64,000 bases of DNA from an uncultured Actinomycetes bacterium (lineage in GTDB: Bacteria; Actinomycetota; UBA4738; HRBIN12), in contig CAVTIC010000007.1 in assembly GCA_963734685.1 (NCBI GenBank), positions 317,232-381,231 on the forward strand, in the 5' to 3' direction. Numbering within the stretch: position 1 is the first letter of the stretch; each line of letters opens with the position of its first letter. Shown here piece after piece: positions 1 to 64,000 of this stretch. Under the pieces are notes generated by a model. It was not told the origin of the DNA. It saw only the letters and a list, made by a program, of their open reading frames with translations, and made no database searches. Both the position numbers and the translations under genes were made by a program.

Positions 1-594
1 CGCTTCGGCGACCTGATCATCGCCGATCACCTCGGGCGGCCGACGGACTGGCTGTTCGCGTGGCGGTACCGGGGTGGCGCGATCGCGCCGCCGTTCTCCT
101 GTCAGGACGGGTTGTGCCAGGCGCAGTTGCAGGGCGGACACCTCGAGACGATCAGCCGCGAGGGAACGAGGCTGCTCGACGATGCCGGACGCGAGATCGC
201 CCACGGGGTCGGGGTCCACCAGACCGCCCTCTACGACATGATGAGCGCCGCCGCGCTCTTCGTGGTGCTCTACGTCGTGCTGATGCGGAAGCCGCGCCGT
301 GAGGGCATCCTCACCCTCACGTTCGGGCTCTGGTACGGCCTGTCGCGCATCGTCGAGGACTCACTCCGCATCGACAAGCGGTTCTTCGGGCTCACGGGCA
401 GCCAATGGACCGCGCTCGCGGTGGCGACGACCTGCGCGTCGCTGCTCGCCTGGTTCGCTTCACGACCCGACCCCGACGCACCGACGGGTGGCGGTCCGGC
501 TCTCGAACCCGAACACCGCTCCGCCGACGAACCGACGGACGTCGGACAGATCACCGAGCCACGGTCCGAGCATGAGGCGGAGGCCACACCGTGA
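1..594 (+). CDS. lgt: Prolipoprotein diacylglyceryl transferase, 5'-truncated by window edge
   Basis: Frame open from base 1: RFGDLIIADHLGRPTDW, then HQTALYD, YGLSRIVEDSLR and GLTGSQW, matching Lgt C-terminal motifs. Confidence 0.8.
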   Translation, partial: RFGDLIIADHLGRPTDWLFAWRYRGGAIAPPFSCQDGLCQAQLQGGHLETISREGTRLLDDAGREIAHGVGVHQTALYDMMSAAALFVVLYVVLMRKPRREGILTLTFGLWYGLSRIVEDSLRIDKRFFGLTGSQWTALAVATTCASLLAWFASRPDPDAPTGGGPALEPEHRSADEPTDVGQITEPRSEHEAEATP

Positions 595-986
595 CGACCT
601 TGGCGCCCCTGCGCATCGTCGTCCTTCCGGGCGCCTACACGATCTGCCGCTTCGAGCCCGGTGTTCCCGTGCCGGCGTGGGTGGGAGGTCCGTTCACGTC
701 GATCACCCGCACCTCGAGCGAACTCTCGATCGTGTGCCGGGCCGACCGTGTCCCCGCGGAGGTGCCGGGCGAGGACGGCTGGCGATGTCTGCAGCTCGAC
801 GACACGTTCGACCTGTCGCAGGTCGGCGTGCTCCATTCCGTCACACAGCCGCTCGCCGCTGCAGGCATCTCGATGTTCACCATAGCGACCTTCGAGACCG
901 ACTACACGCTCGTGCGTCGGCTCGACGCGGCGGTGCGAGCGCTCCGCGCCGCAGGGCACGAGATCGCCGGCGACCTCGACGACTGA
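591..986 (+). CDS. ACT-domain protein (CASTOR/ACT_7-like)
   Basis: SITRTSSELSIVC, GWRCLQL, VGVLHSVTQPLAAAGISMFTIATFETDYTLV; GTGA overlap with lgt. Confidence 0.8.
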   Translation: MTTLAPLRIVVLPGAYTICRFEPGVPVPAWVGGPFTSITRTSSELSIVCRADRVPAEVPGEDGWRCLQLDDTFDLSQVGVLHSVTQPLAAAGISMFTIATFETDYTLVRRLDAAVRALRAAGHEIAGDLDD

Positions 987-997
987 TCCAGCCGAGA

Positions 998-2110
998 CTA
1001 GCTCGCCGGCCCGCTGGCCATCAGCGTGAGCGGCTTCCCGACCTTGGATTTCGTCGCACGAACCACCGCGTCGGCGGCGTCGCGCAGCGCCACGCTCGCC
1101 GGCGCGTCGGGATGCGATACCACGATCGGCTCGCCGATGTCGCCGCCCTCGCGCATCGCGGGCATCAGCGGCACCTGGGCCATCAGCGGCACGCCGAGGT
1201 GCTCGGCGGCGTCACGGCCGCCCCCTTCGCCGAAGATCGGCTCGCGCTCACCGCAGTGCGGGCAGACGAACCAGCTCATGTTCTCCACGACTCCGATCGG
1301 CCGCAGGTTCGTGCGCTCGGCCATCCTGCCCGACCGCTCGGCCACGGTGCGGGCGGCTTCCTGCGGGGTCGTGACGACGAGCATCGATGCGCCCGGCAGG
1401 AACGAGGCCAAGGAGATCGAGACGTCGCCGGTGCCCGGCGGCAGATCGCAGAGCAGGAAGTCCAGGTCGCCCCAGTACACGTCGCCCAGGAACTGCTCGA
1501 TCGCCTTGTGCAGCATCGGCCCGCGCCAGATCACCGGGGTGTCCTCGGGAACGAAGAAGCCCATCGAGATGACCTTCACGCCGTATCCCTCGAGGGGCAG
1601 GATCATGTTCTCGAAGCCGACGGGCTTCCCCGAGACCCCCAGCATGCGAGGCACGCTGAATCCCCAGACGTCGGCGTCCAGGACGCCCACCTTCCTGCCG
1701 TCGGCCGCGAGCGCGGCGGCGAGGTTCACCGTGACCGAGGACTTGCCCACGCCACCCTTGCCCGACGCCACGGCGATCACGGAGGTCGACGAAGGGAACT
1801 GGATCTTCTGCTGCGCGGTCGGCGCGCCGCCCCGCAGCTGCGAGACCAGCGCCTCGCGCTGCTGTTGGCTCATGGGGGTGAGTCGAACGTCGACCCGCTC
1901 GACCCCGTCGAGCGGTTGCACGGCCCCCGTGACGTCTTGGGTGATGCGGTCCTTCAGCGGACAGCCCTCGATCGTGATCAGCACGTGCACCTCGACCAGG
2001 CCGCCGTTGATAGAGATCGACTGCAGCATGCCGATGTCCTCGATCGGCCGCCCGATCTCTGGGTCCATCACTCCTCGAAGCGCTTCACGCACCTGCTGTT
2101 CGGTGGCCAC
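998..2110 (-). CDS. mrp: Mrp/NBP35 (ApbC) Fe-S cluster carrier ATPase
   Basis: N-terminal DUF59-like VMDPEIG..GCPL; ASGKGGVGKSS; DADVWG; WRGPML; DLPPGTGD; ENMSWFVCPHC. Confidence 0.93.
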   Translation of the reverse strand: MATEQQVREALRGVMDPEIGRPIEDIGMLQSISINGGLVEVHVLITIEGCPLKDRITQDVTGAVQPLDGVERVDVRLTPMSQQQREALVSQLRGGAPTAQQKIQFPSSTSVIAVASGKGGVGKSSVTVNLAAALAADGRKVGVLDADVWGFSVPRMLGVSGKPVGFENMILPLEGYGVKVISMGFFVPEDTPVIWRGPMLHKAIEQFLGDVYWGDLDFLLCDLPPGTGDVSISLASFLPGASMLVVTTPQEAARTVAERSGRMAERTNLRPIGVVENMSWFVCPHCGEREPIFGEGGGRDAAEHLGVPLMAQVPLMPAMREGGDIGEPIVVSHPDAPASVALRDAADAVVRATKSKVGKPLTLMASGPAS

Positions 2111-2148
2111 GTCCGCCCCTTTCGCGGGCTCCCGGTTGCTCTAAGATT

Positions 2149-2176
2149 GATTCGCACGGTGTTCACCGTGGAAATC
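2149..2176. promoter_or_regulatory. Inverted repeat, candidate operator between mrp and the divergent regulator
   Basis: GATT-cg-CACGGTG-tt-CACCGTG-ga-AATC in an 89 bp divergent intergenic gap. Confidence 0.55.
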
Positions 2177-2199
2177 CATGATACGTCCGGAGCGGAGAG

Positions 2200-2880
2200 A
2201 TGCCGGAGCCCTCACCGATCGAGGTCCACAAGGCGTTGGCCGACGCCACCCGGTACCGGTGTTACCGGTTCCTCCGTCTGTCCGGCCGTCCGGTGACGGT
2301 GCGTGAGCTCTCGACCCGGCTCTCGCTCCACGTGAACACGCTGCGACCCCATCTGCGACGGCTGGAAGATGCCGGGCTGGTCACGAGTGAGGTGCAGCGG
2401 GGCGGGTCGTCGGTGGGGCGGCCGCACACCGTGTACTCGGCGGTCGACCGTGAGGAGCGGGCGGGCCGGGACTTCCGACTGCTCGCCGACATCCTCGCGG
2501 GCCAACTCACCGGGAGCCGGCAGCGCGAGCGCGCCGTGGACACCGCTCGCGAGTGGGGTGCGTACCTCGTGGGACGCGCCGCTCCGAGGCCGGGTGCTCG
2601 TACCCCCAGCGGCCCGAACCTCGCGGCGCTGCAAGAGGCTCTGGCCGAGGCGGGCTTCGTTCCCCGCTTCCGCAGGCGTGGCCGTACCCGCGTCGACATC
2701 ACCCTGCGTGACTGCCCCTTCCGCGATCTGCTGGACGAGCATCGCGAGCTCGTGTGCTCGATCCATCGCGGCCTGCTCGAAGGCATGCTGGCGGGGTCGC
2801 GGCCACCGATGCGTCTCGACACCTTCGAGCCGCTCGCCGACCGGTCGGCCGTGTGCAAGCTGAGCGCCGTCCGCGCCTGA
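2200..2880 (+). CDS. ArsR/SufR-like winged-HTH regulator with Cys-containing C-terminal sensor domain
   Basis: N-terminal wHTH (HVNTLRPHLRRLEDAGLV..GRP..Y); C-terminal CPF-x11-CxxH and a distal Cys. Confidence 0.8.
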   Translation: MPEPSPIEVHKALADATRYRCYRFLRLSGRPVTVRELSTRLSLHVNTLRPHLRRLEDAGLVTSEVQRGGSSVGRPHTVYSAVDREERAGRDFRLLADILAGQLTGSRQRERAVDTAREWGAYLVGRAAPRPGARTPSGPNLAALQEALAEAGFVPRFRRRGRTRVDITLRDCPFRDLLDEHRELVCSIHRGLLEGMLAGSRPPMRLDTFEPLADRSAVCKLSAVRA

Positions 2881-3020
2881 GTCGCGCTACGTACGTATCG
2901 CGGCCCGGAACCTCACGACCTCGGACTGAAGTCCGAGCCGGTCTCGTCCGATGCAAGGGGAGAGCCGGACGGCAGGGGCCGTACGGCGCGACCACATCAT
3001 CTGCGGCGGAGGAAGCAAGC

Positions 3021-4142
3021 ATGGAGCAGACGGCGACGATGTCGTCCGACGGCACACCCATCGTTCCCGAATTCAACGCGTGGCTGCAGCGCCTCGTGGC
3101 CGGCGAGGGCTCCGACCTGCACGTCAAGGTCGGGTCGCCACCCATGATCCGACTGCCCAAGGGGTTGCACCGGCTCGACCGAGACCCGTTGACCGGCATC
3201 GAGTGTCAAGCGATCGCCGAAGGCATCATCCCTCCCGATCGCATGGCCAGATTCCTGGAGACCGGCGAGGTGGACTTCGCCTACTCGATCCCGAACGTGG
3301 GGCGGTTCCGCGTCAACGTGTTCCGTCAGCGTGGTTCGATCAGCATGGTGCTTCGGAAGCTCCGCTTCGGCGGACCGGCGTTCGAGGAGATCGGGCTGCC
3401 CGACGCCGTGCGGAAGATCGCGGACGAGCAGCGCGGTCTGGTGCTCGTGACAGGCCCCACCGGATCGGGCAAGACCACGACCCTGGCCGCGATGATCGAC
3501 TACATCAACAAGAAGAAGCCGGTGCATATCGTGACGATCGAGGACCCGATCGAGGTGTTGCACCGCGACGATGTCGCCGCGATCAACCAGCGCGAGGTGG
3601 GCAACGACACGCAGGACTTCCTGGTGGCGCTGCGTGCGGCGCTGCGCCAGGACCCCGACGTGATCCTGATCGGGGAGATGCGCGACACGGAGACGGTGCG
3701 CGCGGCGATCGCGGCCGCTGAGACCGGCCACCTCGTGATGTCGACGCTGCACACCGTCGACGCGACCGAGACCGTGAACCGCGTGATCGATTTCTTCCCG
3801 CCCTACCAGCAGAAGCAGGTCCGGCTCGCCCTGGCCGGCACGCTGCGCGGCATCATCTGTCAGCGGCTCGTGCCGACCGTCGACGGCGGTCGTGTTCCGG
3901 GCCTCGAGATCCTGATCAACACGGGCCGCGTCGCCGAGCGCATCGCCGACCCGGACAAGACGAACGAGATCAAGGACGTGATCCAGGACGGCAGCTTCTA
4001 CGGCATGATCACCTTCGACCAGAGCCTGCTGCAGCTCGTGCAGGACGGGAAGGTCACGGTCGAGGACGCTTTCCAGGCGGTCTCGAACCGGCACGACTTC
4101 GAGCTGGCGATGCAGCAGGCGGGCATGCCGATCCCTGTCTGA
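3021..4142 (+). CDS. pilT: PilT/PilU family type IV pilus retraction ATPase
   Basis: GSDLH, GRFRVNVF, GPTGSGKTTTL, TIEDPIE, ALRQDPDVILIGEMRD, AETGHLVMSTLHT, GMITFDQSL; GGAGG upstream. Confidence 0.92.
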   Translation: MEQTATMSSDGTPIVPEFNAWLQRLVAGEGSDLHVKVGSPPMIRLPKGLHRLDRDPLTGIECQAIAEGIIPPDRMARFLETGEVDFAYSIPNVGRFRVNVFRQRGSISMVLRKLRFGGPAFEEIGLPDAVRKIADEQRGLVLVTGPTGSGKTTTLAAMIDYINKKKPVHIVTIEDPIEVLHRDDVAAINQREVGNDTQDFLVALRAALRQDPDVILIGEMRDTETVRAAIAAAETGHLVMSTLHTVDATETVNRVIDFFPPYQQKQVRLALAGTLRGIICQRLVPTVDGGRVPGLEILINTGRVAERIADPDKTNEIKDVIQDGSFYGMITFDQSLLQLVQDGKVTVEDAFQAVSNRHDFELAMQQAGMPIPV

Positions 4143-4163
4143 GTTACGGGGACCGGGCAGGTA

Positions 4164-4697
4164 TCAGGTCGCGGTGGAGCGGCTTCGCACGGCCGCGAAG
4201 CCCGTGCCGGCTGCGGCGCCGACCACGAGCCCGATCGCGCCCGCCACGATCCAACCGCCGACGTCGGAGGTGGGCAGGGCCGAGGCTGCGATGGGTTGGG
4301 GTCCGCCGACCGCGGCCACGCTCGTGCTCGAGCCGTCGTCGCCGATCACGATCGAGCCAGACATGCCTGGATGCAGCGAGCACGCGTATGCGTACACGCC
4401 TTCATCGGCGAACGAGGTCGTGTAGCGATCGCCTCCGCCCAGGTCCTCGAAGTGTCCCCAGCCGTTCGCCGACACGTTGTGCGTGAAGTCGTCGCGATTG
4501 ACGAACGTGATCGTCTCCCCCGGCCGGGCGAACAGCGTGGTGGGCGTGAAGCAGGCATCGACCATCTCGATGCGGGTGCCCCGGGCCTCCGTCACGCCGC
4601 CGTGGCATCCACCGCCGGCCGCTGCCGCGGTCATGCCGGCGAACGCCCCCATGCTGCCGAGCGCCACGATCGTCGCCACCTTGTGTGTCCGTGTCAT
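4164..4697 (-). CDS. Exported cupredoxin (plastocyanin/azurin-like) with C-terminal membrane anchor
   Basis: Signal-like N-terminus; type-1 Cu ligands HNV...CSLHPGM; C-terminal TM helix followed by basic residues; GAGGAG RBS. Confidence 0.82.
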   Translation of the reverse strand: MTRTHKVATIVALGSMGAFAGMTAAAAGGGCHGGVTEARGTRIEMVDACFTPTTLFARPGETITFVNRDDFTHNVSANGWGHFEDLGGGDRYTTSFADEGVYAYACSLHPGMSGSIVIGDDGSSTSVAAVGGPQPIAASALPTSDVGGWIVAGAIGLVVGAAAGTGFAAVRSRSTAT

Positions 4698-4733
4698 GGA
4701 ACAGCCCTCCTCGGTCGGCGTCCACACCCCACG

Positions 4734-4759
4734 TACACCGGTGATCGCGAGGAGGTTCC
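4734..4759 (-). promoter_or_regulatory. Candidate ECF sigma promoter upstream of the cupredoxin
   Basis: Minus strand GGAACC-N14-GGTGTA; same elements and spacing as at 6191-6216. Confidence 0.6.
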
Positions 4760-4777
4760 GGGTTCAGCCGAGCTCGA

Positions 4778-5584
4778 TCACGGGCGCTCCACGGATTCGG
4801 CGATCGCGATCGCCCGATGCTTGGGCAACGCCGTCTCGAGCCGGAAGGTGAATCCAGCATCCTGCCAGATCAGCACGTTGCCGGTGACGAGCAGCCGGCG
4901 CGTCTCGTCGCCGCTCACGAGCAACAACTCGTGCTCGCCGCTCGTCCAGAACGCATCGCGTCCCTCGACGATCGCCTCGCCGAATCGGTTCGTCTCTGCG
5001 GAGAGCAGCTTCGAGGCGACCTCCCACTCGCCGCGGAACTGCATCAGCACGGCTCCGGCGTCGCTCTCGTGGATCCGGGGGAGGCCGGCCGAGGGCGACC
5101 ATGCCGTCACGATGCGCACGGCGACGTCGTCGGGATCGAGGCCCATCTCGGCCTCGTCGACCCACGCACGAGAGGGCGGCCCGAGCGCCGAGGGCAGCGC
5201 GGGCGCGAACCCGGCGATCGCGCTGGTTTCCCGGAGCGCGACCTCGCGCCCGAGGTCGTCCTCGGTCGCGACGTTCGACGGCAACGCGGTCGGCCGGCCC
5301 GGCAGCACCTGTACCGCCACGGCGCCGAGCTCGATCACCATGCGAGCGGCGAGCGCGACGCCTGCGAGCGCGAGGAGCGCCGCGGCGATGACGAGCAGCG
5401 TGCGACGCCGACTCGGCAGCCGGAGTCGGGGCGCCACCAGCGAGGGCGCGGCTTGTTGCTCGCGGATCGTGGTGCCGACGGCGCTCGCCAGGTCGGCGGC
5501 GGCGGGCCAGGCGAGCTCGTCGCGCAGCGTGGTGATGGCCGCGCCGATCTGCTCGTCGGTCATCGCGTGCAGCCGTTCGCTCAT
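4778..5584 (-). CDS. Single-pass membrane protein, probable anti-sigma factor
   Basis: Short cytoplasmic N-terminus, one TM (LLVIAAALLALAGVALAA), extracellular domain ending LIWQDAGFTFRLE; ATGA-coupled to ECF sigma. Confidence 0.6.
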   Translation of the reverse strand: MSERLHAMTDEQIGAAITTLRDELAWPAAADLASAVGTTIREQQAAPSLVAPRLRLPSRRRTLLVIAAALLALAGVALAARMVIELGAVAVQVLPGRPTALPSNVATEDDLGREVALRETSAIAGFAPALPSALGPPSRAWVDEAEMGLDPDDVAVRIVTAWSPSAGLPRIHESDAGAVLMQFRGEWEVASKLLSAETNRFGEAIVEGRDAFWTSGEHELLLVSGDETRRLLVTGNVLIWQDAGFTFRLETALPKHRAIAIAESVERP

Positions 5585-6177
5585 GGCTCCTCCACGTGAG
5601 TGAGCGGCGTGGCCGTGGCGAGCTCCGTTCGCAGGCGCACGAGCGCCCGGGAGAGCCGCGACTTCACCGTGCCAGGCCGTACGTCGAGCGCCTCGGCGGT
5701 CTCGGCCTCACTCATCTCGAACAGGTAGCGGTAGGCCACGACGAGCCGGTCACGTTCAGGGAGCCGGTCGAGCGCGGCGGCGAGCGCCTCGGTGTCGGCC
5801 CGGGCGAGGGCCGCGACCTCGGGGGACGGGGCCGCATCCCTCGTCTCGGTCGCGGCCAGCCGCAGGGTGAGGCCGTCGCGGCGGCGGGAGGATCGGCCAC
5901 GGTTGCGCGCCTCGTTCGCGACGATCCGCAGGATCCACGGACGGAACGGAGCCCCCGGCCGGAACCTGGGGAGCGCGTAGAAGGCCTTCACGAACGCCTC
6001 TTGCACGGCATCCTCCGCATCGCCACGGTTGCGCACCACCAGCCAGGCGACGCGGAGGGCGATGCCCTGGTACCGCGTCACCAGCTCCTCGTACGCGCCG
6101 ACGTCGCCGTCGCGTGCGCGCGCGGTGAGCTCGGCGTCCTCCGAGGGTCGGCCCTCCACGGGGCGCAGTTCCGTCAC
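5581..6177 (-). CDS. ECF RNA polymerase sigma-70 factor
   Basis: Region 2 DAEDAVQEAFVKAF..FRPWILRIVANEARN; region 4 SEAETAEALDVRPGTVKSRLSRA; start uncertain (6177 or 6159). Confidence 0.9.
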   Translation of the reverse strand: MTELRPVEGRPSEDAELTARARDGDVGAYEELVTRYQGIALRVAWLVVRNRGDAEDAVQEAFVKAFYALPRFRPGAPFRPWILRIVANEARNRGRSSRRRDGLTLRLAATETRDAAPSPEVAALARADTEALAAALDRLPERDRLVVAYRYLFEMSEAETAEALDVRPGTVKSRLSRALVRLRTELATATPLTHVEEP

Positions 6178-6190
6178 CGTTCGGACGTCA

Positions 6191-6216
6191 TACACCACTG
6201 GAGACGTCGAGGTTCC
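6191..6216 (-). promoter_or_regulatory. Candidate autoregulatory ECF promoter
   Basis: Minus strand GGAACC-N14-GGTGTA just upstream of the sigma gene. Confidence 0.6.
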
Positions 6217-6282
6217 TGGACGCCGAGGGCGTCGGCCGCGTCTGCGCCCCGCCAACGCACTCTGAGCTCCGATCGAGCCCGG

Positions 6283-7227
6283 TCAGGCTGGAGCCACCGC
6301 CTGCGCCTGGTCGGATCCGGACGAACCGTTGCTCGCCGCATCGGACAGCGCTGCGAAGCCGGCCACGAGTCCGGAGAGCTCCATCGGCACGACGATCTTC
6401 GACGACGGCGACACGCCGAGCGCCTTCAGCGTCTCGAGGTACTGCAGGCGCATCGTGTTCACCGCGGCGCCCGACGCCTGCTCGTTGATCGTCTTCAGCG
6501 CGAGGGCGAAACCCTCGGCGCGCAGGATCGCGGCCTGCCGATCACCCTCGGCGGTCAAGATCGCCGACTGCTTCGAGCCCTCGGCGTTCAGGATCGCGGC
6601 TTCCTTGTTGCCCTCGGCCACCGTGATCGCGGCGGCCTTCGCGCCGTCGGCTTCGGTGACGACCGCGCGACGCGTACGCTCGGCGGACATCTGCCGGGTC
6701 ATCGCCTCCTGCACCGAGGCGGGCGGGATGATCTCGCGGATCTCGACGTTCGTGACCTTGACACCCCACCGCTCGGTGACCTCGTCGAGCTTGATGCGCA
6801 GCAGGGTGTTGATCTCGTCGCGCTTGGCGAGCATGTCGTCCAGGGGGATGTCGCCGATCACCGCGCGCAGGGTCGTCGAGGCGATGTTCAGCGCCGCGCC
6901 GGCGAAGTTACCGACCTGCACCACGGACGTCTGCGCGTCCATCACCTTGTAGAACATCACGAAGTCCACCGCGATCGGTGCGTTGTCTTTCGTGATCGAG
7001 TCCTGTCGGGGGATCTCCAGGTAGAACTCCCGCAGGTCGACCGTGATGCCTCTGTCGACGAAGGGGATCAGGATCACGAGTCCTGGACCCTTCTGACCGA
7101 GCAGGCGACCGAGCCGGAACACGACCAGGCGCTGGTATTCGGGCACGATGCGGATCGCCTTCGCCAGGAACAGCACGACCAGCACGACCACCACGATCAG
7201 GGCGATCAGGGCGGCACTGATCTCCAT
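6283..7227 (-). CDS. SPFH/Band 7 (stomatin-like) membrane protein
   Basis: N-terminal TM, IVPEYQRLVVFRLGR, ITKDN, WGVKVTNVEIREI, QMSAERTRRA coiled coil; GGAGG RBS. Confidence 0.92.
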   Translation of the reverse strand: MEISAALIALIVVVVLVVLFLAKAIRIVPEYQRLVVFRLGRLLGQKGPGLVILIPFVDRGITVDLREFYLEIPRQDSITKDNAPIAVDFVMFYKVMDAQTSVVQVGNFAGAALNIASTTLRAVIGDIPLDDMLAKRDEINTLLRIKLDEVTERWGVKVTNVEIREIIPPASVQEAMTRQMSAERTRRAVVTEADGAKAAAITVAEGNKEAAILNAEGSKQSAILTAEGDRQAAILRAEGFALALKTINEQASGAAVNTMRLQYLETLKALGVSPSSKIVVPMELSGLVAGFAALSDAASNGSSGSDQAQAVAPA

Positions 7228-8615
7228 CAGTGGTTCCTCCCTTCCTCGGCCGCCGTGACGGCAGCCGCCTCGTGCTCCATCGGTTCGCGGTCGACGGTGA
7301 GCACGAGACCGTCGAGGCGGATGACCCTGACCGTTGCGCCGGGCGGGATCGGGGAGCCGTCGGCCGAGGTGGCTCGCCACTCCTCGGACGAGACCCGGAC
7401 GATGCCGTCGGGGTTCAACCCGGCGCCGATCGCGATGCCGGTCTGTCCGACGATCACCTCGACGCCCTGGGCGGGCGGCATCTGTCGAATGCGGAGCACC
7501 TTGCGGAGCACCACGGCGAAGAAGAGACCCACGGACACCGCGGTGGCCACCAGCACCACCGGCGAGACCGAGACGCCGCCGGCCCGGTCGTACAGGAACC
7601 ACCCGCCGAGCAGCAGGCAGATCGTGCCCGCGATGCCCCAGACACCGAACCCGGGGGCGTTCAGCTCGACGACCATCAGCACCGCGGCCGCCACGAGCAG
7701 CCCGATGCCGATCAGCTGCACCGGCAACACGCCGAACGACACGATCGCGAGGATCAGCATCGCGGTGCCGATCGTGCCGGAGAAGATGTGGCCCGGCACC
7801 AGCAGTTCCAGCACGATCAGGGCGAGGCCGAGCCAGAAGAAGATGAAGGCGAGCGTGGGATCGAGCAGGGTGTGCAGGAAGCCGACGAGTCCGCCCACGT
7901 TGTGGTCGGTGATCGTCGTTCCGGCCGTCTCGAGCACGACCTCGTCGCCGTCGCCGAGCGTGACGGTCGTGCCGTCGACCTCGGCCAGCAAGGCTTCGGT
8001 GGTCGGTGCGATCAGGTCGATCACGCCGTCGTTCAGGGCTTGCTCGGCACTGATGCTCACGGCCTCGGTCACGAACGACTCGGCGACGTCGGCGTTGCGG
8101 TCGTGCTCCTCGGCGATCGCCCGCATCGAGGCGGCGGCGTCGTTCACGGCCTTGTCGGAGCCGACCGCGCCGTCGATGCCCACGGGCGTGGCGGCGCCCA
8201 CGTTGGTGCCGGGAGCCATCGCCGCCACGTCGCCCGAGAGGAGCACGAACGAGCCTGCCGACGCGGCGCGTGCTCCCGAGGGCGCCACGTAACAGAGGAC
8301 GGGGAGCCGGGCGTTGAGGATCGCCTGCGTGATCTGGCGTGTCGAGGAGACCAGGCCGCCGGGGGTGTCGATCTCGATCAGCACCGCGTTCGCGCCCTCG
8401 TCGCTCGCCTGCGCGATGCCGCTCTCGATGTGGTCCGCCACGAAGGGATCGACCACGCCGTCGAGGTGCATCCGGACGATCGTGCCGGCCGCGGGGCCCG
8501 GGGACTGCGCGGTCGCCGTCGGAACGGAGCGTGCGAGGAGGCCGGACGCCCCGACGACCACGAGGGCCACCGCGATCGCGAGTCGAGCCGAGTGACCCTT
8601 GGACGTCGTCGTCAT
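7227..8615 (-). CDS. nfeD: Long-form NfeD (ClpP-class serine protease domain, TM region, OB fold)
   Basis: IDTPGG, ARAASAG, AMAPGTNVGAATP, multiple TMs, C-terminal GIVRVSSEEWRA; adjacent to SPFH. Confidence 0.88.
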   Translation of the reverse strand: MTTTSKGHSARLAIAVALVVVGASGLLARSVPTATAQSPGPAAGTIVRMHLDGVVDPFVADHIESGIAQASDEGANAVLIEIDTPGGLVSSTRQITQAILNARLPVLCYVAPSGARAASAGSFVLLSGDVAAMAPGTNVGAATPVGIDGAVGSDKAVNDAAASMRAIAEEHDRNADVAESFVTEAVSISAEQALNDGVIDLIAPTTEALLAEVDGTTVTLGDGDEVVLETAGTTITDHNVGGLVGFLHTLLDPTLAFIFFWLGLALIVLELLVPGHIFSGTIGTAMLILAIVSFGVLPVQLIGIGLLVAAAVLMVVELNAPGFGVWGIAGTICLLLGGWFLYDRAGGVSVSPVVLVATAVSVGLFFAVVLRKVLRIRQMPPAQGVEVIVGQTGIAIGAGLNPDGIVRVSSEEWRATSADGSPIPPGATVRVIRLDGLVLTVDREPMEHEAAAVTAAEEGRNH

Positions 8616-8812
8616 CTCCGTGTCATGGATTCGCCACATGTTGCGGTTCGGTTCTCGTTCGGGATCCCACGCAACCGAGCCTAGACGTCCGGCGAACTGC
8701 GTGCAGGGAACCACGCAGAGGCCGATAATCGATCGACGCGATACCGCGACCTCGGGTCGCCACGGCCGCAAGCCGCGATCGTCGCAGGCTCCGTATACCG
8801 GAAGGAAACCGG

Positions 8813-9385
8813 GTGCAGGCTCGGAACGAAGGACCGCTCCTCCCTCGAGAGGAACAGCAGCTGATGGAAGGGCTCCTCGCCGGCGACGACGATGCGATCC
8901 GCGCGCTCTACGCGCGCTACGGCCGACCGATCTACTCGCTCGGTCTGCGTCTGCTGGGCACCCGCGAGTCGGCCGAGGAGCTCACGCAGGACGTCTTCCT
9001 CACGGCGTGGCGCAAGGCCACCCGCTTCGACCCCGCACGAGGCCGGCTCTCGACCTGGCTGATGACGATCGCGCACAACCTGGCGGTCGATCGGCTTCGT
9101 CGCGAGACGGGCGTCACCCGCCCGACCCTCGTGCTCGTCGACGAGGTACCAGATGCTCCGGGCCTCGACGAGGAAGCCGTGCTGATCGAACGTGATGCCG
9201 CCGTGCGAGCGTTGTCCTCGCTCACGGAAGCGGAGCGACGGCTGGTGGCCCGTGCCTACTTCCGTGGCATGACCGCGCGCGAGATCGCCGAGACCGACGG
9301 CATCCCGCTGGGCACGGTCAAGACACGGCTGCGTTCGGCGATGATCAAGGTACGCAAGGCGAACGAGGGCAAGGAGCTCTTGTGA
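8813..9385 (+). CDS. ECF sigma factor, SigK-like
   Basis: AEELTQDVFLTAWRKATRFDPARG, WLMTIAHNLAVDRLR, AYFRGMTAREIAE..IPLGTVKTRLR. Confidence 0.9.
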   Translation: MQARNEGPLLPREEQQLMEGLLAGDDDAIRALYARYGRPIYSLGLRLLGTRESAEELTQDVFLTAWRKATRFDPARGRLSTWLMTIAHNLAVDRLRRETGVTRPTLVLVDEVPDAPGLDEEAVLIERDAAVRALSSLTEAERRLVARAYFRGMTAREIAETDGIPLGTVKTRLRSAMIKVRKANEGKELL

Positions 9386-10188
9386 ACTGCACGACCGTGC
9401 GGGACGGACTGACGGAGCACGCACTGCGTGCGCTACCGCCGCGCGATGCCGCCTCGATCGACCGGCACCTCGTGTGGTGCGCCGCATGTCGCAAGGAAGC
9501 CGGTCATCTGCAGGCGGCCTCGGCCACGCTGGCGTTCGCACTTGCGCCCGTGGACCCGGCTCCGCAGCTGGAAGACCGGATCGTCGGGGCCGTGCGAGCA
9601 GCAGCTGCCAGGCGGGTGCCGCCTCGAAGCGCGTCGCCGCGCCGATCGCGCCTCGCATTGGCTGCGGCCGTTGCCGCGCTGCTCGCCGTGCTGGGCACCG
9701 GCTGGGGAGCCGTGATGGCCGGTCGCGCGGCGCGATCCGACGAGGTCGCTCGCGACGCGGTGCTCCGCCAGCACAGCGCCGTGGAACGCTTCCGGGATCT
9801 GTTGGTGACCGCTGAGTTCAGCGATCCCGAGGGCGAGGTGTTCATCGGCACTCTGAAGCCGACGACCGCGGGAGGCGGAGGCGGCAGCGCGCTGACGCTC
9901 GTCTCGCCTTCGATCATCGACATGGCCATCGTGCTCGTGAACGGGGTACCGCCCGAGACGGGTCACCGACTGCCGTTCAGCGTGCGTCTGCGGGGCGTCG
10001 AGGGTTCGCTCCTCGTCGGACGCATCCCGAAGGGCGGGCTCGATGCGAGCGGGGCGGGCATCGTCTCGCAGGAGTTCGACCTCGACCTCTCCTCGTTCGA
10101 CGAAGTCATCGTCCGCGACACGAGCGGGGCCGTCGTGATGCGCGGCGTGATCGACGCCCGCGCGGCGATCGTCTCACCGTCGCCGTAG
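9382..10188 (+). CDS. Zinc-binding anti-sigma factor (zf-HC2, RskA-like), membrane anchored
   Basis: HLVWCAAC (HxxxCxxC) motif, one TM, GTGA overlap with the sigma gene. Confidence 0.78.
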   Translation: MNCTTVRDGLTEHALRALPPRDAASIDRHLVWCAACRKEAGHLQAASATLAFALAPVDPAPQLEDRIVGAVRAAAARRVPPRSASPRRSRLALAAAVAALLAVLGTGWGAVMAGRAARSDEVARDAVLRQHSAVERFRDLLVTAEFSDPEGEVFIGTLKPTTAGGGGGSALTLVSPSIIDMAIVLVNGVPPETGHRLPFSVRLRGVEGSLLVGRIPKGGLDASGAGIVSQEFDLDLSSFDEVIVRDTSGAVVMRGVIDARAAIVSPSP

Positions 10189-10224
10189 CGGCGGTCACGA
10201 GCGGTCGGCGCGTATCCTGCCCGG

Positions 10225-11235
10225 ATGCGCTTCGGACTGAGCCTCCCGCACTACGGATTCTCGTTGCCGAAGGGTGCCCCCATCACGTTCGAAGCGATGG
10301 CGTCGTGGGCGCAGCGCGCGGAGGCACTCGGCTTCGATTCCGTGTGGGTCTCTGACCACTTCTTCTACTCGTTCGCCCGCTACGGAGCGGATACTCGACC
10401 GATCGCGGCGCTCGAACCTCTCACCGCGATCGCCGGGCTCGCGGCGGTGACGGAGCGCGTTCGGCTCGGAACCCTCGTACTCGGCGCGCCGTTCCGGCAT
10501 CCATCGATCGTCGCCAAGATGGCCGCGACGATCGATCGCATCTCAGGCGGCCGCCTCGATCTCGGCGTGGGTGCGGGATGGCTCGAGGAGGAATTCACCG
10601 CGTTCGGGTATCGGTACGGATCGGTGGGGGAGCGGTTCGGCACGCTGGAGGAGACCCTCCGTGTCATCAGGGCGCTGTTCGCCGGCGTCCCGGCCATGCT
10701 CGAAGGGCCGACGATCTCGCTCCGCGATGCGCTGCTCGTGCCGGGACCGGTGCGAGCCGACGGTATCCCGATCTGGGTCGGCGGCAAGGGAGGGCCACGG
10801 CTGCTCCGGCTCGCGGCCGCCTACGCCGACGGTTGGAACGCCGTGTGGCGTTGGGCGCCGGGCCCCTATGCCGCGCGAGCCGCCGCGGCCCGAGAGGCAT
10901 GCGAGGAGGCAGGGAGGGACCCGTCGACGTTCCGGTTCTCGATCGGCCTGTACGCGCTGCTCGGCGAGACCGAGACGGACTTCCGCGGCGTGTTCGAGCG
11001 TGGTCGCGCGGCCATGCCCGGCGACGCGATGAGCGGGGAGACCGAGGACTCGTGGCGAGCCGACACCCTCTCCGGTACCCCCGATCAGGTCATCGACCGG
11101 ATCCGCGCGTTCGAGTCGATCGGCGTCGAGGAGATCGTCGTGGCACCGTGGGTACTGCCCTTCGCGGTACCCGATCCGGAGCAGCTGGACCTGTTCGCCG
11201 AGCAGGTGCTCGCGCCCGTGCGTGCCGGACCCTGA
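10225..11235 (+). CDS. LLM-class (luciferase-like) oxidoreductase, probably F420-dependent
   Basis: AEALGFDSVWVSDHF, VRLGTLV, RHPSIVAKMAATIDRISGGRLDLGVGAGW, PIWVGG, ADGWN. Confidence 0.88.
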   Translation: MRFGLSLPHYGFSLPKGAPITFEAMASWAQRAEALGFDSVWVSDHFFYSFARYGADTRPIAALEPLTAIAGLAAVTERVRLGTLVLGAPFRHPSIVAKMAATIDRISGGRLDLGVGAGWLEEEFTAFGYRYGSVGERFGTLEETLRVIRALFAGVPAMLEGPTISLRDALLVPGPVRADGIPIWVGGKGGPRLLRLAAAYADGWNAVWRWAPGPYAARAAAAREACEEAGRDPSTFRFSIGLYALLGETETDFRGVFERGRAAMPGDAMSGETEDSWRADTLSGTPDQVIDRIRAFESIGVEEIVVAPWVLPFAVPDPEQLDLFAEQVLAPVRAGP

Positions 11236-11239
11236 TCCG

Positions 11240-11473
11240 GTGAGCGGCCCCGCGCCGATCGACCCGCTCGAGGCTGCGCTCAGCGTCCTCCGCGACGCGG
11301 GCGAACCGCTGCACTGGACGGTGATCCAGGATCGAGCACTTCGCGCAGGCCAGCTCGACCCGTTCACCCTGTCCGACGTCCGTCGAACGCTTCACCGAGC
11401 GCTGGCCAGGGGGGTACGCGAAGGTGTGCTCCGCAAGGCGGGCCGGGGTGTGTACGAACTCGCTGGGCCTTAG
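11240..11473 (+). CDS. Small winged-helix protein, HARE-HTH-like
   Basis: AALSVLRDAGEPLHWTVI..AL..G..GRGVYEL pattern. Confidence 0.55.
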   Translation: MSGPAPIDPLEAALSVLRDAGEPLHWTVIQDRALRAGQLDPFTLSDVRRTLHRALARGVREGVLRKAGRGVYELAGP

Positions 11474-11709
11474 GCCGTTGCCTTCTTCGGTGGGCGGCCC
11501 CGCCGCTTGGGGGTGGCATCGGTCGCGGGTGCGCCGGCCACGACACCTTTGCGCCGACCGGGCCGCGGGCGGCGTGCCTTCGCGATCAGCTCGCCGACAT
11601 GGTTGGTGCACAGATCCTTGACGAAGTTGCCTCGCGACACCTTGATCGTCACGGTTTCGGCTGCGGGCTTGCCGCAGGTATCGCAGACGAGGATCGTCTT
11701 CTCAGCCAT
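11470..11709 (-). CDS. Lsr2-like nucleoid protein with CxxC/CxxH ligands and a C-terminal AT-hook
   Basis: MAEKTILVCDTCGKPAAETVTI...DLCTNH resembles the Lsr2 dimerization domain; PKRRGRPPKK tail; GGAGG RBS. Confidence 0.62.
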   Translation of the reverse strand: MAEKTILVCDTCGKPAAETVTIKVSRGNFVKDLCTNHVGELIAKARRPRPGRRKGVVAGAPATDATPKRRGRPPKKATA

Positions 11710-11750
11710 GTCGTGGTGCTCCCTCCGACTCGAGTACGGCTGAGGATAGC

Positions 11751-11769
11751 CGGAACCCCACGGGTTCCG
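11751..11769. promoter_or_regulatory. Perfect 8-bp inverted repeat between glpX and the Lsr2-like gene (operator or terminator stem)
   Basis: CGGAACCC-cac-GGGTTCCG, next to minus-strand TATCCT (-10-like) at 11743-11748. Confidence 0.4.
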
Positions 11770-11796
11770 CCACCATCGGAGTGAGGTCGGCAGGCG

Positions 11797-12789
11797 TCAG
11801 CGGCGGTAGGTGATCGGAGAGAACCGTTCGAGTTTCTCGAAGCTGTGCTCTGCTTCGACCCAACGCACCGTGCCCGAACGCGACCGCATCACCATCGAGT
11901 GCGTGGTGGCGCCGTCCGGCCAGTAGCGGACGCCCCTCAGCAGAGAACCATCGGTGATTCCGGTGGCCGCGAAGAACACGTCGTTGCCGTTCACGAGGTC
12001 ATGGGCGGTAAGCACCGCGTCGAGGTCGAATCCTCCATCGACCAACCGCTGCCGCTCGTCGTCGTCGCGCGGGTAGAGCCGACCCTGGATCTCGCCGCCG
12101 AGGCACATCAGCGCTGCGGCGGCGATCACGCCTTCGGGGGTGCCGCCGATGCCGATCAGCAGGTCGATACCGGTGCGGGGGGCCGCGGCGGCGATCGCGC
12201 CTGCGACGTCGCCGTCCGAGATGAGGTAGACACGGGCGCCGACGCTGCGCACGGCCTCGATGATCTCCGTGTGGCGCGGCCGGTCGAGGATCGTGACGCT
12301 GATCTCCTCCGGCCTCACCCCCTTGGCCTTCGCCACCAGCCGGACGTTCTCCTCAGGTGGCGCCGTGATGTCGATCGCATCCGCCGCCTCCGCACCGGTC
12401 GCGACCTTCTCCATGTACACGGCTGCGCCGGGGAAGAACATCGACCCTCGCTCGGCGAGGGCGATCACCGAGAGCGCGTTCGGTTGTCCCACCGCCGTGA
12501 GCCGGGTGCCGTCGATCGGATCGACCGCCACGTCGGCCCCCGGACCGTCGCCGTTGCCCACGTCCTCGCCGTTGTAGAGCATGGGCGCCTCGTCCTTCTC
12601 ACCCTCGCCGATCACCACGGTTCCGCGCATCGACACGGTGTCGATCATCAAGCGCATCGCATCGACCGCTGCGCCGTCGGCAGCGTTCTTGTCGCCGTGG
12701 CCGATCCATCGGCCTGCCGCGAGCGCGGCAGCCTCGGTGACGCGGGCGAGCTCCATCGCGAGGTTGCGATCCGGTCGGGTGGCGTTCAC
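11797..12789 (-). CDS. glpX: Class II fructose-1,6-bisphosphatase
   Basis: [56 protein letters not shown]. Confidence 0.95.
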
Positions 12790-12860
12790 AGGGTCCTCCT
12801 CATCGCCTGGCCGTCGACTCGGCTTCTCGACGCTCGGGCGCCTCAGCCGGGCGACCGCGG

Positions 12861-13856
12861 TCATCCTATCGGTGCGGGGGCCAGGCCTCGTTCGGCGTAC
12901 CAGGCGAGCGTGCGCCGGATCGTGGTCTCGACCGGTGTGTAGCGCAATCCCAGTTCATGCTCGGAGAGCGATGCATCGAACCGGTGCCCGTGCAGCAGCG
13001 TGCGCACGGTCTCGGGACACACCGGAGCCTCCTTCCCTGTCAGTGCGGCACTCGCGCCCGCGAGTCTGCCGACGACGGTGGCGAGCGGACGAGGTGCGAA
13101 CCAGACGTGACCGGGTCGCCCCGAGACGGCTCGTAGCAGCGACACCGCAGCGCGCACATCGAAGGACGCGCCGCTGACCAGGTAGCGGCGACCGGGCACC
13201 CCCTCGCGCTCGGCGAGCAGATGCGCTGCGGTGCAGTCCTCGATGTCGACGACCGATAGCCAGGTGTTCACGATCACCGGCAGCCTCCCGTTCACGATGC
13301 GCAGGAGCAACCTGGCCGAGCCGCCCGTTCGACCGGGGCCTTGTACAGATGCGGGGTTCACGCACACGACGGGCAGGCCGAGTTCATCGCCGATCGACAG
13401 CACTCGACGTTCACCCAGGAACTTCGATCGCTCGTAGTTCGAGAGGAACGTCCCACGATGGGGGGTGTCCTCGCGTCCGACCACTCCGGATGCCTCGCCG
13501 ATCGTCGCGGCGGACGAGGTGTGCACGAACCTGCCCACCCTGGCCGCCGCAGCGGCGCGGGTAACGGCTGCGGCTCCGTCGATGTTGACACGGAGCATCG
13601 GACGAGGGTCGCGCAGGCACATCGCGTTCTCGCCGGCGACGTGGAAAGCGCTCGAGCACCCGCGCATGCCGGCGAGCAGCGCCTCGTGATCGAAGAGGTC
13701 CCCCCGAACGACCACGGCGCCGAACCCTTCGAGTGCGGTGGCAGCGGCATCGGAACGAGCGAGCACCCGCACCTCGCGGCCGTCGGCCACCAGCCGCCGC
13801 AGCAGCGCGCCGCCGATGAATCCGCTGCCCCCGGTCAGGAAGACGGGCCCGCCCAC
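12861..13856 (-). CDS. NAD-dependent epimerase/dehydratase (extended SDR, HpnA/DFR-like)
   Basis: [17 protein letters not shown] (YxxxK), [10 protein letters not shown]. Confidence 0.85.
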
Positions 13857-13860
13857 CGGG

Positions 13861-14451
13861 TCATCGCCCGCGGGCAGCCTGGTCGCGGCCCGACAGTACC
13901 GACAGGAACCGTGCCAAATACTGCGCGGCCGAGACGATCGTGATCAGGGCCGCGATCGCCATCAGCCATTGATCGAGGTACCAGTCGCCGATGCGGATGT
14001 CGGGTCGCCAGATCGCGAACGTGATCGCCACGAACTGGATCGTTGCCTTCCATTTCCCCCACATCGACGGGGTCACCACGATACCGTCGGAGGCCGAGAC
14101 CGCGCCGCGGAGCCCCATGATCAGCAGCTCGCGCCCCACGATCACGAACGCGATCCACGCCGAGACGCGGCCGACGGCCACGAGCGCGAGCAACACACCG
14201 GAGACCAGCAGCTTGTCGGCGGCGGTGTCGAGGAAGCTGCCGAACGTGGAGGTCTGCTTCCACCGGCGGGCGAGGCGCCCGTCGAAGAAGTCTGTGGCCG
14301 CTGCGACCGCGAACAGCAGCGCTGCGGTGGGTTCGACCCACGGGGCCGGGTCGCGCACGAGCACCATGCCCATCACCACCGGCGTCAGCGCGATACGCAG
14401 GTAGGTGATGAACGCCAGGAACGCGGCGGCTCGCTCGTCGGGGGTGCTCAT
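13861..14451 (-). CDS. pgsA: CDP-alcohol phosphatidyltransferase (PgsA-like)
   Basis: TDFFDGRLAR..STFGSFLDTAADK signature, GRELLIMGLR, GKWKATIQ. Confidence 0.88.
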   Translation of the reverse strand: MSTPDERAAAFLAFITYLRIALTPVVMGMVLVRDPAPWVEPTAALLFAVAAATDFFDGRLARRWKQTSTFGSFLDTAADKLLVSGVLLALVAVGRVSAWIAFVIVGRELLIMGLRGAVSASDGIVVTPSMWGKWKATIQFVAITFAIWRPDIRIGDWYLDQWLMAIAALITIVSAAQYLARFLSVLSGRDQAARGR

Positions 14452-14486
14452 GGCTCGTGCGCGAATCGTACCGGCTTGACCCGACC

Positions 14487-17021
14487 CTACGGTGCTGCGA
14501 GCAGGTCGCGCACCTCGGCCGCGGTCTCGCACGCGAGGGCGTCCGCAGCGAGCGAACGAGCTTCGTCGAGGGCCGTCGAGCGCACGGCGTCCTTCACGGC
14601 GGCGATCGCCGGCGCGGCCATCGAGAGCTCGCGTATGCCCAGCCCGAGCAACAGCCTCGTGGCGAGTTCGTCGCCCGCCAGCTCTCCGCAGACGCCGATC
14701 CAACGACCGCCCGCCTCCGCGCCGGCGGCCGTCGTCGCGACCAGGCGCAGCACCGCCGGGTGCAGCGGATCGTTCAGCGACGCGACGTGCTCGTTGCCCC
14801 GATCGGCGGCGAGCGTGTACTGGGTGAGATCGTTCGTGCCGATCGAGAAGAAGTCGGCGTCGCCCGCGAGTGCGTCGGCCATGAGCGCGGCGGAAGGCAC
14901 CTCGACCATGATCCCGACCTCGACCGCAGCGTCGATGCCGGTCTCCTCTCTCGCCCGCTGGACGGCAGCCCGAGCTGCGAGGAGTTCGTCGGTCGTCGCG
15001 ATCATCGGGAACATCACCCGCAGGGGGTGGTCGACGGCCACGCGCAGTAGCGCCCGGAGCTGTGCGGCAAGGAGCTCAGGGCGCTCGAGGCCGAGCCGGA
15101 TGCCGCGCACCCCCAGGAACGGGTTCGCTTCCCGGGCCTGTCCGAGGGCGGGGACCGGCTTGTCGGCGCCCGCGTCGAGCGTGCGCACGAGCAAGGGCCG
15201 GCCTTCGAGCGCCTCGGCGGCGCCTCGGTAGGCGGCTTCCTGCTCGTGTTCGTCCGGCAGGGCGTCGCGATCCATGAACAGGAACTCGGTGCGGAACAGC
15301 CCGATACCGTCGGCGCCCGCCTCGACGGCGGCTGCGACCTCGCCCGGCCCGCCGACGTTCGCGGCCACCTCGATGACCGTGCCGTCCAGGGTCGTCGCGG
15401 GTTCGGCGGCGTGCGCGCGCAGCCGTGCGAGGCGGTCGATGCGCTGCCGCCGTTCGGTCTCCAACCGTGCCACGACCTCGGCAGGTGGATCGATGCGCAC
15501 CTCGCCTCGATCACCGTCGACCGCGAGCGACGATCCTTCGGGCACCGAGAGCATGTGCGGTCCCACGCCGACGACGGCAGGGATGCCCAGCGCCCGCGCG
15601 AGCACGGCTGCGTGCGAGGTCGGGCCGCCGTGCGAGGTGACGATGCCGAGCGCCGTCGCAGGGTCGAGCCCGGCGGTGTCGGCGGGTGTGAGGTCCGCGG
15701 CCACCAGGATGCCGGGTGCGTCGAGCCGAGCCGCCGGCACTTCCACCCCCAGGATGCGCGCGAGCACCTGTGTGCCCACGCTGCGCAGGTCGATCGCTCT
15801 CGCCCGCATGTACGCGTCGTCGAGCGTGTCCCAGGTGGCGGCGACGCCGTCAACCGCGTCGTGCCACGCGCGGGCGGCGCTGTCGCCCTTGTCGCGGATC
15901 GAGGCACGGGCTGGCTCGAGCAGGGCATCGTCGCGCAGGAACAGCAGGTGCGCGTCGAAGATGCGCGCCTCGTCCTCGCCGGCCCGGGCGGCGACGTCGT
16001 CGCGTTGGCTCGTGATCGCTTCGCCGGCCTCGCGGACGGCCGCCTCGAGTGCGGCGAGCTCGCGCGCAGCATCGGTCGTCCCTGCGTCTGGCACCTCGAG
16101 CGGCGGCGAGTGGAATCGGCGCAACTCGCCGACGGCCACCCCGGGCGAGGCGGCGAACCCAGCCAGCACGCCCTCGGCGGTCGGCTCCCCGGTGCCGGGG
16201 AGCGCCTCCGCCGTCGGCGTCACACCTCCGTCGACGGCAGGCGCCTCGGTCACATCGGCCGGCTCGTCGAACCGCCGGGCGGCGAGCGCCTCGAGCGCGG
16301 CGATCGCATCGACGGCCCCCGGGCCGGACGCTCGCACCTCCACCTCGTGGCCCGAGCGCACCCCGAGCGTGGCCACGGCGTTCAGGCTCGTGGCATCGGC
16401 CGGCCCGCCGCCGGTCGTGAGGTTCCGCACGCTCACGGAGGCGTCGAACCCCGCGGCGGTCTGCACGAAGCGAGCCGCTGGCCGAGCATGCAGCCCGTGG
16501 GGCACGTCGACCACGAGCACCCCGACCACCGCCTCGCCGTCGACCACATCGGGAACCGTTGCCAGGGAAACATCTCCACCCTCCGACGCGGCGACCGTTC
16601 CGAGGTGCGCGATCTTGCCCGCGAGGCCCATGCGGGCTTCCGCCGCCACCGCCTCGAGCGGCATGCCGAGCTTGGCGGTGACGGCCGCGGCCACCGCGCC
16701 CTCGACGAGCGGAGCCTCGCAGAGGAGGATGCGGTGCCGCCGCTCGTCGCCCATCAGGTCGACCGCCATCTCGGCGGAGAGCACGGCGCTCCCGAGATCC
16801 ATCAGCACGAGCACGCCGTCGTCGGACCACGCACGTTCGATCGCCTGCATCACGAGCACTGCGTCGGTGCCGATCGGACGCCCGGACCCCTCGGCGCCGT
16901 CGATGGCCGCGAGTCCGCCCGCCGTCTCGAGCTGCACCTCGGTCCCGCCCATCTCGCGCGCGAGTTCGGCGACGCCTTCGGCGATGCGGTGACTGTGCGA
17001 CACGATCACGATGCCGACCAC
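14487..17021 (-). CDS. dhaM: DhaM-type multiphosphoryl transfer protein: EIIA(Man-like), HPr and complete enzyme I
   Basis: GIVIVSHS..DLGSA..APLVEG; GLHARPAA; TSHAAVLAR; GLFRTEFLF, NPFLGVRGIR, FSIGTNDLTQY, GVCGELAG. Confidence 0.9.
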   Translation of the reverse strand: MVGIVIVSHSHRIAEGVAELAREMGGTEVQLETAGGLAAIDGAEGSGRPIGTDAVLVMQAIERAWSDDGVLVLMDLGSAVLSAEMAVDLMGDERRHRILLCEAPLVEGAVAAAVTAKLGMPLEAVAAEARMGLAGKIAHLGTVAASEGGDVSLATVPDVVDGEAVVGVLVVDVPHGLHARPAARFVQTAAGFDASVSVRNLTTGGGPADATSLNAVATLGVRSGHEVEVRASGPGAVDAIAALEALAARRFDEPADVTEAPAVDGGVTPTAEALPGTGEPTAEGVLAGFAASPGVAVGELRRFHSPPLEVPDAGTTDAARELAALEAAVREAGEAITSQRDDVAARAGEDEARIFDAHLLFLRDDALLEPARASIRDKGDSAARAWHDAVDGVAATWDTLDDAYMRARAIDLRSVGTQVLARILGVEVPAARLDAPGILVAADLTPADTAGLDPATALGIVTSHGGPTSHAAVLARALGIPAVVGVGPHMLSVPEGSSLAVDGDRGEVRIDPPAEVVARLETERRQRIDRLARLRAHAAEPATTLDGTVIEVAANVGGPGEVAAAVEAGADGIGLFRTEFLFMDRDALPDEHEQEAAYRGAAEALEGRPLLVRTLDAGADKPVPALGQAREANPFLGVRGIRLGLERPELLAAQLRALLRVAVDHPLRVMFPMIATTDELLAARAAVQRAREETGIDAAVEVGIMVEVPSAALMADALAGDADFFSIGTNDLTQYTLAADRGNEHVASLNDPLHPAVLRLVATTAAGAEAGGRWIGVCGELAGDELATRLLLGLGIRELSMAAPAIAAVKDAVRSTALDEARSLAADALACETAAEVRDLLAAP

Positions 17022-17032
17022 CGCAGGCCGCC

Positions 17033-17407
17033 TCAGGCCCTCGAGGCCAGCACGCCGATCAACAGGAAGCCGTAAGCGATCGTGACGACGCCGAGCACGA
17101 CGAGTCCACGTTCCAACAGGCGGCGCAGGCTCTGGGACAGACCGAAGTCGAGCAACACGGAGCGCAGCCCCAGCATCGCGTGCACGGTCACGACGACCAG
17201 GAACACGCCTTCGAGCACGAAGATGATCGGCGTGCTGATGTAGTCGAGCACGTCCTGGTAGGTGCGTAGCCCGCCGATCTCGTCGACGACGAAGTGATGG
17301 GCGACCATGTGGATCGTCACGAGCAGGAGCAGCGAGACGCCGGTGATCGCCGTCCATCGCCAGCTGCGTGACCGCGCCGATCGTTCGGATGACGTCCTCG
17401 TCGCCAT
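17033..17407 (-). CDS. SdhD-like hydrophobic membrane anchor
   Basis: Three TMs; ITGVSLLLLVTIHM and VHAMLGLRSVLLDF heme-ligand helices. Confidence 0.85.
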   Translation of the reverse strand: MATRTSSERSARSRSWRWTAITGVSLLLLVTIHMVAHHFVVDEIGGLRTYQDVLDYISTPIIFVLEGVFLVVVTVHAMLGLRSVLLDFGLSQSLRRLLERGLVVLGVVTIAYGFLLIGVLASRA

Positions 17408-17871
17408 CAGCCGTCCGCCCCGAAGACGTGGAGCCCCGAGTACACGAGCAGGATCGCGCCGAACGCCATGAGCGACCAGAACAGGGCCTTCTGATGGTCC
17501 GGCACGAAGCCGCTGCCGACGAGGGACAGGCGTGTGCCGTTGAGGCCGTGCACGAGGAGGCCGAACACGAGCAGCACGTCGAGCCCGAGGAACAACGGTG
17601 TCGTCGCGATCTCGAGGAAGCCGTTCCAGGCATCTTCGCCCCCGAGGAGCATCGAGAGCACGGCCAGATGTAGGTAGAGGTAGAAGACGAGCCCGAGACC
17701 GGTGATGCGGTTCATCGAGAACGCGAGGTGGCCCGTGCTCCGGCTGCGCACGTCGAACCATGCGACCGGTCCGGGGAGCTTCCGTGAGACCGGCCCGCCA
17801 CCGCGACGGGAACGCAGGATCTCCTCGACTCCGGGGTCGCGCTCGGGTGCGGATGTCCGTGGCTCGTTCAC
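17407..17871 (-). CDS. SdhC-like cytochrome b subunit
   Basis: FSMNRITGLGLVFYLYLHL and LVHGLNGTRL; three TMs. Confidence 0.87.
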   Translation of the reverse strand: MNEPRTSAPERDPGVEEILRSRRGGGPVSRKLPGPVAWFDVRSRSTGHLAFSMNRITGLGLVFYLYLHLAVLSMLLGGEDAWNGFLEIATTPLFLGLDVLLVFGLLVHGLNGTRLSLVGSGFVPDHQKALFWSLMAFGAILLVYSGLHVFGADG

Positions 17872-18626
17872 GCGGGGGCCCCGCTCGAGCTCGTCGGAGC
17901 TTCGGGCACCGCACGGCCCTGCTCTCTGCGGTGGTGCCTGAGCTCCTTGCGGAGCGCCATGATCCGCTGGGCGGGGCGCACGTCGCTCGGGCATGCCTCG
18001 GTGCACTCGAACGCGGCGTGGCATCGCCACGCGCCGGCGTCCTGGTCGGCCCAGTCGAGGATCGCCGCTCGATCGGCGCCTCGTGATTCCTCCAGCAGCC
18101 GCTGCGCGTACGCGAGTGCCGCGGGGCCGATGTAGGAGTCGTCGGTCGCCGCAACCGGGCAGGCCGAAAGGCACAGGCCGCACTCGATGCAGTCCTCGTA
18201 CCGTTCGTGCTCGGCGATCCCCTCAACCGTGGCCGACTCCGGCAGGTACTCGCTCTCGCGAACGATCGGATGAGGATCGGGGTAGCGCGCCATGAACGTG
18301 GCCATGTCGACGATCACGTCGTGCAGCACCGGCAGGTTCGCGATCGGGTCCACGGTGATGGTGCCCGCGACGTCGGAGAGCTTGGTCACGCACGCGAGCC
18401 GTTCCCTGCCGTTCACGCGCACCCCGCATGTGCCGCAGGAAGCGTGGAAGCACGAATGCCTGAGTCCCAGCGTCGGGTCTCGGTGCAGGTGGATCCAGCG
18501 GAGCGCCTCGAGCACGGTCGTGCGTTCGTCGAACGGGACTTCGTGCTCTTCCATGTGCGGTGCCTCATCGCCACGCTTGAAGCGGTGCACGCGCAGCGTC
18601 CGCGTCGCGTCGGCGTTCGTCGTCAT
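17868..18626 (-). CDS. SdhB/FrdB-like iron-sulfur subunit
   Basis: SCFHASCGTCGVRVNGRERLAC (2Fe-2S), CIECGLCLSACP (4Fe-4S), YIGPAAL, WRCHAAFECTEACP (3Fe-4S). Confidence 0.92.
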   Translation of the reverse strand: MTTNADATRTLRVHRFKRGDEAPHMEEHEVPFDERTTVLEALRWIHLHRDPTLGLRHSCFHASCGTCGVRVNGRERLACVTKLSDVAGTITVDPIANLPVLHDVIVDMATFMARYPDPHPIVRESEYLPESATVEGIAEHERYEDCIECGLCLSACPVAATDDSYIGPAALAYAQRLLEESRGADRAAILDWADQDAGAWRCHAAFECTEACPSDVRPAQRIMALRKELRHHRREQGRAVPEAPTSSSGAPA

Positions 18627-19801
18627 GCCGCGTACGCCGCCGTGTGTGGGAGCAGCACCGTGTCGCGCGTCGCGCACGGCACATCGATGCCGAGCTTGCG
18701 GCACACGACGTCGGCGCAGACCTCGGCCATGCCGCGCAGCGTCGTGCCCTTGCCGCCGGTGATCGTGACGAAACCTTGCACACCGTCGTCCACAGCGTGG
18801 TCGATCGTCTTGAACGTGCGCGAGAGCTCGCGGCCCGAGTCGGCGTCGTCCCGCGAGCCGATCAACGGCCGTGCCGCCGACCACGCCGAGCGGAACTCGG
18901 CCTCGCGCACCGCGGGCACGAGCAGGGAGCCTTCCTCCACCATGCGTTGCACGTGGTCGGCCGGCACACCGAGGTCGTCGGGGTCCTCGACCACCCACGA
19001 GCTGGTGCCGACGACCGAGAGGGCGCGCTGGGGCACCACGATGTCGCCGTCGCCCGAGGCGTGGAGGCGATTGATCACCATGTTGCAGAGACGACCGCGC
19101 ACCGCCAGCATCACGCCGGGGGAGGGGCGGATGGGTACGTCCACCCCGGCCATGCGCGCGACCTGTTCCGACCAGGGGCCCGTCGCGTTCACCACGAGGT
19201 CGGCCCCGATCCGTGTCTCCCGCCCGGTCACGAGATCGCGGACGCGCGCGCCCGAGACGATTCCGCCGGCGAGGTCGAGGTCGATCACGTCGACCCAGTT
19301 CAGCAGGTCTGCGCCGCTGGCCTTCGCCGTGGCGAAGAAGCGCAGCGGCATGCGCATCGCGTCCATCGTGGCGTCGGGCACGCGCACCGCGACCTTCAGT
19401 GCGGGGTTCAAGAGGGGCTCCAGGCGCAGCGCCTCGTCGGGCTGCAGCACCTGCGTGGGGATGCCGGTCCGTTCGCAGCCCTCGAGGAACGAAGGCAGGT
19501 ACGCCATGTCCTCGTCGGTCACCCCCACGAACAGGCCGTCGTTCTCCTCGAACGAGCCCGGCGCGATGCGGCGGAGCAGCATGTTCTCCTCGATGCACTC
19601 GACCGCCGATTCCTCGTCGTTCACGGCGTAGCGCGCACCGCTGTGCAGCAAGCCGTGGTGACGCCCGGTCGTGCCCGAGGTGAACTCGCCGCGTTCGACG
19701 AGCGTGACGCGCACTCCACGCAGGGCGAGATCGTGGGCGAGGGCGCCGCCGGTGCCGCCGCCGCCCACGATCAGGACGTGTGGCGCCGAGCCTCCGGTCA
19801 T
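18623..19801 (-). CDS. glpA: GlpA-type FAD-dependent glycerol-3-phosphate dehydrogenase, short form (392 aa)
   Basis: IVGGGGTG, SGTTGRHHGLLHSGARYAVND, ECIEEN..LRRIAP, VNATGPW, DGDIVVP, ITGGKGTT. Confidence 0.87.
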   Translation of the reverse strand: MTGGSAPHVLIVGGGGTGGALAHDLALRGVRVTLVERGEFTSGTTGRHHGLLHSGARYAVNDEESAVECIEENMLLRRIAPGSFEENDGLFVGVTDEDMAYLPSFLEGCERTGIPTQVLQPDEALRLEPLLNPALKVAVRVPDATMDAMRMPLRFFATAKASGADLLNWVDVIDLDLAGGIVSGARVRDLVTGRETRIGADLVVNATGPWSEQVARMAGVDVPIRPSPGVMLAVRGRLCNMVINRLHASGDGDIVVPQRALSVVGTSSWVVEDPDDLGVPADHVQRMVEEGSLLVPAVREAEFRSAWSAARPLIGSRDDADSGRELSRTFKTIDHAVDDGVQGFVTITGGKGTTLRGMAEVCADVVCRKLGIDVPCATRDTVLLPHTAAYAA

Positions 19802-20079
19802 CGACGAATCATCGCACGCGGTCCCGGCTCGGGTTCAGTCTTCGTCCTCCTCCTCGCCTCCTGCCCGCGGGCGAAATCGCCGCGTCGCGGCGTGACGGGC
19901 TGTTCGTCCTCGTCGGCCTGCCCTTCGGCGAACGTGCCCTTCGGCACCTCGTCGGGCTCGTTGTGGTCTTGCTCCTGGCCCTCGGCAAAGTCGCCGTGGG
20001 TGTCTTCGTCCGGGTCGTGATCGGCTTGTCCCTCGGCGAACGACCCCTCGTGCTCGTCGTGCTCGCGGTCTTCGGTCAT
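19798..20079 (-). CDS. Small acidic, His-containing repeat protein with four G[S/D/T]FA[E/R]GQ motifs; 3' end possibly frameshifted (alternative stop at 19835)
   Basis: Strong GAGGAGG RBS; repeats GSFAEGQ, GDFAEGQ, GTFAEGQ, GDFARGQ. Confidence 0.7.
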   Translation of the reverse strand: MTEDREHDEHEGSFAEGQADHDPDEDTHGDFAEGQEQDHNEPDEVPKGTFAEGQADEDEQPVTPRRGDFARGQEARRRTKTEPEPGPRAMIRR

Positions 20080-20119
20080 GGCGCCTCCTCTCGATCACGC
20101 TCGTCGCCTCCAGCGGCGT

Positions 20120-21616
20120 TCACTCGACCCAGTCGAACGTGCGGGTCACCGCCTTCTTCCAGTCGGCGTACTCGGACGCGACCTTGTCCTCGGACATCTG
20201 CGGCGTCCACTCCTTGTCCTTCCCCCAGTTCTGGCGCAGGTCGTCGGTGGAGCTCCAGAAACCGACGGCGAGCCCCGCCGCGTAGGCGGCGCCGAGCGCG
20301 GTCGTCTCAGCGACCTTCGGCCGGATCACCGGCACCCGCAAGCAGTCGGCCTGGAACTGCATCAGCAGGTCGTTGTAGACCATGCCGCCGTCGACCTTCA
20401 GCTCCTTGAGGGTGACGCCAGAGTCGGCCTCCATCGCGTCGAGCACCTCGCGGGTCTGCCAGGCCGTGGCCTCCAGGGTCGCCCGCGCCACGTGCCCCTT
20501 GTTCACGTAGCGCGTGAGGCCGACGATCACACCGCGTGCGTCGCCTCGCCAGTACGGAGCGAACAGGCCCGAGAACGCCGGCACGAAGTAGATGCCCCCG
20601 TTGTCCTCCACCGTCGCCGCCAGCTCCTCCACCTCCTCCGACGTGCTGATCAGGCCCAGGTTGTCGCGGAGCCACTGCACGAGCGCGCCGGTGATGGCGA
20701 TGGCGCCTTCCAGGCAGTACACGGCCGGCGCGTCGCCGAGCTTCCAGCCGACCGTCGTCAGCAGCCCGCTCTTGGATTGGACGATGTCGGTGCCGGTGTT
20801 GAGCAGCATGAAGTTGCCGGTGCCGTAGGTGTTCTTCGCATCGCCCACGTCGTAGGCGGCCTGCCCGAACGTCGCGGCCTGCTGATCGCCGAGGTCACCG
20901 GCCACCGGGATGCCGGCGAGCGTCCCCTTCGCCTCGGCGTAGACGGCCGACGAGGGCTCGATCGAGGGGAGCATCGAGCGCGGGACGCCGATCGCCGAGA
21001 GCAGGTCGTCGTCCCAGTCGAGCGTCTCGAGGTTCATCAGCATCGTGCGGCTCGCGTTGGTGACGTCGGTCACGTGCCGCCCGCCATCGATGCCGCCCGT
21101 CAGGTTCCAGATGCACCACGTGTCCATGTTGCCGAACATCAGGTCTCCGGCCTCGGCCCGCGCCCGAACCCCTTCGACGTTGTCGAGGATCCATCGGACC
21201 TTCGTGCCCGAGAAATACGTGGCGAGCGGAAGGCCGGTCCTCTCGCGGAACCGGTCCTGGCCGCCGTCGGCAGCCAGCTCGTCCACGAGGCCCTGCTGAC
21301 GGGTGTCCTGCCAGACGAGCGCGTTGTGCACCGGCTCGCCGGTCGCACGATCCCAGACGAGCGCGGTCTCGCGTTGGTTCGTGATGCCCACGGCGGCGAG
21401 GTCGCTCGCGGCGATCCCCGACTTCTGGAGGGCGCCGTCGATCACCTGGGTTGCTCGGGTCCAGACCTCGTTGGCATCGTGCTCGACCCACCCCGGCTTC
21501 GGGAAGATCTGCTCGTGCTCCTTCTGGTCGATGCCGACCACCTGACCGCCGTGGTCGAAGATCATGAAGCGTGTGCTGGTCGTGCCCTGGTCGAGAGCAC
21601 CGACGTAGTCAGCCAT
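20120..21616 (-). CDS. glpK: Glycerol kinase
   Basis: [62 protein letters not shown]. Confidence 0.97.
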
Positions 21617-21633
21617 CTGGGCCTCCTCCGATG

Positions 21634-22285
21634 TCAGGCGTCGCCGACCCAAGTGTCGGCGACGGTACGCAACAACAGGTAGCTCGAGGTCGCGCCGGGG
21701 TCTTGATGCCCGGCGCTGCGTTCTCCGAGGTAGCTTGCTCGGCCCTTCCGAGCCACGAGCGGGATCGTGGCCGTCATCCCTTCCTCAGCGGCGTCGGCCG
21801 AGCGACGGAGCGCCGCGGGCAGCTCCGCTCCGTCTGCGACCGCGGCGGCGAACGCGTCACGGCCGGGGATCAGCGCGTCGACCATCGTCTTGTCACCGGG
21901 CTCCGCCTTGCCCCGTGCCTGCACGCCCGAGACCGCGGCGGCGAGCGCAGCCGACCAATCGTCGGGCGTGATCTCGCTCTTGCCGGCCGTGGCGACGCCC
22001 AGCTGCAGGAACAACGTGCCGTACAGGGGCCCACCGGCCCCGCCCACCGTCGAGACGAGGGTCATGCCGACGGTCTTGAAGAGGGCGCCGATGTCGCCGG
22101 GTGGCGCCGAATCCAGCTTTGGCGAGCACCGCCTGGAATCCACGGTCCATGTTGATGCCGTGGTCGGCGTCGCCGATCGCGGAGTCCAGCTCGGTGAGGT
22201 ATGCCTTGTTCTCCGCGATCGTGGCAGCGTACGTCTTCAGCCACACGACCACATCGTCGTAGGGGACACCCATGCCCTCGCTCAT
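21634..22285 (-). CDS. dhaL: Dihydroxyacetone kinase ADP-binding subunit L, with an extra-base frameshift at about 22118-22120 (probable assembly error)
   Basis: [18 protein letters not shown] in one frame; [39 protein letters not shown] in the next; extra A in gccAAAgctg. Confidence 0.88.
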
Positions 22286-22331
22286 GCCGGCGTACACCCT
22301 CCCGTTCCGCCGCCCGCCATGGGCGGGGGGT

Positions 22332-23333
22332 TCAGACCCCCCACCGCAGGCCGGCCGTCTTCACCGGAGCGTCCCACAGCTGCGTGAAGTCGTCGTTCAG
22401 CTTCAGCAGCGTGATCGAGCATCCGGCCATCTCGAGCGAGGTGATGTACGAGCCGATCAGGTTCCGCGAGATCGTGATGCCCCGACCCGACAGGAACTTG
22501 TTGAGCTCGTTGAAGACGATGTACAGCTCGATCATCGGCGTGCCGCCCATGCCGTTCACGAACGCCAGCACCTGGTCGCCCGAGCTGAACGGAAGGTCGC
22601 CGACGATCGCGGTCGCCATCATGTCGACGATCTCCGAGGCTTGCTTCATCTTCATGCGCTCGCGCCCGGGCTCGCCGTGGATGCCCACGCCCATCTCGAT
22701 CTCGTCGTCGCCGAGCTCGAAGGTGGGTGTGCCCGCCGCCGGCACGGTGCACGACGTGAGCGCCATGCCCATCGAACGGCCGTTGGCGTTCACCTCGCGG
22801 CAGATGTCGGCGACCTCCTTCAGGGGCCGCTTCTGTTCGGCGGCCGCGCCGGCGATCTTCTCCATCAGCACGGTCGTGCCGACGCCGCGGCGACCCGCCG
22901 TGTACAGCGAGTCCTGCACGGCCACGTCGTCGTCGACGACGACCGACTCGACGTCGATGCCCTCGGCGCGGCAGAGCTCCGCCGCCATCTCGAAGTTCAT
23001 GACGTCACCGGTGTAGTTCTTCACGATGTGCACCACGCCGGCGCCGCCGTCGACGGCCTTCGTGGCCGCTTCCATCTGGTCGGGGGTGGGAGAGGTGAAG
23101 ACCTCGCCGGGGCAAGCCGCGTCGAGCATGCCGGCGCCGACGAACCCGCCGTGCATCGGCTCGTGTCCGGACCCTCCACCCGAGATCAGGGCCACCTTGC
23201 CCCGCACGGGGGCGTCGGCCCGGGTGATGGAGTACGGATCGTAGGAGACCTTGACGAGGTCAGGGTGCGCCGCCTCGATGCCCTGGAGCTCCTCCCGGAC
23301 GACGTTCGCCGGGTCGTTGATCAGCTTCTTCAT
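22332..23333 (-). CDS. dhaK: Dihydroxyacetone kinase substrate-binding subunit K
   Basis: [47 protein letters not shown]. Confidence 0.97.
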
Positions 23334-23360
23334 GCGTACCTCGCTTCCCGTCTGGAGGGG

Positions 23361-23391
23361 CGGCGGGAGGGCTCACGGGACCCTCCCGCCG
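23361..23391. other. 11-bp perfect stem-loop between glpF and dhaK (intra-operon structure, no U-tract)
   Basis: CGGCGGGAGGG-N9-CCCTCCCGCCG. Confidence 0.5.
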
Positions 23392-23397
23392 ACGTCG

Positions 23398-24144
23398 CTA
23401 GAGCTCGAAGATCGCCTTCGCCGCGAGCGCCCCGAGCACTCCGCCGATGACCGGCCCGACGACCGGGATCCACGAGTAGGCCCAGTCGGAGCTGCCCTTG
23501 CCGGCGATCGGCAGGATCGCGTGCATGATGCGCGGCCCGAGGTCGCGGGCCGGGTTGATCGCGTACCCGGTCGGTCCGCCGAGCGACAGGCCGATGACGA
23601 GCACCAGCAGGCCGACGGGCAGAGCGCCGGTCGCGAGCCATCCGCCGGCGGCGACGTCTTCGCCGAAGGCCTGCGGCACGATCGCGAGGATCCCGAAGAC
23701 CAGCATGAATGTGCCGACGATCTCGGTGATCAGGTTCGCAGCCGTGTTGCGGATCGCGGGCCCGGTCGAGAAGACCGCGAGCTTGAGGCCCGCGTCGTCG
23801 GTGTCGGCCCAGTGCACGAGGTATGAGAGGTACACCAGCAAGGCACCGATCGCCGCGCCGAGGAACTGACCTGCGATCAGCGTCGGCACGTCGCTCCACT
23901 CGACCAGGTCGATCGAGGCAAGGCCGATCGTGACGGCGGGGTTCAGGTGCGCGACGCCGCCGCTCACCGCGACGCTCGCCAGCACCCCCATGAAGACCGC
24001 CATGCCCCACGCCCAGGTGATGACGATCCACCCGCCGTTCTGCGCCTTGGACTTGTTCAGAAGCACCCCGGCGACGACCCCGTCGCCGAGCAAGATCAGC
24101 ACCGCGGTGCCGACCACCTCTCCTTGGAACATCTGAGCGACCAC
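23398..24144 (-). CDS. glpF: Glycerol uptake facilitator (MIP family aquaglyceroporin)
   Basis: SGGVAHLNPAVT and GYAINPARDLGPR (aquaglyceroporin NPARD); start 24144 or 24132. Confidence 0.95.
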   Translation of the reverse strand: MVAQMFQGEVVGTAVLILLGDGVVAGVLLNKSKAQNGGWIVITWAWGMAVFMGVLASVAVSGGVAHLNPAVTIGLASIDLVEWSDVPTLIAGQFLGAAIGALLVYLSYLVHWADTDDAGLKLAVFSTGPAIRNTAANLITEIVGTFMLVFGILAIVPQAFGEDVAAGGWLATGALPVGLLVLVIGLSLGGPTGYAINPARDLGPRIMHAILPIAGKGSSDWAYSWIPVVGPVIGGVLGALAAKAIFEL

Positions 24145-24257
24145 CCCCTCCGTACCGGGTCCCACCGTCGGGACCGTGTCGAGGTGAGCCAACTCCGTTC
24201 GTAATGAGATGTCAATAGTTCGAAAACATCGCATCTCTCTCGACATGACACAACAAC

Positions 24258-24274
24258 GTTCGGTATCGTCGAAC
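24258..24274. promoter_or_regulatory. Candidate GylR (IclR) operator in the divergent glp promoter region
   Basis: Palindrome GTTCG-gtatcgt-CGAAC; degenerate copy at 24218-24234; TTGACA on both strands (24210-24215 minus, 24291-24296 plus). Confidence 0.6.
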
Positions 24275-24368
24275 ATGCCGTGCACGAGATTTGACACCAC
24301 TAGGGGGCGGTTCGATGGTGACGGCGTTGACAGAGCGACCTGATCACGGGCCCGGGAGGATGTTCGAC

Positions 24369-25004
24369 GTGTACGACGACACCACGATCCGCCGGTGGGT
24401 GCGTGGGTGCGCCGACGAGGTCGCGGCGAACCGAGACTTCCTCACGCAGCTCGACGCGGCGATCGGTGACGCCGACCACGGCATCAACATGGACCGCGGC
24501 TTCTCGGCGGCCGTCACCGACCTCGATGCCACCACCGATCTGCCCGCCGGCGAGCTCTTGATCCGGGTCGGCGGAACGTTGATCTACCGCGTGGGCGGGG
24601 CGGCCGGGCCGCTGTTCGGCACCTGCCTGCGCCGGGCGGGTGAGTCGTTCGGCGACGCCGGCGAGTTCGATGCCGAGGACCTATTGAAGGCATTGCGAGC
24701 CGGCCTGGACGGCATCCAGGGGCTGGGGGCGGCAGAGGAGGGCGACAAGACGATCGTCGACGCGTATGCGCCGGCCCTCGCAGCCTTCGAACGGGAGCTG
24801 CGGGCGGGAGGTGACGGAGCGTCGGCCTCGCGCAAGGCGGCCGATGCAGCCCGCGATGGGGTTCGCGCCACCGTGCCGATGCAGGCGCGGAAGGGGCGGG
24901 CGTCGTACCTCGGGCCGCGCAGCGTGGGGCATCAGGATCCGGGGGCCACCTCGACCGCGTACCTGTTCGGGGCGCTCGCGCGATCGCTGGACGGTGATCG
25001 TTGA
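24369..25004 (+). CDS. dhaL: Second DhaL paralog
   Basis: [56 protein letters not shown]; start 24369 or 24360. Confidence 0.88.
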   Translation: MYDDTTIRRWVRGCADEVAANRDFLTQLDAAIGDADHGINMDRGFSAAVTDLDATTDLPAGELLIRVGGTLIYRVGGAAGPLFGTCLRRAGESFGDAGEFDAEDLLKALRAGLDGIQGLGAAEEGDKTIVDAYAPALAAFERELRAGGDGASASRKAADAARDGVRATVPMQARKGRASYLGPRSVGHQDPGATSTAYLFGALARSLDGDR

Positions 25005-25813
25005 CCGGGGAGACACCGCGCCGAGGCACGATCCAATCGGTCGAGCGCGCGGCCCGCATCCTCAAGGCGCTCGGCACGGGTACGTCGCGCATGGGCGTCA
25101 CCGAGATCGCCGAGCGTCTCGGGCTCGCGAAGGGCACGGTCTACGGGCTGCTGCGAACCCTCGAGACACAGGAGCTCGTCGAGCAGGACCCCGAGACCGA
25201 CAAGTACCGGTTGGGGCCGGCGATGCTGCAGCTCGGGAACGCGTTCCTCGACAACCACGAGCTCCGTGCCCGGTCGCTGCTCTGGGCGGACTCGCTCGCG
25301 TCGCGGACGGGAGAGGCCGTGCGTGTCGGTGTGCTCCACGGACCGAACGTGCTGATCGTGCACCACGTCTTCAGGCCGGACAACTCGGTGCAGATCCTCG
25401 AGGTGGGCGCGTCGATCCCGTGGCACGCCTGCGCCCTCGGCAAGGCCATCGTGGCGTTCCTCCCGGCGGCGACGCGAGATGTCCTGCTCGGGTCCGAGCT
25501 GATGCCGCTCACGGGGAGGACCGTGACCGACCCGGAGGCGCTCGAGGCCGCGCTGACCGCGGTCTCCCAGGACGGCACCGCCCTCGAGGACGAGGAAGCG
25601 ATCGTCGGCGAGGCCGAGATCGCCGCACCGGTCTTCGACGACCGGGGTCATTCCGTCGGCGCGATCGGTGTCGTGGGTCCGGTCGAGCGGCTCCTCCCCG
25701 AGGGCCGGCAGGCCGCCGCAGTGGTCGCGGCGGTACGGGAGACCTCGCGAGGGCTCTCGCGCGACATGGGCGCCGGGCGGACCGGCGCGCGCAGAGGCGC
25801 CGCGCGACGGTAG
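25001..25813 (+). CDS. gylR: IclR-family glycerol operon regulator (GylR-like)
   Basis: IQSVERAARIL, GLAKGTVYGLLRTL, VHHVFRPDNSVQILEVG, HACALGK; adjacent to the glp genes. Confidence 0.88.
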   Translation: MTGETPRRGTIQSVERAARILKALGTGTSRMGVTEIAERLGLAKGTVYGLLRTLETQELVEQDPETDKYRLGPAMLQLGNAFLDNHELRARSLLWADSLASRTGEAVRVGVLHGPNVLIVHHVFRPDNSVQILEVGASIPWHACALGKAIVAFLPAATRDVLLGSELMPLTGRTVTDPEALEAALTAVSQDGTALEDEEAIVGEAEIAAPVFDDRGHSVGAIGVVGPVERLLPEGRQAAAVVAAVRETSRGLSRDMGAGRTGARRGAARR

Positions 25814-25858
25814 GACTCGGCGGCGGCGTCGGGGTGCGACGATAGGCTGCGCCCACCG

Positions 25859-26885
25859 ATGAACGGTTCGCCCAAGTACGTCACGGTCGAGGATTACCTT
25901 CCGGTTGCGCGCGCCGCGGTGGCGCCCGACGTCTGGGGCTACTACGAGGGCGGTGCCGGCGACGAGTGGACGCTCGAGGAGAACCGCCGTGCCTTCGACC
26001 GATGGATGCTGCGCCCACGGTTCCTCCGGGGCGCCGGTTCACCCGACACCTCGACGACCGTGCTCGGCTCGCCGATCCGGTTCCCGGTCGCGGTGGCGCC
26101 GTGGGCCTATCAGCGCCTCGCGCATCCGGACGGAGAGCTCGCCACCGCCCGAGCGGCGGCTGCCGCCGGCACGGTGATGATCGTCTCGTCGACCACCGAG
26201 TCGTACCTCGAGGAGGTCGCCGCCGCGAGCCACGGACCGAAGTGGTGGCAGCTCTACGTTGCGGAGGATCGCGGGTTCACCGAGGCGATGCTCGAGCGCG
26301 TGGTGGCGGCCGGCTACGGGGCGATCTGTTGGACCGTCGACTTCGTCGTGAACGGGCTCCGCCACCGTGACACGCGCAGCGGTTTCGTGATGCCGATCGG
26401 CATCGGCGCGAGCGACTACCTATTCGACGGGTCGGTCACCTGGGGCGACCTCGGCTGGATCAAGGACCGAGCTCCCGGGTTTGCCGGTGGTGGTGAAGGG
26501 CCTGCTCACGGCCGAGGACGCCGAGCTTGCGGTGCAAGCGGGGGCCGACGCCATCGTCGTCTCGAACCACGGCGGGCGTCAGCTCGACCGGTCTCCCGCG
26601 GGGCTCGAGGCCCTGCCCGAGGTGGCGGCCCAGGTCTCCGGCCGCGTGCCGGTGCTCATGGACGGCGGCGTGCGGAGCGGCACCGATGTGCTCACCGCCG
26701 TGGCTCTCGGCGCCTCGGCGGTGCTCGTCGGGCGCCCGACGATCTGGGGCCTGGCCGCCGAGGGGGAAGTGGGCGTCGCCGGCGTGCTCGAGATCCTGCG
26801 TTCGGAGTTCGAGAACGCGATGGCGCTCACCGGGTGCCGCTCGGTCGACGAGATCGGCCCTGCGCTCGTCACGCCTGCGCCCTGA
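25859..26885 (+). CDS. FMN-dependent alpha-hydroxy acid oxidase/dehydrogenase, with an extra-base frameshift at about 26478-26482
   Basis: [27 protein letters not shown] in frame 1; [27 protein letters not shown] in frame 2. Confidence 0.88.
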
Positions 26886-26927
26886 CGGGTAGGTCGGTTC
26901 CGACGCGCCGTCTGGGAGCATCGGGGT

Positions 26928-27758
26928 ATGAACGGATACGACCTGCACACGCATTCCACGTTCAGCGACGGCACCGAGACCCCAACGCACAACGTGCATC
27001 TGGCCCGTGAGCGCGGCATCGTGGGCATCGGTGTCACCGACCACGACACGTTCGCCGGCCTCGATGAAGCCGAGGCCGCCGGGGACGAGGCCGGCGTCGA
27101 GATCGTGCCCGGGATCGAGTTCTCGGCCGAGTACGACGGTGCCAGCCTGCATGTGCTCGGCTACTGGGTGGACCCGACGCACGAAGCACTCCGAGAGGAG
27201 CTACGCCGGCTCACCGACACCCGCTTCCGCCGCGGCGAGATGATGGTCGAGAAGCTCCAGGACGCCGGCTACGAGATCTCGTTCGAGAACGTCAGGCGCA
27301 TCGCCGGCGACGATCTGATCGCCCGCCCGCACGTGGCCCAGGCGATGGTCGAGGCCGGCATCGTCGAGACCGAGAAGGAAGCGTTCGACCGCTACATCGC
27401 CGACGGGGGCGTCGCGTACGTGCCCAAGCACGCCCTGGACCCGGTCGACGCCCTGCGCTTGATCGGCGACGCCGGCGGCGTCTGCGTGCTTGCGCATCCC
27501 GCGATGTGGAAGGGGAACGGCGCGGTGCCCGACGAGCTGATCGAGCGGATGGCCGACGGCGGCATGGTCGGGCTCGAGGTCGACCATCCCGACCACGACG
27601 CTGACACCCGCGCATACTACCGGGCGATGGCCGAGCGCCTCGACCTCGTGCCGACCGGATCGAGCGACTGCCATGGCGCGCGCTACGAGTTCCGGCTCGG
27701 GTGCGACACGACGCCCGCGGAGCTGGTCGACGAGCTGAAGCGTCGCGCGGGCCGATAG
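26928..27758 (+). CDS. PHP-domain metal-dependent phosphoesterase (TrpH/YciV-like)
   Basis: DLHTHSTFSDG, TDHDT, GIEFS, RPHVA, LAHP, GSSDCHG. Confidence 0.9.
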   Translation: MNGYDLHTHSTFSDGTETPTHNVHLARERGIVGIGVTDHDTFAGLDEAEAAGDEAGVEIVPGIEFSAEYDGASLHVLGYWVDPTHEALREELRRLTDTRFRRGEMMVEKLQDAGYEISFENVRRIAGDDLIARPHVAQAMVEAGIVETEKEAFDRYIADGGVAYVPKHALDPVDALRLIGDAGGVCVLAHPAMWKGNGAVPDELIERMADGGMVGLEVDHPDHDADTRAYYRAMAERLDLVPTGSSDCHGARYEFRLGCDTTPAELVDELKRRAGR

Positions 27759-27767
27759 GGGCGGTCC

Positions 27768-28439
27768 TTGACGGACGGATCCCTCGAGATCGTGTTCTTC
27801 GACATCGGTGGCGTGATGTACGACGACACCGTCTACGCGAGGTCGTGGATGCTCGCGCTCCGAGAGTCGGGCGCCTCGTTCAGCGACGAGGAGTTCGACG
27901 CCGAGTACGCGGCCGCCCGTGCTGCCCAGTCGGGATCGTTTCGCAGGCGGCTGACGCGAGCGTTCCTCGGCGACCGCGCCGACCTCGACCCGGTCGAGGC
28001 CCGGGCGGCCCGATACTGGACGTACCCACCGACCGCCCTCTATCCGGACGTGATGCCGTGCCTCGAGGCGCTCGACGGGCGATTCCGGCTCGGAGTGATC
28101 GCGAACCAGCCGACGTCGGTGCGCGCGGCGATGGAGCGCGACGGCCTCACGCCGTTCTTCGAGGTCTGGGGGGTCAGCGACGACCTCGGGCTGCAGAAAC
28201 CCGACCCGAAGCTCTTCGCCCAGGTGCTCGACACGGCCGGTGTGCCACCCGCGCGCTCGGTGATGCTCGGCGACCGTCTCGACTACGACGTGCGGCCTGC
28301 CAAGGCCGCCGGCATGAGCGCGATCTGGGTGTTGCGCGGCGAGGCGCCCGATGCGCCGACGCCGGAGCAGCTCGCCGAGGCCGACGCGTCGGTCGCCGAT
28401 CTCGCGGAGGTCCCCGCCTTGCTGGTCGCCTGGTCGTAA
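27768..28439 (+). CDS. HAD-superfamily hydrolase
   Basis: FFDIGGV, IANQ, KPDPKLF, MLGDRLDYDV. Confidence 0.87.
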   Translation: MTDGSLEIVFFDIGGVMYDDTVYARSWMLALRESGASFSDEEFDAEYAAARAAQSGSFRRRLTRAFLGDRADLDPVEARAARYWTYPPTALYPDVMPCLEALDGRFRLGVIANQPTSVRAAMERDGLTPFFEVWGVSDDLGLQKPDPKLFAQVLDTAGVPPARSVMLGDRLDYDVRPAKAAGMSAIWVLRGEAPDAPTPEQLAEADASVADLAEVPALLVAWS

Positions 28440-28448
28440 CGTCGGGGT

Positions 28449-29741
28449 ATGCATCTCGTGATCGTCGGGGGCGGTGCCGCCGGCTTGAACGCCGCACGGG
28501 CGCTGCAGAAGCGTCTGCGTGCGGGCGGACACTCGCTCACGCTGGTCTCGACGGAGAACGTGTTCCTCTACCAGTCGTTGCTCCCCGAGGCCGCGGGGGG
28601 AACGCTCGAGCCGCGTCATGTGGTGGTGCCGTTGCGTTCAGCGTTGCGGCACGCGCGCGTGGTCGTCGGCGACGTTGAGCGCGTCGACCTCGAACATCGG
28701 CTGCTGCACCTTCGCGGGGTCGACGGTGACCGATTCGAGCTGCCGTTCGACCAGCTCGTGCTGGCGCCGGGGTCGCGCTCGCGAACGTTGCCCGTCCCTG
28801 GCCTCGCCCAGCATGGCATCGGGTTCAAGACGCTCGGCGAGGCCATCCTGCTGCGCAACCACGTGCTGTCGCGGCTCGAGGCGGCGTCGCAGCGTCCGCC
28901 ACGCGACCCCCGGCGCCGAGCTGCCTTGACGTTCGTGTTCGTTGGCGCGGGGTACGCAGGCGTCGAGGCGCTGGGCGAACTCGAGGATCTCTCCCGCTGG
29001 GCGCTGAAGCACATGCCGGAGGTCGGGGCCGAAGAACCGCGATGGGTGCTGGTCGAGGCGCGTGACGAGATCCTGCCCGAGATCGGCGGGGACCTCGGAG
29101 CCTGGGCAGCTCGGGAGCTCGAGGAGCGTGGCATCGAGATCAAGATGGGCACGCGGCTGGACTCGATCGAGGATGGCGTGGTGCGGCTGAGCGACGGAGA
29201 GACGTTCCCAGCCGAGACCCTCGTGTGGACGGCGGGAGTGAAACCGGAGCCGTTGGCGGCGGCCTCGGAGCTGCCGGTCGATGACCACGGACGGCTCCGC
29301 GTCGACGCGGCGATGCGGGTCGAGGGGCTCGAGGGTGTGGTGTGGGCGGCAGGCGACGCGGCGGCGGTGCCGGATCTGGTGGCCGGCGGGTTCTGCCCGC
29401 CGTCGGCGCAGTACGCGACGCGACAGGGAAAGCGGCTCGCGGCGAACGTGCTCGCCACGATCGAGGGCCGCGACGTCGAGCCGTTCCGGTTCGAGGCGCT
29501 CGGCTCGCTGTGCTCGCTCGGGCGGTATCGCGGGGTCGCGGTCGTCATGGGCGTGCATCTGCGCGGATTCCCGGCGTGGTTCGTGACGCGCTCGTACCAC
29601 CTGCTGCAGCTCCCGACGCTCAATCGCAAGGTTCGAGTGGTGCTCGACTGGACGCTGTCGCTGTTCTTCCCGCGGGACGTGGCGGCACTTGGGTCGCTGC
29701 ACGATCCGACCGAGGCGTTCGAGCGCGCATCGGACGGATAG
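28449..29741 (+). CDS. ndh: Type II NADH dehydrogenase family flavoprotein
   Basis: IVGGGAAG, LYQSLLPE, GFKTLGEA..LRN, VGAGYAGVE, WTAGV, AAGD, PPSAQYATRQG, GFPAW. Confidence 0.88.
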   Translation: MHLVIVGGGAAGLNAARALQKRLRAGGHSLTLVSTENVFLYQSLLPEAAGGTLEPRHVVVPLRSALRHARVVVGDVERVDLEHRLLHLRGVDGDRFELPFDQLVLAPGSRSRTLPVPGLAQHGIGFKTLGEAILLRNHVLSRLEAASQRPPRDPRRRAALTFVFVGAGYAGVEALGELEDLSRWALKHMPEVGAEEPRWVLVEARDEILPEIGGDLGAWAARELEERGIEIKMGTRLDSIEDGVVRLSDGETFPAETLVWTAGVKPEPLAAASELPVDDHGRLRVDAAMRVEGLEGVVWAAGDAAAVPDLVAGGFCPPSAQYATRQGKRLAANVLATIEGRDVEPFRFEALGSLCSLGRYRGVAVVMGVHLRGFPAWFVTRSYHLLQLPTLNRKVRVVLDWTLSLFFPRDVAALGSLHDPTEAFERASDG

Positions 29742-29908
29742 GACTCGGGGGCGGGCGTCGCGGAATCCTCTCGAGCTGACGTGGCACGGACCCCCCTAGG
29801 GTGAACTGACTCCAAGTTCACCTAGTGACACCTGCGACGGAACACGGAGCTCCCTGCCCAGTCGCCGGAGGGAGAACGAGGCGTGCGGACGCCTCACCCG
29901 CGAGTCCT
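29740..29908. ncRNA. Candidate structured non-coding RNA (rod-like, about 170 nt) between convergent genes
   Basis: Ends pair (AGGACTCG/CGAGTCCT, GGGCGTC/GACGCCT); inner GAGCT/AGCTC; apical CTAGGGTGAACT/AGTTCACCTAG; family not assigned. Confidence 0.45.
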
Positions 29909-29916
29909 GCCTGGCG

Positions 29917-30384
29917 CTAAGCGCCCTTGCGTCGCTGCTTCTGCAACTCGCTCGCCGCCTGCAGCGCCTTGTGGCTCCGCGCGATGTCGGGCATCTCGGC
30001 GCCGCTCGCGAGCTCGTCGGCCGCCCATCGGGTGAGGTCGCGGATCGAGACGATGCCGACGACACGACCCCGGTCGACCACGGGCAGGTGGCGGATGTTC
30101 CGAGCCACCATGTGCTCAGCCGCGTCGGTGAGGTCCAGCTTCGGCCCAACCGTCTCGAGGTCGCGGCGCGTCATGCCGTGCGCCACCTTCACCGTGTGCG
30201 GGTCGCCGCCGGCGGCCACGAGGTTCACGATGTCGCGCTCGGTCACGATGCCGGCGAGCTTCTTCCCGTCGAGCACGACGACCGACGAGATACCGTTCGT
30301 CCGCATCGTCTTGGCGACGTCGGCGAACGTGTCCTCGGTCTCGGCCGTCTTCACGTCGGTGTGCATCACGTCCGCGACCTGCAT
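29917..30384 (-). CDS. CBS-pair domain protein
   Basis: VADVMHT, GIVTERDI, IRHLPVVD..VVGIVSIRDL; AAGGAGG RBS. Confidence 0.9.
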   Translation of the reverse strand: MQVADVMHTDVKTAETEDTFADVAKTMRTNGISSVVVLDGKKLAGIVTERDIVNLVAAGGDPHTVKVAHGMTRRDLETVGPKLDLTDAAEHMVARNIRHLPVVDRGRVVGIVSIRDLTRWAADELASGAEMPDIARSHKALQAASELQKQRRKGA

Positions 30385-30472
30385 CGTTGCGTGCCTCCTT
30401 GAGGAAGAGCTCCGAACGCTCGGAGCGGCCAGCCTACCGCTTCGGGGGTCGTTCCCGTCGTAGAACTCTCTC

Positions 30473-31096
30473 GTGCGCCGCCGACGACGACTCATCGGAA
30501 CCGCAGCCCTCGCGGGCCTCGCGCTCGCGTCCGCGTGCACCGTCGAGGCACATCCGAGCGCCGGTGTGCGATCCGACCTGCGCGGGCGAGCTGTGATCCT
30601 CACGCCGGCCTGCTCCGACGAGCGTATCGATGCCGTCCACGTGGTGGACGCGAACGGCACCATGCTGTGGCGCGTGGAGGGTGGCGGCAACCAGCACCGG
30701 TCGATGTTCGTGGTGGGTCGCGTGCCGCCGTTGATGCAAGAGACCGATCCGCTCGACGGTCCGCTCGACCCCGACGACGCGTACGTCGCAACGGTCGAGT
30801 ACGGCGGGCTCCTGCCCGACGTCGATGTGGAGTTCCGGATGGCGGGTCTGTCGACCGACCGCGTGATCGACGACGAGGGCGTCTACCGCACCCAGCAAGA
30901 GTTCCTCGATGCGGCCGACCTCGAGTGCATCGGCGGCTGGATCTGGGTCGCCGGCGCGATCGGCATCGCGCTGGTGCTGGCGTTCCTCGCGGGGATCGTC
31001 GGCGGCGTCTGGGTCGTCGTGCGCGTGCTTCGCAAGGCCAAACGCATGCGCGCGCTGGAGGGGACCCCGAGCCGTCCCGACCTCAGTGGTCGCTGA
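30473..31096 (+). CDS. Hypothetical exported protein, possible lipoprotein, with C-terminal TM
   Basis: RRRRR plus hydrophobic signal ending LASAC; C-terminal TM followed by basic residues. Confidence 0.6.
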   Translation: MRRRRRLIGTAALAGLALASACTVEAHPSAGVRSDLRGRAVILTPACSDERIDAVHVVDANGTMLWRVEGGGNQHRSMFVVGRVPPLMQETDPLDGPLDPDDAYVATVEYGGLLPDVDVEFRMAGLSTDRVIDDEGVYRTQQEFLDAADLECIGGWIWVAGAIGIALVLAFLAGIVGGVWVVVRVLRKAKRMRALEGTPSRPDLSGR

Positions 31097-32444
31097 CGCC
31101 GGAGAAGCGGAACTCGTCGACCTTCAGGGCGGGTACGCGTGAGGCGCTGAAGAAGAACTCGCTCGCGAGGTGGGCTTCGCGTCCGACCATGGACACGCTC
31201 GAGAGCGCCCCGAGGATCGACTGGGTGAACCTGAAGTTGCGCACCGGCCCGACGACCTCGCCGCCTTCGATCAGGAACGTGCCGTCGCGCGTCATGCCCG
31301 TGATCGACGATTCCATCGGGTTCACGATGTTCGAGTAGTGGAAGCGGGTCACGAGCAGTCCTCGCTCGGTCGAGCGAACCATCTCTTCGACGGTCGAATC
31401 GCCGGTGTCCATGAACAGGTGCAGTGGGAGCGGCCCTTCGGGGTTCGGCGAGGGCAGCCCGTGCCCGGTCGACTCGTGGCCTGCTTCCTTGCCCGTGCGC
31501 CGGTCGTAGACGACGCCATGGAACACTCCGTCGGCGATCAGGTCGACCTTCCGCTTCGGCGTCCCCTCGAAGTCGAACGATGCGCCGAGCGTTCGTGGGT
31601 CGGTGCCGTCGTCCCAGATCGAGACCGAGGGCGCGGCGACCTGCTGCCCCTCCTTGCCGTCGAAGCACGACCGGCCCTCGATGTAGGCGCGGCCGGCGAA
31701 GCCCACCCACGCCAGGAACCCCACCAGGGTCGCCGTCGCCGCCGGCTCGAGGACGACCGTGTAGGTGCCGGCGTCGAGCGCCCGTGGCGACGAGGACGCG
31801 ACCGCCTTGTCGTTGGCCGTCCGCCCGATCGCCCCCGGGTCGATCGCTTCGGTCGAACCCGCGAAGATCTCCGCGAAGCCGCTGCCGCCGTCGGGTCCGG
31901 TGACCACGGTGGTGATCGACGCCTGCGTGGACGGGGCCCAGCAGAGCTGGCCCTCGCTATTGGCGACGCCCAGCTCGACCGCGACCGTCTCGTAGGCGCC
32001 GGCGGCTGTGCACCCAGGGGCGCACCGCCCGATCAGCTCAGCGACCGCTCCGGCGCGCATCTCCGGTGACGCGGCCGCCGTGTCCTCGAAGAACCGGTCC
32101 ACCCCGGGGGCCGCCGCCGGGGGAGCGAGCCCAGGCCACATCGGGTCGGCAGCCACGACCTCGGCCATCTCGAGCGCGCTGCGAGCCGCCGCCGCTGCGC
32201 CGTCGGGTGTGGCCTCGTTCGTCGCCGCGACCCCGACGTGCCCGCCCTTCACGACGCGCACCCGCAGGCCGGTGTCCTCGCGGGAGATGCTCTGATGGAT
32301 CTCGGAGTTGGCGAACCGGGTGAGCCCGCCCCACTCGTGCATCAGTAGCACCTCGACGCCGTCGGCGCCCCCGAGCGAGAGTGCGCCGTCGGCGACGCTG
32401 CGGAACCCGTCGGGCCCGAGCAGCCTCCCGGCGTCGGGGCTCAC
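31083..32444 (-). CDS. tldE: TldE/PmbA family protein
   Basis: TRFANSEIHQ, GTYTVVLEPAA, FDFEGTP, TGMTRDGTFLIEGG, NFRF; no HExxxH; GTGA-coupled to tldD. Confidence 0.87.
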   Translation of the reverse strand: MSPDAGRLLGPDGFRSVADGALSLGGADGVEVLLMHEWGGLTRFANSEIHQSISREDTGLRVRVVKGGHVGVAATNEATPDGAAAAARSALEMAEVVAADPMWPGLAPPAAAPGVDRFFEDTAAASPEMRAGAVAELIGRCAPGCTAAGAYETVAVELGVANSEGQLCWAPSTQASITTVVTGPDGGSGFAEIFAGSTEAIDPGAIGRTANDKAVASSSPRALDAGTYTVVLEPAATATLVGFLAWVGFAGRAYIEGRSCFDGKEGQQVAAPSVSIWDDGTDPRTLGASFDFEGTPKRKVDLIADGVFHGVVYDRRTGKEAGHESTGHGLPSPNPEGPLPLHLFMDTGDSTVEEMVRSTERGLLVTRFHYSNIVNPMESSITGMTRDGTFLIEGGEVVGPVRNFRFTQSILGALSSVSMVGREAHLASEFFFSASRVPALKVDEFRFSGVSDH

Positions 32445-33883
32445 CCGCGCACCCCTACCTGCACGTTCCGGAACCGTGCGGGCGAAGCCCCATGCCCGAC
32501 GCGCCCGATCTGTCCCGGCTGGCCCTTGCCGCAGTTCGGCGTCCCCCAGACGACCCAGTCCTCGGCGCCGCCCACCGCATCGCACGAGCCCCAGAACTCC
32601 GGCGTGATGCCCGTGTAGTTCGGGTTCTTGTACAGGGTGGTGAGGGCGCCGTTCTCGATGCGCCACGCCTGCTCGCATCCGAACTGGAAGTTGATGCGCT
32701 TGTCGTCGATCGACCACGAGCTGTTCGTCATCATGAAGATGCCGTGGTCGGTATCGCCGATGATCTCGGCGAGGGTTCCCTCGCGGGGCTCGATCGAGAT
32801 GTTCGTCATGCGGATCAGCGGCAGGTGGCTCCACCCGTCGGCCCTGCTCGTGGCGTTCGAGGTCTGTCCCACGAGGCCGGCCGTCTCGCGACTCGACAGG
32901 AAGTTCTGGAACACCCCGTCGGCGATGATCGGGACGCGTTGTGCCGGGACGCCCTCGTCGTCGAAGCCGAACGTGCCGAGCCCGCCGGGAAGCGTGGCGT
33001 CGGCCGTGACCGACACGAGGTCGCTCGCGTAACGGACCTTCCCTCGGTCGCCGGGGGTGAGCCACGAGGAGCCGGCGTAGGCCTCTTCCATGCCGAGCAC
33101 GCGGTCGAGCTCTATCGGGTGGCCGATCGATTCGTGGATCTGCAGCTCCATCTGGCCCGAGTCGAGCACGAGGGTCGTCACGTCGCTCGGACATTCGGGT
33201 GCGGACAGGAGCGCGACCGCCTCCGCGCCGATGCGCGCGGCCTCCTCGATCAGTCCGAGCGTGCGGATGTGCTCGTACCCGGCGGCTCTCATGTGCCCCC
33301 GGAACGAATTCGGGTAGCTCCGGCGTTGCATGTCGCCGTCGCCGACCGCGACCGCCTCGATCCCGCCGCCGGAGTTCGTGACCACCTGCTCGATCTCGGC
33401 GCCGTCGCTCGACGCGAACCATGTCGACCGCCGGAAGAAGTCGAGGCCTGCCTCTGCGAACGACAACCCCGGGACCCCCTGCATCTGCCGGGAGGCCTCC
33501 ATCAACAGGGCGACCTTCTCTTCGAGCTGCACGGTGAAGGGATCCTCCTTCACCGTCGTGCGCCACGATGCCCGGGCAGGCTCCACCGGACTGAGCGAGA
33601 CAGGGTCTCCGGGCAGCCGGTGCGCCGCTTTCGCGATCTCGACGGCGAGGCGGGCGGTCCGCTCGATCTCGGCGTCGTCGAGGCGCGAGGTGGCGGCGAA
33701 TCCCCATCGGCCGCCGACCAACACCCTGATGCCGACGCCGGTCGAGGTCGACCGGTCGATGCCCTCCATCTCCTGATTCCGGACGGTGAGCGATTCGCTC
33801 TCGTCGGTGCCCGCGCGCGCGTCGGCGAAGTCGGCACCGGCCCTCCGCGCGGCATCGACGGCCTGCTTGGCGACGTCGATCAC
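32441..33883 (-). CDS. tldD: TldD metalloprotease
   Basis: GIRVLVGGRWGFA, IHESIGHPIELDR (HExxxH), FDDEGV, RMTN, CGKGQP. Confidence 0.92.
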   Translation of the reverse strand: MIDVAKQAVDAARRAGADFADARAGTDESESLTVRNQEMEGIDRSTSTGVGIRVLVGGRWGFAATSRLDDAEIERTARLAVEIAKAAHRLPGDPVSLSPVEPARASWRTTVKEDPFTVQLEEKVALLMEASRQMQGVPGLSFAEAGLDFFRRSTWFASSDGAEIEQVVTNSGGGIEAVAVGDGDMQRRSYPNSFRGHMRAAGYEHIRTLGLIEEAARIGAEAVALLSAPECPSDVTTLVLDSGQMELQIHESIGHPIELDRVLGMEEAYAGSSWLTPGDRGKVRYASDLVSVTADATLPGGLGTFGFDDEGVPAQRVPIIADGVFQNFLSSRETAGLVGQTSNATSRADGWSHLPLIRMTNISIEPREGTLAEIIGDTDHGIFMMTNSSWSIDDKRINFQFGCEQAWRIENGALTTLYKNPNYTGITPEFWGSCDAVGGAEDWVVWGTPNCGKGQPGQIGRVGHGASPARFRNVQVGVRG

Positions 33884-34008
33884 CCCGCGCCCCCTTCCCG
33901 ACGGCGTCATCCCACCGGGCCGAAGGCCCGGATGTCGCGGGGCATGGTACCCGTTGCGGGTCGGCGCCACCCCGCCACGATGGCGACATCGACCACGGGA
34001 GGAACGAG

Positions 34009-34290
34009 ATGGACGGACCGAGGCATGGGTTCAACGAGGAACAGGCTCGCGCCGCGGCGGCGGAGGTCGGGCTCGACTTCACGACGGCCGCCTTCGACGT
34101 GGATCAGTTCCGTCGGGGCATGGAGGTGGAACTCGAGCACGGCCGGCGTGATCCGGTGACGAACGTGACCGACGACGACCCGCTCGTGACGGCGAGGATC
34201 GCGTGGGCACATCTGCGGGAGATCCCTGACTACTACGACCGGCTCGAACGCATGGAGGCCGATGCAGAGGCCGGACCGACGCAGCCGTGA
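34009..34290 (+). CDS. Small conserved protein, DUF5661-like
   Basis: QFRRGMEVELEHG..TNVTDDD..TARIAWAHLREIPDYYDRL. Confidence 0.75.
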   Translation: MDGPRHGFNEEQARAAAAEVGLDFTTAAFDVDQFRRGMEVELEHGRRDPVTNVTDDDPLVTARIAWAHLREIPDYYDRLERMEADAEAGPTQP

Positions 34291-34373
34291 ACCGCTGAGC
34301 GCGGCCTGTTGGTGTCGTCCGCCGTCCGGGTGGGAAGATGCCGCCCACCCGCCGACGCCGAGGAGGACACGCC

Positions 34374-34748
34374 GTGCCGGTCGAACGCGCCGACGACCAC
34401 CCGACCTTCGAGTTGGGCGGCAACACGATCACGAGCCTGGCCGCGCCGAGCCGCGGTGCCGACGAGGCGGCGTTGTTCCGCATCGAGGTGCCCGCAGGCG
34501 GGGGACTTCCCGCCCACCACCACGACCACCTCGACGTGTTCGCCGTCGAGGCGGGAAGCGGCACTTTCCATATCGACGGCGACTCGTTCGAACTCGCTGC
34601 CGGCGACTCGGTGGTCGTACCGATCGGCGCCGTGCATCACCTGGAAGCGGGCGAAACGGGCGCGACGATCGTGGTGACGATGCTCGCGGGCACGAGGCTC
34701 GTGCGCGCCGACGACGGGTCCGAGCTCGTGCCGCCCTGGGTGAGCTGA
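34374..34748 (+). CDS. Cupin-domain protein
   Basis: PAHHHDH..G.G...GDSVVVPIGAVH; GAGGAGG RBS. Confidence 0.82.
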   Translation: MPVERADDHPTFELGGNTITSLAAPSRGADEAALFRIEVPAGGGLPAHHHDHLDVFAVEAGSGTFHIDGDSFELAAGDSVVVPIGAVHHLEAGETGATIVVTMLAGTRLVRADDGSELVPPWVS

Positions 34749-34753
34749 CGGCG

Positions 34754-35974
34754 ATGGCTCCGGGTCGCACGTACATCGCCGACGTCACGCTCTTCGACGG
34801 TCACCGGATGCGGCGGCGCCAGGGTGTCTTGGTCGAGGGCGAGCGCATCGGGTGGGTCGGTCCGCACAGCCGCGCGCCACGTGAGGCTCGGAGCGCCCGC
34901 GCCGTCGATGGCACGGGCCGCACACTCACCCCTGGGCTGATCGACTGCCACGTGCACCTGAACTTCGATGGCGTGGGGGATTTCGCTGCCGAAGTCGCGC
35001 AGATCAATGCCAGTCCCATGCTTGCCCCGATCAAGTCCGTCGCCAACGCCGCGAGACACCTGGCGGCAGGTGTGACCACTGTGCGTGATCTGGGCGGCAT
35101 CGGCACATGTGAGCTCGCGGATGCGATCGAGGCAGGCTCGGTGCCTGGACCGCGCGTCGTGGCGGCGGGCCGAGCGCTCACGATCACGGGCGGGCACGGC
35201 CACAACATCGCGTTCGCTCGGCAGGTCGACGGCGCCGACGAGGTTCGGCGCGCCGTCCGTGAGGAGATCCGCGGCGGTGCCACCGCGATCAAGGTGGTCG
35301 CGACCGGCGGCGTGCTCACCCCCGGCATCGGGGCGACGTTCACGGCGTTCACGCCCGAGGAGTTGGGCGCCGCCGTCGATGAGGCCCACTCGTGGGACCG
35401 TGGGGTCGCCGCCCACGCGATCGGCGCCGAAGGCATCACTCGGTCGGTGGTGGCCGGGGTCGACTCAGTGGAGCACTGCGTGCAGCTCACGACCGCGACG
35501 GCGCGACGCATGGCCGAGCGCGGCACGTTCCGAGGACCGACCCTGTCGGCGGCCTTCGGCATGTTGGACAATCCCACAGGTACCCCTGACTACGCTCTCG
35601 CCAAGATCACGGCCGTGGTTGAGGACCACGAACGCAGCACCACGATCGCGCTGCGCGCGAAGGTCCGTCACGTGTGCAGCACCGATGCCGGCACGCCGTT
35701 CAACCCGCACGGCGGCGCGCCGCACGAACTCGCGCGCATGGTCGCCTGGGGCATGGAACCGCTCGAGGCGATGATCGCCGGCACGTCGAACGGGGCCGAG
35801 CTGCTCCGCCTTCCCGACGTCGGAACCGTGCGAGCCGGCGCCCTCGCCGATCTCGTGCTCTATGACGCGAACCCAGTCGACGACATCGGGGCGCTCAGGT
35901 CGCCACGCACGGTGTGGGAAGCCGGTGCGGTGGTGTCGGGCCGGGTGCCGAGGACCGGTCCCTCAGCCGGCTGA
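34754..35974 (+). CDS. Amidohydrolase family (Xaa-Pro dipeptidase-like) metalloenzyme
   Basis: PGLIDCHVH, GVTTVRDLG, ITGGHG, IKVVATGGV, AAHA, SVEH, STDAG, ADLV. Confidence 0.9.
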   Translation: MAPGRTYIADVTLFDGHRMRRRQGVLVEGERIGWVGPHSRAPREARSARAVDGTGRTLTPGLIDCHVHLNFDGVGDFAAEVAQINASPMLAPIKSVANAARHLAAGVTTVRDLGGIGTCELADAIEAGSVPGPRVVAAGRALTITGGHGHNIAFARQVDGADEVRRAVREEIRGGATAIKVVATGGVLTPGIGATFTAFTPEELGAAVDEAHSWDRGVAAHAIGAEGITRSVVAGVDSVEHCVQLTTATARRMAERGTFRGPTLSAAFGMLDNPTGTPDYALAKITAVVEDHERSTTIALRAKVRHVCSTDAGTPFNPHGGAPHELARMVAWGMEPLEAMIAGTSNGAELLRLPDVGTVRAGALADLVLYDANPVDDIGALRSPRTVWEAGAVVSGRVPRTGPSAG

Positions 35975-36418
35975 TCCGAGCGCGCGCTCCAGGGCCACGA
36001 CGCCGCGGGCGAGCTGTCCGAGCTCGCGCGGGGGAAGCGTCGCCAGCAGAGTGCTGAACGCCGCCACACGGCGGCGGCGGCCTTCCAGCAACGCTGCTCG
36101 GCCGCGATCGGTGGCGACCACCCGCACCGCGCGGGCGTCGTCGGGATCGGGGGAGCGGATCACGTAGCCGTCGCGTTCGAGGCCGTCGACGAGTCGGGTC
36201 ATCGTCGGGGGCTCGACCTGCTCGATCCGCGCGAGATCTCCGATGCGCTGAGGCCCCCCGAACACGAGCACCGAGAGCGCGGAGAGACGTGGGGCGGAGA
36301 TGCCCAGCGCCTCGTCCTCCACGCGCAGGCGACGCAACAGGTGGATGGCGGCCGAGTGGAGCCGGTCGGCCACTGCATCCACGTCTCGCGTTGGGGAAGT
36401 CCGCCTGGGCGTGGTCAC
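35963..36418 (-). CDS. MarR family transcriptional regulator
   Basis: ADRLHSAAIHLLRRLR, LARIEQVEPPTMTRLVDGLE, DPDDAR. Confidence 0.88.
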   Translation of the reverse strand: MTTPRRTSPTRDVDAVADRLHSAAIHLLRRLRVEDEALGISAPRLSALSVLVFGGPQRIGDLARIEQVEPPTMTRLVDGLERDGYVIRSPDPDDARAVRVVATDRGRAALLEGRRRRVAAFSTLLATLPPRELGQLARGVVALERALGSAG

Positions 36419-36476
36419 CGCGCGTACGGTGGCATATTTAGTTAGGCTACGCAAATACAAGTCGAGGAGAGGGCCG

Positions 36477-37145
36477 ATGGCAAGCACATCCGATGACCTG
36501 TTCGCGGCGATCGAGGCGGGTGAGGTCGAGCGCGTCCGCGCGATGCTCGACGCCGACCCGTCGCTCGGGACGGCGCGCGACGCCGCGGGCGTGTCGGCCC
36601 TGATGCGGGCGCGCTACCGGTTCGACCGGGGGATGATCGAGGCCCTGCAGCCCCGGGTGACGGACATGGACCTGTTCGAGGCGGCGGCGGCCGGCGACCT
36701 CGACCGCCTCACGGAGCTCTTGGCTTACGACCCCGCGTTGGTCGACGCGCGGAGCGCCGACGGCTTCACGGCCCTGCATTTCGCGGCGTTCTTCGGCCGG
36801 CTCGATGCGGCGCGGTTGCTCGTGAACCATGCGGCCGACGTCGATGCGCACGGCACGGGCTGGATGACGGGCACCCCGCTGCATTCGGCGGCGAGCGAGA
36901 GCCATGCCGAGATCGTCGGCATGCTGTTGGAGGCCGGCGCCGATCCGAACGCCAGACAGTCGGGTGGGTGGACGCCGCTGCACGCAGCCGCCCGCAACGG
37001 CGACGTGACGGGCGTCACGTTGCTCCTCGCCTCGGGGGCCGACCCGCGAGCGATGAACGACGAGGGCACGAGCGTGCTCGAGATGGCCCAGGGAAGCGGC
37101 GACGTGGCCACGGCCGCGACGATCGCGGCCGCCCTCGAGCGCTGA
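36477..37145 (+). CDS. Ankyrin repeat protein
   Basis: GFTALHFAA, GTPLHSAA, GWTPLHAAA, GADPN repeats. Confidence 0.9.
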   Translation: MASTSDDLFAAIEAGEVERVRAMLDADPSLGTARDAAGVSALMRARYRFDRGMIEALQPRVTDMDLFEAAAAGDLDRLTELLAYDPALVDARSADGFTALHFAAFFGRLDAARLLVNHAADVDAHGTGWMTGTPLHSAASESHAEIVGMLLEAGADPNARQSGGWTPLHAAARNGDVTGVTLLLASGADPRAMNDEGTSVLEMAQGSGDVATAATIAAALER

Positions 37146-37151
37146 TCGCGA

Positions 37152-38258
37152 TCAGACGGCGGCGGTGAGCACCCGGCGCCACTCCTCACCGTTCCAGCGG
37201 AGCGCGAGATCGGGCGTGCCGGCGTCGCGCCATCCGATCGCCCAGGCGCCGCCCCGCCAGGCGTCGACCGCCACGAGGTAGCCCTCGACGCCCGCCGGCG
37301 TCGGCTCTCGGTGCCACCCGCCCGGCCGGTGCCGCAACGCCGCGGTCACGAAGGCCGGCCGGGCCTGGCCGACGGTCCACTCCACGTCGCCGGCCGCGGA
37401 CACGTCGTTCAGCCAGCCGCCGCCGCGCAGCTCGATCGTCCACCGGCCGTGCGCTCGGCGCGCGACGTACCAGCGGGGGCCCCGGTCCGACCCGGCGTCG
37501 ATCCAGGAGGTTCCGACGACCAGCGGTCCTCGTTCCGACATCGCGACCGCGTGCGCGAAGAGGTTGCGCCCGGCCACGTCGGGAAGACGTTCCACGGTCC
37601 ATCGGGATCCCCGCAGGCGCGCTGCGAAGACGATGTCGCCGAACATCGAGTTCCCGACGACCCAGGCGCCGTCACGCCCGGCGACCGTGAACGCACGGGC
37701 TCCCCACGCGAGCTCTTCCGGCAGGCGGATCCGGCGCCACACTCCTTCGTCCAGGACGAGCAGCCTCCCCCCCTCGAGCGAAGCCCCCGTCGCGAGGAAC
37801 CACACCGTGCCGCCGCCCCCGGCGGCGACCTGTTGCAGCCGGGTCCCCCGAGCCGCGCCGGGCGCGGCGATGTCGGACCAGGTCGCGCCGTCCCAGTGCA
37901 GGATCAACGGCGCGTCGGCGTCCCGCATGGTCGAGTACCCGGCCGCCCAGACGTCGTCGGTGTCGACCGCGGCCACCGAGGTGAGACGACCGCCACGCCA
38001 GGAGGGTGTCGGGCTGTCGATCCAGGTCCACCTCGATCCGTCCCAGTGCTCGGTGAGGGTCCGGTCATGCCCGGCCCGATTCGTGCGGGAACCGACGATC
38101 CACGCGTCGTCCGGCGCCACGGCGGCGACGTCGACGAGCCGGCCGCTCTCGTACGGGAAGGTGACCTCGGCCTCGATGGCCTCACCGGGTGGCGCGGCCG
38201 CCCCGGCCAACCCTCCGACGGCGACCCAGACCGCGACGATCCTCATGAGGCCACGCAT
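37152..38258 (-). CDS. Secreted Trp-rich repeat protein (probable beta-propeller)
   Basis: Signal peptide; repeats VAAV..DDAW.VG and HWDG..W; start uncertain (38279, 38258 or 38246). Confidence 0.65.
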   Translation of the reverse strand: MRGLMRIVAVWVAVGGLAGAAAPPGEAIEAEVTFPYESGRLVDVAAVAPDDAWIVGSRTNRAGHDRTLTEHWDGSRWTWIDSPTPSWRGGRLTSVAAVDTDDVWAAGYSTMRDADAPLILHWDGATWSDIAAPGAARGTRLQQVAAGGGGTVWFLATGASLEGGRLLVLDEGVWRRIRLPEELAWGARAFTVAGRDGAWVVGNSMFGDIVFAARLRGSRWTVERLPDVAGRNLFAHAVAMSERGPLVVGTSWIDAGSDRGPRWYVARRAHGRWTIELRGGGWLNDVSAAGDVEWTVGQARPAFVTAALRHRPGGWHREPTPAGVEGYLVAVDAWRGGAWAIGWRDAGTPDLALRWNGEEWRRVLTAAV

Positions 38259-38356
38259 CGCATCCACCTCCGATCCCATCGTGCCCCGCGATCGAGCGAC
38301 GGCACGGTCCGAGCGACCTGCCGTGTCGAGGACCGGTCGAAAGACCTAGACGAACG

Positions 38357-39460
38357 TCAGCGGCCGGGGTAGTCGGCGAACATGTACTCCTGTGCCTCGG
38401 AATCGCACGGGTTGCCGCGGCCGAAGGCGATGCGACCCTCGGTGACGTCGGCCACGCACCAGAAGACGGTCTTCTCGTCGGGGCGGCCGAACTCCGGATG
38501 GCGGCAGATCGAGTCGGGCTTGGTCTCGTGGTCGGACAGGATCTCGCGCATCACGGCCGGAGTCACCGAGCCGGGCGGCTGCGCCGCGATCAGCTCGCGG
38601 GCGCGCTCGAGGCGCACGGCGGAATGCCCGGCGTAGGCGGGATCGCCCTCGAACCGCAGCATGCGATCGCAGACGTAGTGGTTCGTATGCACGAGGTGGT
38701 CGGCGTCGTCGAGGCCGGTGACCTCGGCATCGGTGGCGCTTCCCTCGACGTTGGCGACGCCGCCGTCGGCGCTCGTGAGCACGTTGTTGTAGCTCGACGC
38801 GCGGTCGCTCCGAAGCGACATCGACACCATCTCGTCGAGCGTGCGGGCACGCATCATCTCGAGCACCTGATGTGAGCGCGAGATGCCGAGCCGCTCGTCG
38901 TTGGGACTGAGTTCGTTGCCCGTGAGCGAGAGGCCGGCAGAGTTCCAGCCGACCGAGAGCCATGGCACCCCCCCGAGCTGGAAGATCGTGGGGTCGCCGG
39001 CGACCTGCTTCTCGATGCCGACGATGTGCTCCTCGGCGGCGGGACGCAGATCGTTCGTGTGTCCGACGAGCAGGTGCCCGTCTGCGGTCGCCTCCGACCC
39101 GGCCACCACGTCGCTGCACCGACCGGCCGGGCGGCGCCGCGCCTCAGGAGCGACCTTCTGCCGGGGCTCGTACCAGAGCTCCTCGATCGAGGCCGCGAAG
39201 AACGTGAGCGCGTCGATGCCGGCGCCCTCGGCGATGCCCGTGAGCTCCTCGACGAGCCAGGGCAGGCGCGGCTGGGTGAAGGCCAGGTACTTCCTCGCGA
39301 GCGCGCGCTGCTGGTCGATCGTGCGCCCGGGTGGAAGGTCGTCGAAGACGTGCTCGGCCTCTGCGTGGACGCGGTCGCGTGCGGCTTCTCCGAGCCGACG
39401 TCCGACCTCGAAGTGGTTGGGCCCGGAGACCCGGATGACGTCGAGGCGCGGGGGGGTCAC
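38357..39460 (-). CDS. Peptidase C45 family Ntn-hydrolase (autoproteolytic acyltransferase/hydrolase)
   Basis: EELTGIAEGAG, GRCSD nucleophile, GHTND, GWNSAGL, HTNHY, SICRH. Confidence 0.82.
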   Translation of the reverse strand: MTPPRLDVIRVSGPNHFEVGRRLGEAARDRVHAEAEHVFDDLPPGRTIDQQRALARKYLAFTQPRLPWLVEELTGIAEGAGIDALTFFAASIEELWYEPRQKVAPEARRRPAGRCSDVVAGSEATADGHLLVGHTNDLRPAAEEHIVGIEKQVAGDPTIFQLGGVPWLSVGWNSAGLSLTGNELSPNDERLGISRSHQVLEMMRARTLDEMVSMSLRSDRASSYNNVLTSADGGVANVEGSATDAEVTGLDDADHLVHTNHYVCDRMLRFEGDPAYAGHSAVRLERARELIAAQPPGSVTPAVMREILSDHETKPDSICRHPEFGRPDEKTVFWCVADVTEGRIAFGRGNPCDSEAQEYMFADYPGR

Positions 39461-40815
39461 GACGTGAGCTCTCCGATCAGCGAGCCGAAGGCGTCGACGT
39501 AGGCGGCGACGTCGGCCTCGGTCGCAGGCACGGAGCACGTGGGCCCCGCACCGACGATCGCGTCCCACACGCCGCGGTTGGCGAGGTGGACGCGGAACAG
39601 CCGTCGCAACGGCTCGTCGAAGTGCGCGGCTGCTTCGGCGGCGTTCCGAGGCATGGACGGCGCGAACGTCACACCGCTCCGCGGCCAGAACCGGTGCGCC
39701 GTCCAGGGGAGCCCGGCAGCCGCGATCGCTCGCTCGATGCCGTCGGCCAACCGCGCGCCGAGCGCCTGGGTGTGCGCGTACGCATCAGGCGTCAGCACCT
39801 CGCCGAGCGTCGCACGCGCCGCAGCCATCGAGAGGGGATTCCCGAACAGCGTGCCCCCGGTGGCGACGGTGGGCTTCTCGTCGTCGCGCCCGTCGGGTCG
39901 CTCGAGGATCTCTGCGACCTCTTGTGTCATCCCGTAGCCACCGAGCGGCACCCCTCCCGCGAACGACTTGCCGATCGTGATCAGGTCCGGCGCGAGACCC
40001 CACATCCGCGTGAGGCCGCCGGCACCGACGACCTGCGTGTGTGTCTCGTCGTAGGCCAGGAGCGTCCCGGTCTCGCGGGTGATCGCGCGAAGCCCGTCAT
40101 GGAAGCCGTCGTCTGGGAGCTGAAGACCGACGTTGTTCGTCGGTACCGGTTCGGTGATCACGATCGCGATCTCGTGGCTCTCGAGGGCGGCCCGCAGGGC
40201 GTCGAGGTCGTTGAACGGCACGATCGCGACCTTCGAGGTGACGTCGCTGGGCAGCCCCGCTTCCTCCGGGACCAGCTCGCCCTGCTCGAGTCCGACGAGC
40301 GTCTCGTCGAAATGCCCGTGGTACTTCCCCTCGAAGAAGAGGACCTTGTCGCGTCCGGTCGCGACCCGCGCCACCCTGATCGCCTCGGTGTTCGCGTGGG
40401 TGGCGGAGAGGGTGAACTGCCATTTCGGCAACCCGTATCGCCGTCCGAGCTCGGTCGCCACCCAGATCGAGTCCTCGTTGGGCAGGAGGAACTGCGACCC
40501 GGCGGCGATGCGGCTCGAGACCGCTTCGACGACCGGTTCCGGGGCGTAGCCGGCGAACATCGACATGTCGGCGATGTTGAAGTCGGCGTACTCGTTGCCG
40601 TCGACGTCGCGGAACCGCGCCCCCTTCGCGTCGTCGACCCAGATCGGCGGGTGGTCGTAGGAGGTTCGCAGCCACGACATCGGCACGCCGTTGGGCATCA
40701 CCGACCCAGCGCGATGCCAGGTCTCGATCGAGGTGGCATGTGTCTCGGCGAACGAGGCGTCCTCCCGGTCCTTCAGGGCCTGGACCTTCGCAGGATCGAT
40801 GCCGGAGGCGTTCAT
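39457..40815 (-). CDS. Class III PLP aminotransferase (GSA-aminomutase-like)
   Basis: DVDGNEY, FEGKYHG, TEP, DETHT, GKSFAGG, GGTLFGNPL. Confidence 0.87.
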   Translation of the reverse strand: MNASGIDPAKVQALKDREDASFAETHATSIETWHRAGSVMPNGVPMSWLRTSYDHPPIWVDDAKGARFRDVDGNEYADFNIADMSMFAGYAPEPVVEAVSSRIAAGSQFLLPNEDSIWVATELGRRYGLPKWQFTLSATHANTEAIRVARVATGRDKVLFFEGKYHGHFDETLVGLEQGELVPEEAGLPSDVTSKVAIVPFNDLDALRAALESHEIAIVITEPVPTNNVGLQLPDDGFHDGLRAITRETGTLLAYDETHTQVVGAGGLTRMWGLAPDLITIGKSFAGGVPLGGYGMTQEVAEILERPDGRDDEKPTVATGGTLFGNPLSMAAARATLGEVLTPDAYAHTQALGARLADGIERAIAAAGLPWTAHRFWPRSGVTFAPSMPRNAAEAAAHFDEPLRRLFRVHLANRGVWDAIVGAGPTCSVPATEADVAAYVDAFGSLIGELTS

Positions 40816-40829
40816 GGGCCAGATGTGTA

Positions 40830-42122
40830 TCAGGCGCGTGGGAGGGCGAGCACCGTGCCGCGGTCATCGGCCGCGTAGACGGCGTCGCCGCTCAACGCGG
40901 GCGCCGAGCGGGAGGCGGCGCCGAGCATCCTCGTCTGCACCCGCTCGCACGACTCGTCGACGCTGCTCGCGCTCGCCGCGACGGAGCTCGAGGGAGCGGT
41001 GGGCGCGTCGGTGATGGCCGCCTCCTCAGGACGGCATCCGAGATCGACGATGGCGATGCTCCCGATCACCGACGTCACCACCACGACGTCGCCGTCGGCC
41101 ACGGGCGCGAGCAGCCCGGCGTTGGCGACCTCGAAGGAGTCGACGGCCTCGCAACGCAGGGAATCGCACGACGCCGGGAACACCCACAGTCGTCCGCGCT
41201 CGTCGCCGACGAGCACCCGATCACCCGCAGGGACCGGCGCCTCTGTCGCCCCGGCGGTGAACGGGCGGCCGGAGCGGAATCGTCCCCGCCATGCCGGGAG
41301 GCATCGGTCGGTGCACGACAGCGGAAACGCCCACAGCTGGCCGCGCGCGATGGCGTAAGCGAACCCGTCGCCGATCGCCACCGAGGTTGTCGGACCGTTC
41401 GTCCGGCCGAACCACACCGGGCGGCAATCCTGCCCGCACACGGCCGGGAACGCCGTCACTTCGCCGCGCATCGACGCCGAGCCCACCACGACGAGCCCAT
41501 CGCCTGCGGCAGGAGGGCCGCCCCCTGCCCCCCCCGGCACCTCGGCGCTCCACGCCGGCGGGCAGGCGAGATCGTCGGTGGCACAGGCGGCGGGGAACGC
41601 GTAGAGGCGGTCGGATGTGACGTAGACGAAGTCGTCGTTGACGACCGGTTGCGAGACCGATCCCTCTCCCGCGACGCCGACCCACTCCGGGAGACAGCTC
41701 GTCTCGTCGCATCCTGCGGGGAATGCGTAGACCTGCCCGCGAGCCGATCCGACGAAGACGCGTCCGTCGCGCACGGAGGGCGCCGAGAGCGGTCCGTCGG
41801 GCACGCCGGCGTGCCATGACGATGTGCAGACGTCGTCGACCGTAGGACACACCGTCGGGAACACGGTGAGCTGCTCGCCGGTCACGTAGAGGGCGTCCTC
41901 GCCCTCGGCAAGGCCGGTCACCGAGCCGTCGACGCTTGCCGTCCAGCCCAGCGCCGGGGTGCCGCTGACGAGGCCGCTGACCGTAGGTCGGTCCGCCGCC
42001 CGCAACACCCTGATCGCGCCCCCGACGACGATCAATCCCCCGGCAACGAGGAGGCAGCCCAGGGCGATACGGACGATCGTTGGGCGATGGGGCGAGAGCG
42101 AGGCGTGGAGGCGACGGAACAC
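40830..42122 (-). CDS. Membrane-anchored PQQ-like beta-propeller with paired-Cys loops
   Basis: N-terminal TM; repeats P.V.DG.V.VG...LYAFP..C...C.P.W. Confidence 0.65.
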   Translation of the reverse strand: MFRRLHASLSPHRPTIVRIALGCLLVAGGLIVVGGAIRVLRAADRPTVSGLVSGTPALGWTASVDGSVTGLAEGEDALYVTGEQLTVFPTVCPTVDDVCTSSWHAGVPDGPLSAPSVRDGRVFVGSARGQVYAFPAGCDETSCLPEWVGVAGEGSVSQPVVNDDFVYVTSDRLYAFPAACATDDLACPPAWSAEVPGGAGGGPPAAGDGLVVVGSASMRGEVTAFPAVCGQDCRPVWFGRTNGPTTSVAIGDGFAYAIARGQLWAFPLSCTDRCLPAWRGRFRSGRPFTAGATEAPVPAGDRVLVGDERGRLWVFPASCDSLRCEAVDSFEVANAGLLAPVADGDVVVVTSVIGSIAIVDLGCRPEEAAITDAPTAPSSSVAASASSVDESCERVQTRMLGAASRSAPALSGDAVYAADDRGTVLALPRA

Positions 42123-42174
42123 GACCCCACATCGTGGCGCAGCCGAGGGTCTGTTGTCTCGCCGGTCCGGCGAC

Positions 42175-42870
42175 CTAGTTGTCCCCGTCGCGAGCCCGGC
42201 TGTCGCGGAGCCACTGTGTGGCGGCCGCGATCCCGACGGCGCAGGCGGCGCCGAGCAGGGAGCCCGCCACCACGTCTGAAAGCCAGTGATGGTCGACCAC
42301 GGTGCGTGAGAGCGCCATCAGCACGATCCAGGTCAACGCGAGCGCGTAGCCGAGGCGTCGGTGGCGCCACGGGCTGGTCGCGATCAGCACGAGCCCGATG
42401 GCGACCTGGGCCGCGGTCTTCGCGTGGGCGCTGGGGAACGAGGTGAACGCGTCGTCGGGGTCGGTCGGGGTCGGTCGAGCACGCGCGAGTCCGGGCTTCA
42501 GCGCGAAGGTCAGCAGATCTGCGACGAGCCAGGCCAGGAGCCATGCCGCGAGGTCCCAGCGCCGACGCCGGTACCCGAGCCACGCGGCCACCGCGATCCG
42601 GACCGGCACCATCGCGGCACCTGACCCGAGGACCTCGAGGAGTTCGCCGAGGCGCCGGGTCCAGTCCGGCCAGGCGAGCACGCGTCGTCGCCACGCGTCG
42701 TCGAGCCCCTGCAGGAACGGTGGTGACGCGACGTCCGAGGCCACGACGACCATGAGCAGGACGACCCCGGCGAGCATCGCGGCCGAGACGGCCAGGGCGA
42801 GGCGTGGTACCCGGACCAGGTCGCCATCGAGCCGTGGCCTGGTGGGGATCCGCGAAATGGCGCGTTCCAC
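42175..42870 (-). CDS. PAP2 family membrane phosphatase
   Basis: K..LARARP, SFPSAH, SRTVVDHHWLSDV. Confidence 0.87.
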   Translation of the reverse strand: MERAISRIPTRPRLDGDLVRVPRLALAVSAAMLAGVVLLMVVVASDVASPPFLQGLDDAWRRRVLAWPDWTRRLGELLEVLGSGAAMVPVRIAVAAWLGYRRRRWDLAAWLLAWLVADLLTFALKPGLARARPTPTDPDDAFTSFPSAHAKTAAQVAIGLVLIATSPWRHRRLGYALALTWIVLMALSRTVVDHHWLSDVVAGSLLGAACAVGIAAATQWLRDSRARDGDN

Positions 42871-42948
42871 GCGGCGACGATAGCCGCGATCCGAGTGTCG
42901 GAGGCGGTCGCTACGGTTCGTCCCACATCCCCAACCGAGGAGGAACCC

Positions 42949-44001
42949 GTGAGCGAGCAGATCGGGATCGTGCTCCTGGCCCTGGCGTGCGGTCTGGCGG
43001 TCGGACTCGTCGTGTCGGCCACGCGACGGCTCGGTGAAGCACCAGATGTGGGCCAGGGTGCGTCGGACGACGCGGCGGTGATGGCGCGCCTGGAGGCGCG
43101 GCTCGAGGTCCAGGCCGCCGAGCTCCGCCGGCTCGCCGACAGCGCCTCGGCGCGCGACCTGGCGGGTGAGCAGGTGCGGTCCGGCGTCGAGGGCGCGCGT
43201 CGGGCGCTGCTGGAGCTCTCGGCCCGCGAAGATGAGCGTCGCGGTGTCGACGCCGAGCACCGCGAGGTGGTGCGCAGGTTGTCGACGGTGCTCGCGGGGG
43301 GAGCCTCGAAGGGTCGGGCGGGCGAGCACGTGTTGCGCGACCATCTCTCGGCCCTTCCGCCCGCGATGCTCGTCACCGACTTCCGGGTGGGTGGCAAGGT
43401 CGTGGAGTTCGGGCTGCTCCTGCCCGACGGCAGACGGCTCCCGATCGATTCGAAGTGGACGGCGCTTGCCGAGCTCGAGGCGCTCGAGGCTGCCGTCGAT
43501 CGTGTCGATCGCGATGCGTGTGCCCGTGCCGTCGAGAAGGCCGTGACGCTGCGGGCGAAGGAGGTCGCCCAGTACCTCGACCCGGCGGTCACGGCCCCCG
43601 TCGCGGTGGCGGCGGTGCCCGACGCCGCCTATGAGGTCCTGCGGCGCGCGCACGCAGACGCCTATGCGAGCGGTGTCGTGATCGTGCCGTATTCCTCGGC
43701 GCTTCCGATCGTGTTGTTCCTCTACGCCCTGGTGCAGCGCTTCGGCGACGCCGCCGACGTGCAGTCGAGCCTGGCCGAGATCGGAACCGTGCTGGACTCG
43801 CTCGAGACGGTGGTCGAGAACCGATTCGCACGTGCCGGCACCATGATCGTGAACGGCGCTGACGAGTTCCGGTCACAGCTCGGGAAGGCTCGGGGCTCGA
43901 TCGCTCGCGCGCGGTCGGTGTCCGAGGCTGCACGCACCGATCCGATCGGCGCTCGTCACGCGGATGACGACGGGCTGGGCCCGCTGACGGTCGTGCGCTG
44001 A
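42949..44001 (+). CDS. rmuC: RmuC family DNA recombination protein
   Basis: N-terminal TM, coiled coil, KGRAGE, LLPDGRRLPIDSKW, VAQYL. Confidence 0.78.
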   Translation: MSEQIGIVLLALACGLAVGLVVSATRRLGEAPDVGQGASDDAAVMARLEARLEVQAAELRRLADSASARDLAGEQVRSGVEGARRALLELSAREDERRGVDAEHREVVRRLSTVLAGGASKGRAGEHVLRDHLSALPPAMLVTDFRVGGKVVEFGLLLPDGRRLPIDSKWTALAELEALEAAVDRVDRDACARAVEKAVTLRAKEVAQYLDPAVTAPVAVAAVPDAAYEVLRRAHADAYASGVVIVPYSSALPIVLFLYALVQRFGDAADVQSSLAEIGTVLDSLETVVENRFARAGTMIVNGADEFRSQLGKARGSIARARSVSEAARTDPIGARHADDDGLGPLTVVR

Positions 44002-44034
44002 CATCGACCGCGCGGCCTGTGCGAAGCTCCCCTC

Positions 44035-44373
44035 GTGGACTTCCAGGAGACGCTCGCACGACTCGGGTTCCGCCCGAGCGAGGAGCGAACCTTCGGCGTT
44101 CGTGGAACCGGCCGCTACGAGTCCCGGCCGAACCGGTTCATGACGTACAGCGTGCAGACCTTCAGCGACGGGTCGGCCATGTTCAGCTGGGAGTTCGCCC
44201 TCGGCGACTACCTGGCGGGGCGCGGCATCCAGATGGGCTCCGACGAGGCGTTGAACCAGTTCGTCTACCCTCGTGAGGACCTGCGAGGCGACCAGGACGG
44301 CGCCTGGCTCGTGTCGGCCGTGGAGCGCACCGAGGCCATGCTTTCCACGATCCGCCTGGACCGGCCGGGATGA
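44035..44373 (+). CDS. Hypothetical protein
   Basis: GC3-biased codons, fills the gap, ATGA overlap with the next gene. Confidence 0.6.
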   Translation: MDFQETLARLGFRPSEERTFGVRGTGRYESRPNRFMTYSVQTFSDGSAMFSWEFALGDYLAGRGIQMGSDEALNQFVYPREDLRGDQDGAWLVSAVERTEAMLSTIRLDRPG

Positions 44374-45227
44374 TGAAGGGACGATCCGTGAGCCCCATAT
44401 CGAAGGCGTGGCGCCGTCTCGCGACGGTCCTCGTCTCTGCCACGCTCGTCGCGGCGATCCCGAGCGTCGCCCTCTCCTCCCCGCCGGCGCCCGAGCTGCC
44501 CGACCCGGCGCCGTGTCCCGGCTGTTGGGTGCCGGCGATCGAGACGAGCTGGCAATGGCAGCTCCAGGACCCGATCGACACCTCCCTCGACGTGGACATG
44601 TACGACGTCGACCTGTTCGAGGTACCGAGGGGCGTCGTCGCGGAGCTGCATGGCGCCGGGAGCGCGGTCGTCTGCTACATGAGCGCTGGTTCTTGGGAGC
44701 GCTGGCGGCCCGACGCCCGGCGCTTCCCCGATCGGGTGCTCGGGCGCTCGAACGGCTGGCCGGGGGAACGCTGGCTGGACGTCCGCAGCCTCGGCGTGCT
44801 CCGACCCATCATGGAGCGACGCCTCGACATGTGTGCCCGCAAGGGGTTCGACGCGGTGGAGTTCGACAACGTCGACGGGTACGCGAACCGCACGGGCTTC
44901 CCGCTGACCGGGGCCGACCAACGTCGGTACAACGTGTTCCTCGCAAATGCGGCTCACCGTCGTGGTCTGTCGGCGCTGCTCAAGAACGATCTCGGCCAGA
45001 TCCGCGCTCTGCTGCCGTACTTCGACGCTGCGCTGAACGAGCAGTGCCACCAGTACGACGAGTGCGGCCGCCTCGACGCGTTCGTCGATGCGGGCAAGGC
45101 GGTCTTCGGGGTCGAGTACAAGCTCGAGACGGCGGAGTTCTGTCCTCAGGCGAACGCCCACGACTTCAACTTCCTGAAGAAGCGTCTCGCCCTAGGGCCC
45201 TGGCGGGTTCCCTGTCGCGGCGTCTGA
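44370..45227 (+). CDS. Secreted endo-alpha-1,4-polygalactosaminidase (GH114)
   Basis: WQWQL, CYMSAGSWERWRPD, WPGERWLD, KGFDAVEFDNVDGY, LKND, NEQC, VEY. Confidence 0.88.
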   Translation: MMKGRSVSPISKAWRRLATVLVSATLVAAIPSVALSSPPAPELPDPAPCPGCWVPAIETSWQWQLQDPIDTSLDVDMYDVDLFEVPRGVVAELHGAGSAVVCYMSAGSWERWRPDARRFPDRVLGRSNGWPGERWLDVRSLGVLRPIMERRLDMCARKGFDAVEFDNVDGYANRTGFPLTGADQRRYNVFLANAAHRRGLSALLKNDLGQIRALLPYFDAALNEQCHQYDECGRLDAFVDAGKAVFGVEYKLETAEFCPQANAHDFNFLKKRLALGPWRVPCRGV

Positions 45228-45317
45228 GTCGACCTCCTCATATCGCCCCCGGGCCCGCGACGACGTCCTTCCGTCGCCGGGATCGCGCGCAGCCGAGTGG
45301 TCATCGATTCCCACAGT

Positions 45318-45333
45318 GTGCATACTTATGCAC
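45318..45333. promoter_or_regulatory. ARG box (ArgR operator) directly upstream of the argC start
   Basis: Palindrome GTGCATACTTATGCAC matches TGCAT-N4-ATGCA; argR lies in the operon. Confidence 0.8.
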
Positions 45334-45334
45334 C

Positions 45335-46390
45335 ATGTCCCCGAAGGCCGTTCGTGTCGCCGTGCTCGGCGCCTCAGGCTATGCCGGAGGTGAGTCGGTT
45401 CGGCTGCTCGCCGCGCATCCGCACGCTGAGGTGACCTTCCTCGGAGCGAAGGACTCGGCGGGGCTGTCCCTCGCCGAGGTGCATCCGCACCTCGCCTCGT
45501 TGCCGATCGGCACCTCGGAGCTCCAACCGATCGACGCCGTGACCGTGGCCGCGGCGGCCGACGTCGCGTTCTGCTCGTTGCCCAACGGCACCAGCTCGGG
45601 GCTCGTGCCGTCCCTGCTCGACGCCGGGATGCGGGTGGTCGACCTCGCGGGCGACTTCCGGCTTCCGGCCTCCGCCTACCCGGAGTGGTACGGCTTCGAG
45701 CACCCGGCGCCAGACCTGCTCGACAAGGCGGTGTACGGGCTGCCGGAGCTCTTCGCCGACCTCGTCGACGGCGCCTCGCTCGTCGCGAACCCGGGGTGCT
45801 TCGCGACGGCGGCGATCCTCAGCCTCGCACCCTTGCTCGGCGAGGGTCTGGTGGAGCCCGGACCGATCCGGGTCGACGGCAAGACCGGTCTGTCGGGGGC
45901 GGGGAAGAGCGCGAACGGGGCCACGAGCTTCACGGCGACCGAGGAGAGCCTGCGCCCCTATCGCGTGCCTGGCCACCAGCACACTCCCGAGATGGAGCGA
46001 GGGCTGGAGCTGGCGACCGGCGTCGCGCCACCGGTCCTCTTCGTGCCCCACCTCGTGCCCGCCGTGCGCGGGGTGCTGACGACGAGCTACGCGACGCTGA
46101 CCGAAGGCGTCACGACCGAGTCGCTCACCGAGTCGCTCACGGTCGCCTACGCCGAACGGCCGTTCGTGAGGGTGATGGCACCAGGGGGCATGGTCGACTC
46201 GAAACGCACGCGGGGCACCAACGTGATCGAACTGCAGGCGGTCGTGGACGCCCGCTCGGGCACCGCGGTCGTGGTCGGCGCCATCGACAACCTCATCAAG
46301 GGCGCCGCCGGCCAAGCGATCCAGAACCTGAACCTTTCCCTCGGCCTCGACGAGGCGGCCGGGCTCCCGACCCTCGCGGTGTACCCGTGA
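45335..46390 (+). CDS. argC: N-acetyl-gamma-glutamyl-phosphate reductase
   Basis: GASGYAG, DLAGDFRL, YGLPEL, ANPGC, SGAG, HQHTPE, IDNLIKGAAGQAIQN. Confidence 0.96.
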   Translation: MSPKAVRVAVLGASGYAGGESVRLLAAHPHAEVTFLGAKDSAGLSLAEVHPHLASLPIGTSELQPIDAVTVAAAADVAFCSLPNGTSSGLVPSLLDAGMRVVDLAGDFRLPASAYPEWYGFEHPAPDLLDKAVYGLPELFADLVDGASLVANPGCFATAAILSLAPLLGEGLVEPGPIRVDGKTGLSGAGKSANGATSFTATEESLRPYRVPGHQHTPEMERGLELATGVAPPVLFVPHLVPAVRGVLTTSYATLTEGVTTESLTESLTVAYAERPFVRVMAPGGMVDSKRTRGTNVIELQAVVDARSGTAVVVGAIDNLIKGAAGQAIQNLNLSLGLDEAAGLPTLAVYP

Positions 46391-46421
46391 CCGCGGGCGG
46401 CCTGTCGGCGGAGGCGTCCCC

Positions 46422-47624
46422 GTGAGCGTCACGTACCCGTCCGGGTTCCGCGCTTCGGGGGTCACCGCAGGTTTCAAGCCGAGCGGCCTGCCCGACCTCG
46501 GGCTGCTGGTGGGGGATCCGGGCACCACCGCGGCCGCGATGTTCACGACGAACCGCGTGGCGGCCGCGCCCGTGGTGGTCGGACGCGAGCGCGTCGCGCG
46601 CGGCCGCGTGCGTGCGGTGCTCGTGAACAGCGGGCAGGCCAACGCCGCGACCGGCGATCGGGGCGTCGCCGACGCGCTCGCGTCGAGCGCCGAGGCCGCG
46701 CGCGCGCTCGAGGCCGATCCCGACGAGTTGATGCCCTGTTCCACCGGCGTGATCGGCGAGCCCCTGCACACGATCCTGCTGCACGATGCGATGCCCGACC
46801 TCGTGGCCGCGCTGTCGACTGAGGGCGGGGAGGGGTTCGCCCGCGCGATCATGACGACCGACACGGTGCCCAAGCTGTCCGTGGCAGATGCCGGGCCGCA
46901 CCGGGTCGGCGGCTGCGCGAAAGGCGTCGGCATGATCGCGCCGAACCTCGCAACGATGCTCGCGTTCGTCACCACCGACGCGGCCGTCGGCGCCGACGAC
47001 CTGCAGCGGATCGCGGCCGCTCGGTTGGCGCCGCGGTTCAACGCCCTCACGGTCGACGGCTGCACGTCGACGAACGACACCGTCCTGCTGCTGGCGAGCG
47101 GCGCCGCCTCGCCCGACGGAGCCCCGGTCTCGGCCGGGTCGCCCGCCTGGGACGAGCTCGCCGCCGCGGTCGACTCGGTGGGCGAGGCTCTCGTCGCCCA
47201 GTTGGTCGTCGACGGGGAAGGCGTGACCCACGTGCTCCTCATCGACGTGGAGGGGGCCGCATCCGATGACGATGCCCGCCTGCTCGCCAAAGCCGTGGCC
47301 GACTCGCCGCTCGTGAAGACCGCGGCGTTCGGCGGTGACCCGAACCCCGGACGGTTCCTGCAGGCGGTGGGGGCCTGCGGCGTCGGGGTCGACCCCGAGG
47401 CGATCGACGTCGTGATCGGCGGCGTGCCTGTGGCCGTCGGCGGCGTGATCCCGCCGGCGTACTTCGAACCCGCGTCGGCGCTGGCAGAGGAGGCCAGGGC
47501 CCGCATGAAGGACGCCGAGATCGCCGTGCGGATCCGCGTGGGTCACGGCCCGGGCGCAGCCCGCGCCTACGGCTGCGACCTGTCCTACGGCTACGTGCGC
47601 ATCAACGGGGAGTACACGACGTGA
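46422..47624 (+). CDS. argJ: Glutamate N-acetyltransferase / amino-acid acetyltransferase
   Basis: NSGQANAATG, STGVIG, IMTTDT, KGVGMIAPNLATML, STND, SPLVKTA, GCDLSYGYVRIN. Confidence 0.96.
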   Translation: MSVTYPSGFRASGVTAGFKPSGLPDLGLLVGDPGTTAAAMFTTNRVAAAPVVVGRERVARGRVRAVLVNSGQANAATGDRGVADALASSAEAARALEADPDELMPCSTGVIGEPLHTILLHDAMPDLVAALSTEGGEGFARAIMTTDTVPKLSVADAGPHRVGGCAKGVGMIAPNLATMLAFVTTDAAVGADDLQRIAAARLAPRFNALTVDGCTSTNDTVLLLASGAASPDGAPVSAGSPAWDELAAAVDSVGEALVAQLVVDGEGVTHVLLIDVEGAASDDDARLLAKAVADSPLVKTAAFGGDPNPGRFLQAVGACGVGVDPEAIDVVIGGVPVAVGGVIPPAYFEPASALAEEARARMKDAEIAVRIRVGHGPGAARAYGCDLSYGYVRINGEYTT

Positions 47625-48559
47625 CGATCGAGCCATCAGCTCCCGCGCCGTCGTTCGAGCTCCCTCCCCAGATCCGGCAGCGCACGGTCGCCAAGGCACG
47701 CACCCTGCTGGAGGCGCTGCCGTTCATGCGCGAGCACCACGGGAAGGTGATCGTCGTGAAGTACGGGGGGGCCGCGATGGGCTCGGCGGTCCTTGCCTCC
47801 TCGTTCGCCCAGGACGTCGCGCTGCTGCAGAGCGCCGGCATCACGCCCGTGGTCGTGCACGGAGGCGGACCCCAAGTGACGAAGGTCTCCGAACGTCTCG
47901 GCATCGAGACGACGTTCGTCGACGGGCTGCGAGTCACCGACGCCGAGACGCTCGACGTGGCGACGATGGTGCTCGCCGGCAAGCTCAACACCGACGTCGT
48001 CGCGGCCCTGGTCACGGGCGGCGTGCCGGCGGTGGGCCTCTCGGGCGTCGACGGCGGTCTGCTGCTCGCCCGCAGACAGACGGGGCCCGATCTCGGATTC
48101 GTCGGCGAGGTCGTGCACGTGAACGCCGAGGTGCTCCGCACCCTCACCGCCCAACGTTTCGTGCCGGTCGTCGCGAGCATCGCGGTCGATGAGACGAGCG
48201 GGCAGGCGTACAACGTGAACGCCGATGTGGTCGCGAGCGAGCTCGCGATCGCGCTCGGCGCCGAGAAGCTCGTGTTCATCAACGACGTGCCCGGCCTGAT
48301 CGGCCCGACCGGCGACCTGCTGAGCGAGCTCTCTGCCGAGCAGTGCCTCGACCTGCTCGCACGGCCGGGGGTGGTGGGAGGTGGCATGATCCCGAAGCTG
48401 GAGAGCGCGGTCGCGGCACTGAAGGCCGGCGTCGGCCGGGTCCACCTCGTCGACGGGCGCGTCGAGCACTCCCTCGTGCTGGAACTCTTCACCCCCGAGG
48501 GCGTCGGCACGATGGTCACCCCCGACGCGTTGCCGCCCGTGGAGGAGGTGGCGCCGTGA
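47621..48559 (+). CDS. argB: Acetylglutamate kinase
   Basis: VVKYGGAAM, VVHGGGPQ, GLRVTD, NVNAD, GGMIPK, ELFT..GVGT. Confidence 0.96.
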   Translation: MTIEPSAPAPSFELPPQIRQRTVAKARTLLEALPFMREHHGKVIVVKYGGAAMGSAVLASSFAQDVALLQSAGITPVVVHGGGPQVTKVSERLGIETTFVDGLRVTDAETLDVATMVLAGKLNTDVVAALVTGGVPAVGLSGVDGGLLLARRQTGPDLGFVGEVVHVNAEVLRTLTAQRFVPVVASIAVDETSGQAYNVNADVVASELAIALGAEKLVFINDVPGLIGPTGDLLSELSAEQCLDLLARPGVVGGGMIPKLESAVAALKAGVGRVHLVDGRVEHSLVLELFTPEGVGTMVTPDALPPVEEVAP

Positions 48560-49743
48560 ACGAGCCGTCGGTGATGCCCACCTACGCCCGGCACCCGCTG
48601 ACGCTCGTACGCGGTGCCGGCACCAGGGTGTGGGACGACCGAGGGCGGGAGTTCCTCGACTTCGCCGGGGCGCTCGGCGTGACCGCGATCGGTCATTCGC
48701 ACCCTGCGTGGGTCGCCGCCGTGCGCGGCCAGCTCGACACCCTCGACATGGTCAGCAATCTCTACGCGACCGAGCCCCAGGCGGCGCTCGCCGGGCGGCT
48801 CGCCGCGCTGATGCCCGTGCCCGACGCGCGCGTCTTCTTCTGCAACTCCGGAGCCGAGGCGAACGAAGCCGCGATCAAGCTCGTGCGGAAGCACGGCCTC
48901 GCGAACGGGAAGCCGGCGATCGTCGCGCTCGACGGCTCCTTCCACGGACGCACCGTGGCGGCGCTCGCCGCGACCGGACAGCGCGCGAAGCGGGCGGCCT
49001 TCGAGCCGCTCGTGGACTGGTTCCGGTTCGTACCGCCCGACGACCTCGCTGCGCTCGACGCAGCGATGACCGACGAGATCGGTGCCGTGTTGCTCGAGCC
49101 CGTGATGGGGGAGGGCGGCGTGCGTCCGCTCGACGATTCCTACCAGCGCGGCGTGCGCAGACTCTGCGACCAGCGCGGGGCGCTGCTCGTGGCCGACGAG
49201 GTGCAGTCGGGTATCGGACGGTGCGGCGACTGGGCAGCCCTGCAGCACGCCGGGGTCGAGGCCGACGTGCTCACGCTCGCGAAGGCGCTCGGCGGCGGAT
49301 TGCCCATCGGGGCGATGCTTGCGCGCGCAAGCATCTCGTTCGAGCCCGGCGATCACGCGTCGACGTTCGGCGGCGGCCCGGTGGTGTGCGCGGGCGCGCT
49401 CGCGGTGCTCGACACGATCGAACGGGACGACCTGCTCGAGCGGGCCCGTGCGATCGGCGACGCGGTGCCCGCGGCGGTCGCCGCCGCGGCGCCGGAGGGC
49501 TCTGTCGTCGACGCTCGCGGTCGTGGGTGCCTGTGGGGATTCCAGCTCGCGCGTCCGGTCGCGAACGACGTCGTGCTCGCGATGATCGCCGAAGGCGTGC
49601 TTGCGAGCCCCGCCGGGCCCGACGTCGTGCGGATGTCGCCGCCGCTCACGTCGAGCGACGACGACGTCGTCGCGGCCGCGTCCGCGTTCGGGGCCGCGGT
49701 CGTGCAGGTCCTCGAGGCTGCCGAGGAGGAGGTCTCGTCGTGA
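48556..49743 (+). CDS. argD: Acetylornithine aminotransferase
   Basis: MPTYAR, FFCNSGAEANEAAIK, SFHGRT, DEVQSG, LAKALGGG, HASTFGG. Confidence 0.95.
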   Translation: MNEPSVMPTYARHPLTLVRGAGTRVWDDRGREFLDFAGALGVTAIGHSHPAWVAAVRGQLDTLDMVSNLYATEPQAALAGRLAALMPVPDARVFFCNSGAEANEAAIKLVRKHGLANGKPAIVALDGSFHGRTVAALAATGQRAKRAAFEPLVDWFRFVPPDDLAALDAAMTDEIGAVLLEPVMGEGGVRPLDDSYQRGVRRLCDQRGALLVADEVQSGIGRCGDWAALQHAGVEADVLTLAKALGGGLPIGAMLARASISFEPGDHASTFGGGPVVCAGALAVLDTIERDDLLERARAIGDAVPAAVAAAAPEGSVVDARGRGCLWGFQLARPVANDVVLAMIAEGVLASPAGPDVVRMSPPLTSSDDDVVAAASAFGAAVVQVLEAAEEEVSS

Positions 49744-50216
49744 GCCGTTCGAACGGAGCGTCGAAATCGAAGCGGCAGCAGTCGATCCTCGGGCTGCTCG
49801 CGAAGGAACGCCTCGCGAGCCAACAGGAGATCCGTGAACGGCTCGCGTACATGGGGATCGAGGCGACGCAGTCCACGATCAGCCGCGACATCGAGGAGCT
49901 CGGCCTCGCGCGCGTGCACGACGCGCAGGGCACCCGGTATGTCGTGCCGGGCGATGCCGGTTCTTACGGGCCGATGGCGCTGCTCCGGCACCTGCTCGAC
50001 GAGTTCGCCCTGTCATTCGTCGCGAGCGATGCAGGGTTGATCGTCCGAACCTCGCCAGGCGCCGCGGCCGCCCTCGCCGAGGGCATCGACCGCGCCGGGC
50101 TCGACGGGGTGGCCGGCACGATCGCCGGCGACAACACGATCCTGATCCTCGGGCGCGAAGGCGTGAAGCCGCCGGCGCTCGAGCGGTCGCTGACGCAGAT
50201 CATGGAGGCGAGTTGA
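49740..50216 (+). CDS. argR: Arginine repressor
   Basis: SQQEI, TQSTISRDIEELG, RTSPGAA, GTIAGDNTI. Confidence 0.95.
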   Translation: MSRSNGASKSKRQQSILGLLAKERLASQQEIRERLAYMGIEATQSTISRDIEELGLARVHDAQGTRYVVPGDAGSYGPMALLRHLLDEFALSFVASDAGLIVRTSPGAAAALAEGIDRAGLDGVAGTIAGDNTILILGREGVKPPALERSLTQIMEAS

Positions 50217-51439
50217 TGGCTGTAGGAACCGGCGGCGAGGTCACGGCCGCGAAGAAGGCGGTGCTCGCCTACAGCGGCGGGCTCGACACGTCGGTCACGA
50301 TCCGGTGGCTGACCGAGCAGGGGTACGAGGTACATGCGGTCGCCGTCGACGTCGGCCAGCGCGAGAACTTCGATGAGATCGTCGAACGCGGAGCCGAGGC
50401 CGGCGCTGCGAGCGTGCGGGTGGTCGATGCGGTCGACCGGTTCGCAGCTGAGTTCCTCGCGCCGGCCATCAAGGCGAACGGGCTGTACGAGGGGAAGTAC
50501 CCGATGGTGTCGGGCCTCGCCCGCCCCTGCATCGTCGAGGAGGTCGTGAAGGTCGCCCGGGAGGTGGGCGCGAGCGTCGTCGCACACGGGTGCACCGGCA
50601 AGGGGAACGACCAGGTGCGGTTCGAGGTCTCGTTCGGCGTCCTCGCGCCGGACCTCGAGGTGCTCGCGCCGATCCGCGACGCGAACATCCCGCGCGAGAA
50701 GGCGATCACCCTGGCCGACGAGTGGGGCATCCCGATCGCGAGCGTCGTGACCACGTACTCGGTCGACGAGAACGTGTGGGGGCGCACCGCGGAGTGCGGC
50801 CCGCTCGAGGACCCGTGGGTGGCGCCGCCCGAGGACGCCTTCGAGCGCACCGCTCCTCTCGAGGCGCGCCCGACCCGACCTGCCGAGGTCACGCTGACCT
50901 TCGAGCGCGGCATGCCCGTGGCGCTCGACGGCGTGGCGACGCCGCTGCCCGAGGTGATCCGCCGCCTGGACGTGCTCGGCGGCTCCTACGGGTTCGGGCG
51001 GGTCGACATGATCGAGAACCGGCGCGTGGGCATCAAGAGCCGGGAGCTCTACGAGGTGCCCGGAGCGCTCGCGATCATCTCGGCGCACCAGGCCCTCGAG
51101 GACCTCACGCTCGAGCGCGACCTTGCCCATCACAAGCCGCAGCTCGAGCAGCGATGGGCGGACCTCGTCTACGACGGCCAATGGTTCTCGCCCCTGCGGG
51201 CGGCGATCGACGCCTACGTCGACGCCACCCAGGCGAAGGTCACCGGAGAGGTGCGCCTTCGTTTCGAGCCGGGTTCGTGCACGGTCGTCGGCCGCCGCAG
51301 CGCGCACTCCTTGTACGACCTGTCGCTCGCGACGTACGGCAACGGCGACGCGTTCGACCAGTCCGACGCCGAGGGCTACGTGCGCCTGTACGGTCTGCCA
51401 CTCAAGGTGTGGTCGGCGAAGCAAGGGACCGGCGCGTGA
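50216..51439 (+). CDS. argG: Argininosuccinate synthase
   Basis: LAYSGGLDTS, HGCTGKGNDQVRFE, YSVDENVWG, ENRRVGIKSRE. Confidence 0.97.
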   Translation: MAVGTGGEVTAAKKAVLAYSGGLDTSVTIRWLTEQGYEVHAVAVDVGQRENFDEIVERGAEAGAASVRVVDAVDRFAAEFLAPAIKANGLYEGKYPMVSGLARPCIVEEVVKVAREVGASVVAHGCTGKGNDQVRFEVSFGVLAPDLEVLAPIRDANIPREKAITLADEWGIPIASVVTTYSVDENVWGRTAECGPLEDPWVAPPEDAFERTAPLEARPTRPAEVTLTFERGMPVALDGVATPLPEVIRRLDVLGGSYGFGRVDMIENRRVGIKSRELYEVPGALAIISAHQALEDLTLERDLAHHKPQLEQRWADLVYDGQWFSPLRAAIDAYVDATQAKVTGEVRLRFEPGSCTVVGRRSAHSLYDLSLATYGNGDAFDQSDAEGYVRLYGLPLKVWSAKQGTGA

Positions 51440-52860
51440 CCGAGGGCTCATCGCTGAACGAGGGGAAGCCCGGCGACGGCCCGCTCTGGGCGGGACGTTT
51501 CTCGACCCCGCCGGCACCGGAAGCGCACGCCCTCGGACGTTCGCTCCACTTCGACGTGCGGCTCGCGTCGGTCGACGTCGACGCGTCGATCGCACACGTG
51601 CGGGCGCTCCAGGATGCAGGCCTGCTCGACGCCGACGAGGCGGCTTCCCTCGAGGAGGCGCTCGCCGCGATCGGCGACGACATCGCCGAGAACCGGTTCG
51701 TCTTCCACGAGGTCGATGAGGACATCCACTCGGCGATCGAGCGGGGCGTTACCGAACGGCTCGGCGACCTCGGGGCGAAGCTGCACGCCGGCCGGTCACG
51801 GAACGACCTCGTCGTGACCGACCTGCGGCTGTGGCTGCTCGCGGCAGGGCGGCGCATCGACGGGCTGGTGGTTGCGCTCGTCGAGGCACTGATCGTCCGT
51901 GCCCGCGAGCACGCCGACACCGTGATGCCCGGCACGACGCATGCGCGCCTCGCCCAGCCTGTGACGCTCGGCCACCACCTGCTCGCGCACGCGTGGGCGC
52001 TCGCGCGCGACCTCGAGCGGCTGCACGAGTGGTCGGTGCGCACCTCGACGTCCGCGCTGGGCGCGGGCGCCACCGCCACGTCGACCCTCGGCCTCGACCC
52101 CGACATGACCGCTGCGCGCCTGGGCATGCACCGGGCGTTCGCCAACTCGATCGACGCGGTGAGCGATCGGGACTTCGTGCAGGAGTTCGTTGCCGTGGCC
52201 GCCATCTGCTCGACACATCTGTCGCGGTTGGCCGCCGACCTGGCGCGCGTCACCGACGAGTCGCTCGGCTGGGCCTCGCTGGACGAGGCCTACTCCACGG
52301 GTTCGAGCATGATGCCTCAGAAGCGGAACCCCGACACGGCCGAGCTCGCGCGCGGCAAAGCAGCCCGTGTCGCCGGTGACTTCGTTTCCCTTACGGCGCT
52401 GTTGCAGGGCCTGCCGCTCGGCTACCACCGCGACCTGCAGGAGGACAAGGAGCCGGGGTTCGATGCCGCCGACACGCTCGAGCTCGTGTTGCCGGCGCTC
52501 ACGGGCGCGGTCGCGACCATCGGCTTCGACGCCGAAGCGATGCGTGCGGCGTGCACCCCGGAGGGCCTCTACGCGACCGACCTCGCCGAGGCGCTCGTCC
52601 TCGACGGCGTGCCCTTCCGCGAGGCGCACCGCCGCACGGGGGAGTTGCTCAAGCGTGTCGAGGTCGAAGGTCGCGGCCTCGCCGACCTCACCGAGGTCGA
52701 GTGGAAGGAGTTCGGCGTGCCCGACGGCTCGACCCAGCTCGACCCAGAGCGTAGCGTGGCGGCCCACACGGTCGCCGGGGGACCGGCGCCCGACAGCGTT
52801 CGAGCCCAAGCCGACACGCTCGAGCAGGCGTTGGCGACGCGGGCGTCCGGCGCGCGGTGA
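51436..52860 (+). CDS. argH: Argininosuccinate lyase
   Basis: LWAGRF, EDIH, GRSRND, STGSSMMPQKRNPD, DLQEDKE, GVPFREAH. Confidence 0.97.
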   Translation: MTEGSSLNEGKPGDGPLWAGRFSTPPAPEAHALGRSLHFDVRLASVDVDASIAHVRALQDAGLLDADEAASLEEALAAIGDDIAENRFVFHEVDEDIHSAIERGVTERLGDLGAKLHAGRSRNDLVVTDLRLWLLAAGRRIDGLVVALVEALIVRAREHADTVMPGTTHARLAQPVTLGHHLLAHAWALARDLERLHEWSVRTSTSALGAGATATSTLGLDPDMTAARLGMHRAFANSIDAVSDRDFVQEFVAVAAICSTHLSRLAADLARVTDESLGWASLDEAYSTGSSMMPQKRNPDTAELARGKAARVAGDFVSLTALLQGLPLGYHRDLQEDKEPGFDAADTLELVLPALTGAVATIGFDAEAMRAACTPEGLYATDLAEALVLDGVPFREAHRRTGELLKRVEVEGRGLADLTEVEWKEFGVPDGSTQLDPERSVAAHTVAGGPAPDSVRAQADTLEQALATRASGAR

Positions 52861-52892
52861 CTCCTGGTCGACCGGGTCGGCCTCCGCGGCTC

Positions 52893-53735
52893 CTAAGGCC
52901 ATCCCACGCGAGGCGCGGGCGCCTGCACGGTGAGCACTCGACCCGTTCGCGATCCGGGTTCCAACGCCGCGGGCCACTCTGCGGCCATCATGAACAGCGT
53001 CCTGCCGTCGGAGCCTCCGAGCATGCACGCGAAGCACCCACGGTCGAGCGCGATCGTCTGCGAGACCTCGCCGTCCTCCCACACACGCACGCATCGCTGG
53101 TTCGGGACGTCAGCGAACCAGACAGCGCCCTCCGCATCCAGGCAGATACCGTCGGGCGCGGCACCACCGAGTTCAGCCCACACCCGACGACCTGACAGGC
53201 CACCGCCGGCCTCGATGTCGAACGCGGTGAGTCGCTGCCCGTGCGACTCGGCCAGGATCAGCGTCGAGTTGTCCGGAGTGACGACCATGCCGTTGGGGAA
53301 GAGGACACCATCGGCCACCTGCCGGACCGAGCCATCCGGTGTCACGAGCGCGACGGTCCCGGGACCGGCCTGCTCGCCGGCCATCATGTCGAAGCCGATG
53401 TTGTTCACGTAGATGTTGCCCCGACCATCCAGGACGATCTCGTTCCAAGGGAAGTCGGAGAGGTCGGCAAGGTCCGCGTGGGTCGCGAGCGACCCGTCGG
53501 GCTCCAGCGACAGGAGACGCCGATCGCTCGACGAGACGATGAGCAGTCGACCGTCCGGCAGCCAGTCGATCGAGAACGGGAACGATGGGACGCGCGTGAC
53601 GACCTCGTGGGTCCCATGCGGATCCAGAGCGACCACTTCTCGCGCCCCCCAGTCCGAGAACCAGAGTCGGCCGTCGTGCCAGCGCGGTGACTCGCCGAGG
53701 ACCAGGTCGGAGAGCACGGTTCGTGGTTCCGGCAA
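52893..53735 (-). CDS. SMP-30/gluconolactonase/LRE family protein
   Basis: GESPRWHDGRLWFSD, NEIV, FPNGM, PDGICLDAEG. Confidence 0.9.
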   Translation of the reverse strand: MPEPRTVLSDLVLGESPRWHDGRLWFSDWGAREVVALDPHGTHEVVTRVPSFPFSIDWLPDGRLLIVSSSDRRLLSLEPDGSLATHADLADLSDFPWNEIVLDGRGNIYVNNIGFDMMAGEQAGPGTVALVTPDGSVRQVADGVLFPNGMVVTPDNSTLILAESHGQRLTAFDIEAGGGLSGRRVWAELGGAAPDGICLDAEGAVWFADVPNQRCVRVWEDGEVSQTIALDRGCFACMLGGSDGRTLFMMAAEWPAALEPGSRTGRVLTVQAPAPRVGWP

Positions 53736-53784
53736 CAGGGAACCTCCTTCGCCGATGGACGACCGCCGATGGACGACCGATCAC

Positions 53785-54747
53785 CTAGTCCGGCTCCGCG
53801 CCCGTCAGGCGCTCGCAGAGCTCCCACAGTCTCTCGCGTTCCGCGGGGGTCGCCCTCGACGGCACGAGCTTCGTGGTCGAGCGCGGCGCGCGGTCGAGCC
53901 AGAACCTGCCGGTGACGCGACCAGGCTCGTCGGCCGCCGCGAGCCACACGATCGTGTCGGCGCCCTGCTCGGGGGACCGAAGGATCGGCCCCAACAGGGT
54001 GCGGAACCCCGGTAGGCCGGTTTCCAGACCCGGCGTGTCGGCCCATCCCGGGTGCATCGCGTGCACCGGGATGCCGTCGCCGCGCAGGCGCTTGCCCCAC
54101 TCCTCCGCGAGCACGACCTGCGCCCGCTTCGCCCGTGCGTACGCCGTCGCGCCCGAGTAGTCGTCGGGACCCATCTCCAACACGTCGACCTCGAGCGGCT
54201 GGGTGTACATGCCGCCGCTGGCGATCCAGAGTACGCGGGAGCCAGGCGTCGAGCGGAGCAGCGGCACGAGCTCGTTCGTGAGCAGGAACGGACCGAGCAC
54301 CATCGTCGCGAACGTCATCTCGTGCCCGTCGACCGACTCCTTCCGCTCGGCGAGCAGGGCGCCGGCGTTGTGCACGAGCACGTCGAGTCGGGCGTCCCGC
54401 TCGCGGATCTCGTCGGCGAGCCGGCGCACGTCGTCGAGCGAGCTGAGGTCGGCGACGTACAGGCCGGCATGCGGTCCACCGATCGCATCGAGCTCCTCGA
54501 CCGCGGTCGCACCCCGCTCGGCGTTGCGCGCAACGATCCGTACCGCCGCGCCGATCCGGGTGAGGGCCTTGGCGGTGACGAGCCCGAGGCCCGAGTTCCC
54601 GCCGGTGATCACGACCGTCTTCCCGGTCATGTCGAGCGCTGAGAGGTCCGGCCAGCCGTAGAGGCGTCGGCGGGTCTCGTAGCCCACCTTCGTGAAGCTG
54701 CCGACCACGCTCGTCTCGAGCACGGCGTCGATCGCACCCCTCAGCAC
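53785..54747 (-). CDS. Short-chain dehydrogenase/reductase (DHRS12-like)
   Basis: ITGGNSGLG, LVHNAG, SGGMY, YARAK, MHPGWADTPG, QGADTIVWL; start uncertain. Confidence 0.88.
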   Translation of the reverse strand: MLRGAIDAVLETSVVGSFTKVGYETRRRLYGWPDLSALDMTGKTVVITGGNSGLGLVTAKALTRIGAAVRIVARNAERGATAVEELDAIGGPHAGLYVADLSSLDDVRRLADEIRERDARLDVLVHNAGALLAERKESVDGHEMTFATMVLGPFLLTNELVPLLRSTPGSRVLWIASGGMYTQPLEVDVLEMGPDDYSGATAYARAKRAQVVLAEEWGKRLRGDGIPVHAMHPGWADTPGLETGLPGFRTLLGPILRSPEQGADTIVWLAAADEPGRVTGRFWLDRAPRSTTKLVPSRATPAERERLWELCERLTGAEPD

Positions 54748-54828
54748 TGCGTCTCGGTTCTGCGAGGATCCACGAACGCAACGTACCCGGTCCGCGGCGC
54801 GGCAACCGCCGTGAGACCATGCGCTCCG

Positions 54829-55326
54829 ATGCGGTTCTCGATCAGGGCGTTCACGGGTGAGGACGCAGACGCCGTCGCGAGCTGGCGCTACCCGTCGCCC
54901 TACGACGTCTACGACGCCAGCGAGGATCCCTCGTTCGAGAAGGGGATGCGCGATCCGGCCCGCTGGGGCGAGCTGGAGTTCGCCGTCGACGACGCCGAGA
55001 CCGGCGAGCTGGCCGGGTTCCTCGAGCTGACCGCGATCGGGGACCGCGATCTCGTCGAGATCGGGCTCGGACTGCGACCCGATCTGACCGGACGAGGGCT
55101 GGGTCGCTCCTTCGTCGAGGCCGCGATGGCGTTCGCGCGTGACCGCTGGCAACCGAGCACGTTCGCGCTCGATGTCTTCCCTTGGAACGAGCGCGCGATC
55201 CGCGCGTACGAGCGTGCCGGGTTCGAGCGAGGTGAGGTGTACGTGCGAACGTTCGACGACGGGAACGAGGTCACGTTCCTGCGGATGGCTCGCTCGGCGG
55301 GCCCGCAACCTGACCTGGGGGGGTGA
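54829..55326 (+). CDS. GNAT acetyltransferase
   Basis: WRYPSPYDVY, IGLGLRPDLTGRGLG, NERAIRAYERAGF. Confidence 0.87.
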   Translation: MRFSIRAFTGEDADAVASWRYPSPYDVYDASEDPSFEKGMRDPARWGELEFAVDDAETGELAGFLELTAIGDRDLVEIGLGLRPDLTGRGLGRSFVEAAMAFARDRWQPSTFALDVFPWNERAIRAYERAGFERGEVYVRTFDDGNEVTFLRMARSAGPQPDLGG

Positions 55327-56410
55327 CCGGCACGCCGCGCTTGCGCTGCAGCTCGAGGTACTCGCTGCGGCGACGGAACGTGTCGCGCAACTCCTCGCCG
55401 AGGGAGTCGACGAACTGATCGCGGTACGCGGCATCGACGAGGATCGTGACCGCATAGTAGAGGCCGGCGAACGCGGCCACGCCGGTCGCGACCCGGAACA
55501 GGGCTTCGCTCACCTGTACCTCGTCACCGAACCACGCGATCGTGAAGAGCACGTCGTGGGGCGTCAACAGCCACGTCTCGCGCACGGCTTCGTTCACGAG
55601 GAGGGCGCCGAGCACGACGTAGAACAGCCAGATCGCCGTGCTGACGAACAGCACCTGCAGCATCTCGCTGATCAACGCGACGGCCGCGAGGTTCAGGCGC
55701 TCCTTCCGTCGTAGCGGGACGTCGCCCACCGACGACTCCGCTTGCACCTCCCGCACGACCCCAGGCAGGCGCACGGCGAGGAACACCATCGCCAGCAGCA
55801 CGAAGAGTGCCATCGCGGTCCAGAACGCTCCCGGGCCCGGCGTCGTGAACACCTGCCAGATCTCGGTGGTGAAGAACATCACGAGCGAGAAGAAGAGCAG
55901 GAGCGGCACGGCACGTATGAGCACCGACAGCGAGGCCCCGAGCTGTGAGAAGAACCGTCGTCCGGTCCAGCGGACGAGCGAGGCCACGCCGAACCCGATC
56001 ACGAGGTAGACGAGCAGCAGCAGGGCGGCGTTCACGACCATCGTGTTCACCCCGAACAAGAGCTGTTGGCTGAACACGATCGGGAGGAGCCCCGGCAGTA
56101 TCACGAACGCGGCGAGCTCCGGCCAGCCGACACGGGTCGGCACCGAGAAGAACCGTCGGCCGCGAGCAACGTTCAACACGCCGAAAGCGCCGATCAGGAT
56201 CGCCGCGCCGCCGAGCGCGAGCAGCAGGTTCAGCCATCCCGCCTCCACGTCCATCGCGTTCACCACCTCGAGCACGAAGACGATCGTGAGGAACGGGATC
56301 GCGCGCGTGAACACGTCCTCGGCCGCAGAGAAGTCGAGGATCAGGTTCGGCAGCCCGTCGCGCCGGAAGCCGCGCTCGAGCTCGGCGATGCGCGTCGAGT
56401 CGTCGCTCAC
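55271..56410 (-). CDS. Conserved integral membrane protein
   Basis: About eight hydrophobic segments; RAVPLLL..FFTTEIWQ, ERLN. Confidence 0.7.
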   Translation of the reverse strand: MSDDSTRIAELERGFRRDGLPNLILDFSAAEDVFTRAIPFLTIVFVLEVVNAMDVEAGWLNLLLALGGAAILIGAFGVLNVARGRRFFSVPTRVGWPELAAFVILPGLLPIVFSQQLLFGVNTMVVNAALLLLVYLVIGFGVASLVRWTGRRFFSQLGASLSVLIRAVPLLLFFSLVMFFTTEIWQVFTTPGPGAFWTAMALFVLLAMVFLAVRLPGVVREVQAESSVGDVPLRRKERLNLAAVALISEMLQVLFVSTAIWLFYVVLGALLVNEAVRETWLLTPHDVLFTIAWFGDEVQVSEALFRVATGVAAFAGLYYAVTILVDAAYRDQFVDSLGEELRDTFRRRSEYLELQRKRGVPVTPPGQVAGPPSEPSAGT

Positions 56411-56488
56411 CAGGGCATCGAACCACGCCCGACGCCCGTGGTCGTGCAGGCGCGACCGTTCCTGCGGGCGCCGATAGGCTTGGGCTCG

Positions 56489-57199
56489 ATGCAGGAACCG
56501 ACCTTCTCGAGCGCGCTCGTGTTGTTCGCCCATCCCGACGACGCGGAGTTCATGTGCGGTGGCACGGTGGCGAAGTGGACCCGCGCCGGATGTGCGGTGC
56601 ATTACCTGGTCTGCACCGACGGCTCAGCGGGATCCAACGAGCCGGGGGCGGACCGCGCCGACGTCGCCCCGATCCGCGAGCGGGAACAGCGGGCTGCCGC
56701 TGACGTGCTCGGCGTGAAGAGCGTGACGTTCCTCGGCGAGATCGACGGTCTGCTCGAGGTGACGCCCGAGACGCGGAAGAAGGTCACCCGCGAGATCCGC
56801 CGGCTCCGGCCTGAGGTGCTCGTGGCTCCCGACCCATCGAGGCTCTGGTCGGGGCAGGGGTACATCAACCACTGGGACCACAAGCAGGCCGGACTGCTCG
56901 CGCTGACGGCCGTGATGCCCGACGCGCCCACGCGGGTGATGTTCCAGGAGCTCGAGAGCGAGGGCCTCGAGCCCTACGAGATCCCGAACCTGTGGCTCTC
57001 GAGCAACGAGCCCGACATCTACATCGACATCACCGAGACGATCGGTACGAAGGTCGCCGCGCTCGCGCAGCACGCCTCCGAGGAGGGGGAGGCGGCCGCG
57101 CCGTTCGTGCGCGACCGGGCGCGCCAGGTCGGGGAGGAAGCCGGCGTGGAGTACGCCGAGGCCTTCAAGGCGTTCCGTTTCGTGGACGACGATGAGTAG
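56489..57199 (+). CDS. PIG-L/LmbE family deacetylase
   Basis: FAHPDDAE, TDGSAG, REREQRAAA, NHWDH, HASE. Confidence 0.88.
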   Translation: MQEPTFSSALVLFAHPDDAEFMCGGTVAKWTRAGCAVHYLVCTDGSAGSNEPGADRADVAPIREREQRAAADVLGVKSVTFLGEIDGLLEVTPETRKKVTREIRRLRPEVLVAPDPSRLWSGQGYINHWDHKQAGLLALTAVMPDAPTRVMFQELESEGLEPYEIPNLWLSSNEPDIYIDITETIGTKVAALAQHASEEGEAAAPFVRDRARQVGEEAGVEYAEAFKAFRFVDDDE

Positions 57200-57721
57200 G
57201 TGAGCATGGACTTCGAGATGGATCACGAGCAGGACGAGCCGTTCGAGCTCTCGCCCGAGGAACGGCGCGACATCGAGGCCGACCTCGACGATCTCGCCGC
57301 GATGCGCACGGTCTTCTCGCCGCAGGGCGTGAAGGGCGTCGTGATCGCGTGCCAGGACTGCGGCGCGAACCACTTCTTCGAGTGGGAGCTGCTGCGCGAC
57401 AACCTGGAGCAGATGCTCACGACGGGCGACCCGCGCCCTCACGAGCCCGCGTTCGACCTCGCCGAGGACGAATACATCCAGTGGGACTACGGCAAGGGGT
57501 ACATCGACGCGGTCGCCGACGCCGGTCTCGAGCCCGACAAGCGGATCGAGGTCACCCAGTGCCCGTGGTGCGAGACGCCGTTCGACGGCGCGTTCGCGTT
57601 CTGCCCGACGTGCGGTCGAACGCTCGCGACCGTGCGGCTGTACCGGGAGCTGCTCGATCGCGGATTCGACGAGCGCGATGTGCGCGCCCTGCTCGTGCGC
57701 GCCGGCTACGAGCCGTTCTGA
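57200..57721 (+). CDS. DUF5319-like protein with C-terminal zinc ribbon
   Basis: DLDDL..F.PQGVKGVVIACQDC..H..WELL..N, HEPAF, WDY.KGY; CPWC..FCPTCG. Confidence 0.7.
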   Translation: MSMDFEMDHEQDEPFELSPEERRDIEADLDDLAAMRTVFSPQGVKGVVIACQDCGANHFFEWELLRDNLEQMLTTGDPRPHEPAFDLAEDEYIQWDYGKGYIDAVADAGLEPDKRIEVTQCPWCETPFDGAFAFCPTCGRTLATVRLYRELLDRGFDERDVRALLVRAGYEPF

Positions 57722-57809
57722 CGCGGTCCCGGAGTTGCGTGATCGGCCCGGTCGGGGGGACTATGGATACCTGCCTGCATCGGACTGCCCGCCGGGAGGG
57801 GGAAGGCCC

Positions 57810-58130
57810 ATGGCTCGGTTCATGTTCAAGGTCTCCTACAGCAAGGAGGGCATGCAAGGCGTGATGAAGGAAGGCGCGGTCAACCGGCGCACCTTCATCG
57901 AGAAGATGGCCGCCGAGATGGGCGGATCGATCACCTCGTTCGACTTCGCGTTCGGCGACACCGACGTCTACGCCATCGGCGAGATGCCCGACCAGATCAC
58001 GGCCGCGGCGGTCGCGACCGCGGTCGGCGCGGCGGGCACCGGCAGCATCGAGACCGTGGTGCTGCTCTCGGCCGAGGACATCGACCAGGCGATCTCGAAG
58101 CACGTGCCCTACCGGGCGCCCGGCGCCTGA
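57810..58130 (+). CDS. GYD-domain protein
   Basis: SYSKEG..G..KEG..R, GG...FAFGDTD, ETVVLL. Confidence 0.8.
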   Translation: MARFMFKVSYSKEGMQGVMKEGAVNRRTFIEKMAAEMGGSITSFDFAFGDTDVYAIGEMPDQITAAAVATAVGAAGTGSIETVVLLSAEDIDQAISKHVPYRAPGA

Positions 58131-58146
58131 GGGCAGGCGCGCGCCG

Positions 58147-60726
58147 TCACCGGCGCTTCGACGACCTCGACACGCGCCGGGAGCCGGCCAACGGCTCCGC
58201 CACGCACTCTTCGGGCGGCACGTCGGGCCGCATGCCTCGGAACGACGGCGCGCGCATCTTCCCCGTGCTCTTCGTCATCTCCAGGAACCGCACCTCGCAG
58301 ACCAGCTCCGGCTCGACGAACGCCGCGCCCTTCACGGCGGCGAGGTCCGGGTCGTCGATCGGCGGGTCGGGGCGCTTGAGCGGCTCGAGCTGGGCCATCA
58401 GCCCGTCGAGCATGCGGTCGGTGAACCCCGAGCCGACCTGACCGACCCATCGCAGCGCGCCGTCCTCGATCGCGCCGACCAGCAGCGCGCCGAACGATCC
58501 CGCTCGCCCTCCCTTGCCCGGCGTCCACCCCAGGATCACGCAGGCCTGGGTGTTCATCAGTTTGATCTTCCGCCAGTCCGGGCTGCGCCGACCGGGCAGG
58601 TAGGGCGAACCGGTCCGCTTCGCCATCACGCCCTCGAGCCCGAGTCTTCCCGCGGTCTCGGTGAACGCGACGCCGTCGCCTTCGACGTGTGCGGTGACCT
58701 GCAGCCGGTGGTCCTGCTCCACGATGAGCTCGAGCAGCTCGCGCCGCTGCTCCAGAGGCAGACCGGTCGTGTCGCGGCCGTCGAGCCAGAGCAGGTCGAA
58801 GGCGACGAGCGAGACCGGTGTCGTCTTCGACGCCCGGGCGATCGTCCGCTGCTCCGAGAGGTTCATACGTTGCTGCAGCACCTCGAACGAGGGCCGCCCG
58901 TCGTCGTCGAGCGCGACGATCTCCCCGTCGATCACGGCGTTCACCTGGTCGACGAGCTCGTGCACCATGTGCAGCTCGGGGTATTGGCTCGTGGCATCGC
59001 GTCCGGTTCGGGTGCGCAACGCCGTCTCCCCGGTCGAGAGATCGGCGAGGCACCGGATGCCGTCGAGCTTCGGCTCGAACCACCACGCCTCGTCGTCGAA
59101 CGCCTCCCACCCCCCCTCGGCGAGCATCGTCTGGAAGCGCGGAGGTGTAGGGATCAGCGGCGCCGACTGCGCGCTCGCGAGGAACGCCAGCCAGTCGGTC
59201 TTCGTCTTCACGAAGTGGAACTCGAGCCCCGGGTATCGCCGACCGTGCAACAGGAACGAGACCTTCGAGTCGGTCCACTCGACCGGCTCGTACCAGCCGT
59301 CGTCGAAGATGCGCACCTCGCCGGCGCCGTAGTGACCCTCGGGGATCGTGCCCTCGAACGAGCCGTACTCGAGGGGATGCACCTCGGTCTGGACCGCGAG
59401 ACGCTTGTCGCCCTTGACGATCGGGAGGCCCTTGGGCACCGCCCATGACGGCAGGCCCCCGTCACGCTCGAGCCGCACGTCGTAGTGCAGGCGGGTCGCC
59501 CGGTGCTTGTGGATCACGAACGAGTTGCCGGTCGGCGTGACCTCGCCGGGCGCGGGTTCGGTCGTGCCTTCGGGGCCGAAGTCGCGCCGTCGCACGTACT
59601 CGAACAACGCGGGATCCCTCGAGGCCGCCGCGATCTCTTCCGACGTGCGGCTCGCGACGGTCGTGGATGCGGTGCGGGGAAGCGGCGCCTCGATGTCGGG
59701 CCGTGCCTGGCCGTCGACCGTCTCGGGGTCGACCCCGAGCGCCTCGAGAGCCGTCGTGAGGTCGGCCGCCTCCGTCCGAACGCCTTCGAAGAGGTCGCCG
59801 ACCCGTTCGAACCGTTCCCACACGTTGTCGATGCGGAAGTCGGCGGGCTCGAATCCACCGTCGAACACCTCGTCCCAGGTGAGCGGCGTCGAGACCGGCG
59901 CGCGCGGCTCGGGACGCAACGAGTACGCAGCAGAGATGTTCGCGCCCGATCGGTTCATGTTGTGGTCGATGAAGATCTTGCCGGTGCGATCGGCGATCTT
60001 CCACGCCATCGTGACCCGGTCGGGGTCCGCGCCCTTGATCAGCCGGCCGGCGGCGCCCACGAAGGCGCGGACCGTGTCGTAGGAGTAGGCGCCCCGCCGC
60101 ACCGGCACGTAGATCTGCAGACCGGTCGCTCCGCTCGTCTTCGGGAACGCCGGCAGCCCGAGCTGGTCGAGCAGCACCTTGATGTGGCGGGCCACGACCA
60201 GCACGTCCTCGTACGTGTAGGGCTCGAACGGATCGAGGTCGAAGAAGAGGTAGTCGGGGTGCACCACATCGGCGCAGCGCGAGTGCAGCGGGTGGAACTC
60301 GATGCATCCGAGGTTCGCGACGTAGAGCAGCCCGGCCGCGTCGACGATCGTGAGGTAGTCGATCTCGCCGCCCTTCGCGTCCTCGCTCTGCACGACGCAG
60401 CGCCCGAGCCAGTCCGGGGTGTGCGAGGGGGCCGACTTCTCGTAGAAGTACTCGCCGTCGATGCCGTCGGGCATGCGCTTCATCGTGAGAGGACGCTCCG
60501 CGAGGTGCGGCAGGATCAGCCGGGCGACGTTCCGGTAGTAGGCGAGCAGGTCTCCCTTCGTGTAACCCTCGTCGGGCCAGAAGACCTTGGTGAGGTTCGA
60601 CAGGCGGAGCTCCCGGCCGTCGATCTCGGTCCACCACGCATCGCCATCGCGGGTCGCCTCGAGGGCCGTCGGCATCTCCACCGTGAACGGTTCCGTCGAG
60701 GTCCTGGCCCGTTTCCGCTTCGCCAT
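58147..60726 (-). CDS. ligD: NHEJ DNA ligase D (polymerase, phosphoesterase and ligase domains)
   Basis: LSNLTKVFWP, FDLDP, KTSGATG; HRATRLHYDVRLE, SWAVPKG; EPKLDGIR, EGVMAKR, WRKIK. Confidence 0.95.
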   Translation of the reverse strand: MAKRKRARTSTEPFTVEMPTALEATRDGDAWWTEIDGRELRLSNLTKVFWPDEGYTKGDLLAYYRNVARLILPHLAERPLTMKRMPDGIDGEYFYEKSAPSHTPDWLGRCVVQSEDAKGGEIDYLTIVDAAGLLYVANLGCIEFHPLHSRCADVVHPDYLFFDLDPFEPYTYEDVLVVARHIKVLLDQLGLPAFPKTSGATGLQIYVPVRRGAYSYDTVRAFVGAAGRLIKGADPDRVTMAWKIADRTGKIFIDHNMNRSGANISAAYSLRPEPRAPVSTPLTWDEVFDGGFEPADFRIDNVWERFERVGDLFEGVRTEAADLTTALEALGVDPETVDGQARPDIEAPLPRTASTTVASRTSEEIAAASRDPALFEYVRRRDFGPEGTTEPAPGEVTPTGNSFVIHKHRATRLHYDVRLERDGGLPSWAVPKGLPIVKGDKRLAVQTEVHPLEYGSFEGTIPEGHYGAGEVRIFDDGWYEPVEWTDSKVSFLLHGRRYPGLEFHFVKTKTDWLAFLASAQSAPLIPTPPRFQTMLAEGGWEAFDDEAWWFEPKLDGIRCLADLSTGETALRTRTGRDATSQYPELHMVHELVDQVNAVIDGEIVALDDDGRPSFEVLQQRMNLSEQRTIARASKTTPVSLVAFDLLWLDGRDTTGLPLEQRRELLELIVEQDHRLQVTAHVEGDGVAFTETAGRLGLEGVMAKRTGSPYLPGRRSPDWRKIKLMNTQACVILGWTPGKGGRAGSFGALLVGAIEDGALRWVGQVGSGFTDRMLDGLMAQLEPLKRPDPPIDDPDLAAVKGAAFVEPELVCEVRFLEMTKSTGKMRAPSFRGMRPDVPPEECVAEPLAGSRRVSRSSKRR

Positions 60727-60879
60727 GTCGGCGATGCTAGCCGTCGTCGATGGCGTCGGGTGTCGCCACCGTGGTAGGAAGCGACTCTCGAACGGCAGCA
60801 TCGTTCGGATGGAGGGACGATCCACTGAAGCGGAACCCCGAGGGGTTCTGTCGTCGGGGTCCCGGGGGAAGGAGGAGCG

Positions 60880-61131
60880 GTGAGCGACTGGATCGATCAG
60901 GCAGCATCCTCGCTCGGCGTCGAGTCGATCGACGACGACGCGCAGGAACGCCTCCTCGGCGCAGCGCGGGACGTCGCGCACGGCGTGGAGCGGAAACTCA
61001 CGCCGATCGCCACGTTCCTGCTGGGCGCGGCCGTGGAGCGACGGGTCGCTGCCGGCGAGGATCGTGGGGCGGCGTTCGCCGCGGCGATCGCGGATCTCGA
61101 GCGGGCGATCGACGCCGACCACGAGGCGTAG
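60880..61131 (+). CDS. Small protein, DUF6457-like
   Basis: WI..A..LG, LL.AARDVAHGVER..TPIATFLLG; AGGAG RBS. Confidence 0.7.
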   Translation: MSDWIDQAASSLGVESIDDDAQERLLGAARDVAHGVERKLTPIATFLLGAAVERRVAAGEDRGAAFAAAIADLERAIDADHEA

Positions 61132-61223
61132 CGCGCGGCCCTCCCATCGCGTCGGCGCCCGACGATAGAATCAGGTCTCCGTCCGCCACGCGACGGGAAC
61201 GCGACTTCCTCGGAGGGACTTCC

Positions 61224-62123
61224 ATGCCAAGAGCGATGTGGAAAGGGGCCATCTCGTTCGGCCTCGTGACGATCCCGGTCGCCGTCTACCCGGCGACCGA
61301 GGAGAAGACCTTGCGCTTCAACCAGCTGCACGATGAGGACATGGGGCGCATCCGATACAAGCGCATGTGCGAGAAGGACGGCGAGATCGTCGACTTCGAG
61401 CACATCGTCAAGGGGTACGAGTACGAGAAGGATCGCTACGTCGTGCTCACCGACGACGACTTCGACAAGGTGCCGGTCGAATCCAGCCGGGCTATCGACA
61501 TCCAGCAGTTCGTCGACCTCGACGAGATCGACCCGATGCTGTTCAAGAAGAGCTACTACCTCACGCCAGACGAGACCGGCGCGAAAGCGTACGCGCTGCT
61601 GCGTGAGGCGATGAGCCAGGACAACAAGGTCGGCATCGCGAAGGTGAGCTTCCGCGACAAGGAGCACCTCGCGGCGCTCCGTTTCAAGGACGACGCGTTC
61701 GTGCTCGAGACGATGTACTGGCCGGACGAGATCCGCGAGGCCGAGTTCGGCGACGTCGATGTGAGCGCGAAGGTCCGGGGCCAGGAGGTCGAGATGGCCC
61801 GTCAGCTGATCGAGAACCTCACCGCCGACTGGAACCCCGACGAGTTCACCGACGAGTACCGTGAGGCGCTGCTCACGATCGTCGAGGCGAAGATCAACGG
61901 CGAGGAGATCGAGGTCGTCGAGGCGGAGCCCACGGCGAAGGTCGTCGACCTGATGGAGGCGCTGAAGGCGAGCGTCGCCGCGGCGAAGAAGCAGGCCGAT
62001 GAGCCGGTCGCCAAGCCCGCCGCCAGGAAGTCGACAGCCAAGAAGTCGACGGCGAAGAAGCCAACCGCCAAGAAGGCGACCGCGAAGAAGACCACGGCCC
62101 GTAAGAAGGCCGTCGGGGAGTGA
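61224..62123 (+). CDS. ku: NHEJ DNA end-binding protein Ku with Lys/Ala-rich tail
   Basis: MWKGAISFGLVTIPV, IVKGYE, FVDLDEIDP, VVDLMEALKAS, (TAKK)n tail. Confidence 0.96.
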   Translation: MPRAMWKGAISFGLVTIPVAVYPATEEKTLRFNQLHDEDMGRIRYKRMCEKDGEIVDFEHIVKGYEYEKDRYVVLTDDDFDKVPVESSRAIDIQQFVDLDEIDPMLFKKSYYLTPDETGAKAYALLREAMSQDNKVGIAKVSFRDKEHLAALRFKDDAFVLETMYWPDEIREAEFGDVDVSAKVRGQEVEMARQLIENLTADWNPDEFTDEYREALLTIVEAKINGEEIEVVEAEPTAKVVDLMEALKASVAAAKKQADEPVAKPAARKSTAKKSTAKKPTAKKATAKKTTARKKAVGE

Positions 62124-63064
62124 CCTTCCCCGATCCGTACCGGGCTCGCCCGGCACGGCGCGACGACCTCGACGCGCTGGTCGAGTTGTTCGAAGCGCGT
62201 GACCTCGCCGACGTCGGCTTCATCGACCAAGCGCGAGACGAGATCCTCGAGGACTGGGCCTCGATCCGGTTCGAGTTCGACCGTGACACCGTGATCGCCG
62301 AAGCGCCCGACGGCACGATCGCCGCGTACGGGTTGGTCCTCGCGCTCGACGCCACGGTGCAGATCGTCGCGATGGGCAAGGTGCATCCGAGGCACGCCGG
62401 ACACGGGCTCGGGGCGGCCCTGCTCCGAGAGACCGAACGGCGCGCGCGTGAACGGCTCCCGTCAGGCACGCGGGCGCCTTTCCGCACCGGCACCCCCGAG
62501 ACCGACCGGGCCGCGATCGACCTGTTCGGGGTGTCCGGCTTCCGTCACGTGCGCTCCTTCTGGCACATGGAGCGCGCTCTGGTCGACGACGTGCCCCCGG
62601 CCGAGCCGCCGGCGGGCATCACCCTCCGCGCCGGCGATGCCGGCGACGACGAGGTGATCGCCTACCTCGTGCTCGACGAGGCCTTCCGAGAGAACTTCGG
62701 CTTCGAGCCGATCTCGCAGGGAGATTGGCTGAACGAGCTCGGGGGATGGCCTTCGTACGATCCGACCCTCACCGTGCTGGCGTTCGATGGTGGCATCCCG
62801 GTCGGCATCTCGATCAACAACGCCGCCGACGACGGCATCGGGTGGGTCGCGGACCTCGGGGTGTTGCCCGCATGGCGCAACCGGGGCATCGGCAAGGCAT
62901 TGTTGCTCCGGTCGTTCATCGAGCTCGCAGCTCGAGGACAGCGCGAGGTGCGGCTCGGCGTCGACACCCAGAACGCGACCGGCGCCACCCACCTTTACCG
63001 GGGCGCCGGTATGAAGGTGCGCCGGCAGTTCCACGTGTACGAGAAGCCACTCACGGGCGCGTAA
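62120..63064 (+). CDS. Tandem-GNAT acetyltransferase (MshD-like architecture)
   Basis: VHPRHAGHGLG and LGVLPAWRNRGIGKALL, LGVDTQNATGA..LY. Confidence 0.82.
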   Translation: MTFPDPYRARPARRDDLDALVELFEARDLADVGFIDQARDEILEDWASIRFEFDRDTVIAEAPDGTIAAYGLVLALDATVQIVAMGKVHPRHAGHGLGAALLRETERRARERLPSGTRAPFRTGTPETDRAAIDLFGVSGFRHVRSFWHMERALVDDVPPAEPPAGITLRAGDAGDDEVIAYLVLDEAFRENFGFEPISQGDWLNELGGWPSYDPTLTVLAFDGGIPVGISINNAADDGIGWVADLGVLPAWRNRGIGKALLLRSFIELAARGQREVRLGVDTQNATGATHLYRGAGMKVRRQFHVYEKPLTGA

Positions 63065-63433
<369 letters not shown>

Positions 63434-63453
63434 CCGACGGCGTCGACCGAGCG

Positions 63454-64000
63454 ATGGAAGGCACACCCGTGGGCGAGCCCATCGCGCGCCTCCGGGGGGA
63501 GCTGGCCGCGCTCGACCGCGCTTACTCAGCCGGACACCATGGACTCTGGTCGGCGACGCGTCGGGCCGAGATGTTCGATGTGGCGTTGCTCACGTTGTTC
63601 GGAGCGGCCGATCCACCTCCGGGCCTTGGCCTCGCGGCCCTCGGAGGATACGGACGACGTCAGCAGCTCCCCCGGTCTGACGTCGACCTCTTGATCGTGC
63701 ACGACGGCGAGCGGCCGGACGACGTCGCGGTGCTCACCGACCGTCTCCTCTACCCATTGTGGGACGCCGGGTTCGAGGTCGGCCACGCGGTGCGCACCCC
63801 ACGTGAGTGCGAGCAGATCGCGCGGGAGCGCCTCGATGCATTCACGTCGATGCTCGACCTCCGGCCGATCGCGGGTGACATCGCCCTCGCCGGCGAGGCG
63901 GCCGACCGTGTCCGCGACCTCGCCGGCGCGGACATCCCCGGGTTCGTCGGCTCGTTGCGACACGACGCCGACCTCCGTGCCGAGCGCTTCGGCGTGACCG
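63454..64000 (+). CDS. glnD: [Protein-PII] uridylyl/adenylyltransferase, 3'-truncated by window edge (not in the supplied ORF list)
   Basis: Manual translation: ALGGYGRRQQLPRSDVDLLIVH, LYPLWDAGFEVGHAVRT, LDLRPIAGD; follows P-II. Confidence 0.88.
   Translation, partial: MEGTPVGEPIARLRGELAALDRAYSAGHHGLWSATRRAEMFDVALLTLFGAADPPPGLGLAALGGYGRRQQLPRSDVDLLIVHDGERPDDVAVLTDRLLYPLWDAGFEVGHAVRTPRECEQIARERLDAFTSMLDLRPIAGDIALAGEAADRVRDLAGADIPGFVGSLRHDADLRAERFGVT

What the first reader, a model, noticed from the sequence alone, without database searches (positions are those of the whole stretch)
17033..19801. Hybrid respiratory complex: GlpA-type glycerol-3-phosphate dehydrogenase paired with SdhB/C/D, with no SdhA or GlpBC
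Seen: four genes joined by start/stop overlaps (ATGA at 18623-18626, GTGA at 17868-17871, TGATG at 17405-17409) inside the glycerol operon downstream of glpK. Gene 1 has GlpA/DAO-family motifs (GTTGRHHGLLHSGARY) and is only 392 aa, ending without the C-terminal BFD-like [2Fe-2S] domain. Gene 2 has all three SdhB cluster motifs. Genes 3 and 4 are SdhC- and SdhD-like anchors with two TM histidines each. Known: complex II flavoproteins (SdhA/FrdA) are a different family, GlpA normally works with GlpB and GlpC, and GlpD is a single subunit. Inference: the flavoprotein has been swapped, giving a complex II-like G3P:menaquinone oxidoreductase in which SdhB supplies the missing Fe-S relay. I do not know of a characterised complex of this type.
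Basis: partly seen in the sequence, partly recalled or inferred. Interest (0 to 1): 0.92.

Follow-up and report, generated by a model that had tools for sequence, protein, structure and literature searches.

The report
Glycerol-phosphate dehydrogenase on a complex II chassis
A soil actinobacterium's glycerol operon encodes a shortened GlpA-type glycerol-3-phosphate dehydrogenase together with its own SdhB, SdhC and SdhD, most likely a membrane enzyme built like succinate dehydrogenase with a different catalytic head; the design was noted in archaea in 2025 but has never been tested.

Summary
Four overlapping minus-strand genes encode a 392-aa GlpA lacking the BFD [2Fe-2S] domain, an SdhB with all 11 cluster cysteines, and SdhC/SdhD carrying the four heme histidines of M. 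smegmatis Sdh2. They lie between glpK and dhaM.

The genome has one sdhA, inside a separate canonical sdhCDAB operon, and no GlpD or GlpB was found.

The arrangement is not chance. It occurs in 22 of 22 same-genus genomes that carry the gene. In 80 public loci, 61 of 65 short GlpA genes have this SdhB directly downstream, against 0 of 13 long GlpA genes. Short GlpAs and their SdhBs each form one clade with matching topology. In the same operon slot other bacteria carry glpABC. Co-folding placed the SdhB [2Fe-2S] loop on the FAD loop of GlpA (score 0.91, best control 0.00).

Best reading (about 0.8): a di-heme, complex II-like G3P:menaquinone oxidoreductase.

It is not wholly new. Schmerling et al. 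2025 drew "GlpA-SdhBCD" for Thermofilum from synteny, yet stated that bacterial glpA always accompanies glpBC. The wide bacterial spread and an anchor-less two-gene form are the additions here. No biochemistry exists.

The parts
18623..19801 (-). glpA': short GlpA-type FAD-dependent glycerol-3-phosphate dehydrogenase, 392 aa, with no BFD [2Fe-2S] domain
   Evidence: Translation. PF01266 at 2.3e-45 and TIGR03377 at 1.8e-130 over profile positions 1-379 of 530. Catalytic-core residues are shared with long GlpAs. It falls in the short-GlpA clade, support 99.
17868..18626 (-). sdhB': SdhB-type iron-sulfur subunit, 252 aa, with ligands for [2Fe-2S], [4Fe-4S] and [3Fe-4S]
   Evidence: Translation. 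TIGR00384 scores 192.7 bits against a cut-off of 88. 11 Cys are invariant in 56 rows. It belongs to the GlpA-linked clade, support 95. The predicted interface with GlpA' lies at residues 54-66 and 79-80.
17407..17871 (-). sdhC': membrane anchor subunit, 154 aa, GTG start
   Evidence: Translation. PF01127 at 1.6e-8. H68 and H108 are invariant and align with His C47 and His C87 of 6LUM.
17033..17407 (-). sdhD': membrane anchor subunit, 124 aa
   Evidence: Translation. PF01127 at 1.4e-11. H33 and H76 are invariant and align with His D65 and His D107 of 6LUM.
19798..20079 (-). Small acidic ORF (93 aa) with repeated G[DST]FAEGQ motifs. Its stop overlaps the glpA' start. Function unknown; it may or may not belong to the system.
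   Evidence: ORF list. No Pfam family. Conserved upstream of glpA' in same-genus loci and in L043 and L044.
20120..21652 (-). glpK, glycerol kinase, which supplies the substrate. These are ORF bounds; the real start is probably a few codons in.
   Evidence: PF00370 at 1.1e-73 and PF02782 at 7.5e-48. Adjacent to glpA' in 32 of 42 anchor-bearing loci.
14487..17018 (-). dhaM-type EIIA-HPr-EI fusion directly downstream of sdhD'. The start is approximate.
   Evidence: PF03610, PF00381, PF05524, PF00391 and PF02896.
21634..24300 (-). Upstream part of the cassette: dhaL (split over two frames), dhaK at 22332-23333 and glpF at 23398-24300
   Evidence: PF02734, PF02733 and PF00230. The frame break is shown.

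Best explanation
The four genes most likely encode one membrane-bound glycerol-3-phosphate:menaquinone oxidoreductase built like a type A (two-subunit, two-heme) complex II. A short GlpA-type, DAO-fold FAD dehydrogenase sits where SdhA normally sits.

Proposed path:
1. Glycerol enters through GlpF and is phosphorylated by GlpK.
2. G3P is oxidised to DHAP at the FAD of GlpA'.
3. Electrons go to the [2Fe-2S] cluster of SdhB', which replaces the missing BFD cluster of canonical GlpA.
4. They pass on through [4Fe-4S] and [3Fe-4S].
5. They reach the di-heme cytochrome b formed by SdhC' and SdhD', and then menaquinone.

Shown here: gene content and motifs, conserved and translationally overlapped gene order, joint inheritance of GlpA' and SdhB', absence of an alternative SdhA partner, use of the same operon slot as glpABC, and a confident predicted interface.

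For: 1. HMM assignments and motifs are as given in the observation check.

2. The four anchor histidines align with the heme bP and bD ligands His C87/D107 and His C47/D65 of M. smegmatis Sdh2, 6LUM. The ligands are named in PMC7447783 section 7 (passages).

3. In the own genome (92.9% complete), the search for PF02910 gave 1 hit and tblastn with SdhA gave 1 hit, and both lie in the canonical sdhCDAB operon. There was no PF16901 (GlpD) hit and no GlpB match over its cut-off.

4. Synteny:
- 22 of 22 same-genus genomes with glpA' have sdhB' next to it.
- 7 of 7 loci from other genera of the family have it.
- Of 80 public loci, 65 have a short GlpA. Of those 65, 61 have SdhB' directly downstream, 2 end within 300 nt and 2 lack it.
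- 0 of 13 long GlpAs have SdhB' downstream.

5. Trees. The 64 short GlpA rows form one clade (SH-aLRT 99) against 14 canonical rows. The 56 GlpA-linked SdhB rows form one clade (95) against 5 SdhA-linked ones, with matching sub-groups.

6. No SdhA-like gene lies within 6 kb of glpA' in 79 of 80 loci. In 5 further carrier genomes, 2 have no SdhA hit at all and only the GlpA-linked SdhB. In the other 3, the GlpA-linked SdhB' has no SdhA-type gene beside it, while the other SdhB genes each lie next to one.

7. The cassette glpF-dhaK-dhaL-glpK-[module]-dhaM holds either glpA'sdhB'C'D' or long glpA with room for glpBC (L107, L108, L111, L117).

8. Co-folding: the model supports binding but does not show it.
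- The score was 0.91 and the best of 3 controls was 0.00.
- That mark was reached by 58 of 80 solved complexes and 2 of 110 mismatched pairs.
- The runs agree in at least 66% of contacts and the partner's pLDDT is at least 81.
- My own alignments and the riding FAD and 2Fe-2S make the calibration only rough.
- The interface joins SdhB' 54-66 and 79-80 (the [2Fe-2S] Cys loop) to GlpA' 38-47 (the FAD-loop motif).

9. No GlpA structure and no DAO-family:SdhB complex appeared among PDB sequence matches, so a pass from memory is unlikely.

10. Weak support: contigs from RNA libraries of 2 studies lie on all four genes and bridge all three junctions.
Against: - There is no biochemical or genetic datum for this or any related system.
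- The co-fold gave no coordinates, so the FAD-to-[2Fe-2S] distance was not measured. The anchors were not in the job.
- An independent check of the interface failed to add support. Only 3 of 8 short-class-specific positions fall in it (14.5% of residues; about p = 0.1, computed by hand). Interface residues are no more conserved than the rest, 0.61 against 0.65.
- The S. acidocaldarius short GlpA reduces quinones in vitro without any partner (PMC11962113 section 8), so an Fe-S relay is not chemically required.
- 14 loci have GlpA'-SdhB' with no anchor nearby, so membrane coupling is not universal in the family.
- One short GlpA (L067) stands alone.
- RNA-library contigs may contain DNA and cannot show a single transcript.
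- Only 5 SdhA-linked SdhBs served as comparison in the SdhB tree.
Confidence: 0.8

Rival explanations
1. GlpA' is a self-sufficient peripheral G3P dehydrogenase that reduces quinone directly, like GlpD or the Sulfolobus short GlpA. On this reading SdhB'C'D' serves only as a docking site, or has a separate role, and does not carry the electrons.
For: The S. acidocaldarius short GlpA is active with quinones in vitro without its partner (PMC11962113 section 8). One short GlpA has no SdhB' (L067). 14 loci have no anchor.
Against: All 11 cluster cysteines of SdhB' are invariant across 56 rows and the four heme histidines are invariant, so the redox chain is under selection. The predicted contact is exactly between the [2Fe-2S] loop and the FAD loop. 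61 of 65 short GlpAs keep SdhB'.
Confidence: 0.1
2. The enzyme has the proposed architecture but another substrate or direction, for example a different 2-hydroxy or amino compound, or quinol-driven DHAP reduction.
For: The TIGR03377 score is below the equivalog cut-off. In the anchor-less group only 1 of 16 loci has glpK nearby, and their neighbours are unrelated to glycerol.
Against: In the window the genes sit between glpK and dhaM in a glycerol cassette. glpK is adjacent in 32 of 42 anchor-bearing loci, and the same slot holds canonical glpA elsewhere. Residues conserved in long GlpAs are conserved here. No GlpD or GlpB was found in the genome, so this is the only FAD-type G3P dehydrogenase found in it.
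Confidence: 0.07
3. SdhB'C'D' is a second module for the canonical SdhA (an alternative succinate dehydrogenase), and merely lies next to glpA'.
For: SdhB' passes the SdhB family cut-off. The anchors resemble Sdh2.
Against: The genome has one sdhA, and it already has its own sdhB, sdhC and sdhD. Two carrier genomes show no SdhA at all (their completeness is unknown). The SdhB' clade is separate from SdhA-linked SdhB and tracks the GlpA' tree. Start/stop overlaps join glpA' to sdhB'.
Confidence: 0.03

Closest known systems
GlpA-SdhBCD of Thermofilum pendens and relatives (Schmerling et al. 2025, Commun Biol 8:539, PMC11962113; inferred from synteny)
   Same: A GlpA-type gene is followed by sdhB-, sdhC- and sdhD-like genes, read as membrane anchoring plus electron transfer for a G3P dehydrogenase (sections 11 and 12 and the Fig. 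9 legend).
   Different: That system is archaeal, and the paper states that bacterial glpA always goes with glpBC. Here the system is bacterial and found in several phyla. I had no Thermofilum sequence, so common descent is untested. Neither system has been characterised.
GlpABC, the anaerobic G3P dehydrogenase (E. coli type)
   Same: The catalytic domain is the same: TIGR03377 profile positions 1-379, with shared conserved residues. It occupies the same slot in the glpF-dhaKL-glpK-...-dhaM cassette in other bacteria.
   Different: There is no BFD [2Fe-2S] domain. No GlpB was found in the genome, and GlpC matched only weakly to the Fe-S part of SdhB'. SdhB and an integral di-heme anchor replace GlpB and GlpC.
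Type A di-heme complex II, M. smegmatis Sdh2 (PDB 6LUM; PMC7447783)
   Same: SdhB' matches 6lum_B at 1.8e-37. The anchor profiles match 6lum_C at 4.4e-27 and 6lum_D at 2.4e-18, with all four heme histidines aligned.
   Different: There is no SdhA. The flavoprotein is of the DAO family. The substrate is presumably G3P, whose oxidation by menaquinone is downhill (established redox potentials, recalled). I did not look for SdhF.
GlpA-CoxG of Sulfolobus acidocaldarius (PMC11962113)
   Same: A short GlpA-like G3P dehydrogenase lacking the Fe-S cysteines, with a partner gene downstream.
   Different: The partner there is a CoxG-like membrane tether with no redox centres. Here the partner is a full Fe-S and heme chain.
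GlpD, the aerobic G3P dehydrogenase
   Same: Same reaction and the same DAO fold (2qcu matched at 2.5e-12).
   Different: GlpD has a DAO_C domain and, from recalled knowledge, works as a monotopic homodimer. No DAO_C hit was found in this genome.

Membership tests
GlpA (TIGR03377, anaerobic G3P dehydrogenase subunit A) | N-terminal DAO-type FAD and G3P domain | tested here: met
   PF01266 at 2.3e-45. TIGR03377 at 1.8e-130 over profile positions 1-379. Residues conserved with long GlpAs.
GlpA (TIGR03377, anaerobic G3P dehydrogenase subunit A) | C-terminal BFD-like [2Fe-2S] domain, and a score over the equivalog cut-off | tested here: not met
   The protein ends at profile position 379 of 530. 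The score of 436 is below 552.8. No Fe-S domain was listed.
GlpA (TIGR03377, anaerobic G3P dehydrogenase subunit A) | Partner genes glpB and glpC | tested here: not met
   No GlpB over its cut-off in the genome. The downstream genes are sdhB', sdhC' and sdhD'.
SdhB/FrdB iron-sulfur subunit (TIGR00384) | Score over the family cut-off, with three cluster motifs (11 Cys) | tested here: met
   192.7 bits against a cut-off of 88. C59, C64, C67, C79, C146, C149, C152, C156, C202, C208 and C212 are invariant.
SdhB/FrdB iron-sulfur subunit (TIGR00384) | Encoded with, and working with, an SdhA/FrdA flavoprotein | tested here: not met
   No SdhA next to it here or in 79 of 80 loci. The only SdhA in the genome has its own SdhB.
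Type A complex II membrane anchor (two subunits, two hemes b) | Two Sdh_cyt subunits with four axial histidines | tested here: met
   PF01127 is over its cut-off for both subunits. H68 and H108 (C') and H33 and H76 (D') are invariant and align with the 6LUM ligands.
Type A complex II membrane anchor (two subunits, two hemes b) | Heme b actually bound, and a quinone site present | not testable with these tools
   This needs spectroscopy or a structure.
GlpA-SdhBCD (Schmerling et al. 2025) | glpA followed by sdhB, sdhC and sdhD counterparts | tested here: met
.
GlpA-SdhBCD (Schmerling et al. 2025) | Same lineage as the Thermofilum proteins | not testable with these tools
   No Thermofilum sequence could be fetched. 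Searches gave no named archaeal relative of that kind.

The most novel reading that the evidence does not exclude
This is a never-characterised class of bacterial respiratory enzyme: a complex II chassis on which a DAO-fold dehydrogenase replaced SdhA.

It arose once, since both GlpA' and SdhB' form single clades. It then spread through at least Actinomycetota, Chloroflexota, Dormibacterota, Thermodesulfobacteriota and Spirochaetota, swapping in and out with glpABC in the same operon slot. It may be the source, or a sister, of the archaeal Thermofilum version.

The anchor-less two-gene form in anaerobes would be a soluble G3P (or related substrate) dehydrogenase feeding an unknown acceptor. 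The di-heme anchor would make G3P oxidation by menaquinone a transmembrane electron-transfer step.
Probability: 0.35. Interest if true: 0.75.

Novelty: new member of a known kind. Interest (0 to 1): 0.6.

Why it matters
Complex II is taught as a fixed SdhA/FrdA head on an SdhB relay. A working enzyme with a GlpA-type head would show that the SdhB-SdhCD module is a reusable electron conduit for unrelated flavoproteins. It would also add a third architecture for respiratory G3P oxidation beside GlpD and GlpABC.

The only paper that mentions the design treats it as an archaeal peculiarity. It contrasts this with a supposedly uniform bacterial glpABC pattern. The loci found here show the design is common in soil and sediment bacteria, especially Chloroflexota and some Actinomycetota. 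Current annotation hides it as 'FAD-dependent oxidoreductase'.

The system is small (four genes, 2.8 kb) and directly testable by co-expression.

Tried and rejected
Leads that went nowhere:
- The search for homologous proteins with GlpA' listed only relatives of 80% identity or more and gave no breadth. The representative search and the genome scan replaced it.
- I tried to link the system to the published Thermofilum one. The listing of cluster members on 10 short representatives returned almost no names. The protein-atlas search gave only generic clusters, one mostly Thermoplasmatota.
- The conservation test of the predicted interface gave no support.
- The literature searches, and passages of PMC5059525, found no other paper that describes a GlpA with SdhB. 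Only Schmerling et al. 2025 and its preprint hold the term 'GlpA-SdhBCD'.
Its Supplementary Information and the accession list behind Fig. 8 may show whether bacterial short GlpAs were in its tree.
- Habitat labels and small word shares from the look-up of sequencing runs were not used as evidence. Stretches without RNA-library cover are not interpreted.

Readings considered and rejected:
- Chance adjacency, rejected.
- An orphan sdhA as the true partner, rejected.
- A pseudogene remnant of a long glpA. The stop position is conserved within 18 residues in 65 loci.
- L106 is a short gene inside the canonical clade, with 3.2 kb before dhaM. I take it to be a split or mis-assembled canonical glpA. 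I did not follow this up.

Unpublished genomes. Several tallies include genomes marked unpublished.
- G019, G029 and G037. G019 is one of the 22 same-genus carriers (locus L016). G029 and G037 are two of the five weak hits outside the genus (L036 and L035).
- G063, G160, G186, G212 and G272. These are five of the 54 phylum hits, all at 42-45% identity.
- No conclusion depends on these genomes alone.


Full report
**What is there.** On the minus strand of the window lie four genes joined by start/stop overlaps.
- glpA' is 18623-19801 (392 aa).
- sdhB' is 17868-18626 (252 aa).
- sdhC' is 17407-17871 (154 aa, GTG start).
- sdhD' is 17033-17407 (124 aa).

Its motif GTTGRHHGLLHSGARY is at residues 43-58 of glpA'.

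Pfam and NCBIfam give the following.
- glpA' matches DAO at 2.3e-45. It matches the GlpA equivalog TIGR03377 at 1.8e-130, but only over profile positions 1-379 of 530. Its score is below the cut-off (436 against 552.8) and no BFD-type Fe-S domain is listed.
- sdhB' matches the SdhB family TIGR00384 at 192.7 bits against a cut-off of 88.
- Both anchors match Sdh_cyt (PF01127) over its cut-off.

The surrounding genes are glpF, dhaK, dhaL, glpK and a small acidic ORF upstream, and a dhaM-type EIIA-HPr-EI fusion directly downstream. glpX lies further on. sdhD' starts at 17407, and SdhD' has three conserved histidines rather than two.

**The rest of the genome.** The window is part of a 3.64 Mb, 11-contig assembly that is 92.9% complete.
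- The search for the SdhA C-terminal domain gave one hit.
- tblastn with that SdhA finds no second SdhA/FrdA/NadB-type gene at E up to 1e-4.
- The SdhA sits in a canonical sdhC-sdhD-sdhA-sdhB operon on another contig.
- The GlpD-specific DAO_C domain was not found, and no GlpB reached its cut-off.

So there is no orphan sdhA for SdhB' to serve. Among the genes found, glpA' is the only FAD-type G3P dehydrogenase.

**Conservation of the arrangement.**
- In 24 other genomes of the genus, 22 carry glpA' at 78-93% identity (lower where frames are broken). All 22 show sdhB' beside it, mostly with sdhC' and sdhD'. In three low-completeness assemblies the genes contain frame breaks.
- Other families of the same order gave only hits of 31-36% identity, with no sdhB'.
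- In an even sample of 401 Actinomycetota genomes, including the window's own, 54 have a GlpA-family match at E up to 1e-60. The high-identity short type occurs in the window's own family and in three genomes of two other families. Three family members have long-frame hits of 43-45% identity instead.
- Seven loci from other genera of the family all have sdhB'C'D'.

A profile scan of one genome per prokaryotic species returned 597 confirmed loci, of which the best 80 were kept. Of these 80:
- 65 have a short GlpA whose stop lies within 18 residues of the alignment end, 13 have a long GlpA, and 2 run off their contig.
- Of the 65 short ones, 61 have an SdhB' gene directly downstream. Of those, 43 also have SdhC'/D', 14 have none within at least 900 nt, and 4 have a contig that ends too soon to tell.
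- Two more end within 300 nt, and two have no SdhB'. One is L067, an orphan next to a LacI-type regulator. The other is L106, which falls in the canonical clade.
- None of the 13 long GlpAs has SdhB' downstream.

The carriers are labelled Actinomycetota, many Chloroflexota, Dormibacterota, Thermodesulfobacteriota or Desulfovibrio, and Spirochaetota.

**Joint descent.**
- In a tree of 78 GlpA rows, the 64 short rows form one clade (SH-aLRT 99). The 13 long rows plus L106 lie on the other side.
- In a tree of 61 SdhB rows, the 56 GlpA-linked ones form one clade (95). The five SdhA-linked SdhBs taken from the same genomes lie outside it. The sub-groups mirror the GlpA tree: an Actinomycetota group nested among Chloroflexota, a large Anaerolineae group and an anchor-less group. 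Five comparison sequences are few, and these are quick trees.
- SdhB' of the window is 41-52% identical to GlpA-linked SdhBs of other phyla. It is only 35% identical to the canonical SdhB of its own genome.
- In four other carrier genomes, the second SdhB lies next to an SdhA.
- No SdhA-like gene lies within 6 kb of glpA' in 79 of 80 loci.
- Of five further carrier genomes, two have no SdhA hit and exactly one SdhB, the GlpA-linked one. In the other three, every SdhB other than the GlpA-linked one lies beside an SdhA-type gene. The completeness of these five genomes is not known.

**Same slot as glpABC.** The cassette glpF-dhaK-dhaL-glpK-[G3P dehydrogenase module]-dhaM recurs in Chloroflexota and Actinomycetota.
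- glpK is adjacent in 32 of 42 anchor-bearing loci and in 9 of 13 canonical loci.
- In L107, L108, L111 and L117 the same slot holds a long glpA, with room for glpBC.

This either/or use of one slot is the strongest argument that the module does the job of GlpABC. Residues conserved in long GlpAs (for example H53, R57, Y58, R311, R328, H335 and K351) are conserved in the short class.

**Redox chain.**
- All 11 cluster cysteines of SdhB' are invariant in 56 rows.
- SdhC' H68 and H108, and SdhD' H33 and H76, are invariant.
- In profile searches of the PDB they align with His C47 and C87 and His D65 and D107 of M. smegmatis Sdh2, 6LUM.
- The paper on that structure names these residues as the axial ligands of hemes bD and bP (PMC7447783 section 7, passages read).

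The anchor is therefore of the two-subunit, two-heme type A.

**Predicted contact.** I co-folded GlpA' (alignment of 54 rows) and SdhB' (56 rows), with FAD and a 2Fe-2S cluster riding along.
- The three runs scored 0.91, 0.91 and 0.92. The best of 3 controls scored 0.00.
- The model supports binding but does not show it.
- The mark was reached by 58 of 80 solved complexes and by 2 of 110 mismatched pairs.
- The runs agree in at least 66% of contacts, and the partner's pLDDT is at least 81.
- The calibration holds only roughly, because I used my own alignments and small molecules.
- The interface joins SdhB' 54-66 and 79-80, the [2Fe-2S] cysteine loop, to GlpA' 38-47 and 145-150, among other stretches. 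GlpA' 38-47 overlaps the FAD-loop motif.
- PDB sequence searches found no GlpA structure and no DAO-family protein in complex with an SdhB, so a pass from memory is unlikely.
- Coordinates were not returned, so no FAD-to-cluster distance can be given.
- An independent conservation test of the interface added nothing.

**Expression.** Contigs from four metatranscriptome runs of two studies lie on all four genes. Single contigs bridge the glpA'/sdhB', sdhB'/sdhC' and sdhC'/sdhD' junctions. Such libraries can hold DNA, and contigs cannot prove one transcript, so this is only a weak hint.

**What is known.** I read named sections and passages of Schmerling et al. 2025 (Commun Biol 8:539).
- They report that in Thermofilum-related archaea glpA is followed by counterparts of sdhB, sdhC and sdhD.
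- They draw a 'GlpA-SdhBCD (T. pendens)' complex in Fig. 9.
- They say no GlpA crystal structure exists.
- They state that in Bacteria canonical glpA consistently co-occurs with glpB and glpC.

Full-text searches found the term 'GlpA-SdhBCD' only in that paper and its preprint. They found no bacterial description. The paper's supplements were not available to me.

**Verdict.** Three things are added here:
- The kind is widespread in Bacteria.
- Head and relay were inherited together and interchange with glpABC.
- The anchor is di-heme, and an anchor-less two-gene form exists.

Nothing has been measured in any organism.

Some tallies include genomes marked unpublished: G019, G029 and G037, and G063, G160, G186, G212 and G272. 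No conclusion rests on them alone.

Noticed in passing
window 19798-20079 (-): A 93-aa, very acidic, His-rich ORF with three to four G[DST]FAEGQ repeats lies between glpK and glpA'. Its stop overlaps the glpA' start. It has no Pfam family. It is conserved at this place across the genus, with a variable repeat number. An RNA-library contig covers 19754-20032. Its function is unknown.
   Followed up: partly
window 21640-22261 (-): dhaL is split over two reading frames. Residues 28-75 of a full-length paralog match one frame and residues 87-236 match another. The close relatives L043 and L044 have it in one frame. This is either a frameshift or an assembly error.
   Followed up: partly
L062, L066, L069, L070, L073, L077, L087, L092, L096, L098, L103, L112, L114 (and L097): In Thermodesulfobacteriota, Spirochaetota and a few others, the short GlpA and its SdhB form a two-gene unit with no SdhC/D and, in all but one, no glpK nearby. 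The neighbours are unrelated: DnaJ, NUDIX, PntB, an MCP and an integrase. The electron acceptor, and even the substrate, are open.
   Followed up: partly
window 24291-25004 (+): A second, full-length DhaL-type (Dak2) gene lies divergently upstream of glpF.
   Followed up: no
window 14487-~17018 (-): The dhaM gene is a five-domain fusion, EIIA(Man)-HPr-EI(N, mobile, PEP-binding), directly after sdhD'. The same fusion follows the module in many Chloroflexota and Actinomycetota loci.
   Followed up: partly
L067:5983-7152: A short GlpA of the SdhB-linked clade stands alone in a Thermoflexales MAG, next to a convergent LacI-type regulator. No SdhB lies within 6 kb.
   Followed up: partly
L080 (Dormibacterota MAG): The GlpA-linked module and the canonical sdh operon lie only about 5-6 kb apart on one contig.
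   Followed up: no
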